A stretch of DNA of 64,000 nt, taken from NCBI GenBank assembly GCA_964616485.1, contig CAZTRB010000005.1:11592-75591 (forward strand), written 5' to 3'. A program made the position numbers and the translations under genes. Shown piece by piece: positions 1 to 64,000 of the stretch; the stretch's first letter is position 1; each line of letters begins with the position of its first letter. Under the pieces are notes generated by a model. That model saw nothing but the letters and a program-made list of their open reading frames with translations. It ran no database searches and had not been told where the DNA came from. This stretch comes from an uncultured Muribaculaceae bacterium. GTDB taxonomy: Bacteria > Bacillota_I > Bacilli_A > RF39 > UBA660.

Positions 1-612
1 TTCTATATTTGGATCATAGCAATCATCAGATGTTGCAAAAAATAAGTCTGCTTTTGTAGTCCAAGGAACAACAAAATCGTAAAATCCATCTAATTGTCCT
101 AATCTAGTAAATAATCCCGTAGAAACTTCTAACTCTATTTTCTTCGTATCATTTTCTGTTTTGTAATTTATTATTCCAAGTAAACTCTTAGCAGTATCTA
201 AAGAATCAACTCCATCAAATTCTCTAACTTCTCCCCAAAGCGTTCCTTCATTAAGTACTTGTTTGTTAAAATCAGAATAAGCATAAATAACAAATCCCAT
301 CTCTTCATTAACCAATATAACCTCTTCTTCATTAAACAACTCTGGAATAACACTAGGTTGCTCTACCCTATATACAATTTCAAACCCGTGTATATCACAT
401 CTTTCTAAAAACAGATTCCAAGGCATTGACTCATATGTATCTCCAGCTGCTGTCAATAGTGGTAAGAGCATTTCATAAACCTTTGATTTGGATTTTATAT
501 ACATAAGTTGATCTTCTCTACTCCAATCAGATCTTTTTTTTCCTATTTTTCTTTCAAAAAACTCTTCATTATAAATATTTAGTAAATCTCTTATTTCTTT
601 ATCATCACCCAT
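1..612 (-). CDS. hypothetical protein, N-terminal 204 codons only; the C-terminus runs off the left edge
   Basis: Absent from the ORF track because it has no in-window stop. I read 204 sense codons with no stop from the ATG (complement of 610-612) down to base 1. AGGAG (complement of 619-623) lies 6 nt upstream. The protein starts MGDDKEIRDLLNIYNEEFFERK. No motif recognised. Confidence 0.6.
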   Translation of the reverse strand, partial: MGDDKEIRDLLNIYNEEFFERKIGKKRSDWSREDQLMYIKSKSKVYEMLLPLLTAAGDTYESMPWNLFLERCDIHGFEIVYRVEQPSVIPELFNEEEVILVNEEMGFVIYAYSDFNKQVLNEGTLWGEVREFDGVDSLDTAKSLLGIINYKTENDTKKIELEVSTGLFTRLGQLDGFYDFVVPWTTKADLFFATSDDCYDPNIE

Positions 613-749
613 TTTATTCTCCTAAACTTCTCTATTATTCTCTTTAATTTAATATAATAGTATTGATAAAATTACAAAAACGATTAAGAGAATAAATATT
701 GCACTTTTTCTTTATTTTTTTATATATATTATACAACTATTTTAGATTT

Positions 750-784
750 TATAAATAAAAAAGATAGATACTTTAATCTATCTT
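750..784 (-). terminator. rho-independent terminator of the 398-aa gene
   Basis: Perfect 9-bp stem AAGATAGAT/ATCTATCTT (761-784) with a 6-nt loop. It overlaps the TAG stop and is followed on the minus strand by a U-rich tract (750-760). Confidence 0.7.
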
Positions 785-1974
785 TGATCAGAACCATTAC
801 CTACTTGCGGTAATAGTTCTTTAGGTCCATCAATACCCGGAACTTTTGAATCCGTCATATTCTTAAGAGTTATTAATTTAGCCACATTAGTAGCCGTTTT
901 TAATCCTTGAATAATACGCTCTTTTTGTTCAGGAGTAATTGGTTCTTGTTTTGCTTCTCCATAAAAAGGATGATAAACATTTCCCGAGATTAAATCTACG
1001 GTTATACCAGCATCATAGTTTAAACCATCATTGTAACTGGTAGATAACCTTAAAACAGCTGAACCTTTTTTTGTTGAAACACTATAATTTATAGATTCTC
1101 TTGCCTCTGGAGCCGATTTATAACTTATACTATACTCTAATATCTTATCATCATCGTAAGATATTCTATTATATCCAACATCTCCATGTCCATTAAAAGC
1201 ATTCATAATCATCTCATCTTCTGAAGTAACGTGGATATCCCACCTAACATTATCACTAAAATCTTTTGGATCTCTTATGTTAGGATTAGCAAAAGGATTT
1301 ATAGCATCACAAAGATCTCTTAAATTAGGATATATTTCTAACGCTGCTTCACTAGTTCCAAAATCTACCATATTATGTTTATTAAGCCATTCATCAATCG
1401 TAATATTTGGTTTTCCTTGTTCAATCAATCTTCTGTAAACTTCAGCCAATAACTCTTCTTGTTTATCAGCATGTATACTTATATTCGGATTATTTAAATT
1501 TTTCCCTTTAAAAAAATCTTCAAATTCGGTAAAAAAGATTATAGGTCCTATTTTTTTATTCATATTATAAGACTCTATATACATACTTTCTAAGTCATCT
1601 TCAATTAATTGATTTCTTTTTGCCTTAATAATATCTGAATACTTATATGGATAAACAGGATAAATTTCTTTATCAACAAATTCTTTGAATTCTTCAAATC
1701 TAGCGCTAGTACAAAACTCATTTGGACTATGACTCTCAAGATCTCTGCCTATTCTAATACCAGATAGAACACTTTTCGGATGTTTAGCGTATATTCTTTG
1801 TGCTAACTCTAATGGTATTTTACCACTAACATTTATATTACCTTCACTATTAAGACTTATGCTTATACCATCCTTAGAATATTCATCTGTTTCTATTCCC
1901 TTATCATTGATAACAGTACCCTTACGTTCTATCTCCAAGACGTCCATTAAAACTTTTAATTCTAATTCACTCAT
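778..1974 (-). CDS. hypothetical protein (398 aa), no recognisable domain
   Basis: Long ORF with RBS AGGGGGAA upstream of the ATG and its own terminator. No catalytic or signal motif seen. Confidence 0.75.
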   Translation of the reverse strand: MSELELKVLMDVLEIERKGTVINDKGIETDEYSKDGISISLNSEGNINVSGKIPLELAQRIYAKHPKSVLSGIRIGRDLESHSPNEFCTSARFEEFKEFVDKEIYPVYPYKYSDIIKAKRNQLIEDDLESMYIESYNMNKKIGPIIFFTEFEDFFKGKNLNNPNISIHADKQEELLAEVYRRLIEQGKPNITIDEWLNKHNMVDFGTSEAALEIYPNLRDLCDAINPFANPNIRDPKDFSDNVRWDIHVTSEDEMIMNAFNGHGDVGYNRISYDDDKILEYSISYKSAPEARESINYSVSTKKGSAVLRLSTSYNDGLNYDAGITVDLISGNVYHPFYGEAKQEPITPEQKERIIQGLKTATNVAKLITLKNMTDSKVPGIDGPKELLPQVGNGSDQR

Positions 1975-2063
1975 TTTATTCCCCCTTTATGAATTTGGCA
2001 TTTATTGTATACGACTTAACACTAAAAGTCAAGATTTAGAAAACAAACAAAAATAATTAAATA

Positions 2064-2771
2064 TTATTTTTTTATTTTCAATTTTTCTATATGTTCTTTT
2101 TTTTCTACATTAGTTTTTTTTCCGTATTGTTTCAATTTATTATAAATAGTGTCTATTTCATCAATAGTCAACTCTTTTACATGTTCACTAATTAATATTC
2201 TTTCTTTTAACTCTTGCCTCTGAATAACTACCTTTCTGTCTACGTTTAATTTTTTAAATTCACTTCGTTCACTAAACACTATTAAAGAGTAAATTTTATT
2301 ATTTGGTATCAATTTTTCTAGATATTTAATATGTTTATGATTTTGCCACAGGGGATTATAAAACTTATATTTTTTTCCATATATATTACTTAACCAGTCT
2401 TTTTGGTTATAAGAACCATATATCCATCCACTATAATTCTTACTTTCAATAACATAAATACCAGAAGTGGTAATGTACACTAAATCAATCTCAGTCGTAC
2501 CATCTTCAGTAGGTATATATAAATTTGTTAATATCTTTGAATAAACGGGTATTTTCTCTAACTTAATAAACGTTAATCCTTCACCAAAATAACCTGTATC
2601 AATTAAAAATCTTAATAAGCTTACTCCACTTTCTTTTCTATAATTAGATTTGTAATACATAATTATATAAGGAATTTCTCTAAATAAATTTATTAAAAAT
2701 AATATAAGCAATAACCATCTAAGAGTATATATTAATTCTATAAAATTTTTAATAAGTTCTAATATTATCAT
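2064..2771 (-). CDS. NERD (nuclease-related domain) protein with N-terminal TM helix
   Basis: NERD-like core ...DLVYITTSGIYVIESKNYSGWIYGSYNQKDW...YNPLWQNHKHIKYLEKL... Hydrophobic N-terminus (LLLILFLINLF). RBS TAGGAG upstream. Confidence 0.7.
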   Translation of the reverse strand: MIILELIKNFIELIYTLRWLLLILFLINLFREIPYIIMYYKSNYRKESGVSLLRFLIDTGYFGEGLTFIKLEKIPVYSKILTNLYIPTEDGTTEIDLVYITTSGIYVIESKNYSGWIYGSYNQKDWLSNIYGKKYKFYNPLWQNHKHIKYLEKLIPNNKIYSLIVFSERSEFKKLNVDRKVVIQRQELKERILISEHVKELTIDEIDTIYNKLKQYGKKTNVEKKEHIEKLKIKK

Positions 2772-2998
2772 AATATTTTCTCCTAACAGTAAGTTTGAAT
2801 TTTTTAGAAATAATTTCGTTTTAATTTTATAAACAAAAATGAAGAACCTTTCGGTCCTTCGTCAGGGGGTTTTTGGTTGAATACACTCTCACATTATTAT
2901 AACCGTAAGAGCGAAACAGCATAATGTATTATCATTATGCATATTTATAATAATATGTATTTAGATAATTGTCAATTAGTTAGTTGATTTTTCCATAA

Positions 2999-4993
2999 TT
3001 AATCGGTATTTATTTCCGATATTAATCTTATTCTTAATTTATCTTTTTCATATTGTTCATCTTTTAAAAATTCTTCTGAATCTTTCTTCGCTTGAACTAA
3101 GATTTTATAGTCTATTCTTAGGTTAGCTATCTTAAAGGCCATATCTCCACTTTGTTTAGTACCGAAAAGATCTCCTGACCCTCTTAGTTTAAAGTCTTCT
3201 TCGCTAATAACGAAACCATCATTTATCGTTTCCATGATCTCTAATCTCTTAGTATCACTATTACTTATTAGTAAGCATTTTGATTCGATAGCGTTTCTTC
3301 CCACTCTTCCTCTTAATTGGTGAAGAGTCGAGAGTCCGAATCTATTGGCATTAAAGATTACCATCATCGTCGCATTTGGAACGTCTACTCCGACTTCGAT
3401 AACTGTCGTACTTATTAAGATATTGATCTTATTTTGTTTAAACTCTGACATGATAAGGTCTTTTTCTTTGGTCTTCATCTTTCCATGAACGATGTCGATA
3501 TTATATTTATTACCGAATACTAAGTTCATCTTATCTCTAAGAGTATAGACATTTAATAGATCTAATTCCTCATTCTCTTCGATTAGAGGTGCTATTACAT
3601 AGATTTGATAGTTCTTCTCTAGTTCATTACTCATCTGTTGATAGACTTCTTTCATCTCTTTTTCTGAATAGACTTTAGTCTTAACAGGTAGTCTTCCTTT
3701 AGGCATCTCTTTTATCGTTGAAACATCCATATCACCGTATACTGTTAATGCAAAAGTTCTCGGTATAGGAGTAGCACTCATATATAAGACGTCTGGCTTA
3801 ATACCTTTGTTTTTCAAGTTTGATCTTTGGTTAACTCCGAAACGATGTTGTTCATCGGTTACGACTAATCCTAGATTCTTGTATTCTACCTCTTCTTGAA
3901 TAAGAGCGTGGGTACCGATAATAATATCGACTTCACCATTCTTTAAATCTTCATAAATTACTTGTTTATCTTTCTTTGAGATAGAACCGATTAATAATTC
4001 TACTTTTAAGTCTTCGCTCTTAAATAACTCTCTTATATTGTTATAATGCTGAATAGCTAGTATTTCTGTCGGTGCCATCAAAGCACTCTGATAACCACAA
4101 AGTTTATTATAATACATAGCCATAATAGCTACTATCGTCTTACCACTACCAACGTCTCCTTGTAATAGACGATTCATTCTTCTCGTACTACTCAAGTCTT
4201 TAATTATCTCATCGATCGCATTTACTTGATCACTTGTTAATTCGAATGGTAACTTCTTAACTAGTGTATTTATATCTTTATCAGTCTTTCTTTCAACACC
4301 GATATTGTTCTTATTATTTTCGGCTTTCAAATAGTTTATCTTAAACATAAACTCGAATAACTCTTCGTATTTAAGTCTCATACTAGCTTCTTTTAACTTA
4401 TCATAATTAGGCGGATTATGAACGATATTAAGAGCCGTCTTTTTATTTAGAAAATCATATTTCTCAATTAAATGCCTTGGTATTCCTTCGGTAATATCTC
4501 TTCCATATTGAATAAGAGCATTATTAATACTATTAGCGATTATCTTTTGTGATAATCCGCTAGTAGTATGATAGACTGACTCAATCTTTTCTTTATCATT
4601 TAACGAACCAAATTTAATATCCGAGGCGTTGATGATATTCTTACTCTTATCATACTTACCTAAGACGATTACTTTCTCTCCGATATTAAGACTCTTCTTT
4701 AAGAATGCTCTTCCAAAGATCGATATACCTACTACGCCATAGACTGTTAGTAATCTAAAGTTTAACTTATTTAGACCACCTCTAAATCTAATGACGATCG
4801 GAACACTCTCGACTTTTCCATCGATAACGATCTTTTGCTCGACATCATCGATCGCTCTTATATCAGTCCTTTTTAAGACTTCATATCTATAAGGATAGTG
4901 GGTTACTAAATCATCTATCGTTAAAATATTTAATTTATTAAACAACTCTTCTGTTTTCGGACCTATTCCTTTTACTCCAGACAACTTATCCAT
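2999..4993 (-). CDS. recG: ATP-dependent DNA helicase RecG
   Basis: Walker A GDVGSGKT, DEQH box (VVTDEQHRFGV) and helicase C motifs (QLRGRVGR). I place the start at MDKLSGVKGIGPK (ATG at 4991-4993, RBS AGGGAAG). The track's upstream extension overlaps a terminator and a putative promoter. Confidence 0.9.
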   Translation of the reverse strand: MDKLSGVKGIGPKTEELFNKLNILTIDDLVTHYPYRYEVLKRTDIRAIDDVEQKIVIDGKVESVPIVIRFRGGLNKLNFRLLTVYGVVGISIFGRAFLKKSLNIGEKVIVLGKYDKSKNIINASDIKFGSLNDKEKIESVYHTTSGLSQKIIANSINNALIQYGRDITEGIPRHLIEKYDFLNKKTALNIVHNPPNYDKLKEASMRLKYEELFEFMFKINYLKAENNKNNIGVERKTDKDINTLVKKLPFELTSDQVNAIDEIIKDLSSTRRMNRLLQGDVGSGKTIVAIMAMYYNKLCGYQSALMAPTEILAIQHYNNIRELFKSEDLKVELLIGSISKKDKQVIYEDLKNGEVDIIIGTHALIQEEVEYKNLGLVVTDEQHRFGVNQRSNLKNKGIKPDVLYMSATPIPRTFALTVYGDMDVSTIKEMPKGRLPVKTKVYSEKEMKEVYQQMSNELEKNYQIYVIAPLIEENEELDLLNVYTLRDKMNLVFGNKYNIDIVHGKMKTKEKDLIMSEFKQNKINILISTTVIEVGVDVPNATMMVIFNANRFGLSTLHQLRGRVGRNAIESKCLLISNSDTKRLEIMETINDGFVISEEDFKLRGSGDLFGTKQSGDMAFKIANLRIDYKILVQAKKDSEEFLKDEQYEKDKLRIRLISEINTD

Positions 4994-5014
4994 ACTATCA
5001 CTTCCCTGCACTGT

Positions 5015-5023
5015 ATTATAGCA
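5015..5023 (-). promoter_or_regulatory. putative extended -10 (TGCTATAAT) for recG
   Basis: The complement of 5015-5023 reads TGCTATAAT. It sits directly downstream of the 5033-5074 terminator and about 20 nt upstream of the recG RBS. The -35 is poor (TTTATA). Confidence 0.35.
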
Positions 5024-5032
5024 CATTTTAGG

Positions 5033-5074
5033 GAATATAAAAAGTGAAACCTTACATTTCGAATAAGGTTTCAC
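5033..5074 (-). terminator. rho-independent terminator of the 147-aa gene
   Basis: Perfect 11-bp stem GTGAAACCTTA/TAAGGTTTCAC (5044-5074) with a 9-nt loop, then TTTTTATATT on the minus strand. The hairpin includes the last codons and the stop. Confidence 0.7.
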
Positions 5075-5495
5075 TAAATACACATATTAGATCTTCGTCT
5101 AGTTTCAAGGATTTATTATTTATTATCGTAAATGATAATTCTTCGTTTTCATTTAAAGTATCATATTCACTAAAAGAGTTGGTATTTATTAATTTTAAGT
5201 TATCAGAAAATATCTCATATGTTCCTTCTAGCTTAATATGTCCTTCACAAGAACTAATACTGAGTTCATAAGTAAAATCATCTCTAAGTTTTAAATAAGT
5301 GTTCATATCGTCTTTTACTCTATAGTCACCGTGCAGCTTCGTATCTGAAAAAGATCTCTTATTAACTGTATTAACAGCATAAACGTAAACTTCAATAGGT
5401 GTTGGAACGACAATGTATACTAGGATAATACTAAAAACTGCTATAAGTAAAAAAGTAATATTGGCTATTTTATTAAAGTCTCTACTCTCTTTCAT
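5052..5495 (-). CDS. hypothetical membrane-anchored protein (147 aa)
   Basis: Strong RBS GAGGAGG upstream of the ATG. One N-terminal TM helix (ITFLLIAVFSIILVYIVVP). No known motif. Confidence 0.7.
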   Translation of the reverse strand: MKESRDFNKIANITFLLIAVFSIILVYIVVPTPIEVYVYAVNTVNKRSFSDTKLHGDYRVKDDMNTYLKLRDDFTYELSISSCEGHIKLEGTYEIFSDNLKLINTNSFSEYDTLNENEELSFTIINNKSLKLDEDLICVFSETLFEM

Positions 5496-5740
5496 ATTAA
5501 AAGCCTCCTCTAATTATAGGATAACTAACAACTTTATAAAAGTAAACTAACAAGAGAGTGAAACAATGTTAACTTTACAATAAAATTTCATCTTTTTGTG
5601 CTTGACAAACTAAACCCTTTCGATTATTATATAAATCACCAGTTCGTAATGGCGAATTGGTCGCTAGTATCACACTAGCCAACCCCTTTTTATTCTTTTT
5701 TGTGAAGGGCCTTTCTCAGGGGGAAGGCTCTTCCTATTTT

Positions 5741-5772
5741 ATAAGAAAAACAGAGTAACATAAGTTACTCTG
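5741..5772 (-). terminator. rho-independent terminator of nifJ/PFOR
   Basis: Perfect 9-bp stem CAGAGTAAC/GTTACTCTG (5751-5772) with a 4-nt loop. It encloses the TAA stop and is followed by TTTTTCT on the minus strand. Confidence 0.75.
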
Positions 5773-8700
5773 TTATTTTTTTGTCTTCTTTTAAAGACTC
5801 ATAATGTTCGTATACTCTAATAGCTTCTCTCTTATTTATATCATAGAAGTCATCTTTCTTTTCAGGATTGACTTTATTAAGAGCTGCATACCTATTCTCT
5901 CCGTCTAAGAACTCTTCATATTTATCGAAGTCGGCTTTACTATCTAGAGAAAACTCTTCAGTCGTTGGGTTATATCTAAATATTGGGAAGTAACCTGATT
6001 CAGTTGCTTTCTTCTCTTCTTCGATACTAGTTCCCATTCCGGCTTTTATTCCTTGAACGATACATGGTGAATAAGCGATAATAAGTGAAGGTCCTTTGTG
6101 GTTCTTCGCTTCGTTGAAAGCCTTGATCGTCTGCATCATATTGGCACCTAGTGAAACTGTTGCAACATAGACATGAGGATAAGTCATAGCCATCTTAGCT
6201 AGATTCTTCTTGTGTGTCTCTTTACCCGAAGCAGCGAACTTAGCGATACCACCATACTTACTAGATTTAGACGCTTGTCCTCCAGTATTAGAATACATCT
6301 CGGTATCTAATACTAAGATATTAACGTCTTCATTACTTGCTAAGACGTGATCTAGACCGTTGTAACCGATGTCATAAGCCCAACCATCTCCTCCGATTAT
6401 CCAGAATGATTTGGTCTTGATAAAGTCTTTCTCTTCTAATAACTCTGGGATATTAAGACTGTCTACTATTTCATAAAGTCTCTTACTGTTTTCTAGATTA
6501 GTATCTTCTAGGTAAGAATTTACTACTTCTAAGTCATTATCATTTATCTTAGATAGGTTATCTCTTAAGATCATCTTAATCTTATCTTTGTGAATTACTT
6601 CAGATACTCTCATACCGAAACCAAACTCAGCATTGTCTTCAAACAATGAGTTAGCCCATGGTACTGAATAAGGAGTACTCGGTACGCTTCCACCATAAAT
6701 TGAAGAACATCCTGTAGCGTTAGCTATTACTAACTCTTCTCCGAATAATTGTGTTAACAATTTTATATATGGAGTCTCTCCACATCCAGCACAAGCGCCA
6801 GAATACTCGAATTTTGGTGTAGCGAACTGACTTCCCTTAACGGTATTAAGAGTCATCACTTGTTTTTCTGTAACGACGTTAAATAAATAATCCGTCTCTC
6901 TTAAAGTCTCTTCATCATTTATCTGTTCGATAGCCGTCATAACTAGAGCTTTCTCACCCTTCTTACCTGGACAAATGTTAACACATAGACCACAACCAGT
7001 ACACTGCTCGATATTAACACCGATTGCATATTTTAAGTTTTGATCTTTTATATTAGCATCGATTAATTTAGCTTTTAATGATTCTGGTGCATTCTCTACT
7101 TCCTCTTCATTAAGTAGGAAAGGTCTGATTACTCCATGAGGACAAACGAAAGCACACATATTACACATAATACAATTCTCTTCATTATAGACAGGTACTG
7201 TATCGGTAATATTTCTCTTCTCTTCTTTTGATCTTCCACCGACAAAACTACCATCGACAATTTTCTCAAATTCACTAACGGGAATAGAGTATCCTCTACG
7301 CTCATTTATAAGGTCAAAGATCGACTTTCCAACGAATGAAGATTTATTATCTTCGATGTCATCAAAACCAGAGAAATCGACTATTGTAAGTGTTTCTAAA
7401 GCTCTATCTATTGCCCGATTATTCTTCTCGATTACTTCAGTTCCTTTATTTTTAAATAAAGTCTCTAAGGCTTTTTTAATCTCTTTAAAAGCGATTTCAA
7501 AATCAATTAATTTACTTACTTTAAAGATAGCCGTAGCCATAATCGTATTAATCTTATTTCCAAGACCCACTTCATTAGATATCTTATTAGCATTAAGAGA
7601 ATAAACTTTAATATTCCTATTCTTAATAATAGCTCTATCTTTATTACTTAAAGCCTTAAATAATTCTTTATCATCTTTAAAAGTATTGACGATAAAAGTG
7701 CCGTTCTCGACAATATCATCTAACATATCAAACTTAGATAAATAACTATCTTTAGTACACACTACTAGACAAGGTTTGTTAACATAATATGTCGACTTAA
7801 TCGGCTTACTTGCAAAACGCATGTGACTCTTAGTAACACTACCAGACTTCTTCGAATCATACTCGAAGTAACCTTGAACATAAGAATCCGTATTATTACC
7901 GACAATCTTGATTATGTCTTTCGAAACACTGACCATTCCATCAGATCCAAAACCATAGATAACCACTTCTTTAGTCTCATTATCTACTGTTAAAGTGATC
8001 GGATCTAGACTCAAGTTAGTTAAGTCATCTTTTATACCGATCGTAAACCCATTAAACTTATCTTTTCTATCTAAGAACTTATAGACGGCATTTATCAGGC
8101 TAGGATCAGTATCTTTACTAGAAAGACCATATCTTCCTCCGACTACTTTAATGTTCTTACCTGTTTCCCTAATTACATTAGATATATCTAAATATAAAGG
8201 TTCGCTAGTCCCATGTTCTTTAGTACGACTTAAGACTGCTATATCAGTAACTGTATCTGGTAAAACATCTAATAAATATTTACTGCTAAACGGACGATAT
8301 AAGTGTACTTCGATTAGTCCAATCTTCTCACCCTTTAAACTATTGATAGTCTCTTTAATCGTCTCACAAATAGAACCCATAGCAACGATAATCTTCGTCG
8401 CGTCTTTTGCTCCATAATAATTAAACGGCTTATAGTCTCTTCCCGTAATAGCATTAATCTTTTTCATATACTCATTAACGATATCGGGAAGATTATCATA
8501 ATACTTATTTCTAGCTTCCGATAACTGGAAATAAATATCATCATTAGTATTAGTTCCTCTCGTTAAGTTATTAATACTTAAAGCTCTAGACCTAAACTCT
8601 TTTAAAGCGTCTTCATTTATTAATTCCTTTACTTTTTGAAAATCGATCACTTCTATCTTTTGTAACTCATGACTAGTCCTGAAACCATCAAAAGTATTTA

Positions 8701-9193
8701 TAAAAGGAACTTTACCTTCCATCGTAGAAAGATAACTAACGTTACTTAAATCCATTACTTCTTGAACAGAAGAGGATTGTAATATAGCAAACCCCGTCGT
8801 TCTAGCAGCATAGATATCTTGATGATCTCCTAAAATAGAAAGCGAATGACTCGCTAAAGAACGAGAAGCTACATTTATAACACAAGGAAATAACTGCCCT
8901 GCAATCTTATACATATTAGGAATCATCAACAAGAGTCCTTGAGAAGCCGTAAATGTCGTAGCTAAGATACCATTTTGAAGAGCACCATGAACCATAGCGA
9001 TAGCACCGGCTTCACTCTCCATCTCGACTACTTTTATTTTCGATCCCCAATAATTCTTCTTCCCTTCAGCACTCCAACTATCGACATTCTCAGCCATAGG
9101 TGATGCGGGTGTTATCGGATATATACCGGCTAGTTCAGAAAAATTATAAGCGACTAAACTACACGCTTCATTACCATCCATTATCTTATACAT
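5765..9193 (-). CDS. nifJ: pyruvate:ferredoxin (flavodoxin) oxidoreductase, single-chain
   Basis: N-terminus DGNEA...YPITPASPM. Two 4Fe-4S motifs (CIMCNMCAFVCPHG, CTGCGLCVNICPG). TPP motif GGDGWAYDIGYNGLDH. ATG at 9191-9193 is preceded by AAAGGAG; the track's first M is a TTG. Confidence 0.93.
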   Translation of the reverse strand: MYKIMDGNEACSLVAYNFSELAGIYPITPASPMAENVDSWSAEGKKNYWGSKIKVVEMESEAGAIAMVHGALQNGILATTFTASQGLLLMIPNMYKIAGQLFPCVINVASRSLASHSLSILGDHQDIYAARTTGFAILQSSSVQEVMDLSNVSYLSTMEGKVPFINTFDGFRTSHELQKIEVIDFQKVKELINEDALKEFRSRALSINNLTRGTNTNDDIYFQLSEARNKYYDNLPDIVNEYMKKINAITGRDYKPFNYYGAKDATKIIVAMGSICETIKETINSLKGEKIGLIEVHLYRPFSSKYLLDVLPDTVTDIAVLSRTKEHGTSEPLYLDISNVIRETGKNIKVVGGRYGLSSKDTDPSLINAVYKFLDRKDKFNGFTIGIKDDLTNLSLDPITLTVDNETKEVVIYGFGSDGMVSVSKDIIKIVGNNTDSYVQGYFEYDSKKSGSVTKSHMRFASKPIKSTYYVNKPCLVVCTKDSYLSKFDMLDDIVENGTFIVNTFKDDKELFKALSNKDRAIIKNRNIKVYSLNANKISNEVGLGNKINTIMATAIFKVSKLIDFEIAFKEIKKALETLFKNKGTEVIEKNNRAIDRALETLTIVDFSGFDDIEDNKSSFVGKSIFDLINERRGYSIPVSEFEKIVDGSFVGGRSKEEKRNITDTVPVYNEENCIMCNMCAFVCPHGVIRPFLLNEEEVENAPESLKAKLIDANIKDQNLKYAIGVNIEQCTGCGLCVNICPGKKGEKALVMTAIEQINDEETLRETDYLFNVVTEKQVMTLNTVKGSQFATPKFEYSGACAGCGETPYIKLLTQLFGEELVIANATGCSSIYGGSVPSTPYSVPWANSLFEDNAEFGFGMRVSEVIHKDKIKMILRDNLSKINDNDLEVVNSYLEDTNLENSKRLYEIVDSLNIPELLEEKDFIKTKSFWIIGGDGWAYDIGYNGLDHVLASNEDVNILVLDTEMYSNTGGQASKSSKYGGIAKFAASGKETHKKNLAKMAMTYPHVYVATVSLGANMMQTIKAFNEAKNHKGPSLIIAYSPCIVQGIKAGMGTSIEEEKKATESGYFPIFRYNPTTEEFSLDSKADFDKYEEFLDGENRYAALNKVNPEKKDDFYDINKREAIRVYEHYESLKEDKKITE

Positions 9194-10142
9194 CAATATT
9201 TCTCCTTTTTAATCCCTTACTCATCTCTTTAATAATGTATATAGGTCTTTTCTTTATCTCTGAATATACCTTCGATAAATAGGCTCCTATTATTCCTAAT
9301 GAGAATAGTTGAACTCCTCCGACGAAGAAGATTAACCAAAATACTAATAACACACTACTTATAGAGACATCTATTATTAAGTTTACCACAATTATAACGA
9401 ATAAGACAAACGCTACGAGAGAAAATAATAGACTCATTACAAAAGGAATCATCAAAGGAACTGTTGAAAAACCAATTATTCCCTCGAAAGCATACACTAA
9501 GAGATTCCAAAAACTCCACTTAGTATTACCTGCCACTCTCTCGACATTCTTATACTCTAACCACTTAGTCTTAAATCCAACGAAAGTAAACAGACCTTTA
9601 GAATAACGATTATACTCTCTCATCGTCAAGATTGAATCGACTACTTGTCTTCTCATCAATCTAAAGTCTCTAGCTCCATCGACCATCTCTGTCTTAGAAA
9701 TTTTATTTATCAACTTATAAAATCTTCTAGCAAAGAAACTCCTAATAGGTGGTTCTCCTTTTCTAGTCGTCCTCCTACAAGCTACGACATCGTAGTCCTC
9801 CTCTTTAATAAGACGATACATCTCTTCTAAAAGACTAGGTGGATCTTGTAAATCAGCATCAAGCGTCGCTACATAATCTCCAGTCGCATGTTCTAATCCC
9901 GCTAAAACAGCACCTTCTTTACCAAAGTTTCTAGAAAGAGAAATATACTCTACTCTCTTATCTTTCTTCTTTAATTCTTTAATATATTCTAAAGTATTAT
10001 CTTTAGAACAATCATTGACAAAGACAAATTCAAAATTAACTTTCTTTAAGTTTTCTGCTATCCTAGTTACTTCTTCATAAAAGTAAGGAAGCGACTCCTC
10101 TTCATTATAACAAGGAACGACTAACGATATTTTTTCTCTCAT
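9186..10142 (-). CDS. GT2 polyprenol-phosphate glycosyltransferase (GtrB/CsbB-like)
   Basis: VVPCYNEEESL...VNDCSKDNT...LSRNFGKEGA...DADLQDPP, plus two C-terminal TM helices. This is the classic GtrB/CsbB architecture. The gene overlaps the nifJ start by 8 nt. Confidence 0.85.
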   Translation of the reverse strand: MREKISLVVPCYNEEESLPYFYEEVTRIAENLKKVNFEFVFVNDCSKDNTLEYIKELKKKDKRVEYISLSRNFGKEGAVLAGLEHATGDYVATLDADLQDPPSLLEEMYRLIKEEDYDVVACRRTTRKGEPPIRSFFARRFYKLINKISKTEMVDGARDFRLMRRQVVDSILTMREYNRYSKGLFTFVGFKTKWLEYKNVERVAGNTKWSFWNLLVYAFEGIIGFSTVPLMIPFVMSLLFSLVAFVLFVIIVVNLIIDVSISSVLLVFWLIFFVGGVQLFSLGIIGAYLSKVYSEIKKRPIYIIKEMSKGLKRRNIDV

Positions 10143-10143
10143 A

Positions 10144-11592
10144 CTATTCTTTAATCCTTCTTTCTATTTTTTCAAAGATTCCCATATACCTAACATAAGC
10201 GTCTTTTTCCAAAGGAATCTCATAATACTTTTTAAGTTCTTTTAACTCTTCACTATTTATCGGGTTAAACTTATAGACTAGTTTTAAAGGGTTAGCTTTT
10301 ATCTCGATAGTATTTTGATTAGATTCTAACTGTTCTTTAATGTATTCTCCCCTAGTCTTCTCAAAATAAGATATTAACAAGAAAGAAGAGATATAATAAA
10401 TTACTAACAAGCTCGTTAATAAGACGACTCTCTTACTAACATTAAATTCTTTATTACTAACAAATATTGCTAAGGAACTAATTAAAAATAAAGTAAAGGC
10501 ATAATTATTACCAAAGTCCCACTCCTGTGATATAAGACTAAAAAGACTAACTGCAATCGAGAAGATAAATAAGACATTTATTAATCTCTTACTCTTTAAA
10601 TCTTTACTATAATAGTGAAGACTTCTAATCAATAAATAAAAATATAATAAGTAATAAAAAGCATAATACCAATTCTCTACTGCAAAGAAACCGTTATAAC
10701 GATTAATTACTAAAGTTAAAGATACTGGCGAATAGAAAGAGAAATTATAAATAAAAGAAAAATACAAGATGATATTAAATAAGACGATAAGTATTCTAGA
10801 GTAAATCCCTTTAAGTCTTTCCCCTAAATAAAAGTTAATCGGTATCGTCGACAATATTATTAATAATATATTTCTAGAAAAAGTATTTTCGATAAAATCG
10901 GGAATACTATTAAAGACATAGTTTATATCGAGAATAAAAATACTCTCTTTAAAGAAACTAAAGACGAATAATAAAGTCAAGAGATGAAAGATTACTACTA
11001 AGAGATACTTTTTATTATAATTACATATTAAGTAAAATATATTTGCTATAACAAAAGAAATAGCGATGAAGATAGACGAGGTAATAACATAACTACCGAG
11101 AAGTATCATCATGACATAATCACGATAGTTTCTCTCTTTATCTCTTATACTAAATAGACTATAGAAATATATAAAACCTAGTAATATCGGTATCGTATAA
11201 CTAAAAGCACCACTTACAGAGACGTAATTATAAGCAAACATATCGACGCTGACTAAAAGCATTAATAAAAATGTTATCACATACATAAACTTGTTCTTTA
11301 CTATTCCTAATAGAGTGTTGGTCCTAAAGACAAACATCGAAGTAACTATCGCTATTATCAGATTAAACCAAACTTTATTATAAGAGAATATATTAATAAA
11401 AAAACCACTTATTACTCTTCCGTCTAAAATAGAAGAATTTTCTAAATTATAAGCGATCCCCTCTTTACCTAAAGAAAAAAAAGCCCAATCTATTCCACCT
11501 AATGGAGATAAAAAAGCCACTATCAAAAAGAAGAAAAAGACATATGTCGTTAACTTATATTTATAATCTATCGTTTTAATTCTATCATTCAT
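10144..11592 (-). CDS. polytopic membrane protein (482 aa, more than 10 predicted TM helices); GT-C-like glycosyltransferase role inferred
   Basis: Almost entirely hydrophobic segments with a soluble C-terminal tail. It lies 1 nt from the GtrB-like GT2, the usual partner arrangement (GtrB+GtrC, CsbB+YfhO). The function is inferred from context only. Confidence 0.55.
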   Translation of the reverse strand: MNDRIKTIDYKYKLTTYVFFFFLIVAFLSPLGGIDWAFFSLGKEGIAYNLENSSILDGRVISGFFINIFSYNKVWFNLIIAIVTSMFVFRTNTLLGIVKNKFMYVITFLLMLLVSVDMFAYNYVSVSGAFSYTIPILLGFIYFYSLFSIRDKERNYRDYVMMILLGSYVITSSIFIAISFVIANIFYLICNYNKKYLLVVIFHLLTLLFVFSFFKESIFILDINYVFNSIPDFIENTFSRNILLIILSTIPINFYLGERLKGIYSRILIVLFNIILYFSFIYNFSFYSPVSLTLVINRYNGFFAVENWYYAFYYLLYFYLLIRSLHYYSKDLKSKRLINVLFIFSIAVSLFSLISQEWDFGNNYAFTLFLISSLAIFVSNKEFNVSKRVVLLTSLLVIYYISSFLLISYFEKTRGEYIKEQLESNQNTIEIKANPLKLVYKFNPINSEELKELKKYYEIPLEKDAYVRYMGIFEKIERRIKE

Positions 11593-11600
11593 AAAGTCTC

Positions 11601-12080
11601 CTATAACTTATCTATGTAATCCTCTATTAATTTTACCATATTTTTAGTATTACTCTCATACTTTTTAGGTTTAAAAGTCTTAGCTTTTTCTAAAGTCTTA
11701 GAAAGTTTATTAAGATCTTTAAGAGGAAGTATATATTTCTTAGAACTTAATTGTTCGATAATCTCTAATTGATGATCGTTATCATGCTCTTTAAACTTCT
11801 TTAGTCTAGGAGCAGCTATTACAACTTTATTATATTCTAATCCCTGTAAGATAGAACCTACTCCACCATGAGTAATTAATAAACTACAATCTTTAATCAT
11901 CTTAGCAAACTCTTCACGAGAAATAAAATCAAAGATTTTCATATTAGGACTCTCATACTTAGTATGACCTGCTTGGACAATTACTTCTTCTTTAATAGTT
12001 CCTTTCTTTATCTCTCTATCTATTTGCTCTAATAAACGTTTAAACTCTTTATCTTGAGTTCCAAGAGTAACTAATATCAT
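11601..12080 (-). CDS. Alg13-like glycosyltransferase catalytic subunit (Glyco_tran_28_C-type)
   Basis: MILVTLGTQDKEFKRL...ITHGGVGSI... is the typical Alg13/PssE/Cps14G pattern. The ATG overlaps the upstream stop as TAATG. The track's GTG start at 12092 is an alternative. Confidence 0.8.
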   Translation of the reverse strand: MILVTLGTQDKEFKRLLEQIDREIKKGTIKEEVIVQAGHTKYESPNMKIFDFISREEFAKMIKDCSLLITHGGVGSILQGLEYNKVVIAAPRLKKFKEHDNDHQLEIIEQLSSKKYILPLKDLNKLSKTLEKAKTFKPKKYESNTKNMVKLIEDYIDKL

Positions 12081-12550
12081 TAGTAAATCCACCCCCCATA
12101 AACCGCTTTAGGATAAAGTTTTAACATACTCTCCCATTGAACGATAAATAAATCGGCAAAGAGATAGATTAACCTTCCCGTAATCGTCTTACTCTTACTA
12201 TTAGCAAGCGTCTCGATATAAATAATCTTACTACCGAATATTTTACCGACACAACACATTGGTCCTGCCGTATGAGCACCAGTAGTTATGATTACTTTAG
12301 GTCTAATCTTAAAGTAAAGAAAGAGACTCTTAAAAGAATTATATATTAACTTAAAGGGATAAGTTAATAAATGAGCCTTAGTTCCATAGACTAAATACTT
12401 TACTTTTCCCGGATATTTATCTTTTAAAGTCATATTAGATTTAGTCTTTTCTGTTATTATATAGTGATCATATTTCTCAAACATCGAAGACAACTTCATC
12501 ATCTCAGATAAATGACCACCAGTAGAAGATATAAATAAAACCTTTTTCAT
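12080..12550 (-). CDS. Alg14-like glycosyltransferase membrane/accessory subunit
   Basis: MKKVLFISSTGGHLSEM...TTGAHTAGP... is the Alg14/PssD/Cps14F-type pattern. It is translationally coupled to the Alg13-like gene. Confidence 0.8.
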   Translation of the reverse strand: MKKVLFISSTGGHLSEMMKLSSMFEKYDHYIITEKTKSNMTLKDKYPGKVKYLVYGTKAHLLTYPFKLIYNSFKSLFLYFKIRPKVIITTGAHTAGPMCCVGKIFGSKIIYIETLANSKSKTITGRLIYLFADLFIVQWESMLKLYPKAVYGGWIY

Positions 12551-12557
12551 AAACCAC

Positions 12558-13772
12558 CTATTTTAGTATTTTAAACCAATCTTTCTCTATATTTTTAGCT
12601 AAGTACTTTTGAGATATTTTAAGATTCTCTTTACTTAGTTTTTCTCTATACTTATTATCTTTTAAAATAAGAACGATTTTTTCTTTTAAAAGGCTTAAGT
12701 CTCTATTAGGTATCAAAACATCACTATTATCTTCTAAGACTTCACATATTCCCTTAGCACTATCGAAACCAATAACAGGAAGTCCATAACTAGCAGCTTC
12801 GATTACGACTAAACCGAAAGACTCCGAGAATGATGTAGTTACGAAAAGAGAACTATCTAACATATACTTTTCTATCTTATCTTTAGATAAAAATCCGAGT
12901 AATTCGACATTATCATTTAAAGATAATTTCTTAATTTGTTTCTCTAAATTACTTCTTTCAGACCCATCACCGATTAGGTAAAGCTTAATATTAGGTATAT
13001 TTTCTCTAACCAAAGATAATACTTCTAAAAGGTCAGAGTGTCCTTTTTCTAGAGATAATCTTCCGACATTGATTATGTTATTTGTCTTTAATAGAGATTT
13101 TTTCTTCGGCAATTCGTCTAAGACATTGGGTATATAAAGACACTCTACATTCGTCTTATCTTTATAAAAGTCTCTGAGTTCTCTAGATACTAAGATAAAA
13201 TAAGAAAATCCTTTAATAGAAGATACTAACTTTCTAACATATTTTTTATCGTTATTATGATAGTTGTGATCGGTAACAATTTTTACAATATGTCTATTAC
13301 CATAAGTAGATACTAATCTATTATGGAAGGTCCTAGTAGTAATTACATACTTGCTATTTATTTTAATAATAGCATTAATATTTAAAAGACTTTTTTTAAA
13401 TAAGAGAACAAGAGCTATATATGCTTGTTTTAATATACCAAAGATATTCTTATTAGTTAATTCTTTTTTAAACTCTTCTCTATTAGGTTTAGAATCAATT
13501 AAATATTTTATCTTAATCTTCTTATCAAAATAAAACGCGGGTTGTTCTAGCAACTTATAAGTAGTTATAATCTCTATCTCAAACTTTTTATCTAGCATCT
13601 TACAAAGAGAAGACAAGTACTTTTCGATACCACCATATCCTAAATGAAGAGCTAATATCGTTATCTTATTTTCTTTTAGTTTTCTCTTGTTATATTTTAA
13701 AATTAAAAACACTAAAAATAAGATAATAACAAAAGACAATAATACTAATAACAGTTGCAATATATCACACAC
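12558..13772 (-). CDS. GT4-family glycosyltransferase with N-terminal TM helix
   Basis: C-terminal Glycos_transf_1 signature GRLSLEKG...SFSESFGLVVIEAASYGLPVI (EX7E). GTG start with a weak RBS, so the start is uncertain. Confidence 0.8.
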   Translation of the reverse strand: MCDILQLLLVLLSFVIILFLVFLILKYNKRKLKENKITILALHLGYGGIEKYLSSLCKMLDKKFEIEIITTYKLLEQPAFYFDKKIKIKYLIDSKPNREEFKKELTNKNIFGILKQAYIALVLLFKKSLLNINAIIKINSKYVITTRTFHNRLVSTYGNRHIVKIVTDHNYHNNDKKYVRKLVSSIKGFSYFILVSRELRDFYKDKTNVECLYIPNVLDELPKKKSLLKTNNIINVGRLSLEKGHSDLLEVLSLVRENIPNIKLYLIGDGSERSNLEKQIKKLSLNDNVELLGFLSKDKIEKYMLDSSLFVTTSFSESFGLVVIEAASYGLPVIGFDSAKGICEVLEDNSDVLIPNRDLSLLKEKIVLILKDNKYREKLSKENLKISQKYLAKNIEKDWFKILK

Positions 13773-13814
13773 TTTCTAAGTATAGTTTATCACTTTTAGA
13801 AGAATAATAAAATA

Positions 13815-13847
13815 GCAAGAAAAAAGATATCTTTTTCAAGATATCTT
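13815..13847 (-). terminator. rho-independent terminator of the giant pilin-like gene
   Basis: 10-bp stem AAGATATCTT/AAGATATCTT (13824-13847) with a 4-nt loop, overlapping the stop. It is followed on the minus strand by TTTTTCTT. Confidence 0.7.
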
Positions 13848-16800
13848 ATCCCCAATTTTCACAACCACAAGCTGCTGTTCTACAAGAATTATTTCCTCCT
13901 ACACAAGTACTATAAGTGTATAGACAATTATTCCATCCACATGCACTATGTTGACAATAATAGTATCCGGCACATCCACAGCAATCATTATAACAGGTTG
14001 CAGCTTCCTCACCAGAAACACAACATGTTGTCGAAGTTTTATACCATGTTTGGCCACCCGAACTAGGTTTGCTACTTGCACACTTAGTTCCGCACCCATA
14101 ACCTCCTGTGTTTTGGTAACATTCATAGATATTTCCTTTAGTTTTACAATATGTTCCGCAACAAGAGTAACTAGTACATCTTTTATTTCCAGTACATCCG
14201 CATCCGGCAGTATAACAAGAATTATATCCTCCAACACAAACGGACGGGTTACCTGTTAAACAAGAATTCCATCCACAATTAGCATGTTGACAACTCTTAT
14301 TGGTAACACAACTCGATGTTATAGAACAAGTTCCTGTATTACCCGCTCCATCTGTAACCGTGTATGTCTTTGTACCTTTAACATTTGAATCATTATATGT
14401 AGCTGGAGATACTCCACTTGCATTATCAGAAGTTGTAACTTTTACGGTTATTCCATTAGCTCCATTCGCTGTTTTAACAGCAGTACAAGTAGGATTAACT
14501 GTATCTCTTTTTATCGTAAATACATTAGATGCAGCAGATGCATTACCTGCATTGTCAATTGATCTTACATAGAAATTCCAATTCCCATCCCAGTTTATCG
14601 TCCATGGATTTGACATTGCTGTCCAATTTGCAGCATCATGACTATACTGATAACTAGCAATTCCAGAACCAGTTCCGTCCGAAGATGATGCAGTTATTAC
14701 AACATTAGATTTTGTCCAAGTGCCTGAAGTATAAGAACCTAGATTGATCGTTGGTTTTGAAGGTTTTGTTGCATCTCTCTTTATTGTTACGACATTTGAA
14801 TTATCACTTATGTTACCAGATTTATCTATAGCCCTTACATAAACGTTCGTAGATATATCTGAACTAATTGTCCATGGATTCGACATCGTCGTCCATCCCG
14901 ACGTCCCATTAGTACTATATTCATATCTATCTAAGTTAGTATCCGATGAACTCGCTGTTATGACAATATTTTGATTTGACCATGTATTAGATGTATATGT
15001 AGTACCATCTGCTTTTTTCAAGGTTAAAGTTGGTTTCGACGGTTTCGTCGCATCTCTTTTAACATTAAAGACGTTTGACACATCACTTATATTACCAGCA
15101 CCATCAGTAGACCTTACATAGTAATTACTTTCGACATCTGTACTAATTGTCCATGGATTTGCCATATTTGTCCATCCTGAAGTTCCATTAACACTATATT
15201 CATATTTACTTATTCCTGAAATATTATCAGTTGAACTTGCCGTTACGACTACATTGCCAGAGGTCCATGTCCCTGAAGTATAAGAACCTAAATTGATCGT
15301 CGGTTTCGATGGTTTAGTAGCATCCCTTTTGATAACTACGGCATTAGATACATCACTAACATTTCCTGAGGAATCGATTGCTCTTACATAGATGTTTGTC
15401 GAAGTATCCCAGTTAATCGTCCATGGATTTGTCATAGCCATCCATCCCGATGTTCCGGTCGTACTATATTGATATCCAGCTAAGTTATCATCAGTTGAAC
15501 TTGCTGTAATGATTATATTTTGATTTGACCATGTATTAGATGTATAAGTAGAATTGTCTGCTTTCTTCATTGTCAATGTTGGTTTTGATGGTTTCGTCGC
15601 ATCTCTTCTAACAATAAATGGATTTGAATTATCACTTACGTTACCAGCACCATCAGTCGATCTGACATAGTAAGTTTTATCGGTATCGAAGTTTATCGTC
15701 CATGGATTTGACATCGTCGTCCATCCTGAAGTTCCATTGTTACTATATTCGTATTTGCTTATTCCCGAAATATTATCAGTTGAACTTGCCGTTACGACGA
15801 CATTACCAGAAGTCCATGTACCAGAAGTATACGAACCTAGATTAATCGTCGGCTTCGATGGTTTAGTACCATCTATTTTTACCGTTTGGTTGTTCGGACA
15901 AGTAACACAGTTTCCTGCTCTATCACAAACCTCGCCCGGTCCAGCCGTCGTCGTATTTATATCACTAGTATAAGGTTTAGTAATTGTCGTATTTACACAA
16001 CCACTACCACTATCACTACAAGTACCAATTATATTTACAGTCGTCTTACTCCATGCAGAACTTCCACCACTACTTACACAAGTTGGTTTCGTCGTATCGA
16101 TCGTATCGACGACTACCGCTTTATTAGTAACATGTCCAGCTTGGTCCTTAACCCACACATAATATGTACCATTATCAGAAGCTATATTTGGAACACCAAT
16201 TCCAAAACTAGTTCTTGCCGATATAGCGGTAAATGTCGGTTGTGTCGTCGAACTCTTATTTATACCGTAACCGATTATTCCTGAATTAGTATCTGTTCCG
16301 GTAAATACTATCGTTCCGTTAAGTCCGTCTTGACCAGTATCGATTATCGTCGAGTACGCTACATCCCAACTTACTGAAGTACCAGAACCCGTCAAGTAAA
16401 CGTGTCCGAAAGTCGAGAACGTTCCCGAACTACCCGCTTTTTGAATATAGATATATTCTGCCCAATCTCCAGTTCCAGCTTGTGGAGTGATCCAGTAGAC
16501 GCTTGAACCTGTACCGGTAGAATTAGAAGCTCTTTGAATAGTATACCCAACTGGTATCTTTGCAATTATTCTATGAGCATATACAGCATTAGCTCTCGAA
16601 GTTACAGTTTGAACATAACCTCCTAATCCAGGAGAACTGACACCATTTGTCGTTATTCTCATAACGTATGAACCATATGGGTTAGATTGAGCTACTCTAG
16701 CGTGAGTAACAGTACCATTTCCACTATTATTATATACGCTAAAGTTATTTGTCCCAGAAGCAAACGTCGGATCTTTGAATAACGGAGTCCCTGATATTGC

Positions 16801-18897
16801 TTCTGATATAACCGGAGCATTTTTATCTATTCTTACGATTTGGTCAGCCTGGCAAGTAGTACAGTTTCCTGCATTATCACAAACTTGTCCAGGTGATTCA
16901 TTAGTCGAATTTATATTAGAAGTATATGTTTTCGTTACCGTCGAATTCACACAACCACTATCAGCGTCATTACACGTTCCAGTAATCGTGACATTCGTCG
17001 TTTTCCATGTAGCGCTTCCACCACTATTTATACATGTTGGTGGTTCGTTATCGGCAGTTATCGTTTGGTGATACCATCCGCCACTATTTGGCGATTGAGT
17101 TATGACGTTACCAGCATTATCAACTAGTCTCGTATAAACGGTATATACTCCTCCAGGTAAACTAACAACGTGTTTATTTTGTCCAGTAATAGATGTAATG
17201 CCACCTACAGCAACACCGTTTCTTTCCATCTTGACTTGGAACTCTTTAATACCACTCAAATTATCAGCAACCGTAATTGTCAACGTTTGATTAGCACTAT
17301 ATACTCCCGTTAATAAGCTATAACTTGCAGTAGGAGCCGTCTTGTCGATTCTAGAAATCGTTACTGATGAAGGATCAGATGATAAACCGACAACGTTTCT
17401 CGTACGAACTTGAGCATTCGTTACATTTGACGAATAAATATTATAATTTGTCGATTGCCAAGAAGCGCCATCATTAAACGAATACTCAGTCGTTCTAACT
17501 AATCCAGCTCTTGGAATCAAGTTAACTTTTACATTGTTCTTAGTCCAGATACCTGGAGAAGCAGCGACTAAATCAATTCTAGAAACATTGTAAGATACAC
17601 CACTTAGTGCTCCTAAAACTAATCTAAAGTTAGAGTATTGTCCAACCGAAGGTAAAATAAACTCTATGTCTCTAGTACCTTGAATCATTAATGCTGATAC
17701 TGAGAGTTCATTCCCATTTTGATCTTTAAAGTAGACTCTACCCGTCGTCGTCGTTGGAATATTAGTATTTAAAGTCACAGTTAATTTCTTAATACCATTA
17801 AATGTCGGATACGAAGCAGTACCAAACGTTATAACTGGGTTTGTCGTAGTCGTCGTTAGTATTGTACCCGCTAAATTTAACCCCGAAAGAGTATATTCAT
17901 ATTGGTTAGGGAACAATTGATATGCATACTCAACATCAAATTCTGGTTTTGGAACACCCACTCTTACGTCGATTGAACAAATCCCCTCATTACCCGCTTC
18001 GTCTTTAACATAACCTACGACTGTCGTAAGTCCCATATCTAATTTAAGACTATCTTTTTTATTATAATCAATATTCTTTATACTAGTACCAAGTCCATAA
18101 GTTAAAAGTCCACTATCAGCATCATCTTTAGTATCGAACTTAACATAAACGTCTCCCGAATACCACCCTAACGCTTCTAAGTTTCCGCCATCTCTAATAA
18201 GTGTACAAGTTGGAGGAGTCTTATCGACATATACTTTTACCGGACAACTAGTTTGATTTCCACTCTTATCAACTATATTAATAAAACTCTCAGTAGTAGT
18301 CGTACCAAATGTCTTAGAGAATCTAGCTAAACGACAACCACTAGTTTGGTCACTACAACCAACACTAATTGTTCTATTTTCCTTAGTCCATGTAGTAGAT
18401 TCACCTATGACACTACCACATACCGGATTATCATTATCAGATTCATACTTAGAACAAGCCGAACCTTCAGTAGAATAATTTTCACAATACAAACACGCTC
18501 TATATTCGTAGTCACCACTAACTTTGCTTACCTCAACATAACTAAGTAAACTATTACAAAATCCATCTGTTTCCGGATCTTTTAATTCATCAGAGTAACC
18601 TTTTTCAATAACATCACTCAAATAGACAATAGATCTATCTCCATCGCCTGGTAAATTACAAGTGTAATCATTATTAGCAATACAATCAACAACCATGTTA
18701 TTCGTAGCTGTTTGCATATTCTTTTCATAAGCTAAATAAGTATTATCCTTACTACTTCCAATATAATTAGAAATAGCCGGAACTGTAATGATTGCCAATA
18801 TAGCAATTATCACGATAACGGCGATTACTTCTATTAAAGTAAACCCTTTCTTTTTCTTGGCTTTTTCCAAAATTTTACTAACAGTTTTCTTTCGCAT
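13846..18897 (-). CDS. giant (1683 aa) modular protein with an N-terminal type IV prepilin (class III) signal, multiple Ig-like modules and a Cys-rich C-terminal domain
   Basis: The start at ATG 18895-18897 is supported by AAGGAG 7 nt upstream and by a TTGACT-17-TAAAAT promoter lying inside the track's longer ORF. Leader MRKKTVSKILEKAKKKKG, then FTLIEVIAVIVIIAILAIITVPA (G-1, F+1, E+5; encoded at 18829-18846). The body has recurring D.SG(I/L)..Y and D.AGN strand motifs. No LPXTG. Confidence 0.9.
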   Translation of the reverse strand: MRKKTVSKILEKAKKKKGFTLIEVIAVIVIIAILAIITVPAISNYIGSSKDNTYLAYEKNMQTATNNMVVDCIANNDYTCNLPGDGDRSIVYLSDVIEKGYSDELKDPETDGFCNSLLSYVEVSKVSGDYEYRACLYCENYSTEGSACSKYESDNDNPVCGSVIGESTTWTKENRTISVGCSDQTSGCRLARFSKTFGTTTTESFINIVDKSGNQTSCPVKVYVDKTPPTCTLIRDGGNLEALGWYSGDVYVKFDTKDDADSGLLTYGLGTSIKNIDYNKKDSLKLDMGLTTVVGYVKDEAGNEGICSIDVRVGVPKPEFDVEYAYQLFPNQYEYTLSGLNLAGTILTTTTTNPVITFGTASYPTFNGIKKLTVTLNTNIPTTTTGRVYFKDQNGNELSVSALMIQGTRDIEFILPSVGQYSNFRLVLGALSGVSYNVSRIDLVAASPGIWTKNNVKVNLIPRAGLVRTTEYSFNDGASWQSTNYNIYSSNVTNAQVRTRNVVGLSSDPSSVTISRIDKTAPTASYSLLTGVYSANQTLTITVADNLSGIKEFQVKMERNGVAVGGITSITGQNKHVVSLPGGVYTVYTRLVDNAGNVITQSPNSGGWYHQTITADNEPPTCINSGGSATWKTTNVTITGTCNDADSGCVNSTVTKTYTSNINSTNESPGQVCDNAGNCTTCQADQIVRIDKNAPVISEAISGTPLFKDPTFASGTNNFSVYNNSGNGTVTHARVAQSNPYGSYVMRITTNGVSSPGLGGYVQTVTSRANAVYAHRIIAKIPVGYTIQRASNSTGTGSSVYWITPQAGTGDWAEYIYIQKAGSSGTFSTFGHVYLTGSGTSVSWDVAYSTIIDTGQDGLNGTIVFTGTDTNSGIIGYGINKSSTTQPTFTAISARTSFGIGVPNIASDNGTYYVWVKDQAGHVTNKAVVVDTIDTTKPTCVSSGGSSAWSKTTVNIIGTCSDSGSGCVNTTITKPYTSDINTTTAGPGEVCDRAGNCVTCPNNQTVKIDGTKPSKPTINLGSYTSGTWTSGNVVVTASSTDNISGISKYEYSNNGTSGWTTMSNPWTINFDTDKTYYVRSTDGAGNVSDNSNPFIVRRDATKPSKPTLTMKKADNSTYTSNTWSNQNIIITASSTDDNLAGYQYSTTGTSGWMAMTNPWTINWDTSTNIYVRAIDSSGNVSDVSNAVVIKRDATKPSKPTINLGSYTSGTWTSGNVVVTASSTDNISGISKYEYSVNGTSGWTNMANPWTISTDVESNYYVRSTDGAGNISDVSNVFNVKRDATKPSKPTLTLKKADGTTYTSNTWSNQNIVITASSSDTNLDRYEYSTNGTSGWTTMSNPWTISSDISTNVYVRAIDKSGNISDNSNVVTIKRDATKPSKPTINLGSYTSGTWTKSNVVITASSSDGTGSGIASYQYSHDAANWTAMSNPWTINWDGNWNFYVRSIDNAGNASAASNVFTIKRDTVNPTCTAVKTANGANGITVKVTTSDNASGVSPATYNDSNVKGTKTYTVTDGAGNTGTCSITSSCVTNKSCQHANCGWNSCLTGNPSVCVGGYNSCYTAGCGCTGNKRCTSYSCCGTYCKTKGNIYECYQNTGGYGCGTKCASSKPSSGGQTWYKTSTTCCVSGEEAATCYNDCCGCAGYYYCQHSACGWNNCLYTYSTCVGGNNSCRTAACGCENWG
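14500..15873 (-). repeat. five in-frame tandem repeats (~270-279 bp, 90-93 aa each) in an A-B-A-B-A pattern inside the giant gene
   Basis: Units begin D(A/G)TKPSKPT at 15873, 15603, 15324, 15054 and 14775 (complement). A-type units read INLGSYTSGTWTSGNVVVTASSTDNISGISKYEYS. B-type units read LT(M/L)KKAD..TYTSNTWSNQNI(I/V)ITASS. DNA copies are similar but carry many synonymous differences. Confidence 0.9.
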
Positions 18898-18931
18898 AAT
18901 AAAGCTCCTTGTATTATCTTTTATATATAAC

Positions 18932-18960
18932 ATTTTAATATCTTTATACATAATAGTCAA
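18932..18960 (-). promoter_or_regulatory. sigma-A-type promoter of the giant pilin-like gene
   Basis: Complement: TTGACT (18955-18960), 17 nt spacer, TAAAAT (18932-18937). About 35 nt upstream of the ATG. Confidence 0.5.
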
Positions 18961-19043
18961 GAAAGATTTAGTCGTTAAATCTTTTAGTTTTTTGTAAAAA
19001 GTTGTCTAATTCCTTATAAATTATGTAAAACTTTCCTAGCAAG

Positions 19044-19072
19044 TAGACACTATATACAATATATTATATAAT
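19044..19072 (+). promoter_or_regulatory. sigma-A-type promoter of the glucosaminidase-cohesin-LCP operon
   Basis: TAGACA (19044-19049), 17 nt spacer, TATAAT (19067-19072). About 33 nt upstream of ATG 19106, with RBS GGAGGTG. Confidence 0.5.
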
Positions 19073-19105
19073 TATATTACTAATAATGGCATGGAGGTGT
19101 AACAA

Positions 19106-21121
19106 ATGAAGAGATTTTTATTCGTGATTCTTTTGATATTGCTTCTTTTTAATAGTGGAACAGCACATGCAGAAATTATTAAGACTGGTCGGGCTATAGC
19201 CGATGTTGGGCTTAGAATTAGAGCTACTCCCTCTACTAGCGGAACACAATTAGGAACGATACCCTATGGAACGATAGTTAGAATCATCGGTGAAGCGAAT
19301 GGTTCGGGATGTAACGATCCTTGGTTTCAAGTAATTTACTCTACTGGTAATAGTAATATAAACGGTTATTCTTGTTCTACTTATATAACGGAAATTACGG
19401 AGTATGATACTGAAGAGAATACGCCTACAACACCACCAGTAAATAGCGAGGACTTCGAAGCCTACTTAACTTCACAAGGATTCCCAGAAAGCTACAAAGT
19501 CAAACTAAGAATTTTACACGAACAACATCCTAATTGGATATTTGTCGGTATAAAAGTAAGAGAGTCTTGGCAAACGTCTTTAAATCTTCAAGGCGAAGAT
19601 GGAAGAAGTACATTAAATGTTAATGCGGCAAGAAAGGCTTTGGGGCAAGAGGGATATTTATCGACTGCAGCGGGACACTATAACTATGAGACTGACACTT
19701 TTATTCCTAAAGATGGTACTTATTGGTTTCAAGCTAACTCAGATGCTATTGGATATTACCTTGACCCAAGAAACTTCATGGACGAGAAAAATGTTTTCAT
19801 GTTCGAAAGTCTTTTACAAAACGATGCTATTCATACTAAATCAGTAGTCGACGGGATCTTGTCGAGTGACTTCATGAAACAATATTCTAATCATTTCATG
19901 AAAGGTGCAAGAGACTACAACGTTTCTGCTACGCACTTAGCATCACTATCTAGACAAGAAGTAGGAATTACTAACGGTAACATTGTTACTAACGGAAAAG
20001 CCGGAGTATTATCAGACGGAGTTAACTATAACGGTTACTATAACTTTTTTAATATCGGAGCATCATCATCGGGAGATCCGAAGTTAAAATCGTTACAAAG
20101 CGCTAAAGCTCGCGGCTGGAATTCACCTGAGAAATCAATCGTTGGTGGAGCGGCTTTTATATCTAGTGGTTATATTAATGCCGGACAATACACGGCTTAT
20201 CTTCAAAAGTTTAACGTCGATCCTAATGCTACTAAAGGAATATGGCATCAGTATATGACTAACATAGCGGCATTATCTTCGCCGGCAATTACGACATATA
20301 ACTCATATAATAATCTCGGTTTCATAAACCATTCATTTATATTCTCGATTCCAATATTTACTAATATGCCAGAAAGCACTTCGTTACCTCCCTTAGGTAA
20401 CCCAAATAACTGGCTAAAAGAAATAAAGATAAATGGTATCGCTTTATCTAGTTTCTACGGTGGTACCACTAATTACACCATCGATATTCCTTACGAGGAA
20501 GAGATTACAGTAGAGGCTAAAAAAGTAAATAGTAACGCTACTGTATCAGGAACTGGAACAAAAGCCTTAACGGAAGACAAAACCACTTTAACGATTAAAG
20601 TCACTGCTCAAAACGGAAGCGTTAAAAACTATACGGTAACAGTTAATCGTGGGATAAAAGACGATCCTAACTTAGAGATAGATCTTCTATTAAAAGATGT
20701 CTTAACTGATAGCAAATACAAATACGATAGTAAAAATCTTTGGGGAATAACTCTAGGAACTAGCGTTAAGAGTCTTACTAGTAAAATAAAAGGAAAATAT
20801 AAAACAGTAAGTGTAAATATAAAAAATAAAGACGGCAATACTAAAACAGACGGTGTCATAGTTACAGGAGATAAAGTAACGATAACGACTAAACAAGAAT
20901 CTACTACTATCGAAGTAATAATCTTTGGTGATACTAATGGAGACGGATACATCTCGGCAATCGACATCTTAAGCGCTCAAAAACATATCCTTGGATATAC
21001 TACTCTTTTAGGAACTAGTTTCAAAGCGGCAGACATAAATAAAGACGGTGTCATATCAGCTTATGACTTACTACAATTTCAAAAACACGTCTTAGGTTAT
21101 ACTAATATAAGCCAATCATAG
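19106..21121 (+). CDS. secreted peptidoglycan N-acetylglucosaminidase (GH73-like) with SH3b, cadherin-like beta-sandwich and C-terminal dockerin
   Basis: Sec signal ending AHA|E. SH3b-like GLRIRATPSTSGTQLGTIPYGTIVRIIGE. Glucosaminidase-like core (YLDPRNF...HLASLSRQEVG...YNFFNIGA). Cadherin-like module at 20413-20652. Dockerin duplicated F-hand: GDTNGDGYISAIDILSAQKHILG and AADINKDGVISAYDLLQFQKHVLG (20927-21105). Confidence 0.85.
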   Translation: MKRFLFVILLILLLFNSGTAHAEIIKTGRAIADVGLRIRATPSTSGTQLGTIPYGTIVRIIGEANGSGCNDPWFQVIYSTGNSNINGYSCSTYITEITEYDTEENTPTTPPVNSEDFEAYLTSQGFPESYKVKLRILHEQHPNWIFVGIKVRESWQTSLNLQGEDGRSTLNVNAARKALGQEGYLSTAAGHYNYETDTFIPKDGTYWFQANSDAIGYYLDPRNFMDEKNVFMFESLLQNDAIHTKSVVDGILSSDFMKQYSNHFMKGARDYNVSATHLASLSRQEVGITNGNIVTNGKAGVLSDGVNYNGYYNFFNIGASSSGDPKLKSLQSAKARGWNSPEKSIVGGAAFISSGYINAGQYTAYLQKFNVDPNATKGIWHQYMTNIAALSSPAITTYNSYNNLGFINHSFIFSIPIFTNMPESTSLPPLGNPNNWLKEIKINGIALSSFYGGTTNYTIDIPYEEEITVEAKKVNSNATVSGTGTKALTEDKTTLTIKVTAQNGSVKNYTVTVNRGIKDDPNLEIDLLLKDVLTDSKYKYDSKNLWGITLGTSVKSLTSKIKGKYKTVSVNIKNKDGNTKTDGVIVTGDKVTITTKQESTTIEVIIFGDTNGDGYISAIDILSAQKHILGYTTLLGTSFKAADINKDGVISAYDLLQFQKHVLGYTNISQS

Positions 21122-21130
21122 GAGGACTTT

Positions 21131-22546
21131 ATGAAAAAAATCTTTAAACCATTTACAATGGTTTTCCTTTTTACAGTGATGTTTTTGTTTAATAATAACG
21201 TCTTGGCAGCTAACTTAAATGTCTCGATAACCTCGAGTACTAGTAGAGCGGTAGTTGGTAACAATATTACTTATACGGTTAGAGTGTCTTCTAATGCTAA
21301 ATTTGGTAATATTCATTATAGATTAGAATATGACACTTCTAAGTTAACTCATGTAAGTGGAACACTAAATAATTTTGATTTAAATGTTATCGATAAATAT
21401 TCTGCTACTTACACTTTTACTTTTAGAGCAAAAGCAAGTGGTAATGCTAGAGTAACGTTCGTAATCAACGAAGCCTTAGAATTAAATAACAATTCTTTTA
21501 ATTATAATACTAGAACCAATAAAGATATAACGATCATAACTCAACAACAATTAGAAGCTAGCTATAGTAAAAACAACTACCTATCATCTTTAAAAATAGA
21601 TAATTTTGAAATGACACCGGCTTTTAATAAAGATACTTTAGAATACTCGATAGAATTAGAAAACGATGTTAAATCAATAAATATTAGCGGTACTAAAGCA
21701 GATTCAACAGCATCAGTCGAAGGTTTGGGTGCACATGAATTAATAGAAGGACCAAATAAAATAAATATAAAAGTTACTGCCCAAAACGGTGCCTCTAGAA
21801 CATATACGATAAATGCAACGGTAAAAGAATTAAATCCCATTATCGTAACTGTCGACGGCAAAGAATATAATGTCGTTAGAAAAAAAGACCTAATAAAAAA
21901 ACCTAATAGCAAATACGAAGAGACGATTATACAAATAAATGAAGAAGATGTCCCAGCTTTCATAAACGAGACGACTAAAGTAACATTAATCGGGCTTAGA
22001 GATGAAGAGGACAACATTTCTTTATTTAGTGTTAAAAATGATACGTATATTCCTTACCAAGAATTCGCTTTTAGTAGTATAATATTTACGGAAGAAAATT
22101 TAGACGATCTTCCTAAAGGTTATACTAAAACTAAATTAAAACTCGAAGAAGTAGAAATAGACGCTTATCAAGATAACTCTAACTTAAATTTCTACCTAAT
22201 AAAAGGAGTGAACATTGAAACGGGAATAACTTCCCTATATCAATATGATAGTAAAGAAAACACTCTTCAAATATATAATGATTCATTAGCTAAACAAAAT
22301 AAGGAATTAACTAATAAGAATAATATTTATCTTTATACTATAATTGGTCTAATAGCACTCATAGCTATATCTTCCGGAACGATATTAGTAAAGACTTTAA
22401 AAAATGAAAAACCTAAAATAAAAAAAGAAGAGAAGACCGACAAAAAAGTCAAAGAAAAAGTAGAGGAACCGAAAGAACCTATCATAGAAGAAGAGAGTCT
22501 AACAAAACAAATAAAGAAAATGAAAAAAAATAAAAAACAATCTTAA
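21131..22546 (+). CDS. membrane-anchored surface protein with cohesin-like N-terminal domain and cadherin-like beta-sandwich
   Basis: Sec signal (VLA|AN). Residues ~27-135 (21209-21536) read VGNNITYTVRVSSNAKFGNIHYRLEYDTSKLTHVSGT, which fits the cohesin pattern. Cadherin-like module at about 21580-21825. C-terminal TM helix (IYLYTIIGLIALIAISSGTILV) and a Lys/Glu-rich tail. Confidence 0.7.
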   Translation: MKKIFKPFTMVFLFTVMFLFNNNVLAANLNVSITSSTSRAVVGNNITYTVRVSSNAKFGNIHYRLEYDTSKLTHVSGTLNNFDLNVIDKYSATYTFTFRAKASGNARVTFVINEALELNNNSFNYNTRTNKDITIITQQQLEASYSKNNYLSSLKIDNFEMTPAFNKDTLEYSIELENDVKSINISGTKADSTASVEGLGAHELIEGPNKINIKVTAQNGASRTYTINATVKELNPIIVTVDGKEYNVVRKKDLIKKPNSKYEETIIQINEEDVPAFINETTKVTLIGLRDEEDNISLFSVKNDTYIPYQEFAFSSIIFTEENLDDLPKGYTKTKLKLEEVEIDAYQDNSNLNFYLIKGVNIETGITSLYQYDSKENTLQIYNDSLAKQNKELTNKNNIYLYTIIGLIALIAISSGTILVKTLKNEKPKIKKEEKTDKKVKEKVEEPKEPIIEEESLTKQIKKMKKNKKQS

Positions 22547-22561
22547 TATACTGGAGGAATT

Positions 22562-24667
22562 ATGAAAAAGAAAAAGATCAAATACCAAAATATATTCACA
22601 ATACTTTGTATCTTAAGCAGCTTATATCTAATCCAATCTATCTACTTATTTTCACAAATAGAAACAGTTATTAGATACTCTGTAATTGGTATTTTAGTTC
22701 TTTTCGACTTCTTTATATTAATTAAGATGTTTTTCTTAAAGACTAAAAAAACTATTATATATATTATAGTCTTAGTCTTTTTTAGTGGAATATATATATT
22801 CTTAGGATACAATTTAAATAGAATATACTCTTATTTTACTAACTTAAATAAGACGATTACTTATTCGACTAGTTTAGTTACCTTAAAAAGTACTAAAGAT
22901 GTCGATCTAATAACACTTAAGAATGCTAATATAGGTCTTATCGATGATCCGACTTCTGAAGATGGACACATCTTAGCACAAGAGATAATAAAGAAAGAGA
23001 GTTTATCTAAAAACAATAATATTATCTATAGGCATTCATATACTGAACTTATATTAGATTTATATGATAAAGACTTAGACTATATTTTTCTTCCTAGTTC
23101 TTATGTCGATATCTTTAGTACGATCGAAGGTCTTGAAGATATAGAAGATAAAATTAAGACTATTCTAACGACAGAGATGGAAAAGACTAAAGAAGAGGCA
23201 CAACTATTAGGAGATCCTAAGAATATAGATGAACCATTCACGATGTTATTAATAGGTATTGATTCAACGGCTGATGGTATTCAAAATGCCGACTCATTTA
23301 ATGGAGATTCTCTTATGGTACTTACTTTTAATCCTAAGACGATGACTGCTACGATGTTAAGTATACCTAGAGATACGTATGTTCCAATAGCATGCTTTCC
23401 AAATAAAATAGAAAATAAGATAACTCATTCTGCTTCTCGTGGTACAAGTTGTGTTATAAATACTATTCAAAACTTATTGGATATAAAAATAGACTATTAT
23501 ATGAAGATTAACTTTACTGGTCTAGTCGAACTAGTCGATGCCGTCGGTGGAGTCGAAGTCGATGTTCCTTATAGTTTTTGTGAACAAAATAGTAAGAGAA
23601 AATTCGGTAATAGTACTATCTATGTAAAAGAAGGTTTAAGGACACTTAATGGTGAAGAGGCCTTAGCATTATCTAGAAATAGAAAGAATAATTATGAATA
23701 TTGTTCTAAAGAATGGACTAAGGGAAATAGAAGTGACTTTGTAAGAGCAGAGAACCAACAAAAAGTAGTTCAAGGAATATTAAATAAAGTAAAAGGTTAT
23801 ACTTCTATTAACAAAATAGAAGAGTTATTAAAAATAGTCTCTAAAAACTTAGATACTAATATGAGTGAGAAGACGATTTTCTCATTCTATAATATTGCAA
23901 AGGATGTCATGATATCATCGTCTAATTCTGATATACTATCTATTCAAAGATTAGAGATAGTCGGATGGGGACAAACGATATACGATGAGACATCTAAGTT
24001 ACAGTTGTGGAATTATGTTCCAAATAAGAGAAGTACCGAAGATGTAAAAGAAGCTATTAAAATAAATTTAGGACTGAAAAAACATGAGTTAATCAAGACT
24101 TTCACTTATTCTTGGAAAGAAGAATATACTCAAAAGATTCCAGGTAAAGGGCCTTATAGTATATATACTACTTATGACTTGCTAAAAGACTTTACTAACA
24201 TGAATATAACGGATGTCGAGCTATGGGCTGAAAAAAACGACATTACTTTAGTCATAGAAGAAGTAGAAAAGGTCGGTTACAAAAATGGTACAGTCGTTAA
24301 TCAAGAGTATCCAGTTAATAAGAGATTAGATTTAATACCCGATAGAACATTAAAAATAGAAGTAGTCAAGAATAAAGATACTAAAATAGACTGTTTAAAA
24401 GACGAGGAAAACATTATTTGTCTAATACCTGACTTTATCGGTAAAACTAAGAAAGACGTAGCTCTTTGGGGAAATAAGTTCTCTAATCTAGTAGATGTTA
24501 AATATGTAGAAGTGGAGTCTGAAGAAGAAGAGAATACGATAATAGATCAAACGATTAAAGGTATTACGATAAAAGAATTACTTGAGAATAAAGAGAGTAT
24601 CACTTTTACTATCGTTAAGAAAAAAGAAATAATACCACCTATCGAAGAAGAAATGGAAGAAGAATAA
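22562..24667 (+). CDS. LytR-CpsA-Psr (LCP) family cell-wall glycopolymer ligase with a long C-terminal extension
   Basis: N-terminal TM helices. LCP core LLIGIDS...GDSLMVLTFNPKT...SIPRDTYV...INFTGLVELVDAVGGVEVDV...GEEALALSRNR. The roughly 200 C-terminal residues are PASTA-like or unassigned. Confidence 0.85.
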   Translation: MKKKKIKYQNIFTILCILSSLYLIQSIYLFSQIETVIRYSVIGILVLFDFFILIKMFFLKTKKTIIYIIVLVFFSGIYIFLGYNLNRIYSYFTNLNKTITYSTSLVTLKSTKDVDLITLKNANIGLIDDPTSEDGHILAQEIIKKESLSKNNNIIYRHSYTELILDLYDKDLDYIFLPSSYVDIFSTIEGLEDIEDKIKTILTTEMEKTKEEAQLLGDPKNIDEPFTMLLIGIDSTADGIQNADSFNGDSLMVLTFNPKTMTATMLSIPRDTYVPIACFPNKIENKITHSASRGTSCVINTIQNLLDIKIDYYMKINFTGLVELVDAVGGVEVDVPYSFCEQNSKRKFGNSTIYVKEGLRTLNGEEALALSRNRKNNYEYCSKEWTKGNRSDFVRAENQQKVVQGILNKVKGYTSINKIEELLKIVSKNLDTNMSEKTIFSFYNIAKDVMISSSNSDILSIQRLEIVGWGQTIYDETSKLQLWNYVPNKRSTEDVKEAIKINLGLKKHELIKTFTYSWKEEYTQKIPGKGPYSIYTTYDLLKDFTNMNITDVELWAEKNDITLVIEEVEKVGYKNGTVVNQEYPVNKRLDLIPDRTLKIEVVKNKDTKIDCLKDEENIICLIPDFIGKTKKDVALWGNKFSNLVDVKYVEVESEEEENTIIDQTIKGITIKELLENKESITFTIVKKKEIIPPIEEEMEEE

Positions 24668-24729
24668 ATTTTTAGCAACTATAGAGAGCTAGAGATAGAT
24701 TCTCTTTTGTTTGTCATTAAAATATTACT

Positions 24730-24758
24730 TTGACAATTAATATACTATATAGTATAAT
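24730..24758 (+). promoter_or_regulatory. consensus sigma-A promoter of rnjA
   Basis: TTGACA (24730-24735), 17 nt spacer, TATAAT (24753-24758). Confidence 0.6.
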
Positions 24759-24796
24759 CACCTAGTTAGTTCTTTAAAAATATGAAAGGAGAAATT

Positions 24797-26470
24797 ATGA
24801 ATAAAGAAACAAACGATACTAAAATTATTATTTTAGGAGGTTTGGGAGAAGTCGGTAAGAACATGTATTGTGTAATGCATGGTGACGACATTATTATTAT
24901 TGATTCGGGTATCAGTTTTCCAGATGCAGGAATTTTGGGAATTGATTATATATTACCAGATTTTACTTTTTTAAAGCAAAATCAAGATAAGATTAAAGCC
25001 TTGATAATAACTCATGGTCACGAGGACCATATAGGAGCTATTCCTTTTTTGGTGCAATCAATAGATATACCAGCGATATATGCCCCTAACCAAGCTAAAG
25101 AGTTAATAAGTATGAAGCTACAAGATCGTAACGTTAGATATGATAATCTATTCGTCTACGATGACAAGACAATTTTAAAATTTAATAAGCTAGAAGTAGA
25201 GTTTTTTATAACGACTCACTCGATTCCCGATTCACATGGAGTCTTGATAAAGACACCTGATGGAAACATCGTAACGACTGGAGACTTTAAGTTCGACTTT
25301 ACTCCGATAGGTCCGATGGCTGATTTACACAAAATGGCAAGAATCGGAGAAAACGGAGTTGATGTTCTATTAAGTGACTCAACAAACGCATTAAATGAAG
25401 GTATAAGTATAAGTGAGACGAAAGTAGACAATGCTCTAAATGATATTTTTGATAAATATACACAACAGAGAATAATAATAGCCACTTTCGCTTCAAACAT
25501 CTATCGTCTTAAACACATTATCGAGACATGTTACAATCACGGAAGAAAAATATGTGTCTTCGGTAGAAGTATGGAGAATAATATCAAGATATCGATAAGT
25601 GGTGGTTATATAAACCATTCTGATATCTTAGTCACACCAGAAGAAGCTAATTCGTTAAAGCCTGGTGAAGTAACTATACTATCTACCGGTTCACAAGGAG
25701 AACCTTTGGCTGCTCTTTCGAGAATATCTAACGGTACTCATAAGCAAATTAAGCTTAGACCAGACGATGTCGTAGTATTGTCATCTTCACCGATACCGGG
25801 CAATGCTCAAGCTATCGGGAATACGATAAACAAATTATATTTACAAGGAGTAAAAGTATATACTAATAATACTTCTAATGAAATCCATACATCGGGTCAT
25901 GCCAATATGGAAGAGCTAAAACTGATGATTAGGTTGATGAAACCAAAATATCTAGTGCCTTTCCACGGTGACTATCGCATGTTAAAGAGTCATGCCAACT
26001 TAGGAATAGAGTGTGGGGTACCAAAAGAAAATACCTTCGTCTTAAAAAACGGAGATGTCTTGGTATTAAAAGATCGTGTTCTAACTAAAGGAACGCCAGT
26101 AATAGCCAGTGATATCTATGTCGATGGTAGTCGCTTAGAAGAAGTAAACAGTGCTGTTCTAAGAGATCGTAAAGTAATGGCAAGTGATGGTATACTAGTA
26201 GTCATTGCTAATATCGATATGAAAAACAAGAGTCTGCTTATTAAACCTAACGTTACTACTAGAGGTTTTGTCCTAGTAAATGAGAATGAGACTTTATTAA
26301 AACAAATTGTAAATAAAGCCGAAGAAATAATCTTAAATAAGTTAGAAGATCAAGCATCTAGTTTCATGGATATTAAAAATCAAATAACGGCTGATTTATT
26401 CCCTTATGTATACGAATTAACGGGAAGAAAGCCGATCATATTGCCAGTAATTTTAGATATTAAGAAATAA
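24797..26470 (+). CDS. rnj: ribonuclease J
   Basis: Metallo-beta-lactamase motif ITHGHEDHIG, beta-CASP region and HTSGHA motif. The start at ATG 24797 has AAAGGAG 6 nt upstream; the track start at 24782 contains this RBS. Confidence 0.92.
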   Translation: MNKETNDTKIIILGGLGEVGKNMYCVMHGDDIIIIDSGISFPDAGILGIDYILPDFTFLKQNQDKIKALIITHGHEDHIGAIPFLVQSIDIPAIYAPNQAKELISMKLQDRNVRYDNLFVYDDKTILKFNKLEVEFFITTHSIPDSHGVLIKTPDGNIVTTGDFKFDFTPIGPMADLHKMARIGENGVDVLLSDSTNALNEGISISETKVDNALNDIFDKYTQQRIIIATFASNIYRLKHIIETCYNHGRKICVFGRSMENNIKISISGGYINHSDILVTPEEANSLKPGEVTILSTGSQGEPLAALSRISNGTHKQIKLRPDDVVVLSSSPIPGNAQAIGNTINKLYLQGVKVYTNNTSNEIHTSGHANMEELKLMIRLMKPKYLVPFHGDYRMLKSHANLGIECGVPKENTFVLKNGDVLVLKDRVLTKGTPVIASDIYVDGSRLEEVNSAVLRDRKVMASDGILVVIANIDMKNKSLLIKPNVTTRGFVLVNENETLLKQIVNKAEEIILNKLEDQASSFMDIKNQITADLFPYVYELTGRKPIILPVILDIKK

Positions 26471-26495
26471 AAAAACAGTTTCCTGTTTTTTTTTT
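26469..26495. terminator. bidirectional terminator between convergent rnj and rny
   Basis: AAAAAACAG-TTTC-CTGTTTTTTTT. An A/T-flanked hairpin fills the 26-nt gap between the two stop codons. Confidence 0.6.
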
Positions 26496-26496
26496 A

Positions 26497-28047
26497 CTAT
26501 TTTGCTTCTTCTTGAGCTCTAGTTTCTCTTATAACTGTTACTTTAATAGTACCCGGATATTGCATAGTAGACTCAATCTTTTCTTTAACCTCTCGCGCAA
26601 TCTTGTGAGACGTTAAGTCGTCGATCTCTTCTGGTTTAACTATTACTCTAAGTTCTCTACCCGCTTGAACAGCAAAGGTCTTATCGATACCACTCATATC
26701 TTTAGTAATCGCTTCTAGTTGACCTAGACGTTTAATATAGTTTTCTAAAGAATCGTTTCTAGCTCCTGGACGCGATGCCGATAGAGCATCTGCTATAGCT
26801 ACTATTACCGAGATAATCGATGTAGCTTCTCTATCGCCATGGTGAGACTCGATCGAATTAATAACCGCTTCATGTTCATTAAACTTTTTAGCAAGCTCAA
26901 TTCCAATCTCAACGTGACTTCCTTCAGCTTCGTGATCAATCGCTTTACCAATATCATGTAACAACCCAGCTCTCTTAGCAAGCATTTGATTCTCACCAAG
27001 TTCTGCCGCTATTAAACCTGCTAGATGTGCAACTTCTTTAGAGTGATCTAAGGCATTTTGACCATAACTAGATCTAAAATGTAATTTACCTATTATCTCT
27101 ACTAGTTGAGCATCGACTTTAGTAATACCAAGTTCGAATAAGGCATCATTACCATGCTCGATTACTTTTTGTTTCATCTCTTTACTTACTTTATCATAAA
27201 TCTCTTCGATTCTAGTCGGATGAATACGACCATCTTTAAGTAGAGTCTCTAACATTACTCTAGCAGTCTCTCTTCTTAAAGGATCAAAACTTGAAAGGAC
27301 TACCGCTTCCGGAGTATCATCGATTATTAAATCTACTCCCGTTATAGCTTCAATAGTACGAATATTTCTTCCCTCTCGTCCTATAATTCTTCCTTTTAAT
27401 TCATCATCTGGAAGAGCGACGACAGTAACAGTCTGATCATTCGCTATATCAGCAGCATATCTTTGCATAGACATCGTAAGTAAGTTTTTAGCCTTCTTAT
27501 CTACTTCTAATTTAGCTTCGTCTTCTCTTTCTTTAATATACAAAGAAATCTCTTTATTCATCGTCTCTTCGACAATTTTCATGACTTCTTTTCTAGCCTG
27601 ATCTCGATTTAACTTTGCTACATTCATAAGTTGTTCTAATTGTTCTTGTTTCATTTCTTCTATTTTTGCGTATTCTGACTGAATATCTTTTTGAGATTCT
27701 AAAATTTTATTTTCTTTTTCCTCTAAAGAAAGTTCTCTTTTTTGGAACAATTCATCACGCTTATCTAGGTTACCCTCTCTTGCATGTAACCTATCTTCAG
27801 CCGCTTTAATTTCGTCTTTCTTTTCTTTAAAACCTTTTTCCGCTTCTAGTTTAGTCTTGTGAAGTTCTTCTTTTAACTCAAATAAAGAATCACGTTTATT
27901 TCTTTCCGCTTCTTTTTTAGCATTCTCAATAATCTCGTCGGCATTTTTAGCGGCTTTTTTCACTTTATTGTTAATAAAGTAATATCCCGCAAAAAAACCA
28001 GTAAATATTCCAGCAAGAACTAGCAAAACAGAGATTAGTGTTTCCAT
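26497..28047 (-). CDS. rny: ribonuclease Y
   Basis: N-terminal TM helix, coiled coil, KH domain ([12 protein letters not shown]) and HD domain (LLHDIGKA). Start at METLISVLL (ATG 28045-28047) with GGAGGA upstream. Confidence 0.93.
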
Positions 28048-28116
28048 AATTTCCTCCATTTTCTAATTCAATATAATTTAACAGTTAATATTACATAAGT
28101 AAATATTACTATCTCT

Positions 28117-28145
28117 ATTGTATGTTTTTTTAATGATATTGTCAA
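28117..28145 (-). promoter_or_regulatory. sigma-A-type promoter of rny
   Basis: Complement: TTGACA (28140-28145), 17 nt spacer, TACAAT (28117-28122). Confidence 0.5.
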
Positions 28146-28176
28146 AGTAAATTTTGAAACAAATAAAAAGAGAAAT

Positions 28177-29190
28177 TTATTTTTTCTCTTTCTTTACACT
28201 AATACCATAAAATTCTCTAGTCTTAGTCTCAATCTCATCGAATAAATCTCTTCTCTCTTTAAGTAGGATTTTCACATTTTCTTTTCCTTGACCTAGTTTT
28301 TCACCGTTATAAGAGAACCAAGCTCCACCTTTTTCCACGATGTTTGCACTGACGGCTAGATCGATTAACTCTCCTTCTTTAGAAACCCCTTCTCCATACA
28401 TAATATCGACTGCTGCGACTTTGAATGGTGGAGCCACCTTGTTTTTAACGACTTTAACATTCGTCTTATTACCGATAATAGCGTCTCCTATCTTTATTTG
28501 TTCGCTTCTCCTAATCTCTAAACGAATCGTCGAATAGAATTTTAAAGCTCTACCACCAGGAGTCGTCTCTGGGTTACCAAACATGATTCCTACTTTTTCA
28601 CGCAATTGATTTATAAAGACAGCAATAGTGTTTGTTTTATTGATAACACCTGATAACTTTCTTAGAGCTTGACTCATAAGCCTAGCTTGTAATCCGACAT
28701 GTGAATCACCCATTTCACCAGCAATCTCTGCTTGTGGAACGAGTGCAGCCACCGAGTCGATAACGACGATACTAACGGCTTCACTTCTAACTAAAGCCTC
28801 ACATATTTCTAAAGCTTGTTCACCAGTATCTGGTTGAGCTAATAATAAATCGTTAATATTAACTCCTAAGTTTTTAGCATACGTCGGATCAAGAGCATGC
28901 TCAGCATCGATAAACGCCGCCTTACCACCTTGCTTTTGAACCTCGGCTATTGCATGTAATGCAAATGTCGTCTTACCACTTGATTCCGGACCATATATCT
29001 CGATAATCCTTCCTTTAGGATAACCACCGACACCTAATGCTATATCTAACGAAAGGGAACCACTTGGTACGGTATCGACTTCCATATGTCTGCTTTCTCC
29101 AAGCTTCATTATCGCACCTTTACCAAATTGTTTTTCTATATCTAATAATACTTGTTCTAATGTTTTTTCCTTGTCTGTACTTTTGTTCAT
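28177..29190 (-). CDS. recA: recombinase RecA
   Basis: [12 protein letters not shown] Walker [10 protein letters not shown], and loop regions typical of RecA. RBS GGAGG. Confidence 0.97.
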
Positions 29191-29257
29191 AAATTACCTC
29201 CACTTATTACTCACAAAATTATAATACAATAGATTAAATAAAAAAGCAACTGTTTTT

Positions 29258-29271
29258 CGAACAATTGTTTG
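29258..29271. promoter_or_regulatory. candidate LexA (Cheo/SOS) box upstream of recA
   Basis: CGAACAATTGTTTG differs by one half-site mismatch from the Firmicute consensus CGAAC-N4-GTTCG. It lies about 70 nt upstream of the recA ATG, next to a putative TTGCTT-17-TATTAT promoter. Confidence 0.45.
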
Positions 29272-29329
29272 TATTTAATGTTTTGTTGACACTTTGTATT
29301 AAAAAAATAAAATTTCTATAAAAGAAATT

Positions 29330-29938
29330 CTATTTTTCACGATCTTTATTAACAAAAATTATCTTTTTATTAATACTATAGTATTCAAACATAGACGTTA
29401 TAGATAATACTGTAGCAAAATATAATAAGAATTCAGCGGCTCTTATACCGATAAGTTCAAATGGTAAATTACCGAAAAATACTAACGAAATACCGATCAT
29501 TAACATTACTGTCTTCAATTTCCCGCTTCCTATTGCCGCTACTACCTTACCCTTAGCCGCAGCTTCCATCTTAATCGCATTAACGATTATATCTCTTAAT
29601 ACGATGACTATCGGTATTATAGCATCTATCTCATTTAATGAAGCTAAAATAATTAAAACTGAGTTAACTAAGATCTTATCAGCGATAGCATCTAACATCT
29701 TTCCCGTGTTAGTAATCAAACCTTTTTTTCTAGCGATATAACCGTCATAAAAATCAGTAAAAGACGCTATTAAAAAGATTACTCCACTAATAAGATATTT
29801 AGAATCTAAAACGACACTATCTGTTATCTTAATTATAGGAAAAACTATTCCTACTTCGTAAAATGGAAAAAGTAAGAGGATAATTAAAACAACAGCTAAT
29901 ACTATACGGGATAATGTTAATTTAATTGGTAAATTCAT
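29330..29938 (-). CDS. pgsA: CDP-diacylglycerol--glycerol-3-phosphate 3-phosphatidyltransferase
   Basis: CDP-alcohol phosphatidyltransferase motif DFYDGYIARKKGLITNTGKMLDAIADK. Polytopic membrane protein. Confidence 0.9.
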   Translation of the reverse strand: MNLPIKLTLSRIVLAVVLIILLLFPFYEVGIVFPIIKITDSVVLDSKYLISGVIFLIASFTDFYDGYIARKKGLITNTGKMLDAIADKILVNSVLIILASLNEIDAIIPIVIVLRDIIVNAIKMEAAAKGKVVAAIGSGKLKTVMLMIGISLVFFGNLPFELIGIRAAEFLLYFATVLSITSMFEYYSINKKIIFVNKDREK

Positions 29939-30416
29939 AATATAAACTCGCCCCCTTCTCGCTAAGAAGCTCTTCCGTTATCTTTCCTTTTTTAGGAAGT
30001 TTAATTAAGATTATTAAATATATTAATATTAAAAAAAATACTATAACACCCAAAGAAAAATAGACATATTTCTTATTTATTTTCTTTGCTTTTACCAATG
30101 TATATGGAGATACGACTTTCTTTTCTTTAGTATCTTTCTTTTGTGCTTCTAATATATCATCTAAAGATATTTTAGAAGTATGTTCAAATAAGAAATCATT
30201 AAACTCATCCAAGACATCTTCAGAATCAAGCCCCAGATATTTAGCATAGTAAGCAACAATTTCTTTCATCGATAAGACATCTTTAAAAGCTCTTACATTA
30301 CCGGCTTCTAAACTCTCTAGATCAAAACTATCTATCTTTAAATCATCAGCGGCTTCTTCGACACTAACACCGTTTCTCTCTCTCGTTTCTCTTAAATATT
30401 CACCAAGTTCTTTCAA
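29922..30416 (-). CDS. RodZ/YmfM-like HTH (XRE) membrane protein
   Basis: N-terminal HTH (LGEYLRETRERNGVSVEEAADDLKI) and a single TM helix near the C-terminus. Its position upstream of pgsA matches Bacillus ymfM-pgsA. Confidence 0.7.
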   Translation of the reverse strand: MKELGEYLRETRERNGVSVEEAADDLKIDSFDLESLEAGNVRAFKDVLSMKEIVAYYAKYLGLDSEDVLDEFNDFLFEHTSKISLDDILEAQKKDTKEKKVVSPYTLVKAKKINKKYVYFSLGVIVFFLILIYLIILIKLPKKGKITEELLSEKGASLYYEFTN

Positions 30417-30433
30417 CTGATCACCTCAATAAA

Positions 30434-30791
30434 AAAAATAATATTAATAAGCCATGTTCTGTTCCTATTTCTAGGCGACAAACATTTATCTACCGAATTA
30501 CTTCAGTCCTTAACTCCGTTTGATTCCTTCGTTAAAGTTCCTCTACCGAAATTTGAGTTTCTCGCTTGCGGGGTTTATCACGTTCCACTTCCATCGTTTC
30601 CAACTTGTTCGTCACTATGACACTTTATAGCTAATCTAGTCATATCCGAAGACTTAGACTATTTCGCCGCCGTTAGTTACCTACCTAGAGTTATTTTTTC
30701 CTCTAGCACAAACACTACAGACATCTCAGCCTGTGCGAGCATGGACTTTCCTCTATATTATTAAAAATACAGCGTTTGTCTTAATATTATT
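30434..30791 (-). ncRNA. rnpB: RNase P RNA, type B
   Basis: On the complement, GAGGAAAGTCCATGCTCGCACAGGCTGAGATG...GTAGTGTT.GTGC.TAG closely resembles my recollection of B. subtilis rnpB. The 3' conserved ACAGAACATGGCTTA is present. P1 is AATAATATTAA (30781-30791) with TTAATATTATT (30437-30447). P2 is GACAAAC/GTTTGTC. P3 is CTGTATT-TTTAA-TAATATAG. GAAA tetraloop elements are present. Confidence 0.92.
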
Positions 30792-31137
30792 CATCTTTTC
30801 CATAAACAATTTTTTCAAGTTGTGATAACCTTCTAATGACATCAAGATTAGATAGATTCTTATTAGTATCGTCACACTCTGCTTCTTTAGCAATTTCTAG
30901 ACTAACTTTCAAATTTCTTATCTCTTGTTTTAAAGACATTATTTCATCGAGCAAAGACTCTTTCTCTTTCTCATAATCTTTTAACACCTTAAAAAATTGT
31001 TCATAATCTCCGATAATAAGATCTAAGTATTGATCAACTTCTTTTAATCGATACCCTCTAGTATCGATTTTAAATTCTTTTTCTAATATATCTTTCGAAG
31101 ACAGATTAAATTGTTCTTGATACATACTTTTCACCAA
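30787..31137 (-). CDS. gpsB: cell-cycle protein GpsB (DivIVA-domain)
   Basis: LSSKDILEKEFKIDTRGYRLKEVDQYLDLIIGDYEQF matches the GpsB N-terminal domain. C-terminal coiled coil. The start is ambiguous: GTG at 31137 or ATG at 31125. Confidence 0.85.
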   Translation of the reverse strand: MVKSMYQEQFNLSSKDILEKEFKIDTRGYRLKEVDQYLDLIIGDYEQFFKVLKDYEKEKESLLDEIMSLKQEIRNLKVSLEIAKEAECDDTNKNLSNLDVIRRLSQLEKIVYGKDE

Positions 31138-31291
31138 TCCCTTACGTTAACATTATCTAATATAATACGTTTTTTGTCAATGAAACATATTAGCTAATAT
31201 AAGGTTTATCATTATTTTTCTAATATAGTAGAATTTTTCTATAAAATATAGTATAATTTATGAGTATAATTATGTTATACAAGGAGATTAA

Positions 31292-31864
31292 ATGAATTAT
31301 CCAAAAGGCGTAAAAGTAATAGAAAATAAAAACTATAGATACGATAATAGAGGTATGATCTTAGAAGAAGACATAAACCTCTCTAATCAATATTATATAA
31401 ATAAGAAGATAGCCTATATATATAAGAGACCCACTCCAATACAAGCTACTAAGACGGAATATCGGAACAATAAAAAGATTATTAAAGAGGCTTTTTTTAA
31501 GGAGTCCTCTACTACCGATTATAACGGTCTTTATAAAGGAATATATATAGATTTTGAGGCTAAGGAGACGAGAAGTAAGACTTCTTTTCCATTAAGTAAC
31601 ATTCATAACCATCAAATAGAACATTTAACAAATGTCTTAGATAATGGTGGGTTGGCTTTCTTTATAATTAGATTTACTACTTTGGATAAGACTTTTTTAT
31701 TAACAGCAAAAGACTTTATAGAATATTTTCAGACTAGTAAAAGAAAATCTATTCCTTTAGATTATTTTAATGAAAGAGCATATCTTATCAAAGAGGGCTA
31801 CAATATTAGATTAGACTATATTAAAATAGTAGATATACTATTGGGAGGTACAAATGAGTGCTAA
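31292..31864 (+). CDS. recU: Holliday junction resolvase RecU
   Basis: RGMILEEDINLSNQYY...IYKRPTPIQ...DFEAKETRSKTSFPLSNIHNHQIEHL is the RecU signature. It overlaps ponA, as in Bacillus recU-ponA. Confidence 0.9.
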   Translation: MNYPKGVKVIENKNYRYDNRGMILEEDINLSNQYYINKKIAYIYKRPTPIQATKTEYRNNKKIIKEAFFKESSTTDYNGLYKGIYIDFEAKETRSKTSFPLSNIHNHQIEHLTNVLDNGGLAFFIIRFTTLDKTFLLTAKDFIEYFQTSKRKSIPLDYFNERAYLIKEGYNIRLDYIKIVDILLGGTNEC

Positions 31865-34652
31865 AAAGAGAAACAATAAAAAGAAATTATCGATAAAAAG
31901 AAATGTTAGGGATTTGATAATATTTACAATAATCGCTACTATTTTAGGATTAGTATTTATGAACTTAGTTTTTACTCTTCTTATGTTAGTAGGTATTTTC
32001 ATAATATTAAAACTATCTATATACTTAAGTAAAAAGAAAAAGAAGAAATCTTTTAGAATAATCTTAAATACTTTGGTTGCTATTATCTTAATTGGTTCAA
32101 TTGCAGTAGTCATCGGTGGTGCGTGGTTCTTAAATCGCGTCGTTAAAAATTCGCCAGAATTTAATGAAGAGGTATTATCGATGTCACAAACGACAAAGAT
32201 ATTCGATATGAATGGTGTTGAAATTACCGAATTAGGTACGGAAAAAAGAGAGATAATAAAGTTCGAAGACATGAGCGAAGTCTTAATAGACGCTCTAGTC
32301 GCTACTGAGGATTCTAGATTCTTTCAACATAACGGATTTGATGCTCCTCGTTTCTTAGCCGCTTCTGTCAAACAAATTTTAGGACAAAAAGATGCCGGTG
32401 GTGCTTCGACTATTACGATGCAAGTAGCTAAAAACAGTTATAACAAAGATAGATCTAATGTAGCATCTGGTACTGAAGGTATCGAACGTAAATTTAGTGA
32501 TATTTACTTAGCCGTATTTAAAATAGAAAAAAACTATTCTAAACAAGAGATCTTAGAGTTCTATATAAACAACCACTTCTTGGCAAACAATGCTTATGGA
32601 GTAGAACAAGCTAGTAAAATATATTTTAATAAGAAAGCTAGTCAATTAACGTTGTCTGAAGCGGCTCTTATAGTAGGAATGTTCCAAGCACCTAGTGCTA
32701 CTGATCCTTTTAAGTATCCAGAAACGGCTACTAAAAGAAGAGCCGAAGTATTATATTTAATGCAGACTCACGGATACATAACTAAAGAAGAAAGAGATAT
32801 TGCAAATGCAATACCCGTAAAATCACTTTTATTTTCGACAGCCGAAGAACAAAAATTTTATTCTTATTTAAATACTGTCGTTGAAGAAGCAATCAAGAAG
32901 TATGACGTTAATCCACATACTAGTTCTTTATTAGTATATACGAATATGAATAGATCATATCAAACTATAATCGATGATGTCTTTAGTGGAGCTACCTTTA
33001 ACTGGGAAAACCCTGTCGTTCAAGCGGGAGTCACACTTATGGACGTAAATACTGGTAAAATATTAGCTATCGGAGCCGGTAGAAACCAAACGGGTAATAG
33101 AAACCATAACTATGCTACTAGTTCAAAAAGACAAATCGGATCTGTAGCAAAACCGTTATTCGACTATGGTCCTGGTTTTGAATATAACAACTGGTCTACT
33201 TATACATTGTTCGATGATTCACGTTATTATTACTCGACTGGACAAGAATTAAGAAACTCAGATCGTGGTTATATGGGAACGATTACACTTAGAACCGCTC
33301 TTGCACAATCAAGAAATATACCAGCATTAAAAGCCTTCCAACAAGTAAATAAAAAACAAGTCTTTGACTTCGTCGATTCTCTTGGTGTAAGCATGGAACC
33401 TGACGCTTATAAGTCTAAATATCTACATGAAGCATATTCGATTGGTGCTTACACTGGATCTAATCCATTAGAGATGGCTGGAGCTTTTGCAGCTTTTGCT
33501 AACGGAGGGTTCTATTACGAACCGTATACTATTAACAAGATTGTCTTTAGAGATACGGGAGAAGTTCTAACAAACGAGTCTACGAAACAAAAAGTCATGA
33601 GTAGTTCAACTGCTTTCATGATGAACGACGTCTTAAAGACTGCAGTTAATAGTGGGCTAAGTGGTGCTGCTAAAATAAACGGTGTTAACATCGCTGCAAA
33701 GACGGGGACGACGAACCATACACCAGCTACATTACAAACTTTCGGATTACCAGGTAGTGCTTTAAACGATGCTTGGGTAGTCGGTTATGATACTAAGTTA
33801 GTCCTTTCTATCTGGTACGGATACGAACCTATAAGTCGACAATATTATACGACTAGTAATTCCGCTTATGTACAAAGAAAAGCACTATTCTCGGCTATTG
33901 GAGGAAAGATATTCCAAAGAGATGGATCGGACTTTCCAATGCCAAACACTGTCGTAAAAGTAGCTATCGAGATGGGAACTAACCCTGCTAAATTAGCTAG
34001 TCAATATACCCCTTCCGATAAAATAGTCTATGAATATTTTAAGAAAGGAACAGAGCCCACCGAAGAGTCGACAGTATACAAGAAGATGAATGCTCCTAGC
34101 AATCTCTCCTTGAGTTATGAACCTTCTACTAAAAACTTAATCTTAAATTGGAACTCAGCAGGTAACAAAGCAGATGACGATCTCGGTCTCGGTGCGCTAG
34201 GATATAAGATATATAAGAATGATGCTTATATAGACTTTACAACGAGTACTTCCTATACGATTAAAAACACTAGTAACCCAAATGGTATCTATTCAATTAG
34301 AGCCGGTTACCAACATAGTGATCAAAACAATAGTGGTGCTATATCTAAAGAGTTCTCTTTAGATAATATGAGTACTTATGATGCCACTTTAAACGTTCCA
34401 GCTAATAAGACTTATAGAGTAGGAGATTCTTTAGAAGCATATGATTTAAATCCAGGTGCTGGCGACGTAAAACTTCTTAAAGATGGAGTAGTTACCGTTG
34501 GAACTGTAGCAATATCAATTAAAAATAAAGACGGAGACACCGTCTCTGGTATCGATACAATAGATGTTGACAAATATACGATAACATATGTAGTAAGCTA
34601 TAAGAGTGCTTATACAAAAACATTAACGAGAACCGTTACTATAGATCCATAA
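31854..34652 (+). CDS. ponA: class A penicillin-binding protein (PBP1A/1B) with C-terminal FN3/Ig-like extension
   Basis: GT51 motifs EDSRFFQHNGFD and GASTITMQ. Transpeptidase motifs SVAKP (SxxK), SRN and KTGTT. N-terminal TM anchor. Confidence 0.93.
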   Translation: MSAKKRNNKKKLSIKRNVRDLIIFTIIATILGLVFMNLVFTLLMLVGIFIILKLSIYLSKKKKKKSFRIILNTLVAIILIGSIAVVIGGAWFLNRVVKNSPEFNEEVLSMSQTTKIFDMNGVEITELGTEKREIIKFEDMSEVLIDALVATEDSRFFQHNGFDAPRFLAASVKQILGQKDAGGASTITMQVAKNSYNKDRSNVASGTEGIERKFSDIYLAVFKIEKNYSKQEILEFYINNHFLANNAYGVEQASKIYFNKKASQLTLSEAALIVGMFQAPSATDPFKYPETATKRRAEVLYLMQTHGYITKEERDIANAIPVKSLLFSTAEEQKFYSYLNTVVEEAIKKYDVNPHTSSLLVYTNMNRSYQTIIDDVFSGATFNWENPVVQAGVTLMDVNTGKILAIGAGRNQTGNRNHNYATSSKRQIGSVAKPLFDYGPGFEYNNWSTYTLFDDSRYYYSTGQELRNSDRGYMGTITLRTALAQSRNIPALKAFQQVNKKQVFDFVDSLGVSMEPDAYKSKYLHEAYSIGAYTGSNPLEMAGAFAAFANGGFYYEPYTINKIVFRDTGEVLTNESTKQKVMSSSTAFMMNDVLKTAVNSGLSGAAKINGVNIAAKTGTTNHTPATLQTFGLPGSALNDAWVVGYDTKLVLSIWYGYEPISRQYYTTSNSAYVQRKALFSAIGGKIFQRDGSDFPMPNTVVKVAIEMGTNPAKLASQYTPSDKIVYEYFKKGTEPTEESTVYKKMNAPSNLSLSYEPSTKNLILNWNSAGNKADDDLGLGALGYKIYKNDAYIDFTTSTSYTIKNTSNPNGIYSIRAGYQHSDQNNSGAISKEFSLDNMSTYDATLNVPANKTYRVGDSLEAYDLNPGAGDVKLLKDGVVTVGTVAISIKNKDGDTVSGIDTIDVDKYTITYVVSYKSAYTKTLTRTVTIDP

Positions 34653-34655
34653 ATT

Positions 34656-34681
34656 AAAGTAGAGAATACTCTACTTTTTTT
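34656..34681 (+). terminator. rho-independent terminator of ponA
   Basis: AAAGTAGAG-AATA-CTCTACTTT followed by TTTT. It sits between convergent ponA and nth. Confidence 0.65.
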
Positions 34682-34694
34682 AATAAAAAAAAGC

Positions 34695-35345
34695 CTATTT
34701 AAGACTTTGTTTATAATACTTGCATATCTCTTGTAATTTACAAGAAGAACATTCTGGTTTTATAGCTTTACAATTATATCTTCCAAATAAGACTAATTGA
34801 TGATGAAGCTTACACCAGTTTTTCTTTGCAAATTTTTTCATTAACTTCTGTTCGATAACTTCTACCGAATCTTCTTCTTTGACTAAGTTTAATCTCTTAC
34901 TAACTCTAGCTACATGAGTATCAACAGCAATTGCTGGATAATCAAATAGATTACTTAAAACGACATTAGCAGTCTTTCTTCCTACTCCAGGAAGAACTTC
35001 TAAGTCTTCTCTGTTATTAGGAACAACACTACTATGTTTATCTATTAATATTTTAGCGATATCTTTGATGAAAATACTCTTCTTATTAAAAGTACCTATC
35101 GGTTTAATTATATTAGCAATATCTTCTACTGAACCTTCACTTAACTTAAATAAAGTGTCATATTTAGAAAAAAGTTCTGGAGTAACACTATTTACCCTCT
35201 TATCCGTCGTCTGAGCACTAAGAACTACTGCAATTAACAACTCATAGTCTTTATTATAATTAAGTTCACATCTAGGATTAGGATACTTTTCATCTAAATA
35301 ATCTTCTATTTTTTTAATTTTCACGCTCTTCATCCATCCAGTCAT
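34695..35345 (-). CDS. nth: endonuclease III
   Basis: HhH-GPD motif LPGVGRKTANVV and a C-terminal 4Fe-4S cluster loop C-x6-C-x2-C-x5-C (CKAIKPECSSCKLQEIC). The start is uncertain (35345, 35333 or 35360). The gene overlaps the dnaD end. Confidence 0.88.
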   Translation of the reverse strand: MTGWMKSVKIKKIEDYLDEKYPNPRCELNYNKDYELLIAVVLSAQTTDKRVNSVTPELFSKYDTLFKLSEGSVEDIANIIKPIGTFNKKSIFIKDIAKILIDKHSSVVPNNREDLEVLPGVGRKTANVVLSNLFDYPAIAVDTHVARVSKRLNLVKEEDSVEVIEQKLMKKFAKKNWCKLHHQLVLFGRYNCKAIKPECSSCKLQEICKYYKQSLK

Positions 35346-35979
35346 AATCGAAGATATCAATCTTTTCTACCTCTTTTTTATTTTGATACTCTTTCTTGTT
35401 CTTTACTACATCTTCTCTAGTCTTAATACCTTTCTTACCCCACTCATAAAGAATCTTGTCGATATAACGAAGTTCTGGAACACCATTAAATACCGCTTCT
35501 TTAACAGCTTCTTTGACCATCTCTTCACTATAATTCATATCTTGCCATGCTTTTACTATCTCATATTGCATAGGCGATAAGGGCTTACCTAATTCACTCT
35601 CTAATAAACTATAAACGTTATATTCCTTAGTAATTTCATTATTAATATCCTCTATAAAGTAAGTCGCTATCTTTTCAAAGAAACGATCGAGAGATATATA
35701 CTCTTCAGTGACATTTTTCTCATTTTTAACGACTTTAATATTAATTAAATCCTTTTCTTTTAACAAAGAAACATATCTTAAGACTTCTTTAGGAGTAGTA
35801 CCAAAGTCTGCAGAGAACTTATTAATATCGAATAATAATTCCGTACTTAAACCATTTAAATACATCAAAAAGATAAATGTCTCTGAATCGATACCTAACT
35901 TTTTATAAAACTTATATAAATTAAGCGGTATAACGACATTCTTTCCTTTCATAATATCCAAGATCTTTTCTTGTTTCAT
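35314..35979 (-). CDS. dnaD: DnaD-domain replication initiation/membrane attachment protein
   Basis: C-terminal DnaD/DnaB_2 domain (SPMQYEIVKAWQDMNYSEEMVKEAVKEAV...YIDKILYEWGKKGIKT). dnaD-nth order as in Bacillus. Confidence 0.8.
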   Translation of the reverse strand: MKQEKILDIMKGKNVVIPLNLYKFYKKLGIDSETFIFLMYLNGLSTELLFDINKFSADFGTTPKEVLRYVSLLKEKDLINIKVVKNEKNVTEEYISLDRFFEKIATYFIEDINNEITKEYNVYSLLESELGKPLSPMQYEIVKAWQDMNYSEEMVKEAVKEAVFNGVPELRYIDKILYEWGKKGIKTREDVVKNKKEYQNKKEVEKIDIFDYDWMDEEREN

Positions 35980-35987
35980 AAATCCCC

Positions 35988-37067
35988 CTAATAGTTTTTC
36001 TTAATATAGTCAATTATTACTCTATTGTCATTTTCTAAATTACCCTTTAATATTTTATCTTCAATATCTGTGAATATCATCGCTATTTTTAATTTGGAAT
36101 CGACCACTTCTAAGATCTCATTTCCTTTGATGTTAATATCTCTTTTAGAATATATAGGTAAAGAGCTATATTTCTCCGTTATAGCAAGACGATCTTTACC
36201 TAAGATATCTGCCGCTACTTGATTAATATAAAGACCATACTTATATAGTGTCTTTCTACTTATACCAGTCTTAACGACACTCTTAATATTTTTAATAATC
36301 TCTTTCTCATGCTTAGTAAAATTATATCTATCGGAGACATCGATCGATGACCATGCTCCTAAAAGATCGCTTTTAAAGACTATTTTCTCTAGATTATATA
36401 GTTCCAATTCCTTATCTAAACCTAATTCTAAAAGAAGAGATACTCCATAAGAAGCGTTCGGATTAGAAAATATTTTATCTAACTCTTGTCTCTTTCTCTC
36501 ATAAGATAAACCTACTAAATTTTGTTTAGTATCTATTATAGCTTTTTTTACTTCATCACACAACTTAAAATTTAGTGAAGTAGCAAATCTCACAGCCCTT
36601 AATATTCTAAGAGAGTCTTGCTCAAACTTATCATAAGCATTACCCACCGTCTTTATAATCTTGTTGTCGATGTCTTCCATACCATTTAGAAGATCTAGTA
36701 TACTTCCTTTGCTATCGATACATAGAGTATTTATCGTAAAGTCTCTTCTTTTTAAGTCCTCTACTAAATCATCGATATATTCTATCTCGACAGGTATTCT
36801 ATTATTATGATATTTTATCTCTCTACGGAAGGTCGTTATCTCAAATCTTTTACCATGAGAATAAACGGTAATTGCACCATAATTTTCATTTGGTAACAAT
36901 CCTTCTTCAAAAATCTTTAACAACTCCTGTGGTTTAGCATTAGTCGTTATATCGACGTCTAAAGAAGACATACCTAAAATATAATCTCTTACGAATCCTC
37001 CTACTATGTAAGCCTGAAAACCTGAACTCTCTAATTTTTTTAATAATTTTAATGAAGTCTTTAACAT
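35988..37067 (-). CDS. cca: CCA-adding tRNA nucleotidyltransferase
   Basis: YIVGGFVRDYILG...DVDITT and RRDFTIN motifs of the class II nucleotidyltransferase head. Confidence 0.88.
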   Translation of the reverse strand: MLKTSLKLLKKLESSGFQAYIVGGFVRDYILGMSSLDVDITTNAKPQELLKIFEEGLLPNENYGAITVYSHGKRFEITTFRREIKYHNNRIPVEIEYIDDLVEDLKRRDFTINTLCIDSKGSILDLLNGMEDIDNKIIKTVGNAYDKFEQDSLRILRAVRFATSLNFKLCDEVKKAIIDTKQNLVGLSYERKRQELDKIFSNPNASYGVSLLLELGLDKELELYNLEKIVFKSDLLGAWSSIDVSDRYNFTKHEKEIIKNIKSVVKTGISRKTLYKYGLYINQVAADILGKDRLAITEKYSSLPIYSKRDINIKGNEILEVVDSKLKIAMIFTDIEDKILKGNLENDNRVIIDYIKKNY

Positions 37068-37080
37068 CGCATCTCCTCTG

Positions 37081-37560
37081 TTAATAATTATTATCTAAAT
37101 AAGTTATAATCTCTTTAATATCTTTTTCAAATAAAGTACCGAAAGCTAAGTCGATATACCATTCTTTCGTTTCTTTAATATATTTATCGATAAAATTTTT
37201 ATTAGCAAGGACAACCTCTTTAAGATTACAAAGACGATCCGCTAATTTAACGGTCTTGGCAGCTTCATTTAAAGAGATTCTCTCTATATAGTTAGACATA
37301 TCATAATTATCTTCTTTAGTAAGTAAAACGACTATATTAGCTATCTCAACACTCGTTAAAGAAGATAACTCTTCATAAGTAGTATCCGTATCTTCTAAAA
37401 GATCATGACATAGAGCAATGACCTGATATTTTTCATCAAAGCCTTTTTCTTTTAAAAGAAGAGATACAGAAAAAGGATGTAAATAATAAGGTGTCCCTTG
37501 AATTCTCTTTTGATCGGCATGTTTTAGTTTAACGAATTCTCTTATATTATCTATATTCAT
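37081..37560 (-). CDS. small HD-domain hydrolase, RelA/SpoT-hydrolase-like (small alarmone hydrolase candidate)
   Basis: 159 aa. HxxxxxxH...HDLLEDT (CHDLLEDTDTTYEEL) and a downstream KLADRLCNL motif, as in (p)ppGpp hydrolase domains. Confidence 0.6.
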   Translation of the reverse strand: MNIDNIREFVKLKHADQKRIQGTPYYLHPFSVSLLLKEKGFDEKYQVIALCHDLLEDTDTTYEELSSLTSVEIANIVVLLTKEDNYDMSNYIERISLNEAAKTVKLADRLCNLKEVVLANKNFIDKYIKETKEWYIDLAFGTLFEKDIKEIITYLDNNY

Positions 37561-37648
37561 ATAGCCCTCTATTAATATTATATCATGTATTATAATGACA
37601 GCAAAACACTAAAACAAAAAAAAAGAAAAGTAAACCTTTTCTTTCTTA

Positions 37649-37921
37649 CTAGTTAACTGCTTCTTTTAATGCTGTACCAGCTTTAAAAGTAACGGCTTTT
37701 CTCGCAGCAATTTTAACTTTTGCTCCTGTTTGTGGGTTACGTCCCTCTCTTGCTTTTCTATGTGAAACTCCGAAAGTTCCAAATCCAGCAACTGGTACCT
37801 TGTTCCCCTTTGCTAATGCATTAGAAATAGTATTAAATACTGCGTCTAAAGCACGTGTTGCATCAGCTTTTGTAAGTCCCGTTTCTTTTGCAACTGCTTC
37901 TACTAAATCTGCCTTTTTCAT
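37649..37921 (-). CDS. hup: DNA-binding protein HU
   Basis: 90 aa. MKKADLVEAVA...GFGTFGVSHRKAREGRNPQTG is the canonical HU sequence. Confidence 0.96.
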   Translation of the reverse strand: MKKADLVEAVAKETGLTKADATRALDAVFNTISNALAKGNKVPVAGFGTFGVSHRKAREGRNPQTGAKVKIAARKAVTFKAGTALKEAVN

Positions 37922-38018
37922 TATATTACCTCCTCCTTTTAAGCATAATATGCTTACATATACAAAATATCACAAATTATTTGTAAAATCAACATATTAT
38001 ACGTATTTTTCAATATAT

Positions 38019-39059
38019 TTACATAATTAACGCTTTTTCATTCAAAACATAGCGATAAGCCTTATTTTCATGGATAATAATAAACGTACTTTCTCTTTTC
38101 CTCTTACTCTCAAAAAACAAGATAGGTATCCTTAATTCATCTTCGATATCGATTAGATCTTTAACGTTAGTTATATCCATTACATTAAATTTACTTAAGT
38201 CTGGTTTTTTAGCCACTTCAGCGATAACATTGGCATAAGTAGTTAAGATCCTATCTCTTTCTTTAGTGTAAGGGTCAGCGTTTTTAAGGTGTAGTACTCT
38301 CTTTAAATAATAGAAGAATAAGACAAATGACACCATTACTAAGAATATTCCAATAGTAAGACCGTACTGATTAACGATGTTATCTTTACTAAAAACATTT
38401 TTATTCTCATTGAAAGATCCCGTTTTATCGACACTTACTACCGTATCCAAAAGAGGAATTTTAGCTGTCATAGTGTGAAGATCAGCGACTTTCTTAGCCG
38501 TTTCTTTAGTCGTAATAAGATTGTTTATTTCAAAGACAACTTTTATATAAGCCTCTGTTAAGATAGAACTTTCTTTTCTAAACTCCAAAGCTTCTTCTTG
38601 ATATTCTTTATAATCGATAGTCGTTTTATAATCAAAGAACACGACTCCTGTCTCTTGTTTTATGACTTTATTTTTAGGAAACAAAACGTCTTCTCTCTTC
38701 CATAATTCTTCCGTTTGAAGGCCGTCTTTATAAGTGTTAACTAAAAACAAAGATATAGAATATTCCGCTTCAGAATCAATTAGATTAATAGACGTAAGGT
38801 CATAAGTAAATTTTAAATCGATATAGTCGATATATTTAGCTAGAATCTTATTCTTATTAATATATTCATCTTTATATAAAAAGTTATCTTTTAGTCTAAA
38901 ATTATACTCGATATCACCGAAAGATTTATAATCGACAACGATATTATTTTTGTTATTTTCTATACTCGTACTATCATAAGTTATAATTGATCCGGCAAAA
39001 AAGAGTAATACCCCTAGTAATAATAATACTATACTTTCCTTTTCTTTAGTTCTTTTCAT
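38019..39059 (-). CDS. DUF5305-like two-TM protein (346 aa), last gene of the accessory operon
   Basis: N-terminal TM helix, an extracytoplasmic domain of about 200 aa, a second TM helix (YGLTIGIFLVMVSFVLFFYYL), then a cytoplasmic C-terminal domain. This topology next to SipW-type peptidases matches what I recall for DUF5305. The assignment is unverified. Confidence 0.55.
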   Translation of the reverse strand: MKRTKEKESIVLLLLGVLLFFAGSIITYDSTSIENNKNNIVVDYKSFGDIEYNFRLKDNFLYKDEYINKNKILAKYIDYIDLKFTYDLTSINLIDSEAEYSISLFLVNTYKDGLQTEELWKREDVLFPKNKVIKQETGVVFFDYKTTIDYKEYQEEALEFRKESSILTEAYIKVVFEINNLITTKETAKKVADLHTMTAKIPLLDTVVSVDKTGSFNENKNVFSKDNIVNQYGLTIGIFLVMVSFVLFFYYLKRVLHLKNADPYTKERDRILTTYANVIAEVAKKPDLSKFNVMDITNVKDLIDIEDELRIPILFFESKRKRESTFIIIHENKAYRYVLNEKALIM

Positions 39060-39073
39060 CTTGACCTCCTATT

Positions 39074-40213
39074 TTAATTATTTAAAAGTTCATTAAACCA
39101 TACTGTAGGATATCCAAAATATGGTAGAGAAACATTATATTTTGCAACTATGTCTTCCGGATAAACTCTCCAGTTATCTTCTGACGAATTATTATCTCCT
39201 TTTGTTATGAGATAATCTATATCACCATTAGATAATCTACTTATATAATTAATCCTGTGAACGACATAGGTATTATCGTATCTATAATAGATTATATCAT
39301 ATTGAACTAAATTATTAATATCTTTATCACTTAATTTTTCTAAAATTAATAAATCTCCTCTTTTAAAAGTATCTTTCATACTATCGGATAAAACGGCCAT
39401 CGGATAATAATTAAATACTCTTAAGATAAACATTATTAATACCGATACGACGATGGCAAGAATAGTTATACCACCATTCTTTTCATCGATAAACCTTCTC
39501 GTTCTAGAATCGCTATTATTAACCAAGGTACTTATATTAAAATAGACGAACATCGGTAGCAACAAACCGAATAGAGTCGTTACAATCCAGGGATGGCTAG
39601 GTAAAATAGGTAAGATGATTAGTAATAGTCTCGTCCATACCAAGTAGATTATAGTCGTCTTATACTTCATATTTCTTTGTAAATAAGTCATGACATAACT
39701 AGTTATAATAAGCGGAAGGACTAATGAAGAAAACATCTTAAAAAGATAACTAAACTCACTTACAGAGAAAATATATAAGACATTCATACTACTGAAAGCC
39801 AATAAAAATGAAATGATACTATTATTAATTAAAGTATCTTTGGAGTTGGTAATTAACTTATATCTTATATACTCGTTTACCGTTATCGTTCCAATAGTAG
39901 TAAAAACAACTTTTAAAAGAGTAATTAAAGACCTATTATATATCGATTTCTCATAACCAAAGAAAAGACCAGACATAAAATATATTAAAGAATATATTAT
40001 TAAGATTATTATTATGTTTTGAGTCTTATCGTAGTTATCTTTGCTCTTAGTATATTTAGTATCGAATAAAAAGAAGAAAGTAACTGCTATTATCGATAAA
40101 ATTATCATATTCATTATTCCTGCATACACAGAGAAGATAGAAGTAACTAGATAATTTTGAAATATTATATATAAAAACAGTATTATATATGTTAAATATA
40201 TTTTCTTCATCAT
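39074..40213 (-). CDS. SipW-type (S26B, archaeal/ER-type) signal peptidase I fused to an N-terminal polytopic membrane domain of about 270 aa
   Basis: C-terminal AVLSDSMKDTFKRGDLLILEKL...VVHRI...ITKGDNNSSED parallels B. subtilis SipW (SGSMEP..GD.., H, TKGDNN). The N-terminal two-thirds form about 7-8 hydrophobic helices. Start MMKKIY (40213 or 40210) with GGAGGA directly upstream; the track start at 40261 is unlikely. Confidence 0.75.
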   Translation of the reverse strand: MMKKIYLTYIILFLYIIFQNYLVTSIFSVYAGIMNMIILSIIAVTFFFLFDTKYTKSKDNYDKTQNIIIILIIYSLIYFMSGLFFGYEKSIYNRSLITLLKVVFTTIGTITVNEYIRYKLITNSKDTLINNSIISFLLAFSSMNVLYIFSVSEFSYLFKMFSSLVLPLIITSYVMTYLQRNMKYKTTIIYLVWTRLLLIILPILPSHPWIVTTLFGLLLPMFVYFNISTLVNNSDSRTRRFIDEKNGGITILAIVVSVLIMFILRVFNYYPMAVLSDSMKDTFKRGDLLILEKLSDKDINNLVQYDIIYYRYDNTYVVHRINYISRLSNGDIDYLITKGDNNSSEDNWRVYPEDIVAKYNVSLPYFGYPTVWFNELLNN

Positions 40214-40310
40214 GGTCCTCCTATTATAAATATTATATACTACAACAAAGAAAAAAAACAACTTTTACAGTCTTTTGTACTGTTTAATTGTTTTTTTGTA
40301 AACTTATCTT

Positions 40311-40826
40311 TTAACGAACTACATAGTCAAGTGTCAGCCTCAAGTCTTTTGTTAAGTCTTCAGCGGTAACTTCTTCAGTCATATCTGGATTATAATAAGC
40401 TATAACTTCAAATAATTTGCTTTGTCCGACTTGTAATACTTCACCGGCTTCTATTCCGTTTATTGTATAAATAATAAATCCTTCTCCATAGTCTTTAGGA
40501 TTTAATTCAATGGCATTTAATTTAGCATCTAGGTTTCCTTGATTTCTAACATTAACAACATATTTAACGGTATCACCAGGATCGACAAAAGTAGCGCTAA
40601 ATATAGCGGTCTTAGAATCTAAAACGGTCGATTCTAAACTTTTTCCACTTCCCTCAGTCTCTGTGCTATTAATTGCCGTTATCGCGACGTCAAAGTCAGG
40701 GTTAACGATCGTAGCACTTCCTTTTATTTCTAACTGCGTAGATAAAAGAGCATACCCTACTGACACAAAAACAAGTGCAACTAGTAAAGCTCCAATCATC
40801 GTATTTTTCTTATCTTTATTGCTCAT
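40311..40826 (-). CDS. exported beta-sandwich protein with a SipW-cognate-type signal peptide (TasA/camelysin-like)
   Basis: KKNTMIGALLVALVFVSVGYALLSTQLEIKG resembles the SipW-cognate signal class (G-x-x-A-hydrophobic-hydrophobic-S/T). The mature part has a DPGDTVKYVVNVRNQGNLDAKL motif like TasA/CalY. Strong RBS GGAGGA. Confidence 0.55.
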   Translation of the reverse strand: MSNKDKKNTMIGALLVALVFVSVGYALLSTQLEIKGSATIVNPDFDVAITAINSTETEGSGKSLESTVLDSKTAIFSATFVDPGDTVKYVVNVRNQGNLDAKLNAIELNPKDYGEGFIIYTINGIEAGEVLQVGQSKLFEVIAYYNPDMTEEVTAEDLTKDLRLTLDYVVR

Positions 40827-40880
40827 ATAATCCTCCTATAATAAATTTTAATATATATGGCTTTTATTGTCAATTATTCG

Positions 40881-41948
40881 CTATGAATCTACTACTTTTA
40901 ATTTAAGACGAATCATACTCTTAACCTGATTAAATTGTTCAGTAGAATGAAACATTGTCTGTGAAATTGTCGTTGAACCTACTTTATCACCAGTTACGAC
41001 CCATTCGTAATAGTTTGTTCTTAAGAATGTACTAGGGTCTTTTCTATTTACATAAGGTTCAGAAACAGCTGTCGCATAGTTTTGCCAACCTTTAGCACCA
41101 TCAGCCGTCGTCCTTTGAAGCTGTTTTATTTTACCAGCACTAACTGGAAGTTTTACGATTATTCTAATAGTCTCTCCCTTTTTTACGACTATTTCATCAT
41201 CTCTTTTATATTCTTTTCCGTTATACCAAAGAGTAGGAGTTTGGGCTACTTTACCTATTTTAGGTGAGATATAATAATCATCATTATCAATATCTCCGAC
41301 AAAAGCCCTAGCTTCTTCATCGAGACTAAGATTAGTACTAGTTATTTGACTATTGACTATCTTTTTAACTTCTTCTTCCTTTATTTTAATCTCTTCTATT
41401 TTAGTAGTAGTAACTCCTTTAATAGAGGCTATCTCTTTATCAATACTCTCTTTTAAAATCGTCAAAGTTCTAAAGTCACTATCGACATTCGTCGTTAATT
41501 CATCTTTAGTAGATTGATAAGTCTTATAAGCACTAGTTAAAGTAGTCGTCTCTTCATTATTACTATCTAACTCGTATTTAGGTGAAGGTTCTCTTAGTTT
41601 ATCAAGAGTCTCTTTATTTTTCTCATACTGTAAATCTAAATCTTTAAAAGTCTCTAACATCGATACTAGATTGTTTACTATGCGTTCTGAAACTGGAATC
41701 AATGCTTGTTCGACATTTTTATTAAGATTTTTAATAGCTTCTATTATCTGTGGTAAAAACTCGGACTTTAAATACTCTTGTCCCGCTTCTTTCCAATTCT
41801 CACCGCTCATCGAATCTAATAGATTTGTGTCTATATCAACTATTTTAGTAACATCTTCAAGCACCCTTTTCGCTTTGTTAACAAGTTCTTTTTCACTTTT
41901 GAGTTTTTCATAATAATTATCGTAAGGATTAATATAAAAAATTGCCAT
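40881..41948 (-). CDS. LXG-like T7SS-substrate-type protein with a beta-rich (Ig-like) C-terminal domain
   Basis: No signal peptide. The helical N-terminal region of about 200 aa contains LLDSMSGENWKEAGQEYLKSEFLPQ, which parallels the LXG-domain core of Bacillus LXG proteins as I recall it (DALKGKGGDAIRTFYEECHKPFL). The C-terminal ~150 aa (GETIRIIVKLPVSAGK...YEWVVTGDKVGSTTISQTM) look like a Big-type beta-sandwich, with no nuclease or deaminase motif. Confidence 0.5.
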   Translation of the reverse strand: MAIFYINPYDNYYEKLKSEKELVNKAKRVLEDVTKIVDIDTNLLDSMSGENWKEAGQEYLKSEFLPQIIEAIKNLNKNVEQALIPVSERIVNNLVSMLETFKDLDLQYEKNKETLDKLREPSPKYELDSNNEETTTLTSAYKTYQSTKDELTTNVDSDFRTLTILKESIDKEIASIKGVTTTKIEEIKIKEEEVKKIVNSQITSTNLSLDEEARAFVGDIDNDDYYISPKIGKVAQTPTLWYNGKEYKRDDEIVVKKGETIRIIVKLPVSAGKIKQLQRTTADGAKGWQNYATAVSEPYVNRKDPSTFLRTNYYEWVVTGDKVGSTTISQTMFHSTEQFNQVKSMIRLKLKVVDS

Positions 41949-41964
41949 TTAATCACATCCTTTA

Positions 41965-42288
41965 TTAATTTATATCTAATTTGCTAGTATTGTCTTCTAA
42001 AAATTGAATTCGATTTCTTTCATCGGTATTATAAGCTTCGATTGCTTCTTCTAAAAACAAAATCAAACTCTCTAATTCTTTTATTTCTAAAGGAAAGTTT
42101 TCACTTATCTTTAAATACTTGTCATACATAATTTGTTGAGTCTTACCAACCCAAACATCAGTTTCTCCATTTATTTGCTTTAGATTATGATCTAATTCAT
42201 CGAATTTACTTTCAAGACTAAACTTTTTTTGTTTTAAAAGAGCTACTACTTTTTCAAGTTCTTTAGTATTAATATCTAAATTCATCAT
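41965..42288 (-). CDS. WXG100-family small helical protein (107 aa)
   Basis: Helix-turn-helix size class with a central W46-V-G48 (TGGGTTGGT, complement of 42145-42153). ATGA overlap with the upstream gene. Confidence 0.65.
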   Translation of the reverse strand: MMNLDINTKELEKVVALLKQKKFSLESKFDELDHNLKQINGETDVWVGKTQQIMYDKYLKISENFPLEIKELESLILFLEEAIEAYNTDERNRIQFLEDNTSKLDIN

Positions 42289-42587
42289 AGCTTATCACCG
42301 TCTTTTCTCATTTCAGCAACAAACTCATTATTTCTCTTAGTGTATACCCCCATACAATAGTCTATCTTTTCATAGATTCTTTTCAACCTATGATTCTCAT
42401 ATTTACTTTTTGAAATAAATCCACGATACTTATCACAAAAAGCATCACTATCGACGCCTTTCCAATTTTGTTCGATTATCGGAAGTAAGTCTTCTATTTC
42501 TTTAATTACTTTTTCTATCTCTTCATACTTAGTCTCAATAGATAACGAAACACTATCCATTTCTTGAAATTTAACTTTTAGTTTCAT
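42285..42587 (-). CDS. WXG100-family small helical protein (100 aa)
   Basis: Central W42-K-G44 followed by ..DAF (EQNWKGVDSDAF; complement of 42456-42464). It starts 1 nt after the upstream stop. Confidence 0.65.
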   Translation of the reverse strand: MKLKVKFQEMDSVSLSIETKYEEIEKVIKEIEDLLPIIEQNWKGVDSDAFCDKYRGFISKSKYENHRLKRIYEKIDYCMGVYTKRNNEFVAEMRKDGDKL

Positions 42588-42588
42588 A

Positions 42589-43482
42589 TTAAACTCCTTG
42601 CTTCAATACATCGATATATATTTCGTTAGTCAATAGGGTTTCAACGGTAATATCTAACTTTTTAGCGATGTTATTGATATAGTTTTTATATATACTCATC
42701 TCTTTATTAGTTAAGCCATCCGGTATTTCAGGAGCATAATAAAGAGAGTGAAAAGTTTTAAACAAAAGAGTCTTATTTTTATCCTCGATTAATAGTTCGG
42801 AAAAAGTAATATTACTTGATTCTGCTACTTTTTCTAGATGTTCTTTAGTTATTAAAAAAGTCAGGCTTTGTTCAAAAATATTAAAATCTTTGTTTTTTGC
42901 TAACAATTCTAAAAGTTGTTTTTGAATGACAAAATTATCTTCTGTAGAAAAAACTAAATTTGGTGCGAATCTTTTTAAGTAGAAGATTAAGGCCTTAGTG
43001 TTTTGGCCTCCAAATAAAAGACGATTTAAATTAAATGGGTCTTTTTCGTTAACGTTTTGAACTAGCAAACTTTGTCCAAACGAATCGAAATCAGCAAGGT
43101 CCGTAATCTGGCTATTAGGAAGCATGCTTGGTCCACCTACAGTCTCTCCAATTACACCACTAAATCCACCACCTCCAGTATAGCCACTATAACCACTACC
43201 ATTATTAGTATCATCTTCGACAATCTTACCAAGATTCTCTTCACTAGTTATCATGTCTTCACTATGTCCTCTAAGTCTTCTAATTAATTGTGTTTTATTT
43301 GTAGCAAGACTATCTACGTCTTTTTTAATATCTTCGGCAACAGTCGATAGTTCTAATTCTTTAAATACAGCAAAATCAGTAGCCACCGAAGTAGCGACTG
43401 CTTCCAAAAGGGCCGAAGTCTCTGATAACTTACTAATTACTTCTTCTAATTCTGCAGAGTTATAAATTATTTCATTTGTCAT
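42589..43482 (-). CDS. helical N-terminal (Lap1/SACOL2603-like) protein with Gly-rich linker and unknown C-terminal domain (297 aa)
   Basis: N-terminus MTNEIIYNSAELEEVISKLSETSALLEA resembles the DUF3130/TIGR04197-type start of T7SS accessory proteins. Gly-rich linker NNGSGYSGYTGGGGFSGVIGETVGG. The C-terminal ~170 aa are unassigned. No signal peptide. Confidence 0.45.
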   Translation of the reverse strand: MTNEIIYNSAELEEVISKLSETSALLEAVATSVATDFAVFKELELSTVAEDIKKDVDSLATNKTQLIRRLRGHSEDMITSEENLGKIVEDDTNNGSGYSGYTGGGGFSGVIGETVGGPSMLPNSQITDLADFDSFGQSLLVQNVNEKDPFNLNRLLFGGQNTKALIFYLKRFAPNLVFSTEDNFVIQKQLLELLAKNKDFNIFEQSLTFLITKEHLEKVAESSNITFSELLIEDKNKTLLFKTFHSLYYAPEIPDGLTNKEMSIYKNYINNIAKKLDITVETLLTNEIYIDVLKQGV

Positions 43483-43500
43483 ATAATCACCTACTTATTA

Positions 43501-44805
43501 TTAATCACTTCTATTTTTAAACTGTAATACTATCGGAGTACCACTTAATTCAAAATTTTCTCTTAATTTATTTTCTAAATATCTCTCGTATGAAAAGTGA
43601 ACGAGATTTTTATTATTAACATGAAATGTATATTTAGGAGGTTTCTTTCCCGTTTGATTGACAAAATATATCTTAAGTCTCTTACCTTTATAAGATGGTG
43701 GTGGATTTAATGTGTATGCTTCAATCATAACTTCAGATAAAAGACTACTCGCTATTTCTCTACTTATATTTTCTTTTACTTTAAGTATCTCAGGCATAAT
43801 AGTATGAATTCTCTTTTTAGTTAAAGCCGATGTAAATACGATCGGTACATAACTTAAAAATTGAAACTCTGATCTTACTTTCTTAGTATATTCTCTTATA
43901 TCCATATCTTTAACAGTATCCCATTTGTTAACGACGATTATTAATCCTTTACCACTTTCCAAGACATATCCGGCAATATGTTTATCATGCTCGATAATTC
44001 CTTCTTCCGCATTAATTACTAAGAGACAAATATCGCTACGATCAATCGCCTTCATACTTCTAAGAGCACTATACTTCTCAATATTTTCAAATATTCGTCC
44101 CTTTTTTCTTAATCCAGCTGTGTCGATAGCTACAAACTCTTCATCGTTATATCTGAACACCGTATCAACGGCATCTCTAGTCGTTCCAGGAACATCACTA
44201 ACAATTAAACGGTCTTCATTTAAAAGAGCATTTATAATACTACTCTTACCGACATTGGGCCTTCCAACGACGGAAAACTTTAAACGATTATCTTCTATTG
44301 AATAATCTCTCTTCGGTAAATGCGATACTATTTCATCGAAAAGTTCGATGAAACCGATATTATGCTCTCCACTTACTTGAACATAACTATCGAATCCAAG
44401 CTCATAAAAATCATAGATATTATCGATACTCTTTTTACTATCTACCTTGTTAATAACGACTATTACTTCCTTGTTACTTTTTCTTAACATATCTCTTACT
44501 AAATAGTCGTTACTAGTCAAGCCCTCTTTACCATCGACGATAAATAACACGACATCGGCTTGTTCGATAGCAATTTCCGCTTGCATTTTTATTACGTCAT
44601 TAAATTTTATCTCTTCACTATCGATACCACCGGTATCAATAACATTGAACTTATAATCTCCGTAAGTAGTATCACTATATATCCTGTCTCTAGTAACTCC
44701 AGGAGTATCTTCGATAATAGATATTCTTGAACCGACCATACGATTGAAGATTGTGCTTTTTCCAACATTAGGCGTTCCGACTAATGCGATAATTGGAAGG
44801 TTCAT
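43501..44805 (-). CDS. der: ribosome-associated GTPase Der/EngA
   Basis: Two tandem GTPase domains (GTPNVGKST, GRPNVGKSS; DTGG/DTAG; NKVD/NKWD) and a KH-like C-terminus. Confidence 0.95.
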   Translation of the reverse strand: MNLPIIALVGTPNVGKSTIFNRMVGSRISIIEDTPGVTRDRIYSDTTYGDYKFNVIDTGGIDSEEIKFNDVIKMQAEIAIEQADVVLFIVDGKEGLTSNDYLVRDMLRKSNKEVIVVINKVDSKKSIDNIYDFYELGFDSYVQVSGEHNIGFIELFDEIVSHLPKRDYSIEDNRLKFSVVGRPNVGKSSIINALLNEDRLIVSDVPGTTRDAVDTVFRYNDEEFVAIDTAGLRKKGRIFENIEKYSALRSMKAIDRSDICLLVINAEEGIIEHDKHIAGYVLESGKGLIIVVNKWDTVKDMDIREYTKKVRSEFQFLSYVPIVFTSALTKKRIHTIMPEILKVKENISREIASSLLSEVMIEAYTLNPPPSYKGKRLKIYFVNQTGKKPPKYTFHVNNKNLVHFSYERYLENKLRENFELSGTPIVLQFKNRSD

Positions 44806-44871
44806 ATAATCACCTCGATTTTCTTAATTATAGCAAATTTTCTCATCTTTGTTAACAAAAAAAGAAATAAA

Positions 44872-45483
44872 CTATTTCTCTTTTACTATTTGTTCTATTT
44901 GATTGACAATCTCTTCGCGTCCTAATTTAGTAACACTTGAAAAAAGAACGATATTGTCTCCGACAATTATATCTAAAGTATCTTTAAGTTGTTTTAAATT
45001 CTTCTCTTTTTCTCTAGAACTAACTTTATCTGTCTTTGTAGCAACGATCGTTACCGGTATTTGATAATGCTTTAAATAATTATACATTAAGACATCATCA
45101 CTACTAGGTTTATGACGAAAATCGACTAATAGAAAGACTCTCTTTAACTCGTCTCTTTTCTCCAAATACTCTTCTACCATAAGACCAAACTTCTTAATTT
45201 CCTCTTTACTAGTATCAGCATAACCGTAACCGGGCACATCGACTAAATAAAAGCTATTATCGACATTAAAGAAATTTAAAGTACTAGTCTTTCCAGGCTT
45301 AGAAGAAATACGAGCCATGTTTCTTCTATTGACAATCGTATTTAAGAAACTACTCTTACCGACATTACTGCGTCCTAACATAATGAATTCTTTCATGCCA
45401 TCTTCCGGATATTGACTTCTTCTAACGGCACTTATAAATAAATCGACATTATTAAAATTCATCTCTCTCACCTTGACTTTCAA
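44872..45483 (-). CDS. engB: ribosome biogenesis GTPase EngB/YsxC
   Basis: GRSNVGKSSFLN, DVPGYGY and TKTDK motifs. The start may instead be M8 (45462). Confidence 0.9.
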   Translation of the reverse strand: MKVKVREMNFNNVDLFISAVRRSQYPEDGMKEFIMLGRSNVGKSSFLNTIVNRRNMARISSKPGKTSTLNFFNVDNSFYLVDVPGYGYADTSKEEIKKFGLMVEEYLEKRDELKRVFLLVDFRHKPSSDDVLMYNYLKHYQIPVTIVATKTDKVSSREKEKNLKQLKDTLDIIVGDNIVLFSSVTKLGREEIVNQIEQIVKEK

Positions 45484-46426
45484 TATACTCTTTACAAGTA
45501 TTGTCTAAATCTCTAATAAAAGGCATGACTTCATCCATACTAGAAAGTCTAGCACCAGAAGCAAATTGATGACCTCCACCCCTATATTTTTCAGCTACAG
45601 TATTTATTATCGGACCACGTGATCTAATATTAAACTTGATTATATTATTTTTAATATCTTCTGATACCGTAACCCATACCAAGATTTCTTCGATATTATT
45701 AAAGTTATTTATTAAGTTTCCAGCACTACTAGCATCTACTCCATACTCGGTCATTATATCGTTAGTAATGATTGTATAAGCAAGCTTATTGTCAGTAACA
45801 ATCATGTTTTGAGATATATAACCTTGTAATTTTATCTCATTTAAAGGCCTTAAATATAACTTTTGATATAAGTCTTCGACATCTAAGTGATACTTCTCAA
45901 TAAGCTCGGCAACAATTCTCAAAGTATTGTGATTACTATTGAAAAGGAATCTGTTAGTGTCCGATATTATACCTAAAAACAAATACTTAGCTACCTCTTC
46001 ATCAAGTTGTAAGTTGTTTTCTTTTATAAAACGATAGACTAATTCTGAGGCACTACTTGCCGTAGTATCTACATACTCTAAAGGGCCGAAAACATCGATT
46101 GCTGGATGATGGTCTATCTTGCATATCTCTTTATACAAATCGACATTAGAAGCTTCAATTCTCTTCATATCGGGCGTATCGACGACGATAAGTAAAGCTT
46201 CTTTATCTTTAGGATCAAACTTATCTAATTTAGGAAAATAGTTATACTTAGCACTCTTAGCTCCGACTGCATATATTTCTTTATCTTTAAAGGCTAACTT
46301 TAAAGATTCTTTTAAAGCTAGTTGTGCTCCCAAGGCATCGGGATCAACTCCGATATGCCTAGCGATTACTATTATCTTATATTCTTTTACTTTTTTATAT
46401 ATTTTTTTTAACATTGGTACATCCAT
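45452..46426 (-). CDS. nrnA: DHH/DHHA1 phosphoesterase NrnA (oligoribonuclease / pAp phosphatase)
   Basis: DHH motifs (HIGVDPDALGA, VDTPD, KIDHHP) and the DHHA1 motif GGGHQFASGA. The start is either 46426 or 46414. Confidence 0.85.
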   Translation of the reverse strand: MDVPMLKKIYKKVKEYKIIVIARHIGVDPDALGAQLALKESLKLAFKDKEIYAVGAKSAKYNYFPKLDKFDPKDKEALLIVVDTPDMKRIEASNVDLYKEICKIDHHPAIDVFGPLEYVDTTASSASELVYRFIKENNLQLDEEVAKYLFLGIISDTNRFLFNSNHNTLRIVAELIEKYHLDVEDLYQKLYLRPLNEIKLQGYISQNMIVTDNKLAYTIITNDIMTEYGVDASSAGNLINNFNNIEEILVWVTVSEDIKNNIIKFNIRSRGPIINTVAEKYRGGGHQFASGARLSSMDEVMPFIRDLDNTCKEYIESQGERDEF

Positions 46427-46427
46427 T

Positions 46428-47609
46428 CTATTTGTTAATTATTTCCACCGTATCTCTTGCAATCATTAACTCTTCGTCCGTCGGTACAGTATATACTAAG
46501 ACACTAGAGTCTTCACTACTAATTTTAGCAAAAGTACCACGAGCTTTATTAGCTTCATTGTCTATCTTAATTCCAAGACAATTTAGTTTCTCGATTATTT
46601 CTGCACGAGATTCAGGACTTCGCTCACCTATTCCCGCCGTAAAGCAAATAGCGTCTACTTTACCTAACTGAACATAATACTGAGCTATATATTTAACGAT
46701 CGAGTTAACGAACATCTCTTGAGCGAGAATACAGTTTTCATCTCCTCTTTTAATACCTTCTTCGATATCGCGAGAATCACTACTTACGCGGCTTACTCCT
46801 AAAAGACCAGATTTCTTATTTAAGTCATTCATTACCTCGGTAGCACTCTTTCCTTCTTTTTCCATAACATAAGGAATAATAGATACGTCGATATCACCAC
46901 TTCTTGTTCCCATTACGACACCGGCATGAGGAGTAAATCCCATCGAAGTATCGATACATTTACCGTCTCTAACAGCAGTTATACTAGAACCGTTACCTAA
47001 GTGACAAGAGATAATATTAATATCTTCTCTTCCTAATTCTTCCATCATACGAAGAGTAATAAACCTGTGAGAAGTACCGTGAGCCCCATATTTTCTAACC
47101 GAATAATCTTCATACCAAGTATGTGGTACCGGATACAAGTATCTCTCTCTTGTCATCGTTTGATGAAACGCTGTATCAAAAACAGCTACCATCGGAGTCT
47201 TTGGTAAAACTTCTCTAAAAGCCTCGATACACGTGACATTTGCCGGATTATGAAGTGGAGCAAATTCATTGAAACTAATTATATCTGCTAATACTTCATC
47301 AGTTATCATGATCGAAGAGACATACTTGTCTTTACCATGAACGACACGATGACCAACTCCCTCTATCTCTTCATAATTAGAGATTACTTGGAGTTCTATT
47401 AATTTATCTAATAAGAGTTTAACGGCTACTGCATGATTTTCTAATTCATTTTCAACAACGATCTTATCACCCTTATACTTTAGAGCATAACGTCCTCCCT
47501 CAATTCCTATTCTTTCAAATAGTCCTGATATTAAAACTTCTTCACTATTAATATCAAATAAAGAAAATTTTAAAGAACTACTTCCTGCATTAATCGACAT
47601 TATTTTCAT
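46428..47609 (-). CDS. ackA: acetate kinase
   Basis: MKIMSINAGSSSLKFSLF at the N-terminus, GHRVVHGK, and FTAGIGE near the C-terminus. Confidence 0.95.
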   Translation of the reverse strand: MKIMSINAGSSSLKFSLFDINSEEVLISGLFERIGIEGGRYALKYKGDKIVVENELENHAVAVKLLLDKLIELQVISNYEEIEGVGHRVVHGKDKYVSSIMITDEVLADIISFNEFAPLHNPANVTCIEAFREVLPKTPMVAVFDTAFHQTMTRERYLYPVPHTWYEDYSVRKYGAHGTSHRFITLRMMEELGREDINIISCHLGNGSSITAVRDGKCIDTSMGFTPHAGVVMGTRSGDIDVSIIPYVMEKEGKSATEVMNDLNKKSGLLGVSRVSSDSRDIEEGIKRGDENCILAQEMFVNSIVKYIAQYYVQLGKVDAICFTAGIGERSPESRAEIIEKLNCLGIKIDNEANKARGTFAKISSEDSSVLVYTVPTDEELMIARDTVEIINK

Positions 47610-47665
47610 AAATTTACCTCTTTCAATAAGACTATTTTAACAAAGATTACCTTATTTGTGAACAC

Positions 47666-48853
47666 TTACAACAAATATTCAAAATTATCTTCTTCTTTTT
47701 CGGTAATGGTAATAGTCTCTATCTTACTTATCGTCTCATCAATCTTCGTTTCATAATCGATCTTTTTCTCTTCTTCTAGACACTCACTTAAGTAAGGATG
47801 AATAACGGGATGCTCTGGTACAAAGATCGTACAACAGTCTTCGAAAGGAAGAATGCTCGTATTATATGTATCTATTTCCTCAGCTATCTTAATTATATCT
47901 AATTTATCCATGCAAGCGACGGGTCTTATAACGGGCATATTAGTAACTTCGTTTATAACCGACATACTCCTAAGAGTCTGACTAGCTACTTGACCTATTG
48001 ATTCACCATTTATTAACACTTGGCACTTTCTTCTCTTAGCATATTTATCAGCTATCCTATACATCATACGACGCATGATCGTAATCATATAATCTTTACT
48101 CATATTTTGATAAATCGCTTCTTGTATATCGGTAAAAGGAACGATATGTAATTTAATTTCTTTGGTATAAGCAGCTAATTTTCTAGTAAGAGTAATGACT
48201 TTCTTTCTAGCATCTAAACTAGTATGAGGAAGTGCTTCAAAATATAACATCTCGGCATTAATTCCTCTTCTCATCGAAAGATAAGCGGCTACTGGCGAAT
48301 CGATACCACCACTTAACATGACTAACCCCTTACCCATACTATTAAGTGGATAACCACCTAAACCATTATAACTATCTGTATATATATAGACATATTCATT
48401 TCTAATCTCGATACTTACTAATAATTCTGGATTAGTAACATTAACCTTTTTATCTTTAGTATTCTTAAGTATAAGCCCACCCATTTGTCTAGAAAACTCA
48501 AGACTAGAGACGGGAAAAGTCTTATCACTACGTTTCGTTTCTACTTTAAACGTAGAAAAACTTTTATCTTTGATTATAGATAAAAGTGTCTTTTCGATAG
48601 TTTCAATATCTTTACTTATCTTATAAGCTAAAACATACTTATGAATTCCAAAAGTCTTATTAATTACTTTTAAAATCTCTTCTTTATCTTTAATATCAAA
48701 CTCTATATACATACGAGCAAGATCTTTTCTTATTTTAACATTATAATTAAGTAGTTTTTCATCTAAATCTCTATAAAGTAGACCTATAAAGAAATTACGA
48801 TTATTCTTTTTAGTATTAAGTTCACCATACTTAATCATTATAACTAGATTCAT
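47666..48853 (-). CDS. thiI: tRNA 4-thiouridine synthase ThiI
   Basis: THUMP-type N-terminus (IKYGELNTKKNNR.FF) and PP-loop SGGIDSPVAAY. ATG at 48851-48853 with AAGAGGTG upstream. Confidence 0.9.
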   Translation of the reverse strand: MNLVIMIKYGELNTKKNNRNFFIGLLYRDLDEKLLNYNVKIRKDLARMYIEFDIKDKEEILKVINKTFGIHKYVLAYKISKDIETIEKTLLSIIKDKSFSTFKVETKRSDKTFPVSSLEFSRQMGGLILKNTKDKKVNVTNPELLVSIEIRNEYVYIYTDSYNGLGGYPLNSMGKGLVMLSGGIDSPVAAYLSMRRGINAEMLYFEALPHTSLDARKKVITLTRKLAAYTKEIKLHIVPFTDIQEAIYQNMSKDYMITIMRRMMYRIADKYAKRRKCQVLINGESIGQVASQTLRSMSVINEVTNMPVIRPVACMDKLDIIKIAEEIDTYNTSILPFEDCCTIFVPEHPVIHPYLSECLEEEKKIDYETKIDETISKIETITITEKEEDNFEYLL

Positions 48854-48867
48854 AAGCACCTCTTTTG

Positions 48868-49482
48868 TTATTTTACTTCGGTAATATAGAGTTTTTCCTC
48901 TACATGGACAATGACTAAATCTACTTTAGTTGGATAAGATAAATTTTCGACATAAGTTATATCTACTGTCGTTTTAAAACACTTATCATCCTTTAAATCG
49001 TCTTTGATATAAGAACACTTACCTTCAACTAATTTAGAAGTAGCTTCTTTTACTATTGGAAGCTTTTGCTTTCTATCTCCATAAACATTATTCTCAACAT
49101 ATTTATAGATCGTATCTTTAGCTGCTAAAGAGAAATTATCTTTTGCCGGAACATAGATAAACTCTATTCCACCAATATCTGAATTAGTTACTTTGCTGTT
49201 TAAATCGTAAAAATCTGCTGCAAATAATTCACTTATAATCAAGGCATAATCTTCTTCGACAATAGTTTCATTATTTAAGACTTCTTTTAATTTCTCAAAT
49301 TTTTCTTTATATAAATCAGTCTTATTTTCGTATAAGACATAACCATATTTCTCAATAGTCTCTAAGACCTTAACTTCTTCTATTACTTCTGGAGAAGATT
49401 TGAAAAAATAATACCATACTCCTACAAAAGCGACTAATAAGACGATTAAAAATACTAAAAACCACATTACTTTTCTCTTCAT
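48868..49482 (-). CDS. hypothetical membrane-anchored extracytoplasmic protein (204 aa)
   Basis: N-terminal TM helix or signal (WFLVFLIVLLVAFVGVWYYFF). No known motif. It sits 1 nt from the ltaS-like gene. Confidence 0.7.
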   Translation of the reverse strand: MKRKVMWFLVFLIVLLVAFVGVWYYFFKSSPEVIEEVKVLETIEKYGYVLYENKTDLYKEKFEKLKEVLNNETIVEEDYALIISELFAADFYDLNSKVTNSDIGGIEFIYVPAKDNFSLAAKDTIYKYVENNVYGDRKQKLPIVKEATSKLVEGKCSYIKDDLKDDKCFKTTVDITYVENLSYPTKVDLVIVHVEEKLYITEVK

Positions 49483-49483
49483 A

Positions 49484-51568
49484 TTAACTCCCTTTAATAA
49501 TATCTTCTTCGTTTACTACCGTTAATCTAGAATTCTTTATCAAGTCATATATTAGAATGTCATTAGATACTCTTAGTAACTTATCTACAAATTCCGTATT
49601 CTTAACGACTTCTTCTTGATTGACAATAGCGTTACCAAATACATAAGTCTCTTTTTTTCTACTGTTATAATACATATCTTTATTTAACCAACTACCATTT
49701 GGAAAAGGTACGAGGTTATTCTCCTTAACGCTGAATATATCTCTACCCAATGCATAATTATTATAAAAACCAAACATGTTTCCTAAAGTCGGCATTACGT
49801 TATACATAGCCATCGGATAACTAATTACTTCTGGTTTAACATCAGAGTCTTTAGACCATATTATTAATGGGACTCTCTTGATAAGTTCATAATCATACTC
49901 ATTGAAAGGTACATAATCAGGATCTTCTTCATCTAAAACAGCATCGTTTTCTTTATCATAGTTATAGAAACGTACATAGTTATCAAATGGTAATTTAGCA
50001 TCGTGATCACCATAGAGTACAATGACTGTGTTTTCTAACAATCCTTTGTCTTCTAATTCTTCTAATAATACTCCTAAAGCATAATCGGCATAATGAGCAG
50101 ACTTAATATAATTACCAAACTTAGTTCCTTCCATATAAGGATAAACGATCTCTTCAGTCTCACCAATTTCCTCATTATAAACTAATTCTTTTATATCGAC
50201 GGCAAACTCACCGTATTTATCTACTTGATTAAAAGGAGTATGATTGGTAAGCATGATAAGTGTCGCATAATAATTATCGTGCTCTTTCGCTATCTCTTCT
50301 ATTTTTAATACCGATTGTTTAAAGAAAGAAACATCGGATAAACCAAGGCCGATTATTTCATCGATCTCGTAATCAGTCTTTCCATATAAACGGTCATACC
50401 CCAAACTTTTATGCATAACTCTTCTGTTCCAATAGTCAGCATTATTACCATGCATCGAAAAGGCATAATATTCTTTTTCTTTTAATAATTTTGGTATAGA
50501 AATATACTCTTTATCGGCATAATTGCCAAAAGCCGTACCGACATTAGCCGGCATTAACGAAGTGTTAAAAGTAAACTCCGTATCACTACTATTACCTACG
50601 TTAACATGGGCAAAAAAGTTATCGAAATAAAGCCCAGAAGACGCTAATTTGTTTAAATTAGGAGTTACTTCTTCGCCATTAAATTTTAATCCGATTAAGA
50701 AAGATTGAAGACTTTCACCGTGTATAGATATTATATTCTTACCCTCATATACATTGGTATATTTATTACTCTTTTCTTTTATTGGAGTTTCAAAATATTC
50801 ATTAAAGTTTTTAAGGGCATTATCAAATCCAAAAAGAGAAGCAAATTTAGGTTCAAGGCTTTTCACCATATCATTTAAATGATATGGAAAGATACCAAAT
50901 CTCATAACGATGTTTTCCCTATTCCACTGTCTCATTAAAGTACCATAATCATTATCTCTTAATTGTAATAAGAAAAATATCGTAGAAAAAACTGCAAAAG
51001 CAAAAGTAGCTTTAGCTAATTTTTTAGAAGTCTTTAAAAACCCCGTATTTTTATAATAATCGTTTTTTAAATAATGACGATGAAAATAATATAAAATTAT
51101 CGGTGCTAATAGATATAGAAGATCTTTGATTTCAAAGACATTTTCTATAACGGCATCTCCGACAGCAACGATAAACTTCATCGTCGAAAGTTGAGATATA
51201 GAAGCGAAAGAAGTATAGTTCGTATAATAAGAAGAGTTAATTAAACAAATAAGAGATAAGATAAAAGTAATTGAAAACATATAAGTAAACTTATATTTAT
51301 CTTTTAATAGATAAGAGATTGAACCGATCAATAATATAAAGGAAAAGTCTCCTAATAGAGGAGAATAGTCTAATAGATTATCAATCGAATTTATCGTTAA
51401 ATATCTAAGTAACCAAGCATTAAAAACATTTAAAAAAACAAACAATACAAATAATTTATTGTTCTTTAAATATGTTACAAAAGAATTTTTAAAATTTAAA
51501 AGACTTCCTTTCGGATTATTTTTAAATGTATTATAATTTTTTTTAATCTTTCTAAATAACTTCTTCAT
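49484..51568 (-). CDS. ltaS: LTA synthase family protein (LtaS-type sulfatase-fold enzyme with 5-TM N-terminus)
   Basis: N-terminal polytopic region plus an extracellular sulfatase-like domain (HGESLQSF, NSSDTEFTFNTSLMP, MHGNNADYWNR, YGDHD). Confidence 0.85.
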   Translation of the reverse strand: MKKLFRKIKKNYNTFKNNPKGSLLNFKNSFVTYLKNNKLFVLFVFLNVFNAWLLRYLTINSIDNLLDYSPLLGDFSFILLIGSISYLLKDKYKFTYMFSITFILSLICLINSSYYTNYTSFASISQLSTMKFIVAVGDAVIENVFEIKDLLYLLAPIILYYFHRHYLKNDYYKNTGFLKTSKKLAKATFAFAVFSTIFFLLQLRDNDYGTLMRQWNRENIVMRFGIFPYHLNDMVKSLEPKFASLFGFDNALKNFNEYFETPIKEKSNKYTNVYEGKNIISIHGESLQSFLIGLKFNGEEVTPNLNKLASSGLYFDNFFAHVNVGNSSDTEFTFNTSLMPANVGTAFGNYADKEYISIPKLLKEKEYYAFSMHGNNADYWNRRVMHKSLGYDRLYGKTDYEIDEIIGLGLSDVSFFKQSVLKIEEIAKEHDNYYATLIMLTNHTPFNQVDKYGEFAVDIKELVYNEEIGETEEIVYPYMEGTKFGNYIKSAHYADYALGVLLEELEDKGLLENTVIVLYGDHDAKLPFDNYVRFYNYDKENDAVLDEEDPDYVPFNEYDYELIKRVPLIIWSKDSDVKPEVISYPMAMYNVMPTLGNMFGFYNNYALGRDIFSVKENNLVPFPNGSWLNKDMYYNSRKKETYVFGNAIVNQEEVVKNTEFVDKLLRVSNDILIYDLIKNSRLTVVNEEDIIKGS

Positions 51569-51613
51569 CCGTATACCTCGCGATTATATTATAGCAAAAA
51601 CAAACACTTCTTT

Positions 51614-52450
51614 CTAGTTTTTATTTCTCTCTTCTTTGTTTTTTAAATGGTTATATGAGTTTAAAATCATTCCTAAAACAAAGATATAAGATAAGACATA
51701 AAGCCATAGCATTAAGAATAAGAGACTAGACATGCTACCATAGAAAGTCTCATATCCAGTGTAAAAATCAATATAATATGAGTATAAAAAAGTACTTATT
51801 ACCCACATAATAGAAGTAAATAAAGTCCCAGCATTTAACTCTTTACTATTTAATCTAATACTAGGAGCGATATAATATAAAAATTTGACTGCTAAATAAA
51901 TAAAGAGAAAAGAGATTGGGTATTTAAATAAATTAAATACTAAATAATAAATACTATCAGTTATATTCGTATTAGTTACGATTGATCCGATTATTCTAAA
52001 TATTAAGTTACCAAAAGCAGGCACCAACAATAAGAAAACGAATAGTATAATAAGAACGATAAACATGAAAAAAGACTTTATCTTTTTCTTTAAATAGTTT
52101 TTATCGTCGACTTTATATATAGAATTAGAGGCAATTATTATCGAGTATGTCCCATTAGATGCTAACAAAACGGTCGGTATTAAAACTATCCATAAACTTA
52201 GACTCGAAATATCACTCTTAGATACTCCTATGATTAGATTAGCGACATTAGTAGGTAAGTTATTATGAATAATAGTCGTCATACTCTCCGAAGAGATACT
52301 AAATTTTGTCAAAACAGCACCGAGTAACACCAGTAAAGGGACTAACATCATCATTAAATAAAAAGCCAGGTGAGCAGGTAAAACACTCATCTCTGGCCTT
52401 TTTATAAGATTATATATTTCCTTGAAAAAGGCTGTTACTTTTCTCTTCAT
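51614..52450 (-). CDS. YihY/BrkB family membrane protein
   Basis: SVLPAHLAFYLMMMLVPLLVLL at the N-terminus and six TM segments, typical of the YihY family. Confidence 0.8.
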   Translation of the reverse strand: MKRKVTAFFKEIYNLIKRPEMSVLPAHLAFYLMMMLVPLLVLLGAVLTKFSISSESMTTIIHNNLPTNVANLIIGVSKSDISSLSLWIVLIPTVLLASNGTYSIIIASNSIYKVDDKNYLKKKIKSFFMFIVLIILFVFLLLVPAFGNLIFRIIGSIVTNTNITDSIYYLVFNLFKYPISFLFIYLAVKFLYYIAPSIRLNSKELNAGTLFTSIMWVISTFLYSYYIDFYTGYETFYGSMSSLLFLMLWLYVLSYIFVLGMILNSYNHLKNKEERNKN

Positions 52451-52462
52451 TTTAAGACCTTC

Positions 52463-54514
52463 TTACTTATATTCCTCTTTATCTTTACGCATTTCTAAAG
52501 TAGCTTCATTTATAGCATCATCAATCGTCTTTATCTCATCGATAATCATACTAAAACCAATAGCAGCACCAAATCCATAAGGAAGAGTCTTTAACTCTTT
52601 AGAAATCTTTTTAGCATAAGTAGTAACTTGTTGTTCACTGTATCCGACCAAATAAATTAAGAATTCATTTCCATCAGTTCTTATAATCTCAGTCTTTTCA
52701 AGCTGAGTATTAACTAAAATACTAGCAGCACCAATAATAAGCTTATCACCTTGATCATAACCATAATTGTCATTTACATATTTAACATTATTTAAGTCGA
52801 TTACGATTATACCTTGTGGATACTTATCACTATCATTCCATAGTTTTTTACTAAAGTTTAAGTAATTTCTATTCTTAAGAGAAGTTAACATATCAGTATA
52901 TTTACGACGCTCTTCTTTCTTAACATATTTTTTCTCTTTAAAACTTCTTAATATTAGAATAACGACTAAGATAGCTATGATAGGAATGATTAAGATAACA
53001 AAAAGTATTACATATAATTCTTCAAAAGAACTCTTTTCTAAAAGTGTTAGATTAAGACTGCTTAGACCTTCGTTACGATAATTATAATAAGAGTTAGTAC
53101 TTATTATATAGTCGAATATTTTATGTAAGACTTTATTGCTATCATCATTTTTAACCATAAAATTATAGTCTTTAGTAATCGTCGATTCAAATAAAATCTC
53201 ATAATCAGAAAACTTATTATTTTTGTAATAGTTATATACTTCTTTATCGACGACGACTAAGTTACCATTAGAACTCTTAAGTAGACTGTCTAGAGTTTGT
53301 GCTGGTACGAGAGCAGCTTTGCTACTATCTTTAAAATAATTATAAATAGCATTGTTTTCTAATAAGTATACTTTTCTACCTTTAGTCGACTCAAAAGTAT
53401 TAACGACAAACTTATCTTTAGCTTTTCCTAAGACGACATATTTCTCGATAAACGGAGAAATAGTAGGTACGTAATTACTATGTTCAAAATCATAGTAATT
53501 AAAGTAAATATCAACTTCCCCCTTATTAATAGCTTCTTTTAAAGCTTCAAGGGTATCGTATTTATTAAAAGTTATTACCTTATCACTCATTAATCTTTGC
53601 ATCCTACCAATGTATTCAGCAGCTATTCCCGACAATTCCTTCTTGTCTTTTACTTCGTAAGGATAGTTTTCTACATAACCATAAATATAGTTTTTAGTTA
53701 AAAATTCTGTCTTTTCCTTATCGTTTATATTAGCGGCATTAATATAATAATCTAAAAGCATCTTATTATATACCGAGACGTAATTGTTCTTCTTCCAAGT
53801 CTTAAAATATTTAGTAACGATCTCGTTCATTCTCGAATCATTCTCTTTATCACTTAAAGAGAGAACGATACTTCTACTAAAATCGGTAAATATGTATTTA
53901 ATATGAAAATCTTCTTTTAAAATAGTCTCATTCAGATACATCGTATTAGGAATAATAATCATATCGATAGCGTCTTTTTCATAATCTTCAAAAAGTTTAT
54001 CGGCTTCTTCATAAGTCTTATATTTGACTTGACCATAACTCTTTAAATAATAAATTATCTCATCAGAATCGTTAGCTAAAATTCCAAAAGTCTTACTTCC
54101 CACCTCATTAATTGAGTCATATCTACCTTTTTCTTTACCAATCAAAGCATAGACTTCTTCTTGTAAGAATAAGTCTTTTTCACTTAATACTTCTTTATTA
54201 GTTAAAATTCTAAATCTATAGCCTTTAGAATCGATAACACTTTCTTTTAAAAAAGGAACAACATTAAATTCAAAACCAGTATCTTTACTAAAATCATCGA
54301 TAAATCTTCTAAAAACACCGCCGTTACCAAAAACAGGATAATCACTAAGAATACTAAAATCGACGACTGTCGCTTGATTCTCCTTAATCCATTTATTATC
54401 CGCTACCGTAAACGAATTTTGGTCTTCCTTATTAAAATAATAATATAACGATAAGAATGTCACTATCGCTATTATTAAAGGTATTATAAATAACCATTTC
54501 TTCTTAATTTTCAT
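52463..54514 (-). CDS. membrane sensor protein with two extracytoplasmic SBP-like domains and a degenerate GGDEF domain
   Basis: Signal-anchor, a large extracellular region, a TM helix (VILFVILIIPIIAILVVILIL), then a GGDEF fold (LTSLKNRNYL...IDLNNVKYVNDNYGYDQGD...). The signature reads R-T-D-G-N-E-F (52661-52675, complement) instead of GG(D/E)EF. Confidence 0.8.
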   Translation of the reverse strand: MKIKKKWLFIIPLIIAIVTFLSLYYYFNKEDQNSFTVADNKWIKENQATVVDFSILSDYPVFGNGGVFRRFIDDFSKDTGFEFNVVPFLKESVIDSKGYRFRILTNKEVLSEKDLFLQEEVYALIGKEKGRYDSINEVGSKTFGILANDSDEIIYYLKSYGQVKYKTYEEADKLFEDYEKDAIDMIIIPNTMYLNETILKEDFHIKYIFTDFSRSIVLSLSDKENDSRMNEIVTKYFKTWKKNNYVSVYNKMLLDYYINAANINDKEKTEFLTKNYIYGYVENYPYEVKDKKELSGIAAEYIGRMQRLMSDKVITFNKYDTLEALKEAINKGEVDIYFNYYDFEHSNYVPTISPFIEKYVVLGKAKDKFVVNTFESTKGRKVYLLENNAIYNYFKDSSKAALVPAQTLDSLLKSSNGNLVVVDKEVYNYYKNNKFSDYEILFESTITKDYNFMVKNDDSNKVLHKIFDYIISTNSYYNYRNEGLSSLNLTLLEKSSFEELYVILFVILIIPIIAILVVILILRSFKEKKYVKKEERRKYTDMLTSLKNRNYLNFSKKLWNDSDKYPQGIIVIDLNNVKYVNDNYGYDQGDKLIIGAASILVNTQLEKTEIIRTDGNEFLIYLVGYSEQQVTTYAKKISKELKTLPYGFGAAIGFSMIIDEIKTIDDAINEATLEMRKDKEEYK

Positions 54515-54525
54515 AATTCACCACT

Positions 54526-55269
54526 TTATTGAACATTCGTCCAAACAAACTTTGTCGCTCCTCTTCTTAAATAACCGATCATTGGAAATCTACTACCTTG
54601 TCGGCTTTTTATAGTATCGACACTAGCATCTATATCGCTAGCTTTCTTCGTGACTTTAAGACTACAAGTACCTTCGGTAGTTCCGTCTTTAACGAAACCA
54701 TATATCGTATGAGTACCATCTTCTTTTAAATCATACGTTTGTTTTTGATTATAGACTACTTCTTTTGCACTAGATAATCCATAAGATAATCCGGTTACAC
54801 GAGATAAGTCATTAACGAACCTAATCTCTATCTTATCGACAAAGTTACCATCTTCATCCATTTTACCCGTGGCCATTATCGTACAGTTATAGTCTTTATT
54901 CAAGAAAAACTCGATATCATAAAACTTTTTTTGTTCATCATTTAATACTTCCGTTACTTTAGAAGCCAAAGCCTTACCTGGCGCCATATCTGCAGAATCT
55001 TTAATCGTGACTATTACTTTTACTATTTTCCCACTAACATACGGTTTAGTAACTCTTACGACAATATCTTCTTTCTCAATTTCTGTCTTAATACTATCTA
55101 ATTGTTCTTTTGATATAAGCACACTCTCGATTCCATCAAGTCGCTCACCATAAACTGGCATCCCACTACTTCCGATAAATAAATTATATATAAAGTAGCC
55201 AAAAGCAATGACTACTATGTAAACTAAAATAATAAATACTGTTAATTTATGTTTTTTTATAAAATTCAT
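54526..55269 (-). CDS. hypothetical membrane-anchored protein (247 aa)
   Basis: N-terminal TM helix (LTVFIILVYIVVIAFGYFIY). No recognised motif. Confidence 0.7.
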   Translation of the reverse strand: MNFIKKHKLTVFIILVYIVVIAFGYFIYNLFIGSSGMPVYGERLDGIESVLISKEQLDSIKTEIEKEDIVVRVTKPYVSGKIVKVIVTIKDSADMAPGKALASKVTEVLNDEQKKFYDIEFFLNKDYNCTIMATGKMDEDGNFVDKIEIRFVNDLSRVTGLSYGLSSAKEVVYNQKQTYDLKEDGTHTIYGFVKDGTTEGTCSLKVTKKASDIDASVDTIKSRQGSRFPMIGYLRRGATKFVWTNVQ

Positions 55270-55351
55270 ACTTCACACTCCAGTACACTAATTATATACC
55301 AATTTAAGTCAATAATCAAATCTAAGAAGAAAAAAAAGCAATATTTTTTTA

Positions 55352-56767
55352 CTACTTTTCTAACTCTTCTTTTATTTTTGCCATCAACGTCGCTGGGTTA
55401 ACATTTCCCTTTGTTTCTTTCATGATTTGACCCATTATATATTTAAGCGCTCTCTCATTACCACTCTTGTAATCGATGACACTTTGTTCATTGGCCAACA
55501 ACACTTCTTTAATCATATTATCGACGACATCATTGTCTATTTCTCTTACACCGTGATCATCTAATATTTTATCAACAGAATCTGTTGATAAAAGTAATTC
55601 GTCCAATATATCTTTAAATAATTTACTATTTATCTTACCACTATCTAAGTAATCGACCGTTTGTTTAAATTTTTCTCTCGTTAAATTTGTCTTTTCGATA
55701 GTCATATCGTTTTTATTTAAAAATGCTGCAATATCTCCTAAAAGAAGATTACTAGCAATGACAAGATTGATGTCTTCGTCTAAAAACTGATTTAAATAGT
55801 CAGAGACAACTCTATTTTGAAGAATCTTGGCACTATTAATTTCACTTATTCCAAAAGCCAAATATTTTTCTCTTCTCTCTTCTAATGACATAGGCATCTC
55901 TTTTTTCGTCTTAGCAATATATTCATCAGTTAAGATGACGAAAGGAATATCCGGTTCTGGGAAATAACGATAATCATTACCCGTCTCTTTTTTACGCATA
56001 AGTATCGTCGTATCAGTCTTATCATCGTATCTTCTCGTCTCTTCTGTTAAGACTTCACCTTTTTCTAATAAGGAAGACTGTCTCTTTTCTTCATACTCGA
56101 TAGCTAATCCGACATTACTAATCGAACCAATATTCTTTATCTCTATTTTAGTTCCTAACTTTTCAGTCTTACTAATCGAGACATTACAATCACATCTCAT
56201 GCTTCCTTCTTCGATTTTACAATTGGAAACATCGGCATATATTAAAAGATTTCTAAGTTTATCGACATATTTAACAGCTTCTTCTGCCGAGGAAATATCG
56301 GCTTCAGTAACTATTTCTACTAAAGGAACTCCAGATCTGTTGAAATCTAATAAAGATCTATTATCGGAATGAATACTCTTGCTAGTATCTTCTTCTATGT
56401 GAATATCATGAATCCTTATTTTCTTTAAACCGTTATCCGTGTCTATTTCGACATAACCATCTACTCCGATAGGTGTTCTGTTTTGTGTAATTTGATAACT
56501 CTTCGGATTATCGGGATAAAAGTAATTCTTTCTATCGAAATGCATTCTCTTATTTATCTTACAATTAAGTACTAAAGCCGCTCTTAAAGCGAGAGCAACG
56601 GCTTCTTTATTTACTAAAGGCAACGTTCCAGGATAACCCCAATCGATAAGAGTAGTACTAGTATTAGCCATTTTCCCATAATTGTTAGCACTAGCCGAGA
56701 ACATCTTCGTCTTTGTCTTTAATTCGACGTGTACTTCGATACCTACAGTCGTCTTATAACTACTCAT
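55352..56767 (-). CDS. gatB: Asp/Glu-tRNA(Asn/Gln) amidotransferase subunit B
   Basis: TTVGIEVHVELKT..K.FS at the N-terminus and a YqeY-like tail. ATG at 56765-56767 with AAAGGAGGTG upstream. It overlaps the gatA stop. Confidence 0.95.
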   Translation of the reverse strand: MSSYKTTVGIEVHVELKTKTKMFSASANNYGKMANTSTTLIDWGYPGTLPLVNKEAVALALRAALVLNCKINKRMHFDRKNYFYPDNPKSYQITQNRTPIGVDGYVEIDTDNGLKKIRIHDIHIEEDTSKSIHSDNRSLLDFNRSGVPLVEIVTEADISSAEEAVKYVDKLRNLLIYADVSNCKIEEGSMRCDCNVSISKTEKLGTKIEIKNIGSISNVGLAIEYEEKRQSSLLEKGEVLTEETRRYDDKTDTTILMRKKETGNDYRYFPEPDIPFVILTDEYIAKTKKEMPMSLEERREKYLAFGISEINSAKILQNRVVSDYLNQFLDEDINLVIASNLLLGDIAAFLNKNDMTIEKTNLTREKFKQTVDYLDSGKINSKLFKDILDELLLSTDSVDKILDDHGVREIDNDVVDNMIKEVLLANEQSVIDYKSGNERALKYIMGQIMKETKGNVNPATLMAKIKEELEK

Positions 56768-58214
56768 TAGAAGCACCTCCTTTAGGATTTAAATCTAACT
56801 TTAGTTCTTTCTCGATAAAAGATGCCAATTTATAAATGGTCGCTTCATCGAAATCTTTTCCTATTATTTGCATTCCAATTGGAAGATTTTCTATGAAACC
56901 AATAGGAAGATTTAATGCAGGTATTCCCGCCATGTTAGCCGGCATAACTAAAACATCATCAAGAAACGACTTATTAGGGTCTTTCTGTTCAGAATCTATA
57001 TCATAAGCAGTAGTCGTCGTAGTCGGACCAATTATCAAATCATAATCTTTAAAGATATTTAAAAAATTCTTTCTAATATCATCTCTTATCTTTAAAGCTT
57101 TATCATAATATTTTCTAGCATTATCTCCACTCAATACTAAAGAACCAATCATAATTCTTCTCTTTACTTCATCTCCAAATCCTTCTCCTCTAGTCTTAGC
57201 ATAAAGCTCTTCTAAATCAGAAGGGTTATTATGAGAATAGCCGTATTTAATACCATCAAATCTGGCTAGATTACTGCTAGCTTCTCCCATAGCAATAATC
57301 TGATAAAGAGTGACGATCTCTTTTAAATGTTCAATCTCGACAAAGTCGATAAGACATCCTTTTTCTCTTAAAAGACTAACGATATCATTAAATTTATCGA
57401 GCACGTTTTTATCGACTATATCAGTAACAAAATAACTAGGAATAGCGATTTTCATTCCCTTTATATCTTCACCTATTAATCTAGTGAAATCATCTAAATT
57501 ATCTGAACTAGTCATATCGTTTTCGTCTAATCCCGCTATTACATTTAAAAAAGCCGCATTGTCATAGACATTTTTACTAAAGTGACCTATTTGATCTAAA
57601 CTAGAAGCAAATGCTACCAACCCATATCTAGATACCCTTCCATAAGTAGGTTTAATTCCGACTAAACCGCAGTAACTAGCTGGTTGTCTAATCGAACCTC
57701 CCGTGTCACTTCCTAATGAGAGTGGAACTATTCCAGCACCTACACAAGAAGCGGAACCACCACTACTACCACCAGTTATCTTCTTAATATTCCAAGGGTT
57801 TTTAGGTTCTTTAAAATAACTCGTCTTACTAGTAGAACCCATAGCAAACTCATCCATATTAGTCTTACCGATAATGATCATATTATTTTCTTTTATCTTT
57901 TTAACGACTGTCGCATCATAAATCGGTACGAAGTTTTCTAACATCTTCGAAGCACAAGTAGTTCTTAGATTCTCTGTACAAATATTATCTTTTATAGCGA
58001 TAGGTATACCGAAAAAAAGTGTGTCTACTTCTTTATTTTCTAGTTCAATAGCACGTTTTAAAGCCTCTTCCTTATTTAAAGTTATAAAACTATTCAAGAT
58101 AGCATTATCTTCAATGTTTTTAAAAGCTTCTTCGACTAAGTCTTTAGGAGTAATGATTTTTTCTCTTAACAATTTATTTATCTCTCTTATTTCAAGATTT
58201 AAATACTTACTCAC
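56760..58214 (-). CDS. gatA: Asp/Glu-tRNA(Asn/Gln) amidotransferase subunit A
   Basis: Amidase signature GGSSGGSASCVGAG...GSDTGGSIRQPASYCG. Confidence 0.95.
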   Translation of the reverse strand: MSKYLNLEIREINKLLREKIITPKDLVEEAFKNIEDNAILNSFITLNKEEALKRAIELENKEVDTLFFGIPIAIKDNICTENLRTTCASKMLENFVPIYDATVVKKIKENNMIIIGKTNMDEFAMGSTSKTSYFKEPKNPWNIKKITGGSSGGSASCVGAGIVPLSLGSDTGGSIRQPASYCGLVGIKPTYGRVSRYGLVAFASSLDQIGHFSKNVYDNAAFLNVIAGLDENDMTSSDNLDDFTRLIGEDIKGMKIAIPSYFVTDIVDKNVLDKFNDIVSLLREKGCLIDFVEIEHLKEIVTLYQIIAMGEASSNLARFDGIKYGYSHNNPSDLEELYAKTRGEGFGDEVKRRIMIGSLVLSGDNARKYYDKALKIRDDIRKNFLNIFKDYDLIIGPTTTTTAYDIDSEQKDPNKSFLDDVLVMPANMAGIPALNLPIGFIENLPIGMQIIGKDFDEATIYKLASFIEKELKLDLNPKGGASNE

Positions 58215-58509
58215 TTAACATCACCGGAACTTCCACAAAGTTACCACTAGCTCTAGGTACACTAATAATTACCTTTTTATAATCCAGCATATCTTTTACT
58301 TCATCTTCTCTCAAAGTAGAATCTTTAGAAAAAGGGCTAATCAATATATCTTCATCAGTCGCTTTAATATCTTCTATTTTAGAGACACTATCCATTATCA
58401 TCTTTAACTGAACTCTAAATTTTTCTATCTCTTCTTCAGTTAAATATATTTTAGCTAAGTTAGCTACTCTTAAAACTTCTTCTCTCGATAATTTTTCCAA
58501 AAAAATCAC
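58207..58509 (-). CDS. gatC: Asp/Glu-tRNA(Asn/Gln) amidotransferase subunit C
   Basis: 100 aa. VANLAKIYLTEEEIEKF pattern. It overlaps the gatA start in the gatCAB order. Confidence 0.88.
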   Translation of the reverse strand: MIFLEKLSREEVLRVANLAKIYLTEEEIEKFRVQLKMIMDSVSKIEDIKATDEDILISPFSKDSTLREDEVKDMLDYKKVIISVPRASGNFVEVPVMLSE

Positions 58510-58584
58510 TCGCTTTCATTTAAATAATATATCATAAAATCTAACAAATAAAAAGAGAGTAGTCTCTCTTTCGAATAGTTATTA

Positions 58585-59001
58585 CTAATTATTAGCATCA
58601 GAATATAAATTTATAAACCTATTAACATTTTCCCTATGCTTTTTAATAGCCATGTTCCTTTTCGTTACTTTAAAAGCTATCTTCTCAGATGTTTTTAAAG
58701 TAATCATAATTTTCTTATACCAAAAAAGACCTCCACTTTTAAAAGTAACGCTTTCTATATTATCATCGCTTATAAATTGAATCTTATCTGGTTCTGGCCT
58801 ACCACTAAATTGATTAAGAGGTATTATACCAATCCCTTTTTCCATTTTATTAATTAACATAGATTTTAACTTAGCGTTTGCAAAAACACCTAAAAGCAGG
58901 TGCTGAGTAGCAGTCGGCAAAATCATTCCTAAAAAGTAAATATTATCATTACCCCAAAAATTAGCATCTCTAAAAGCCTTTTCTATTTTTCCATCGTTCA
59001 T
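58585..59001 (-). CDS. hypothetical protein (138 aa), possibly a bacterial PH-domain-like fold
   Basis: ORF with a plausible RBS. The weak resemblance to YokE-like PH-domain proteins is from memory and not verified. Confidence 0.55.
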   Translation of the reverse strand: MNDGKIEKAFRDANFWGNDNIYFLGMILPTATQHLLLGVFANAKLKSMLINKMEKGIGIIPLNQFSGRPEPDKIQFISDDNIESVTFKSGGLFWYKKIMITLKTSEKIAFKVTKRNMAIKKHRENVNRFINLYSDANN

Positions 59002-59145
59002 ATATAACCTCTTTCTCTTTTAATTAATAATAGCACATGTTTAGTTTATTTAAATAGTAATTAACATTTTTTACATCTTTTAAATAACATATATGTTGTT
59101 AAAATATCGATATTGTTGTATATTTAATCTATACTAGGAGGTATT

Positions 59146-60228
59146 ATGAATAGAAAAATAAAAGTAGTCCAATATGGTGTTGGTAAAATGTCGCAATATA
59201 CGATGCGTTATGCTATCGAAAAAGGTTGTGAAATAGTCGGAGCAGTCGATTTAAATCCAGAAATTGTTGGAAAAGATATTTCTGTTATTTTAGGTGGTAA
59301 CGCTACTGGAGTATTAGTATCTTCGATTGCAGATGCAGAGAAAATGCTTTTAGAAACGAGACCCGATGTTTGCTTAGTAACTACTATGAGTCTACTAAAT
59401 GATGTCTATTCTGCTCTTGAATTATGTGCTAAGTTAGGAATAAACGCTATTACTATTTGTGAAGAGACTTTCTTCTCGCTTAACTCTAATCCTATTTCTA
59501 CTAAAGCGATAAATGCTATTGCTACAGAAACGGGAGCAACGATATTAGGTACCGGTTACCAAGACGTTTATTGGGCTTATCTAGTATCTACCATTGCTGG
59601 TTCTACTCAAAGAATATCTAAAATCAAAGGGTCTTCTTCATATAATGTAGAAGAGTATGGAATAGCTTTAGCTAAGGCTCATGGAGCTGGATTAACGATA
59701 GATGAGTTTAATAAGACGATAGCGGCAGCCGATGATATAAGTGAAGAAGAGAGACAACAATTAATCGATAAATGTGAATTTCTTCCATCTTATATGTGGA
59801 ATGTAAATGGTTGGTTAGCTTCTAAATTAGGACTTAAAGTAATCTCACAAACACAAAAATGTGTTCCACAGATTGCAGAAGAAGACATAGAATCTAGTAC
59901 TTTAGGTTTAACTATTTCTAAAGGAAATGCTACTGGTATGAGTGCCGTCGTTATAACAGAGACGGAAGAAGGAATAACGATCGAATCAGAATGTATCGGT
60001 AAAGTTTATGGAGACGAAGATTTCGATAAAAATGAATGGACTGTCTACGGTGAACCAGACACGACTTTTGTCGTAAATAGACCATCTACTGTAGAGTTAA
60101 CTTGTGCTACGATGATTAACAGAATACCAGACGTAATAGATGCTCCCGGAGGATTTATAACTTCTGATAAACTAAGAGAGCCAACATATAAGTCAAAAGC
60201 TTTAAATGAATATGTTGAAAACTATTAA
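59146..60228 (+). CDS. NAD(P)-binding DapB-N/Ord-like oxidoreductase (amine dehydrogenase family candidate)
   Basis: N-terminal Rossmann motif KVVQYGVGKMSQYTMRYAIEKGCEIVGAVD. The ~360-aa size and layout resemble the 2,4-diaminopentanoate dehydrogenase / DapB-like family. RBS AGGAGG. Confidence 0.6.
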   Translation: MNRKIKVVQYGVGKMSQYTMRYAIEKGCEIVGAVDLNPEIVGKDISVILGGNATGVLVSSIADAEKMLLETRPDVCLVTTMSLLNDVYSALELCAKLGINAITICEETFFSLNSNPISTKAINAIATETGATILGTGYQDVYWAYLVSTIAGSTQRISKIKGSSSYNVEEYGIALAKAHGAGLTIDEFNKTIAAADDISEEERQQLIDKCEFLPSYMWNVNGWLASKLGLKVISQTQKCVPQIAEEDIESSTLGLTISKGNATGMSAVVITETEEGITIESECIGKVYGDEDFDKNEWTVYGEPDTTFVVNRPSTVELTCATMINRIPDVIDAPGGFITSDKLREPTYKSKALNEYVENY

Positions 60229-60233
60229 GTATT

Positions 60234-60261
60234 AAAAAAACACACATAAGTGTGTTTTTAA
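60234..60261. terminator. bidirectional terminator between the convergent oxidoreductase gene and fhs
   Basis: AAAAACACAC-ATAA-GTGTGTTTTT, a perfect 10-bp stem flanked by A and T runs. It overlaps the fhs stop. Confidence 0.7.
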
Positions 60262-61877
60262 ATGCCTATAATTTCTCCTGAGTTATCTAAATAAATTTTC
60301 TCGTAATTAGGCGTTTTAGATAGGCCGGGCATGGTTAAGATTTCACCTAAGAAAACCGTTATAAAACCCGCACCAGTACGTAGTTCTATATCTCTTACTA
60401 AGACATCAAAGTCTTTAGGATAACCCAACTTTTTAGGATCATCACTTATAGAATATTGAGTCTTAGCAATACATATAGGTAATTCGTCTTCTTTGATATT
60501 ATTAATGTATTCGATTTTCCTTAAAGCTTTCTCACTATATGAAATAGAACTCGCTCTATAAATTTCTTTACATACTTTTTCTATCTTAGTAGTTATAGAT
60601 TCTGAAAAATCATATAGGGGTTTAAAATCATTTTCTAAATCACTTATCTCAACTATTTTATTAGCAAGAGCAACGGTCGATAATCCTCCCTTTAAATAAG
60701 CTTCACTGGTAGCAAATTTGACTAATTTATCGTTACAATAATTTTTTACTACACCTATCTCTTCATCGGTATCATCTGAGAATTCGTTTAGACAAACGAT
60801 AACATTAGAAGTAAATTTTTTCATATTTTCGATATGGACTCCTAGATTAGGTAACCCAGCTATTAACGATTCTCTCTCGTCTTCTAAGTTACCATTGTGT
60901 TTTAAAGCTCTAATGGTAGCGACGATAACGATACAATCTGGTTTTAAGTTAGCTTTTTGGCACTTGATATTTAAAAACTTTTCTGCACCGAGGTCAGCTC
61001 CAAATCCCGCTTCCGTTATAACATAATCAGCGAGTTGTAACGCTAAATTAGTAGACACTATCGAACTACAACCATGAGATACGTTAGCAAAAGGGCCACC
61101 ATGAACTAAGACAGGATTATTTTCTAATGTCTGTACTAAATTAGGATTAAAAGCATCTTTTAAAAGAGCCATTAGGGAACCACTAATATTTAAATCTCTT
61201 ACATATAAAGGATTACCATTTAAATCTTTAGCAATAAAAATGTTTTCTAAATTAGTCTTTAAATCATCGTAGTCGGTAGACAAACAAAAGATACTCATGA
61301 CTTCACTCGCTGCCGTAATATCGAAAGAAGTCTCATATGAAACTTTACTATTTATCGTCAAATCTCTTAAAGACCTATCATTTACATCGAGACATCTTTT
61401 AAATACTATCTCGTTTGGATCTATATTTAATTTATTACCATGAAATACGATATTATCGATAGCGGCAGAAATAAGGTTGTTAGCACTAGTTATAGCATGA
61501 AAATCTCCGGTAAAGTGAAGATTAATATCTTCTCTAGGAATCAATTGACTATAACCGTCTCCTGTCGCTCCGCCTTTAATACCAAAGATAGGTCCTAAAG
61601 ACGGTTCTCGAAGAGCGCCGATTGCATCTTTACCTAGGTGTTTAAAAGCATCGACTAAACCTATAGCAACGGTAGTCTTTCCTTCTCCATAAGGAGTAGG
61701 ATTTATTCCCGTTACTAAGATAAGTTTACCTTTTTTTCTCTTCATGACATCATTAAAATAAATCTTTGCTTTATCTTTACCATAATAACTTAATAAGTTA
61801 TCATCTAAATCTAACTTTTCAGCTATTTCTCTAATCTCTTTTTTAACCACTCTTTTAGCAATCTCTTCACTATTCAT
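60258..61877 (-). CDS. fhs: formate--tetrahydrofolate ligase
   Basis: TPYGEGKTT P-loop and FHGNKLNIDP and VHGGPFANV.HGC motifs. Confidence 0.95.
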   Translation of the reverse strand: MNSEEIAKRVVKKEIREIAEKLDLDDNLLSYYGKDKAKIYFNDVMKRKKGKLILVTGINPTPYGEGKTTVAIGLVDAFKHLGKDAIGALREPSLGPIFGIKGGATGDGYSQLIPREDINLHFTGDFHAITSANNLISAAIDNIVFHGNKLNIDPNEIVFKRCLDVNDRSLRDLTINSKVSYETSFDITAASEVMSIFCLSTDYDDLKTNLENIFIAKDLNGNPLYVRDLNISGSLMALLKDAFNPNLVQTLENNPVLVHGGPFANVSHGCSSIVSTNLALQLADYVITEAGFGADLGAEKFLNIKCQKANLKPDCIVIVATIRALKHNGNLEDERESLIAGLPNLGVHIENMKKFTSNVIVCLNEFSDDTDEEIGVVKNYCNDKLVKFATSEAYLKGGLSTVALANKIVEISDLENDFKPLYDFSESITTKIEKVCKEIYRASSISYSEKALRKIEYINNIKEDELPICIAKTQYSISDDPKKLGYPKDFDVLVRDIELRTGAGFITVFLGEILTMPGLSKTPNYEKIYLDNSGEIIGI

Positions 61878-61912
61878 ATTATCACCTACCTTGATTATAC
61901 TATATTTTTAGA

Positions 61913-63751
61913 CTATTTATTTAATTTATTTATTACCGAAACAATTGCATCGACACTTAGGTTTTCACTTTCATATAACTCTTCGATACTACCTTGCTCA
62001 ATAAATTTATCTTTATATCCTAGTGAGACTATCTTTTTAGAGAAACCTATCTCATTTAAATACATTTGTACTTTAGAACCTAAACCACCATTTAACAAAT
62101 TATCTTCAATCGTAATTATGTTATACTTTTTGTCTTTTAGATACATTAACAGTTCCTTGTCCACCGGCTTTACAAAAGTAACACTTACCACCATGACATT
62201 CTTTCTACTCTTTTCTACTGCCTCTAATGCTTTTTGAGACATCTTTCCAACAGCTAAAACAGCTGTTTTTTCTCCTTCTCTAAGCACTTCCCATTTACCA
62301 AGTTCCACCTTTTTTAATTTATCCATAGCAAAATAGTCCTTTCCTCTAGGATATCTAATCGCTATCGGAAAACCTTGTTTTAGCGACCATTTTAAAATAG
62401 TCTCTAAATCAGTCGCATGCTTAGGAGCTATAATTACTAAGTTAGGTATCATCGATAAATAAGATAAATCGAATATTCCTTGATGTGTCTCACCGTCGTC
62501 TCCGACTATTCCCGCACGATCAATAGCAAATATTACCGGTAATTTTTGCATACTAACATCGTGAATAACTTGATCTATTCCTCTTTGTAAGAAAGTCGAA
62601 TAAATAGCTAATACAGGACGCATACCCTCGTTTGCTAAGCCGGCTGCTAAAGTAACTGAGTGTTCTTCGCATATACCCACGTCAAAACTTCTCTCTGGAT
62701 AATCTTTAAAAAATTTGCTTAGTCCCACTCCTTCTTTCATAGCTGCCGTTATAACGACTATCTTCGGATCTTTTTTAGCTAAATTTAATAACGCTTTACC
62801 AAATTCTTCCGAATATGTTGCACCTACTTGCTTAAGTACTCCTAGATTCTTATCAAAAGACTTTACTCCATGATATGATTCCGGATCAATCAAAGCCTTC
62901 TCATAACCTTTTCCTTTAGTAGTAACGACATGTAAAAGAACTGGTTCATCTTTATTCTTTATCCTATTCAATACTTTTATTAAGAGATTTATATCGTGGC
63001 CATCGATCGGTCCGACATATGTAAGTCCCATAGCTTCAAAGTATTTAGAAGGTACTAAGAAACCTTTAACACGATGTTTAACTGCCGATGTAACTCGAAT
63101 AAACTTATCTCCTAAATATGTTCCATCGACACTATGTTTAACTTTGTTTTTTAGATTAATATATTTTTTGTTTATACTAATTCTACTCAAATAACTAGAT
63201 AAACCACCGACGTTAGAAGATATACTCATTCCGTTATCATTTAATATTACAAGCATTTTGGTCTTTCTATAACCTAAATCATTTATAGCTTCAAGACTCA
63301 TTCCATTGCTAATAGCGGCATCTCCAACTAAAGAAATGACATTAAAATCCTCTTTCTTTAAGTCTCTTGCCCTAGCAATACCAAGAGAAGCCGAGATAGA
63401 AGTACTACTATGACCAGTTTCAAAAAAATCATATTTACTCTCGCTCCTATAAGGGAAACCCCTTAATCCTTTATACATTCTAAGTCGATCAAACTGTTCT
63501 TTTCTTCCCGTTAAAATCTTATAAACATAACTTTGATGACCAACATCAAAGATTATCTTATCCTTATCAAAATCAAAGACTGAAACAAGAGCGATAGTAA
63601 GCTCTACTACTCCTAAATTAGAAGCTAAATGACCTCCCGTCTTAGAGACTTTATCAATCAAAAACTCTCTAATTTCATTAGCTAATTTTTTCTTCTCTTT
63701 TATATTTAATTTCTTTACATCATCTATACTATTAACTTTGTCTAAAACCAC
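61913..63751 (-). CDS. dxs: 1-deoxy-D-xylulose-5-phosphate synthase
   Basis: GGHLASNLGVVELT, TPP-binding GDAAISNGMSLEA..N, and the transketolase pyrimidine and C-terminal domains. Confidence 0.95.
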   Translation of the reverse strand: MVLDKVNSIDDVKKLNIKEKKKLANEIREFLIDKVSKTGGHLASNLGVVELTIALVSVFDFDKDKIIFDVGHQSYVYKILTGRKEQFDRLRMYKGLRGFPYRSESKYDFFETGHSSTSISASLGIARARDLKKEDFNVISLVGDAAISNGMSLEAINDLGYRKTKMLVILNDNGMSISSNVGGLSSYLSRISINKKYINLKNKVKHSVDGTYLGDKFIRVTSAVKHRVKGFLVPSKYFEAMGLTYVGPIDGHDINLLIKVLNRIKNKDEPVLLHVVTTKGKGYEKALIDPESYHGVKSFDKNLGVLKQVGATYSEEFGKALLNLAKKDPKIVVITAAMKEGVGLSKFFKDYPERSFDVGICEEHSVTLAAGLANEGMRPVLAIYSTFLQRGIDQVIHDVSMQKLPVIFAIDRAGIVGDDGETHQGIFDLSYLSMIPNLVIIAPKHATDLETILKWSLKQGFPIAIRYPRGKDYFAMDKLKKVELGKWEVLREGEKTAVLAVGKMSQKALEAVEKSRKNVMVVSVTFVKPVDKELLMYLKDKKYNIITIEDNLLNGGLGSKVQMYLNEIGFSKKIVSLGYKDKFIEQGSIEELYESENLSVDAIVSVINKLNK

Positions 63752-63759
63752 TGTTTACC

Positions 63760-64000
63760 TCACTTAAATAACATATACTGAACTTTCTCTTTCAACACAT
63801 GAATATATTTCATTTCACCCTTTAACTCTCTAGTATAATACTTATTACCGCTTATATCGACACTTACAACTTGATTAGAAGACGGCAATACGTCTTTAGT
63901 AGTATATAGCCATCTATAAAACGAAGATAATTCGATATCCATATTATTTAATATATAAGTAAATAATAAATCAGGACCCAAGTACTTGATATATTCATAC
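63760..64000 (-). CDS. hypothetical protein, C-terminal part only; the frame stays open to the right edge
   Basis: The track starts this ORF at a TTG (63979-63981). The same frame has no stop up to base 64000 (...YEYIKY-L-GPDLL), so the true start is probably outside the window. Confidence 0.5.
   Translation of the reverse strand, partial: YEYIKYLGPDLLFTYILNNMDIELSSFYRWLYTTKDVLPSSNQVVSVDISGNKYYTRELKGEMKYIHVLKEKVQYMLFK

Follow-up and report, generated by a model that had tools for sequence, protein, structure and literature searches.

A Sec11-type signal peptidase fused to a predicted CPBP-fold membrane domain, probably dedicated to an AbpX-like surface-fibre operon of gut Bacilli

The gene at 39074-40213 on the reverse strand of the window (the whole 64,000-nucleotide stretch of DNA analysed here) probably codes for a processing peptidase dedicated to an AbpX-like surface-fibre operon, with a CPBP-fold membrane domain acting as a dock for the signal helix of the substrate. 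The system of an AbpX-like subunit, a polytopic type I signal peptidase (SPase I) and a DUF5305 protein is already described in outline, and the present work extends that description. A bioRxiv preprint of January 2026 assigned AbpX to the donor-strand fibres of the TasA superfamily and mentioned in one sentence a "ten-TM" SPase I encoded beside abpX, with DUF5305 as an accessory, giving neither a fold nor experiments (10.64898/2026.01.04.697558). The text of that preprint contains no mention of CPBP, CAAX, Rce1 or SpdC, and a literature search found no paper joining signal peptidase, CPBP and TasA; the one paper found to mention both SipW and CAAX is a general review of Bacillus proteases. 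The assignment of the CPBP fold to the membrane domain appears to be new. The features of the locus are as follows, all on the reverse strand.

38019-39059 (-): DUF5305 protein, 346 aa (Pfam PF17231, 48.5 bits), beginning 14 nt past the peptidase stop
39074-40213 (-): whole peptidase gene, CPBP-fold domain plus signal peptidase I, as delimited by the ORF list, homologues and AF2 models; stop codon at 39074-39076
39077-39478 (-): basic cytoplasmic linker, TM9 anchor (residues 248-263) and ER/archaeal-type Ser-His signal peptidase I domain (S278, H319, D340, D346)
39479-40213 (-): N-terminal eight-TM domain (residues 1-245), predicted CPBP / Rce1 / SpdC / APH-1 fold, with a presumed N-in, C-in topology
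39589-39609 (-): P202-I-L-P205-x-x-x-W209 loop between TM7 and TM8 on the outer face (P202 97%, P205 99%, W209 86%)
39863-39874 (-): E114-Y-I-R117 on TM4, near-invariant E..R pair (E in 231/234, R in 230/234)
40311-40826 (-): AbpX-like (TasA-superfamily) fibre subunit, 171 aa, from hhalign against AbpX; predicted signal peptide residues 1-26 (40749-40826)
40845-40873 (-): sigma-70-like promoter match TTGACA-17-TAAAAT, 11/12, the best of the region in a consensus scan; a pattern match only

Architecture and spread of the fusion

The gene lies in a single uninterrupted open reading frame (39074-40261, reverse strand) that has no in-frame stop and no alternative frame. The protein has 379 aa if translated from the ATG at 40213 and 378 aa if translated from the one at 40210, a trivial difference. 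The second ATG is probably the true start, because the AGGAGGA box at 40216-40222, situated 2-3 nt from the first ATG and about 6 nt from the second, has a spacing that fits the second better, and because a 100% identical database entry (P0001) is 378 aa long. A longer reading from a TTG at 40261 was rejected, as it lacks a ribosome-binding site and homologues begin with MKK.

The full-length AF2 model (pLDDT 86.7, pTM 0.64) contains nine long helices ahead of a beta-rich catalytic domain, and its pTM means that the inter-domain geometry is uncertain. The isolated N-domain was modelled with a pLDDT of 89.3 and a pTM of 0.85, and its helices span residues 2-25, 31-49, 60-85, 96-122, 128-150, 154-181, 184-200 and 209-236. 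Helix 8 is followed by a disordered basic linker (SRTRRFIDEK) and a ninth helix at 248-263, which leads into the catalytic domain. Loops 50-59, 123-127, 181-184 and 237-247 are the sites where Lys and Arg accumulate, and from these the positive-inside rule points to an N-in topology in which the eight-helix bundle ends inside. The original prediction of a signal peptidase fused to a polytopic membrane domain is borne out by this single protein of 378/379 aa, which matches TIGR02228 and carries eight transmembrane helices before the anchor; the predicted 7-8 helices are resolved as eight within residues 2-236 of the AF2 model. The size given for the extra domain, about 270 aa, has to be reduced to about 245 aa, as the helix at 248-263 is the anchor of the peptidase.

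A database search with the full protein returned 354 relatives. Among the 120 matches listed, lengths range from 274 to 404 aa, almost all being 370-400 aa, and most align over 85-100% of the query. The profile made from residues 1-245 matched 1,586 proteins among 1.84 billion cluster representatives, 1,227 of them at E <= 1e-10; the best 150 of the 1,586 are nearly all 370-400 aa long with the match at residues 1-250, and the shorter ones look like fragments. Because a profile of the N-domain alone retrieves nearly exclusively full-length proteins, this domain seems, on sequence grounds, essentially never to occur apart from the peptidase and may be regarded as obligately fused. A scan of one genome per species, with a profile built from 11 sequences, located relatives in 190 species-representative genomes, most of which are MAGs of uncultured gut "Bacilli". 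The matches include three closed long-read chromosomes of 1.3-1.5 Mb (OZ006981, OZ007022, OZ007038), as well as CAG:710, CAG:822 and Candidatus Fimihabitans. The survey suggested with the original prediction finds the fusion to be common (1,586 N-domain representatives, 190 genomes); it had already been noticed in the preprint, though it was left uncharacterised.

The same data dispose of the alternative raised at the outset, that a membrane-protein gene and a short SipW gene were merged by a sequencing or assembly frameshift. Identical architecture and length recur in hundreds of independent assemblies, closed long-read genomes and archaea included; more than 350 homologues were retrieved, those listed being mostly full length, and the frame in the window is intact. 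Support for such an artefact was sought and none was found, and it can be set aside with near certainty.

Two unusual gene structures were seen among the relatives. In one MAG, a Mollicutes bin (L069:315-1493), the peptidase is split into ORFs of 304 aa and 83 aa, likely by a frameshift or as a pseudogene, the reverse of a merger. One 655-aa match to the N-domain profile (P0244) carries a signal of the AbpX class (…GVSYSYLNLRLTIHGT…), followed by CBM49 and CBM2 domains, ahead of a polytopic peptidase, and represents a natural fusion of substrate and enzyme or else a gene call that merged two genes.

The catalytic and membrane domains

Residues 250-372 match TIGR02228 (sigpep_I_arch) with 68.8 bits against a cutoff of 51.85, and Pfam assigns them to Peptidase_S26 (PF10502, 32.2 bits against a cutoff of 22.9). 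The motifs SDSM (S278), H319-R320 and TKGDNN (337-342) are all present and are 95-100% conserved in 234 full-length relatives, with S278, M279, H319, R320, G339, D340 and D346 conserved in 100% and the G339-D340-N-N342 box in 99-100% of them. The Ser nucleophile of SxSM, the His general base (in place of the Lys of P-type enzymes) and the aspartates of the GDNN region all align to SEC11C. Judged by these motifs, the catalytic domain belongs to the Ser-His enzymes of the Sec11/SipW type (S26B) and is intact, with a Ser278-His319 dyad. The window protein scored 57.8 bits against the Bacillus SipW equivalog NF046067, below the cutoff of 190.

The N-domain was assigned by its predicted structure. 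A structure search of the PDB with the N-domain model returned SpdC/LyrA (6u0o_A; 14.3, 213), Rce1 (4cad_C; 13.0, 205), APH-1B (8.7, 146) and TMEM147 (7.8, 150), the next best match being 6.2, 77. All four are members of the CPBP / type II CAAX protease superfamily; Pei et al. reportedly proposed in 2011 that APH-1 belongs there. The Foldseek ranking agrees, with SpdC (TM-score 0.56, probability 1.00) and four Rce1 chains on top, and the full-length model gives the same result of the fold search. On these models, the N-domain is an eight-TM domain of the Rce1-type CPBP fold and is not a canonical CPBP protease. Similarity to Rce1 (PF02517), SpdC/LyrA, APH-1 and TMEM147 is not detectable in the sequence: Pfam and NCBIfam searches of the full protein and 29 N-domains, up to E 10, gave no family for the N-domain, PF02517 matched none of the 29 members at E up to 10, and a profile of the N-domain found nothing among all PDB sequences at E up to 10. 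A match to DUF6541 (13 bits) was below the cutoff. The exosortase/archaeosortase, AgrB and rhomboid-type families were considered and dropped, as Cys, His and Ser are conserved nowhere in the domain and its fold matches lie with other families.

The conservation pattern sets the domain apart from CPBP proteases. No N-domain column has His or Cys in at least 30% of the 234 members, and the catalytic histidines of CPBP motifs 2 (FxxxH) and 3 (HxxxN/D) are therefore absent. The most conserved residues are E114 (99%) and R117 (98%) in helix 4, and the pair aligns to an E..R of the archaeal homologues (REMVR, MESLR). It is likely a remnant of CPBP motif 1, with a spacing of ExxR, or EExxR in some members, which is one residue shorter than the EExxxR of CPBP. 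It lies in the NEYIRYK segment (residues 113-119, bases 39857-39877), whose resemblance to CPBP had been called only superficial in the original prediction. At the level of the fold this judgement is overturned by the SpdC and Rce1 matches, while the accompanying remark that the other CPBP motifs are absent stands. Across all ORFs of the window and 81 loci, a regular expression for EExxxR...FxxxH...HxxxN/D found no genuine CPBP protein.

Further conserved positions of the N-domain are Y74, Y78, G82, G86, Y92, N102, P167, Y177, Y190, P202, I203, P205 and W209. Short beta strands at 87-89 and 203-205 appear in both AF2 models, and the strand in the P202-W209 loop may pair with that at 87-89. Residue 102 of helix 4 (39908-39910) is Asn in 230/234 relatives (98%) and Val in the window protein and one other.

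The operon and the signal of its putative substrate

The order of genes is fixed in 80 related loci: one or more AbpX-like genes, the fused peptidase and the DUF5305 gene. The AbpX-like genes, which code for secreted proteins of 165-215 aa, occur in 1-7 tandem copies upstream of the peptidase in 60/67 loci with enough upstream sequence and are always co-directional with it. In 78/80 loci the gene immediately downstream is DUF5305; the median gap is 15 nt, and some copies overlap the peptidase gene. Hydropathy of the DUF5305 protein of the window indicates a transmembrane segment at 7-31, an outer domain of about 195 aa, a second segment at about 228-256 and a cytoplasmic tail of about 90 aa. 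This layout matches the description in the preprint, and the protein is a putative accessory subunit of the peptidase. The promoter-like site at 40845-40873, just upstream of the subunit gene, is a possible start of the three-gene unit.

The 171-aa neighbour is, by a remote sequence match, AbpX-like and a candidate member of the TasA superfamily. A profile of the 30-member subunit family placed AbpX (9sj2) on top of all PDB sequences, though weakly (E 0.067), and Peptidase_M73/camelysin was weakly matched by 5/30 members. Aligned with hhalign to the sequence of Pyrodictium abyssi AbpX taken from the preprint supplement, the family profile scored 90.6% with E 1.3e-6 over 136 columns. The alignment covers the signal junction, where the family reads VGYA↓AFATQLNINGTA and AbpX reads GLTYA↓QWSETLSLSATIS (the arrow marks the cut); in AbpX, the site GLTYA↓QW gives the mature N-terminus (10.64898/2026.01.04.697558). 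The predicted mature subunit of the window has a pI of 4.23 and 15.9% D+E, and AbpX homologues are acidic, with a pI of about 4 and about 15% D+E (10.64898/2026.01.04.697558). AbpX differs in having an acidic residue at mature position 4, linked in the preprint to calcium binding, where the subunit family has T, S or Q. An HMM of the subunit family matched only 40311-40826 across the window and no other substrate.

The predicted signal peptide is stereotyped. In the window subunit, the predicted cleavage follows G24-Y25-A26; within the family, G24 is invariant and Y25 and A26 are conserved in at least 90%. A survey of 131 non-redundant AbpX-like N-termini from related loci gave G-Y-A at P3-P1 in 112, Ala at P1' in 117, and Phe or Leu at P2' in 96 and 30, respectively, the window protein having Leu. 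An Asn follows the last basic residue in 106/131, and P1 lies exactly 19 positions after that basic residue in 121/131. The signal of the window subunit fits this K-N-x17-G-Y-A pattern (K7 ... G24-Y25-A26↓L-L). Conservation is higher in the signal region than in the mature domain, as dedicated sorting signals typically show and general Sec signals do not.

In several loci (L012, L028, L031 and others), as many as seven AbpX-like paralogues stand in tandem ahead of the peptidase gene, whereas the window has a single copy. The tandem arrangement suggests major and minor subunits or antigenic variation. Just upstream of the unit in the window, at 40881-43482 on the reverse strand, proteins of 297 aa and 355 aa with helical N-termini flank two small WXG100/ESAT-6-like proteins of 100 and 107 aa, whose matches are sub-threshold; none of the four proteins has a transmembrane segment or a signal peptide. 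It looks like a cassette of type VII secretion substrates (LXG-like). It was considered as a part of the fibre system and rejected, given the lack of signal peptides, its absence from the other 80 loci and the strong promoter-like site that lies between.

Role of the membrane domain and related systems

The most likely role of the N-domain, by analogy, is the intramembrane docking of the signal peptide. CPBP-fold proteins partner membrane machines elsewhere: SpdC pairs with SagB and APH-1 with presenilin, and TMEM147 belongs to the translocon. In the mechanism that we propose, the extracytoplasmic Sec11-type domain would cut the signal of the subunit encoded upstream at K-N-x17-G-Y-A↓A/L-F/L. 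The cut would free an amphipathic N-terminal strand (A-F-A-T-Q-L-N-I-N-G-T-A in the family, L-L-S-T-Q-L-E-I-K-G-S-A in the window subunit), which could insert into the next subunit by donor-strand complementation. The CPBP-fold domain, having lost the histidine motifs and kept a Glu-Arg pair predicted to be buried, would act as a non-catalytic intramembrane dock for the signal helix. The conserved Lys at -19 would lie near E114 and R117 at the inner leaflet, and G-Y-A would be presented to the fused peptidase at the outer face, where the conserved outer loops (G82-Y92, P202-W209) and the two short beta strands may face the catalytic domain. The DUF5305 protein would serve as the accessory subunit. 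A more specific form of this proposal, in which the pseudo-protease is both receptor and ruler, with Glu-Arg capturing Lys-Asn, a helix of fixed length (19 residues) and the Sec11-type domain cutting its outer end, is put forward tentatively. The original prediction had offered a channel, a chaperone or a substrate-recognition platform as roles for the extra domain. This reading is partly right: the enzyme is probably a dedicated peptidase, and the extra domain probably serves it as a platform for recognition.

Two other roles may be considered for the N-domain. It could be a platform for assembly or anchoring that binds DUF5305, the base of the growing fibre or both, or that localises the peptidase, and would act in polymerisation in the manner of an usher or anchor. 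Such a function would leave the stereotyped signal peptide of fixed length unexplained, and the P. abyssi peptidase beside abpX has no DUF5305 within about 4 kb on either side, so we regard it as unlikely. Alternatively, the domain could itself be active, as a glutamate intramembrane protease that relies on E114, with R117, N102 and Tyr standing in for the lost histidines, and that either degrades the released signal peptide or cuts or modifies the newly formed N-terminus a second time. E114, R117 and N102 are 98-99% conserved, polar and placed inside helix 4, which is beyond the seeming need of a passive scaffold, and these near-invariant buried residues could mean chemistry and not mere binding. 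Myxosortase is reported to be an active CPBP enzyme in protein sorting (PMC11980579), and LnsB a CPBP protein that takes part in N-terminal lipoprotein acylation (PMC7387801). However, the positions of CPBP motifs 2 and 3 offer no conserved His, Cys, Ser or Asp candidate, and PF02517 remained unmatched in all 29 members searched, even at E 10. The best structural match, moreover, is SpdC, which is presumably non-catalytic, and the window protein has lost N102. A catalytic N-domain is hence quite improbable.

The docking proposal can be set against several known systems, of which the archaeal abpX loci are the closest. The gene after abpX in P. abyssi encodes a 380-aa S26 protein (WP_338249487.1, L082:4876-6018) that aligns to the family over 312 columns (hhalign, 99.2%, E 3.6e-19), with REMVR placed on the E..R pair; its N-domain by itself has diverged too far for a significant match (E 0.11). 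A second archaeal locus has the order AbpX-like, 226 aa, 411 aa, DUF5305, and its 411-aa protein (L083:7372-8607) matches at 99.8%, or at 96.5% (E 8.9e-10) with the N-domain profile alone. These alignments indicate that the window protein belongs to the same family as the archaeal abpX-linked peptidases. Common to both are a length of 380-411 aa in the archaeal proteins, a polytopic N-terminus, a catalytic domain of the TIGR02228 type, the E..R, G..G and P..P motifs, and a position directly after the AbpX-like gene, usually followed by DUF5305. Nine clear transmembrane helices are counted in the AF2 model of the window protein, whereas the preprint says ten. Unlike P. abyssi, the lineage of the window belongs to uncultured, small-genome gut Bacilli, in which up to 7 subunit paralogues stand in tandem.

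In haloarchaeal Tat-fimbriae, the dedicated SPase I TafD was shown genetically to process donor-strand fibre subunits, and the DUF5305 protein TafG is co-encoded (PMC11821415). TafD differs in having four transmembrane helices, an N-terminal peptidase domain, an extra C-terminal outer domain and no CPBP-fold module, and its substrates use the Tat pathway (PMC11821415). B. subtilis SipW, which processes TasA and TapA, is likewise an ER-type Ser-His SPase I that is dedicated to a fibre of the TasA superfamily and shares an operon with its substrate, and the GDNN and SxSM boxes are common to both proteins. SipW has about 190 aa (profile length 189) and terminal anchors only, whereas the window protein has an extra CPBP-fold domain of 245 aa, nine transmembrane helices and no C-terminal anchor, and the partner in its operon is DUF5305 in place of TapA. 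The eukaryotic signal peptidase complex (SEC11A/C with SPCS1-3) includes the closest solved relative of the catalytic domain (SEC11C, E 1.3e-9, 31% identity) and also surrounds the catalytic subunit with accessory membrane subunits; these parts are unrelated to those described here, one of which is fused (the CPBP fold) and the other is DUF5305. In comparison with CPBP proteases, the N-domain lacks motifs 2 and 3 and has motif 1 shortened to (E)ExxR, and unlike SpdC, APH-1 and TMEM147, it is covalently joined to its partner enzyme.

A domain published merely as "ten TM helices" gains a structural identity in this way, as a CPBP-fold module with lost histidines, and the dedicated fibre peptidases are linked to the recurring pseudo-proteases of the CPBP/APH-1 type that partner membrane enzymes. 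If the receptor and ruler reading is true, the fusion would be a single-chain prokaryotic counterpart of the multi-subunit logic of intramembrane proteases (APH-1/presenilin; the accessory subunits of SEC11), and a dedicated system for sorting and processing AbpX-type fibres would be common to archaea and many uncultured gut Bacilli. The stereotyped signal of fixed length makes the recognition hypothesis directly testable by mutagenesis. The three-gene unit is found in the 190 species-representative genomes, mostly of uncultured gut Bacilli with small genomes, and AbpX-type fibres could be a major determinant of adhesion or biofilm in this group.

Other genes of the window also encode candidate surface or signalling proteins. 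The gene at 52463-54514 (reverse strand), about 12 kb away, encodes a membrane protein of 683 aa that ends in a GGDEF diguanylate cyclase domain; enzymes of c-di-GMP metabolism are often found near bacterial abpX loci (10.64898/2026.01.04.697558), and a link of this protein to the fibre unit is speculative. A 1,704-aa protein (13846-18960, reverse strand) with the prepilin-type methylation motif KKGFTLIEV (PF07963) at its N-terminus and Ig-like Big_7 domains is a giant pilin-like adhesin. On the forward strand, 19106-22546 encodes a 671-aa secreted protein with SH3_3, a cadherin-like beta sandwich and a type I dockerin, the last of which is unexpected in a gut Bacilli lineage with small genomes, and the next gene encodes a second cadherin-like protein.

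Follow-up and report, generated by a model that had tools for sequence, protein, structure and literature searches.

A signal-less Ig-domain protein in a gene quartet with WXG100-like partners: candidate type VII-style cargo beside a TasA-class fibre locus

The type VII secretion system T7SSb is seen mainly as a weapon, exporting LXG toxins that are paired with immunity proteins. A gene on the minus strand of the DNA analysed here (a 64-kb stretch, hereafter the window) encodes a protein that an earlier note had read as LXG-like, with an Ig-type sandwich in the place of the toxin. It raises the question of whether such a protein is a weapon, a component of the fibre-like genes next to it, or a surface module carried by a type VII-style route.

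The 355-aa open reading frame (ATG start) was obtained by ORF calling, its product is called identically on public contigs, and its homologues (P0002-P0005) show 40-44% identity. In the AlphaFold2 model, long helices occupy residues 22-46, 54-117 and 139-200 and nine beta-strands lie within residues 239-353, with pLDDT values of 75-91 from residue 221 onward and of just 50-60 over the first 90 residues. The ORF, the homologues and the model together confirm the protein as originally described, with a helical N-terminal half and a C-terminal Ig-like beta-sandwich; of the C-terminal part given as about 150 beta-rich residues, the beta-rich character stands, while the conserved domain is slightly shorter. 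Pfam and NCBIfam scans of the protein returned noise only, and a search for hydrophobic segments found none in the effector or in any other of the four proteins of the quartet to which it belongs.

40881..41948, minus strand: effector-like protein, 355 aa, with a helical N-terminal domain lacking a signal, a low-confidence linker and a C-terminal Ig-like domain
41349..41948, minus strand: N-terminal helical targeting-like domain, residues 1-200, with the conserved start motif MA.YF..PY..YY.KL
41781..41795, minus strand: turn motif W52-K-E-A-G56 between helices 1 and 2 (translation and alignments)
40884..41285, minus strand: C-terminal Ig-like beta-sandwich, residues 222-355 (134 aa), a distinct undescribed family

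The N-terminal half is not recognised by the LXG profile. The window effector had no match to Pfam LXG (PF04740 / IPR006829) at E<=1, LXG did not figure in the families reported at E<=0.001 for sets of 49 and 54 relatives, and it was not among the 25 commonest weak matches (E<=1) of 32 family N-terminal domains. The earlier note had held that a failure to align with LXG profiles would speak against its reading, and LXG did not appear in the families listed for the 32 members scanned at E<=1. What survives is the LXG-like nature of the architecture and gene context, namely a helical targeting-like N-terminus, WXG100-like genes upstream, polymorphic C-termini and a homologous cassette beside essC. 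Upstream WXG100-like partners and polymorphic C-termini, both expected of the functional class of LXG-type T7SSb effectors, were found. The effector N-terminus is thus LXG-like by function and context and is not a member of the LXG family; judged from sequence comparison, it represents a separate, LXG-analogous family that is large and undescribed.

A word-indexed protein search gave four homologues of the effector and four of its pilin-like neighbour, and the N-terminal family, with at least 96 cluster representatives, emerged only from an exhaustive HMMER search (207 cluster representatives at E<=0.001). Its hosts are apparently mostly uncultured low-GC gut-type Bacillota. The tryptophan of the turn (W52) is invariant in alignments A5 and A7, and the motif reads W.ELG in most relatives and the canonical WEG or WKG in distant ones (WEG in P0142). 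Among 49 non-Ig proteins, the domain is followed by at least 14 mutually unrelated C-terminal groups, at least 15 if the Ig domain is included, and a Peptidase_C39_2 C-terminus is found in 18 of these 49. One 5353-aa relative ends in ADPrib_exo_Tox (28.5 bits, above the cut-off) and is followed by a gene for an ADP-ribosylglycohydrolase, a candidate immunity gene for this ADP-ribosyltransferase; cassettes of the family usually lack an immunity gene.

Three genes precede the effector gene, giving the order 297, 100, 107 and 355 aa.

42589..43482, minus strand: 297-aa first gene of the quartet, with an N-terminal helical hairpin, a Gly/Ser-rich linker and a helical C-terminal domain, and no TM segment
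42285..42587, minus strand: 100-aa WXG100-like partner, with invariant W42-x-G44-x-D46...F50 and Y82
41965..42288, minus strand: 107-aa WXG100/YwqH-like partner, with invariant W46 (G48 in most) and Y86-x-x-x-E/D

The two small genes overlap or abut their neighbours. Their length of about 100 aa and a W-x-G at residues 42-44 (100-aa protein) and 46-48 (107-aa protein) fit the WXG100 superfamily, and a Y-x-x-x-D/E lies near the end of helix 2 in both families, each represented by seven diverged members. The motifs of the 107-aa partner were taken from a seven-member alignment (A8), and YxxxD is kept in six of the seven homologues of the 100-aa partner (A9). Profile matches of both are below curated thresholds. 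The 100-aa partner matched WXG100 at E=4.9e-5 and TIGR03930 at E=7e-6, both under the curated cut-offs, and the 107-aa partner matched YwqH-like (E=1e-3), WXG100 and ESAT6_2 weakly; in bits, the two scored 24.0 and 15.5 against the WXG100 cut-off of 27.3, and the TIGR03930 score was 26.1 against 44.85. PDB profile searches with full-length, N-terminal and small-protein alignments gave coiled-coil noise, with EsxA/EsxB at E 0.15-0.8. For the 297-aa protein the only profile match was DUF5344 (E=0.07, non-significant). The protein is kept as gene 1 in L002, L003, L009 (twice), L011, L013 and L025 and is a putative third secretion partner.

The order of ~300, ~100 and ~107 aa followed by an effector recurs in L002, L003, L027, L009 (twice), L010, L011, L013, L015/L018 and L025 (twice). 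In the last of these, a locus from a metagenome, a pair of homologous quartets comes first, and 127 nt further on begins the gene of a 1534-aa protein with FHA and FtsK_SpoIIIE domains, which matches TIGR03928 (EssC) at 1041 bits against a cut-off of 778. Three of the four window quartet proteins match their L025 counterparts at E 1e-11 to 1e-17 and the 100-aa protein at E 2e-8, both in a target set of eight sequences. The quartet-essC adjacency is known from this one locus, where the cargo is a C39-like peptidase, not an Ig domain, and essC, esaA, essA, essB and yukD were not found within the window. Two other readings were considered and rejected: a phage origin was raised because of L011, and two viral-contig scans (Ig patterns and N-terminal patterns) returned nothing; the neighbours SpoVIF, SpoIVA, SpoIIP and Gpr raised the idea of a sporulation role, but their presence was put down to conserved synteny of the chromosome.

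The Ig-like domain had no match in Pfam, NCBIfam or a PDB sequence-profile search. By fold comparison its closest solved relatives are the Ig domains of the S-layer protein SbsC, and its matches comprise Ig domains of S-layers and further structural Ig domains as well as protease inhibitors and chaperones, and no toxins. Together with the AlphaFold2 model, these results uphold the earlier view of the payload as an Ig-like sandwich and no known toxin. Its description as Big-like holds at the level of fold only, and not at that of profiles: as a diverged Big_2 (PF02368) repeat the domain was rejected, having no Pfam match and aligning by hhalign with 72 Big_2 repeats drawn from the same protein set over 23 columns at 44% probability. 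A relationship with the neighbouring pilin family was likewise rejected (hhalign probability 1.3%).

The domain is strictly C-terminal in 65 of 70 cases, and 26 proteins with signal, anchor or lipoprotein N-termini also end in it. In such Sec-type proteins the order is a membrane or lipid anchor, three to four Ig repeats and then this domain; Big_2 repeats were present in 20 and Bact_surface_Ig-like repeats in 5 of the 54 Ig-domain proteins scanned. The two positions of a cysteine pair hold Cys in 18 and 23 of the 26 Sec-type copies and in 1 and 2 of the 36 signal-less copies, a distribution consistent with oxidising versus cytoplasmic folding. Polar residues E259, R262, R279, D283, E297, R302, Q330 and K343 are invariant in the four closest homologues (A1), and R279, P298, W316, Q330, T331 and K343 across 25 diverse copies (A13). 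The neighbours of Ig-protein genes are recurrently envelope-related (VanY/M15 with a SleB-like hydrolase, Peptidase_S11, Glycos_transf_4).

The absence of an immunity gene after the effector, claimed previously, was borne out. The next gene, for a 171-aa protein, starts 54 nt downstream, and the gap contains no same-strand ORF of at least 50 aa; there is therefore no small cytoplasmic immunity gene. The genes 3' of the Ig protein encode this exported 171-aa pilin, a convergent NUDIX-like protein, an S11 carboxypeptidase, a 778-aa protein and pyruvate kinase. Downstream genes vary between Ig contexts, and a conserved one, sought across four to five of them, was not found. The suggestion that the 171-aa protein confers immunity outside the cell is unlikely because this protein always travels with a SipW-type peptidase and a DUF5305 protein; moreover, the other Ig contexts examined lack it. 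Given that the Ig domain occurs on Sec-exported surface proteins and shares no downstream gene, it probably serves outside the cell as a binding or structural module and is no toxin, the binding role being predicted from architecture and neighbours.

The genes that follow the quartet form a trio of their own.

40845..40873, minus strand: predicted sigma-70-like promoter TTGACA-17-TAAAAT, 11/12 consensus positions (consensus match only)
40311..40826, minus strand: exported beta-sandwich protein, 171 aa, candidate TasA/ABP-class fibre subunit of a separate module
39074..40213, minus strand: SipW/archaeal-type signal peptidase I (TIGR02228 68.7 bits, cut-off 51.85; Peptidase_S26 also matched)
38019..39059, minus strand: DUF5305 protein (PF17231, E=1e-12) with two TM segments

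The promoter-like site falls in the 54-nt gap ahead of the 171-aa gene. The 171-aa protein has one N-terminal hydrophobic segment (residues 10-28; AF2 pLDDT 77) and weak DUF11/DUF7507 matches; it gave no TasA/Peptidase_M73 (camelysin) profile match in Pfam/NCBIfam at E<=1, and Foldseek returned nothing at E<=0.001, the TasA fibre 8aur ranking 21st at E=0.037. Of its former description as exported and TasA-like, the first part agrees with the hydrophobic segment, while the TasA label comes from the context of a SipW-type peptidase and DUF5305, and not from a profile or strong fold match. The peptidase gene has an ATG start and an AGGAGG ribosome-binding site, and its product carries a polytopic N-terminal extension of about 250 aa, with eight hydrophobic segments in all. 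DUF5305 has been proposed as a signal-peptidase accessory subunit in TasA-like fibre loci (PMC11821415, PMC12337348, bioRxiv 10.64898/2026.01.04.697558). An exported beta-sandwich, a SipW/archaeal-type SPase I and DUF5305 make up the locus signature of the TasA/ABP/Tafi class, and the trio is an independent Sec-dependent fibre module of the TasA class. In L028-L030 the der-SpoVIF...SpoIVA synteny and the trio are kept and the quartet is missing; a fibre-associated role of the effector is therefore possible, but unsupported. The earlier idea of a fibre-associated payload is weakened by these loci, where the trio holds the same chromosomal position on its own, and by quartets and Ig domains elsewhere without the trio.

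It is considered unlikely that type VII secretion delivers the Ig protein as an accessory of the TasA-class fibre, whether cap, wall anchor or cross-linker, with the seven genes as one unit. All seven are co-directional with short gaps, and in each of the four orthologous loci seen (window, L002, L003/L004/L005 and L027) the Ig-cargo quartet comes immediately before the 171-aa gene; the effector orthologues there are only 41-44% identical. The adjacency could, however, be plain inheritance from one ancestor. Minor subunits, tip proteins and anchors are encoded in TasA-like fibre loci elsewhere; against such a role here stand the promoter-like site of the pilin gene, the unrelatedness of the Ig domain and the pilin family, the trio-only loci L028-L030 and the many loci that carry the Ig domain and quartet without the trio. 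The more specific proposal that a T7SSb-exported, pre-folded Ig protein docks on, caps or anchors the adjacent Sec/SipW-dependent fibre, so that two export routes cooperate, appears quite unlikely.

A strictly C-terminal, shuffled position is a hallmark of polymorphic toxin domains, and the Ig domain does occupy the very end of its proteins, behind Sec-type N-termini in some and WXG/LXG-type ones in others. It could accordingly be a novel toxin against the envelope of competitors, with protection other than an adjacent cognate immunity gene; its invariant polar residues would also suit an active or toxic site, and the N-terminal family includes enzymes such as the ADP-ribosyltransferase with its candidate immunity gene. 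Five contexts without a conserved downstream gene, fold matches to structural Ig domains, protease inhibitors and chaperones, and the typical adhesin or surface-protein layout, with Ig repeats after a membrane or lipid anchor, nevertheless make this quite improbable. Very improbable, in our judgement, is that the quartet is unrelated to type VII secretion and consists of cytoplasmic coiled-coil proteins, for example of sporulation or division, with coincidental WxG and YxxxD/E motifs and essC adjacency. The sub-threshold WXG100, YwqH and DUF5344 matches, the coiled-coil noise that dominates the searches and the sporulation and housekeeping genes around the loci would agree with it. However, clearly exported proteins carry the same C-terminal domain, there with the Cys pair; two families of about 100 aa keep the motifs without variation where they are expected; two cassettes abut essC; and one relative has an exotoxin-type ADP-ribosyltransferase beside a glycohydrolase gene.

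The reading preferred here, which we hold to be reasonably probable, is that the quartet and its Ig cargo form a T7SSb-style substrate cassette with a non-toxin surface-binding module, and that the fibre trio is independent. Gene anatomy, motifs, family structure, the distribution of the Ig domain and the essC neighbourhood of a homologous cassette are observed directly, and from them we infer complex formation, T7SSb export in this organism and the binding function of the Ig domain. If the quartet works as the LXG-Lap and EsaD-EsxBCD complexes do, the N-terminal helices of the effector would form a bundle with both WXG100-like proteins and the 297-aa protein while still in the cytoplasm, and the bundle would present a composite export signal of WxG turn and YxxxD/E arm. 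An EssC ATPase, whose gene would lie elsewhere in the genome, may recognise this signal, and the folded effector would be exported without a Sec signal. Its C-terminal 134 residues would then act outside the cell, most plausibly by binding an envelope component or another surface, which may retain or present the effector at the cell surface.

A type VII-style route may thus carry more than weapons. The family described here is sizeable and was missed by the LXG profile, yet retains the WXG-partner logic in a fixed four-gene cassette, and its cargos, an Ig-like module common to Sec-exported surface proteins and C39-like peptidases, resemble surface or cell-wall proteins. If confirmed, the substrate range and physiological role of T7SSb would be widened toward envelope and surface biology, and one extracellular domain delivered by two export routes would provide a natural test case. 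Should the fibre-docking proposal prove true, this would be the first T7SSb cargo that builds a matrix instead of acting as a toxin, and type VII secretion would be linked to donor-strand fibres for the first time.

Among known systems, the LXG-Lap loci of the Streptococcus intermedius T7SSb (TelA-LapA3-LapA4, TelC-Lap1-Lap2) have several traits in common with the quartet: a signal-less effector N-terminus of about 200 aa that is predicted to be helical and in which a turn motif is conserved, genes for small, helical, WXG100-like partners directly before the effector gene, C-termini that vary, and a location often distant from the T7SSb core. A partner in these systems carries an acidic export-arm motif, FxxxD or YxxxD/E (PMC10801868, PMC10765036). 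The quartet effector differs in lacking an LXG profile match, in having W-x-E-x-G or WxG rather than LxG at the turn, in a fixed two-domain protein of about 300 aa as an additional first gene, and in its cargo, Ig-like here and mostly C39-like peptidases in relatives, with no adjacent immunity gene.

Three co-expressed helical partner genes also precede the effector in EsaD-EsxB/EsxC/EsxD of S. aureus and in the TelE assembly of S. gallolyticus, where the partners bind the N-terminal and central regions of the effector before export (PMC10653861, bioRxiv 10.64898/2026.03.12.711312). The likeness to the quartet partners is one of arrangement, without demonstrated sequence homology, and EsaD (a nuclease) and TelE (a pore former) are toxins with cognate immunity proteins, whereas neither a toxin fold nor an immunity gene was found for the quartet effector.

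The trio resembles the TasA/TapA/SipW and the ABP, Tafi and AbpX loci in combining a small exported beta-sandwich, an SPase I and DUF5305, and differs from them in the unusual seven-segment membrane extension of its peptidase. We know of no described TasA/ABP-class fibre locus that contains WXG/LXG-type genes. The cargo resembles Ig-like domains 4-6 of SbsC from Geobacillus stearothermophilus in fold, and at the level of sequence profiles the cargo matched no PDB chain; SbsC itself is a lattice protein that leaves the cell by the Sec route, whereas the Ig cargo described here sits behind a helical targeting domain.

The window is chromosomal DNA of low GC content (about 30%) from a Bacillota-type organism, and nearly all genes around the region lie on its minus strand. 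Seven co-directional, tightly spaced genes are found between der and the HU gene: a quartet encoding proteins of 297, 100, 107 and 355 aa, and a trio encoding a 171-aa exported protein (the pilin), a SipW-type signal peptidase and a DUF5305 protein (E=1e-12).

Features of the quartet and trio region (window positions)
43501-44805, der
40881-41948, minus strand, 355-aa ORF (the effector)
40884-41285, minus strand, effector C-terminal domain, residues 222-355, from conservation
41254-41256 and 41134-41136, effector residues I231 and A271, the Cys-pair columns of the Ig-domain alignment
39074-40213, minus strand, SipW/archaeal-type signal peptidase I (TIGR02228, 68.7 bits, cut-off 51.85)
37649-37921, HU gene

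The earlier note's observation stands. The 355-aa ORF has a helical N-terminus and a beta C-terminus, and the 171-aa gene begins 54 nt downstream with no ORF between them. An identical protein is annotated on public contigs with unchanged gene order, and a word-indexed search found three homologues (40-44% identity). From these four sequences, AlphaFold2 gave a model with three long helices at 22-46, 54-117 and 139-200, a low-confidence linker at 181-218 and nine strands over 239-353, with pLDDT 75-91 from residue 221 onward. The C-terminal domain very probably has an Ig-like fold. No hydrophobic segment was found in any of the four quartet proteins.

HMMER, run exhaustively with the profile of the four sequences, returned 207 cluster representatives at E<=0.001, which form two sets. 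Members of the first set begin with the N-terminal domain (query residues 1 to about 180) and are 370-600 aa long, apart from a single protein of 5353 aa. Among the 49 non-Ig members examined, the domain is followed by C-termini of at least 14 unrelated groups (at least 15 with the Ig domain included), Peptidase_C39_2 occurring in 18 of the 49. At the compared loci with context available, the effector is the fourth quartet gene in L002, L003, L027, L009 (twice), L010, L011, L013, L015/L018 and L025 (twice); the exception is L022/L023, where the N-terminal-domain protein stands alone without a quartet. Behind the C39-type effectors comes infC (L009, L018), or the next cassette or essC (L025), and not an immunity-like gene. 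The 5353-aa protein (L011, 10001-27266) has the same N-terminal domain with a canonical WEG turn and a C-terminal ADPrib_exo_Tox match (28.5 bits, above cut-off); the usual genes of about 273, 106 and 107 aa lie ahead of it and an ADP-ribosylglycohydrolase gene, plausibly its immunity gene, behind. Faint transglutaminase-core matches were also seen in this protein, and its neighbours UvrD, an MmeI-like restriction-modification gene and KilA-N have the look of a mobile element or phage. A second cassette type (470, 106, 105 and 415 aa), its last protein ending in an alpha/beta-hydrolase (Peptidase_S9/DLH-like) domain, lies directly upstream of the C39-type quartet in L018 (5000-8297) and identically in L015 (1723-5017); the 176-kb contig of L018 also carries the stand-alone protein of L022.

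The earlier note called the effector LXG-like, which holds for architecture and context and for the WxG/Y-x-x-x-D/E partners, but by profile comparison the effector is not LXG: the LXG profile gave no match to it at E<=1. LXG was also absent from the families reported for 103 relatives (E<=0.001). A scan of 32 N-terminal domains at E<=1 did not place it among the 25 most frequent weak matches either; these matches were mostly coiled-coil noise, with WXG100 in six of the 32. When a profile of the 32 N-terminal sequences was searched against the PDB, neither an LXG nor an Esx chain came up. In the 100-aa family W42-x-G44-x-D46...F50 is invariant and Y82-x-x-x-D occurs in six of seven members, while the 107-aa family keeps W46 (and in most members G48), with Y86-x-x-x-E/D in all seven. 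Matches of both families to WXG100, ESAT-6 and YwqH-like proteins were all sub-threshold.

The metagenomic locus L025 carries two quartets in tandem and, 127 nt beyond them, the gene of a 1534-aa protein with FHA and FtsK_SpoIIIE domains; against the EssC equivalog TIGR03928 this protein reaches 1041 bits (cut-off 778.4). Compared with their counterparts in L025, three of the window's quartet proteins give E-values of 1e-11 to 1e-17, and the fourth, of 100 aa, gives 2e-8 (phmmer, eight-sequence target set). This essC adjacency, contextual and from one locus with a different cargo, is the strongest evidence on the point and suggests that the cassette family feeds T7SSb. No T7SSb core genes were found within the 64-kb window; this is not counted against the model, because LXG loci commonly sit at a distance from the core genes (PMC10765036). 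The quartet is quite likely a T7SS-style cassette. Directly downstream of essC (L025, 17196-18650), a protein that lacks a signal sequence and is at least 484 aa long, starting MADIDVKSWEAL and with a weak GerD-like C-terminal match, may be another substrate.

The Ig domain ends seven residues or fewer from the C-terminus in 65 of 70 proteins. Among 62 full-length representatives, 26 have a signal peptide, membrane anchor or lipobox (Sec-type) and 36 have signal-less N-termini, comprising the window type, the WEG/WQG type (L006-L008) and other forms. Repeats in the 54 Ig-domain proteins scanned were Big_2 (20), Bact_surface_Ig-like (5) and HL_N-beta (11), and Sec-type proteins with repeats have a typical surface-protein layout. 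A Cys pair at the columns of I231 and A271 is seen in 18 and 23 Sec-type copies out of 26, against only 1 and 2 signal-less copies out of 36, a pattern expected of Sec-type copies that fold extracellularly and signal-less copies that fold in the cytoplasm before they are exported.

No PDB chain matched the Ig domain by sequence, nor is the domain related to the pilin family. The payload had been described as Big-like; hhalign ruled out a Big_2 repeat.

Genes downstream of the Ig-domain protein differ in every context examined. Envelope enzymes recur among its neighbours: in L006-L008 a VanY/M15 peptidase anchored in the membrane and a SleB/CwlJ-like hydrolase, together with a lipoprotein, and elsewhere Peptidase_S11 (L012) and Glycos_transf_4 (L031). 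Given this layout, the lack of a constant downstream gene and the envelope-enzyme neighbours, the domain is read as a module with a binding or structural role outside the cell, possibly directed at the envelope; binding to the envelope itself is put forward tentatively. The effector and its neighbour are fairly unlikely to be a classical toxin-immunity pair. In L007 (7472-10801), L008 (5652-8792) and L006, an operon closes with a gene that joins a WEG/WQG-type helical N-terminus to the Ig domain. The operon also encodes the VanY/M15 peptidase, which has two TM segments and a coiled coil, the lipoprotein, anchored at its C-terminus, and the SleB/CwlJ-like hydrolase, but no small WXG partners. 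The homologue P0051 fuses the same two-TM N-terminus straight to the Ig domain.

Recent papers describe an exported beta-sandwich subunit with SPase I and DUF5305, the latter proposed as an accessory subunit of the peptidase, as the mark of donor-strand fibre loci of the TasA/ABP/Tafi/AbpX kind (PMC11821415, PMC12337348, bioRxiv 10.64898/2026.01.04.697558). The 171-aa protein has one N-terminal hydrophobic segment, no TasA profile match and a weak TasA fibre match (E=0.037, rank 21; model pLDDT 77); the name TasA-like given to it therefore rests on the trio context. The peptidase carries an N-terminal extension of about 250 aa with seven hydrophobic segments and no Pfam match, and the extended form of about 380 aa also occurs in L001, L002 and L028. 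Elsewhere in the window, a protein of 1704 aa that combines Big_7 domains with an N-terminal methylation motif of prepilin type (13846-18960, minus strand) lies beside a glycosyltransferase cluster, and two adjoining proteins carry SH3_3, cadherin-like and type I dockerin domains (19106-22546, plus strand).

Functional cooperation between the quartet cargo and the fibre trio would fit the position of the quartet, which immediately precedes the 171-aa gene in all four orthologous loci of exactly this architecture, but is improbable: a relative's loci (L028-L030) have the trio without the quartet while keeping the long-range synteny of the window (LtaS, ThiI, acetate kinase, DHH, EngB, der, SpoVIF...SpoIVA), the quartet and the Ig domain are both widespread without the trio, and a good sigma-70-like promoter match lies in the 54-nt gap ahead of the pilin gene. 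In L028 (9677-12807), as in L029 and L030, the trio directly follows SpoVIF, a natural with/without comparison. The quartet and trio are separable modules, and their adjacency is therefore best explained as lineage-specific juxtaposition.

For type VII specialists, the cassette suggests non-toxin cargo and two export routes for one domain. The closest paradigms are the LXG-Lap complexes (PMC10801868), EsaD with three Esx partners (PMC10653861) and the TelE multi-partner assembly (bioRxiv 10.64898/2026.03.12.711312), which the quartet resembles in its three helical partner genes, helical targeting domain and variable cargo. It differs from them in a targeting-domain family that is not LXG by profile, a fixed two-domain protein of about 300 aa, main cargo types without immunity genes, and cargos resembling surface or cell-wall proteins.
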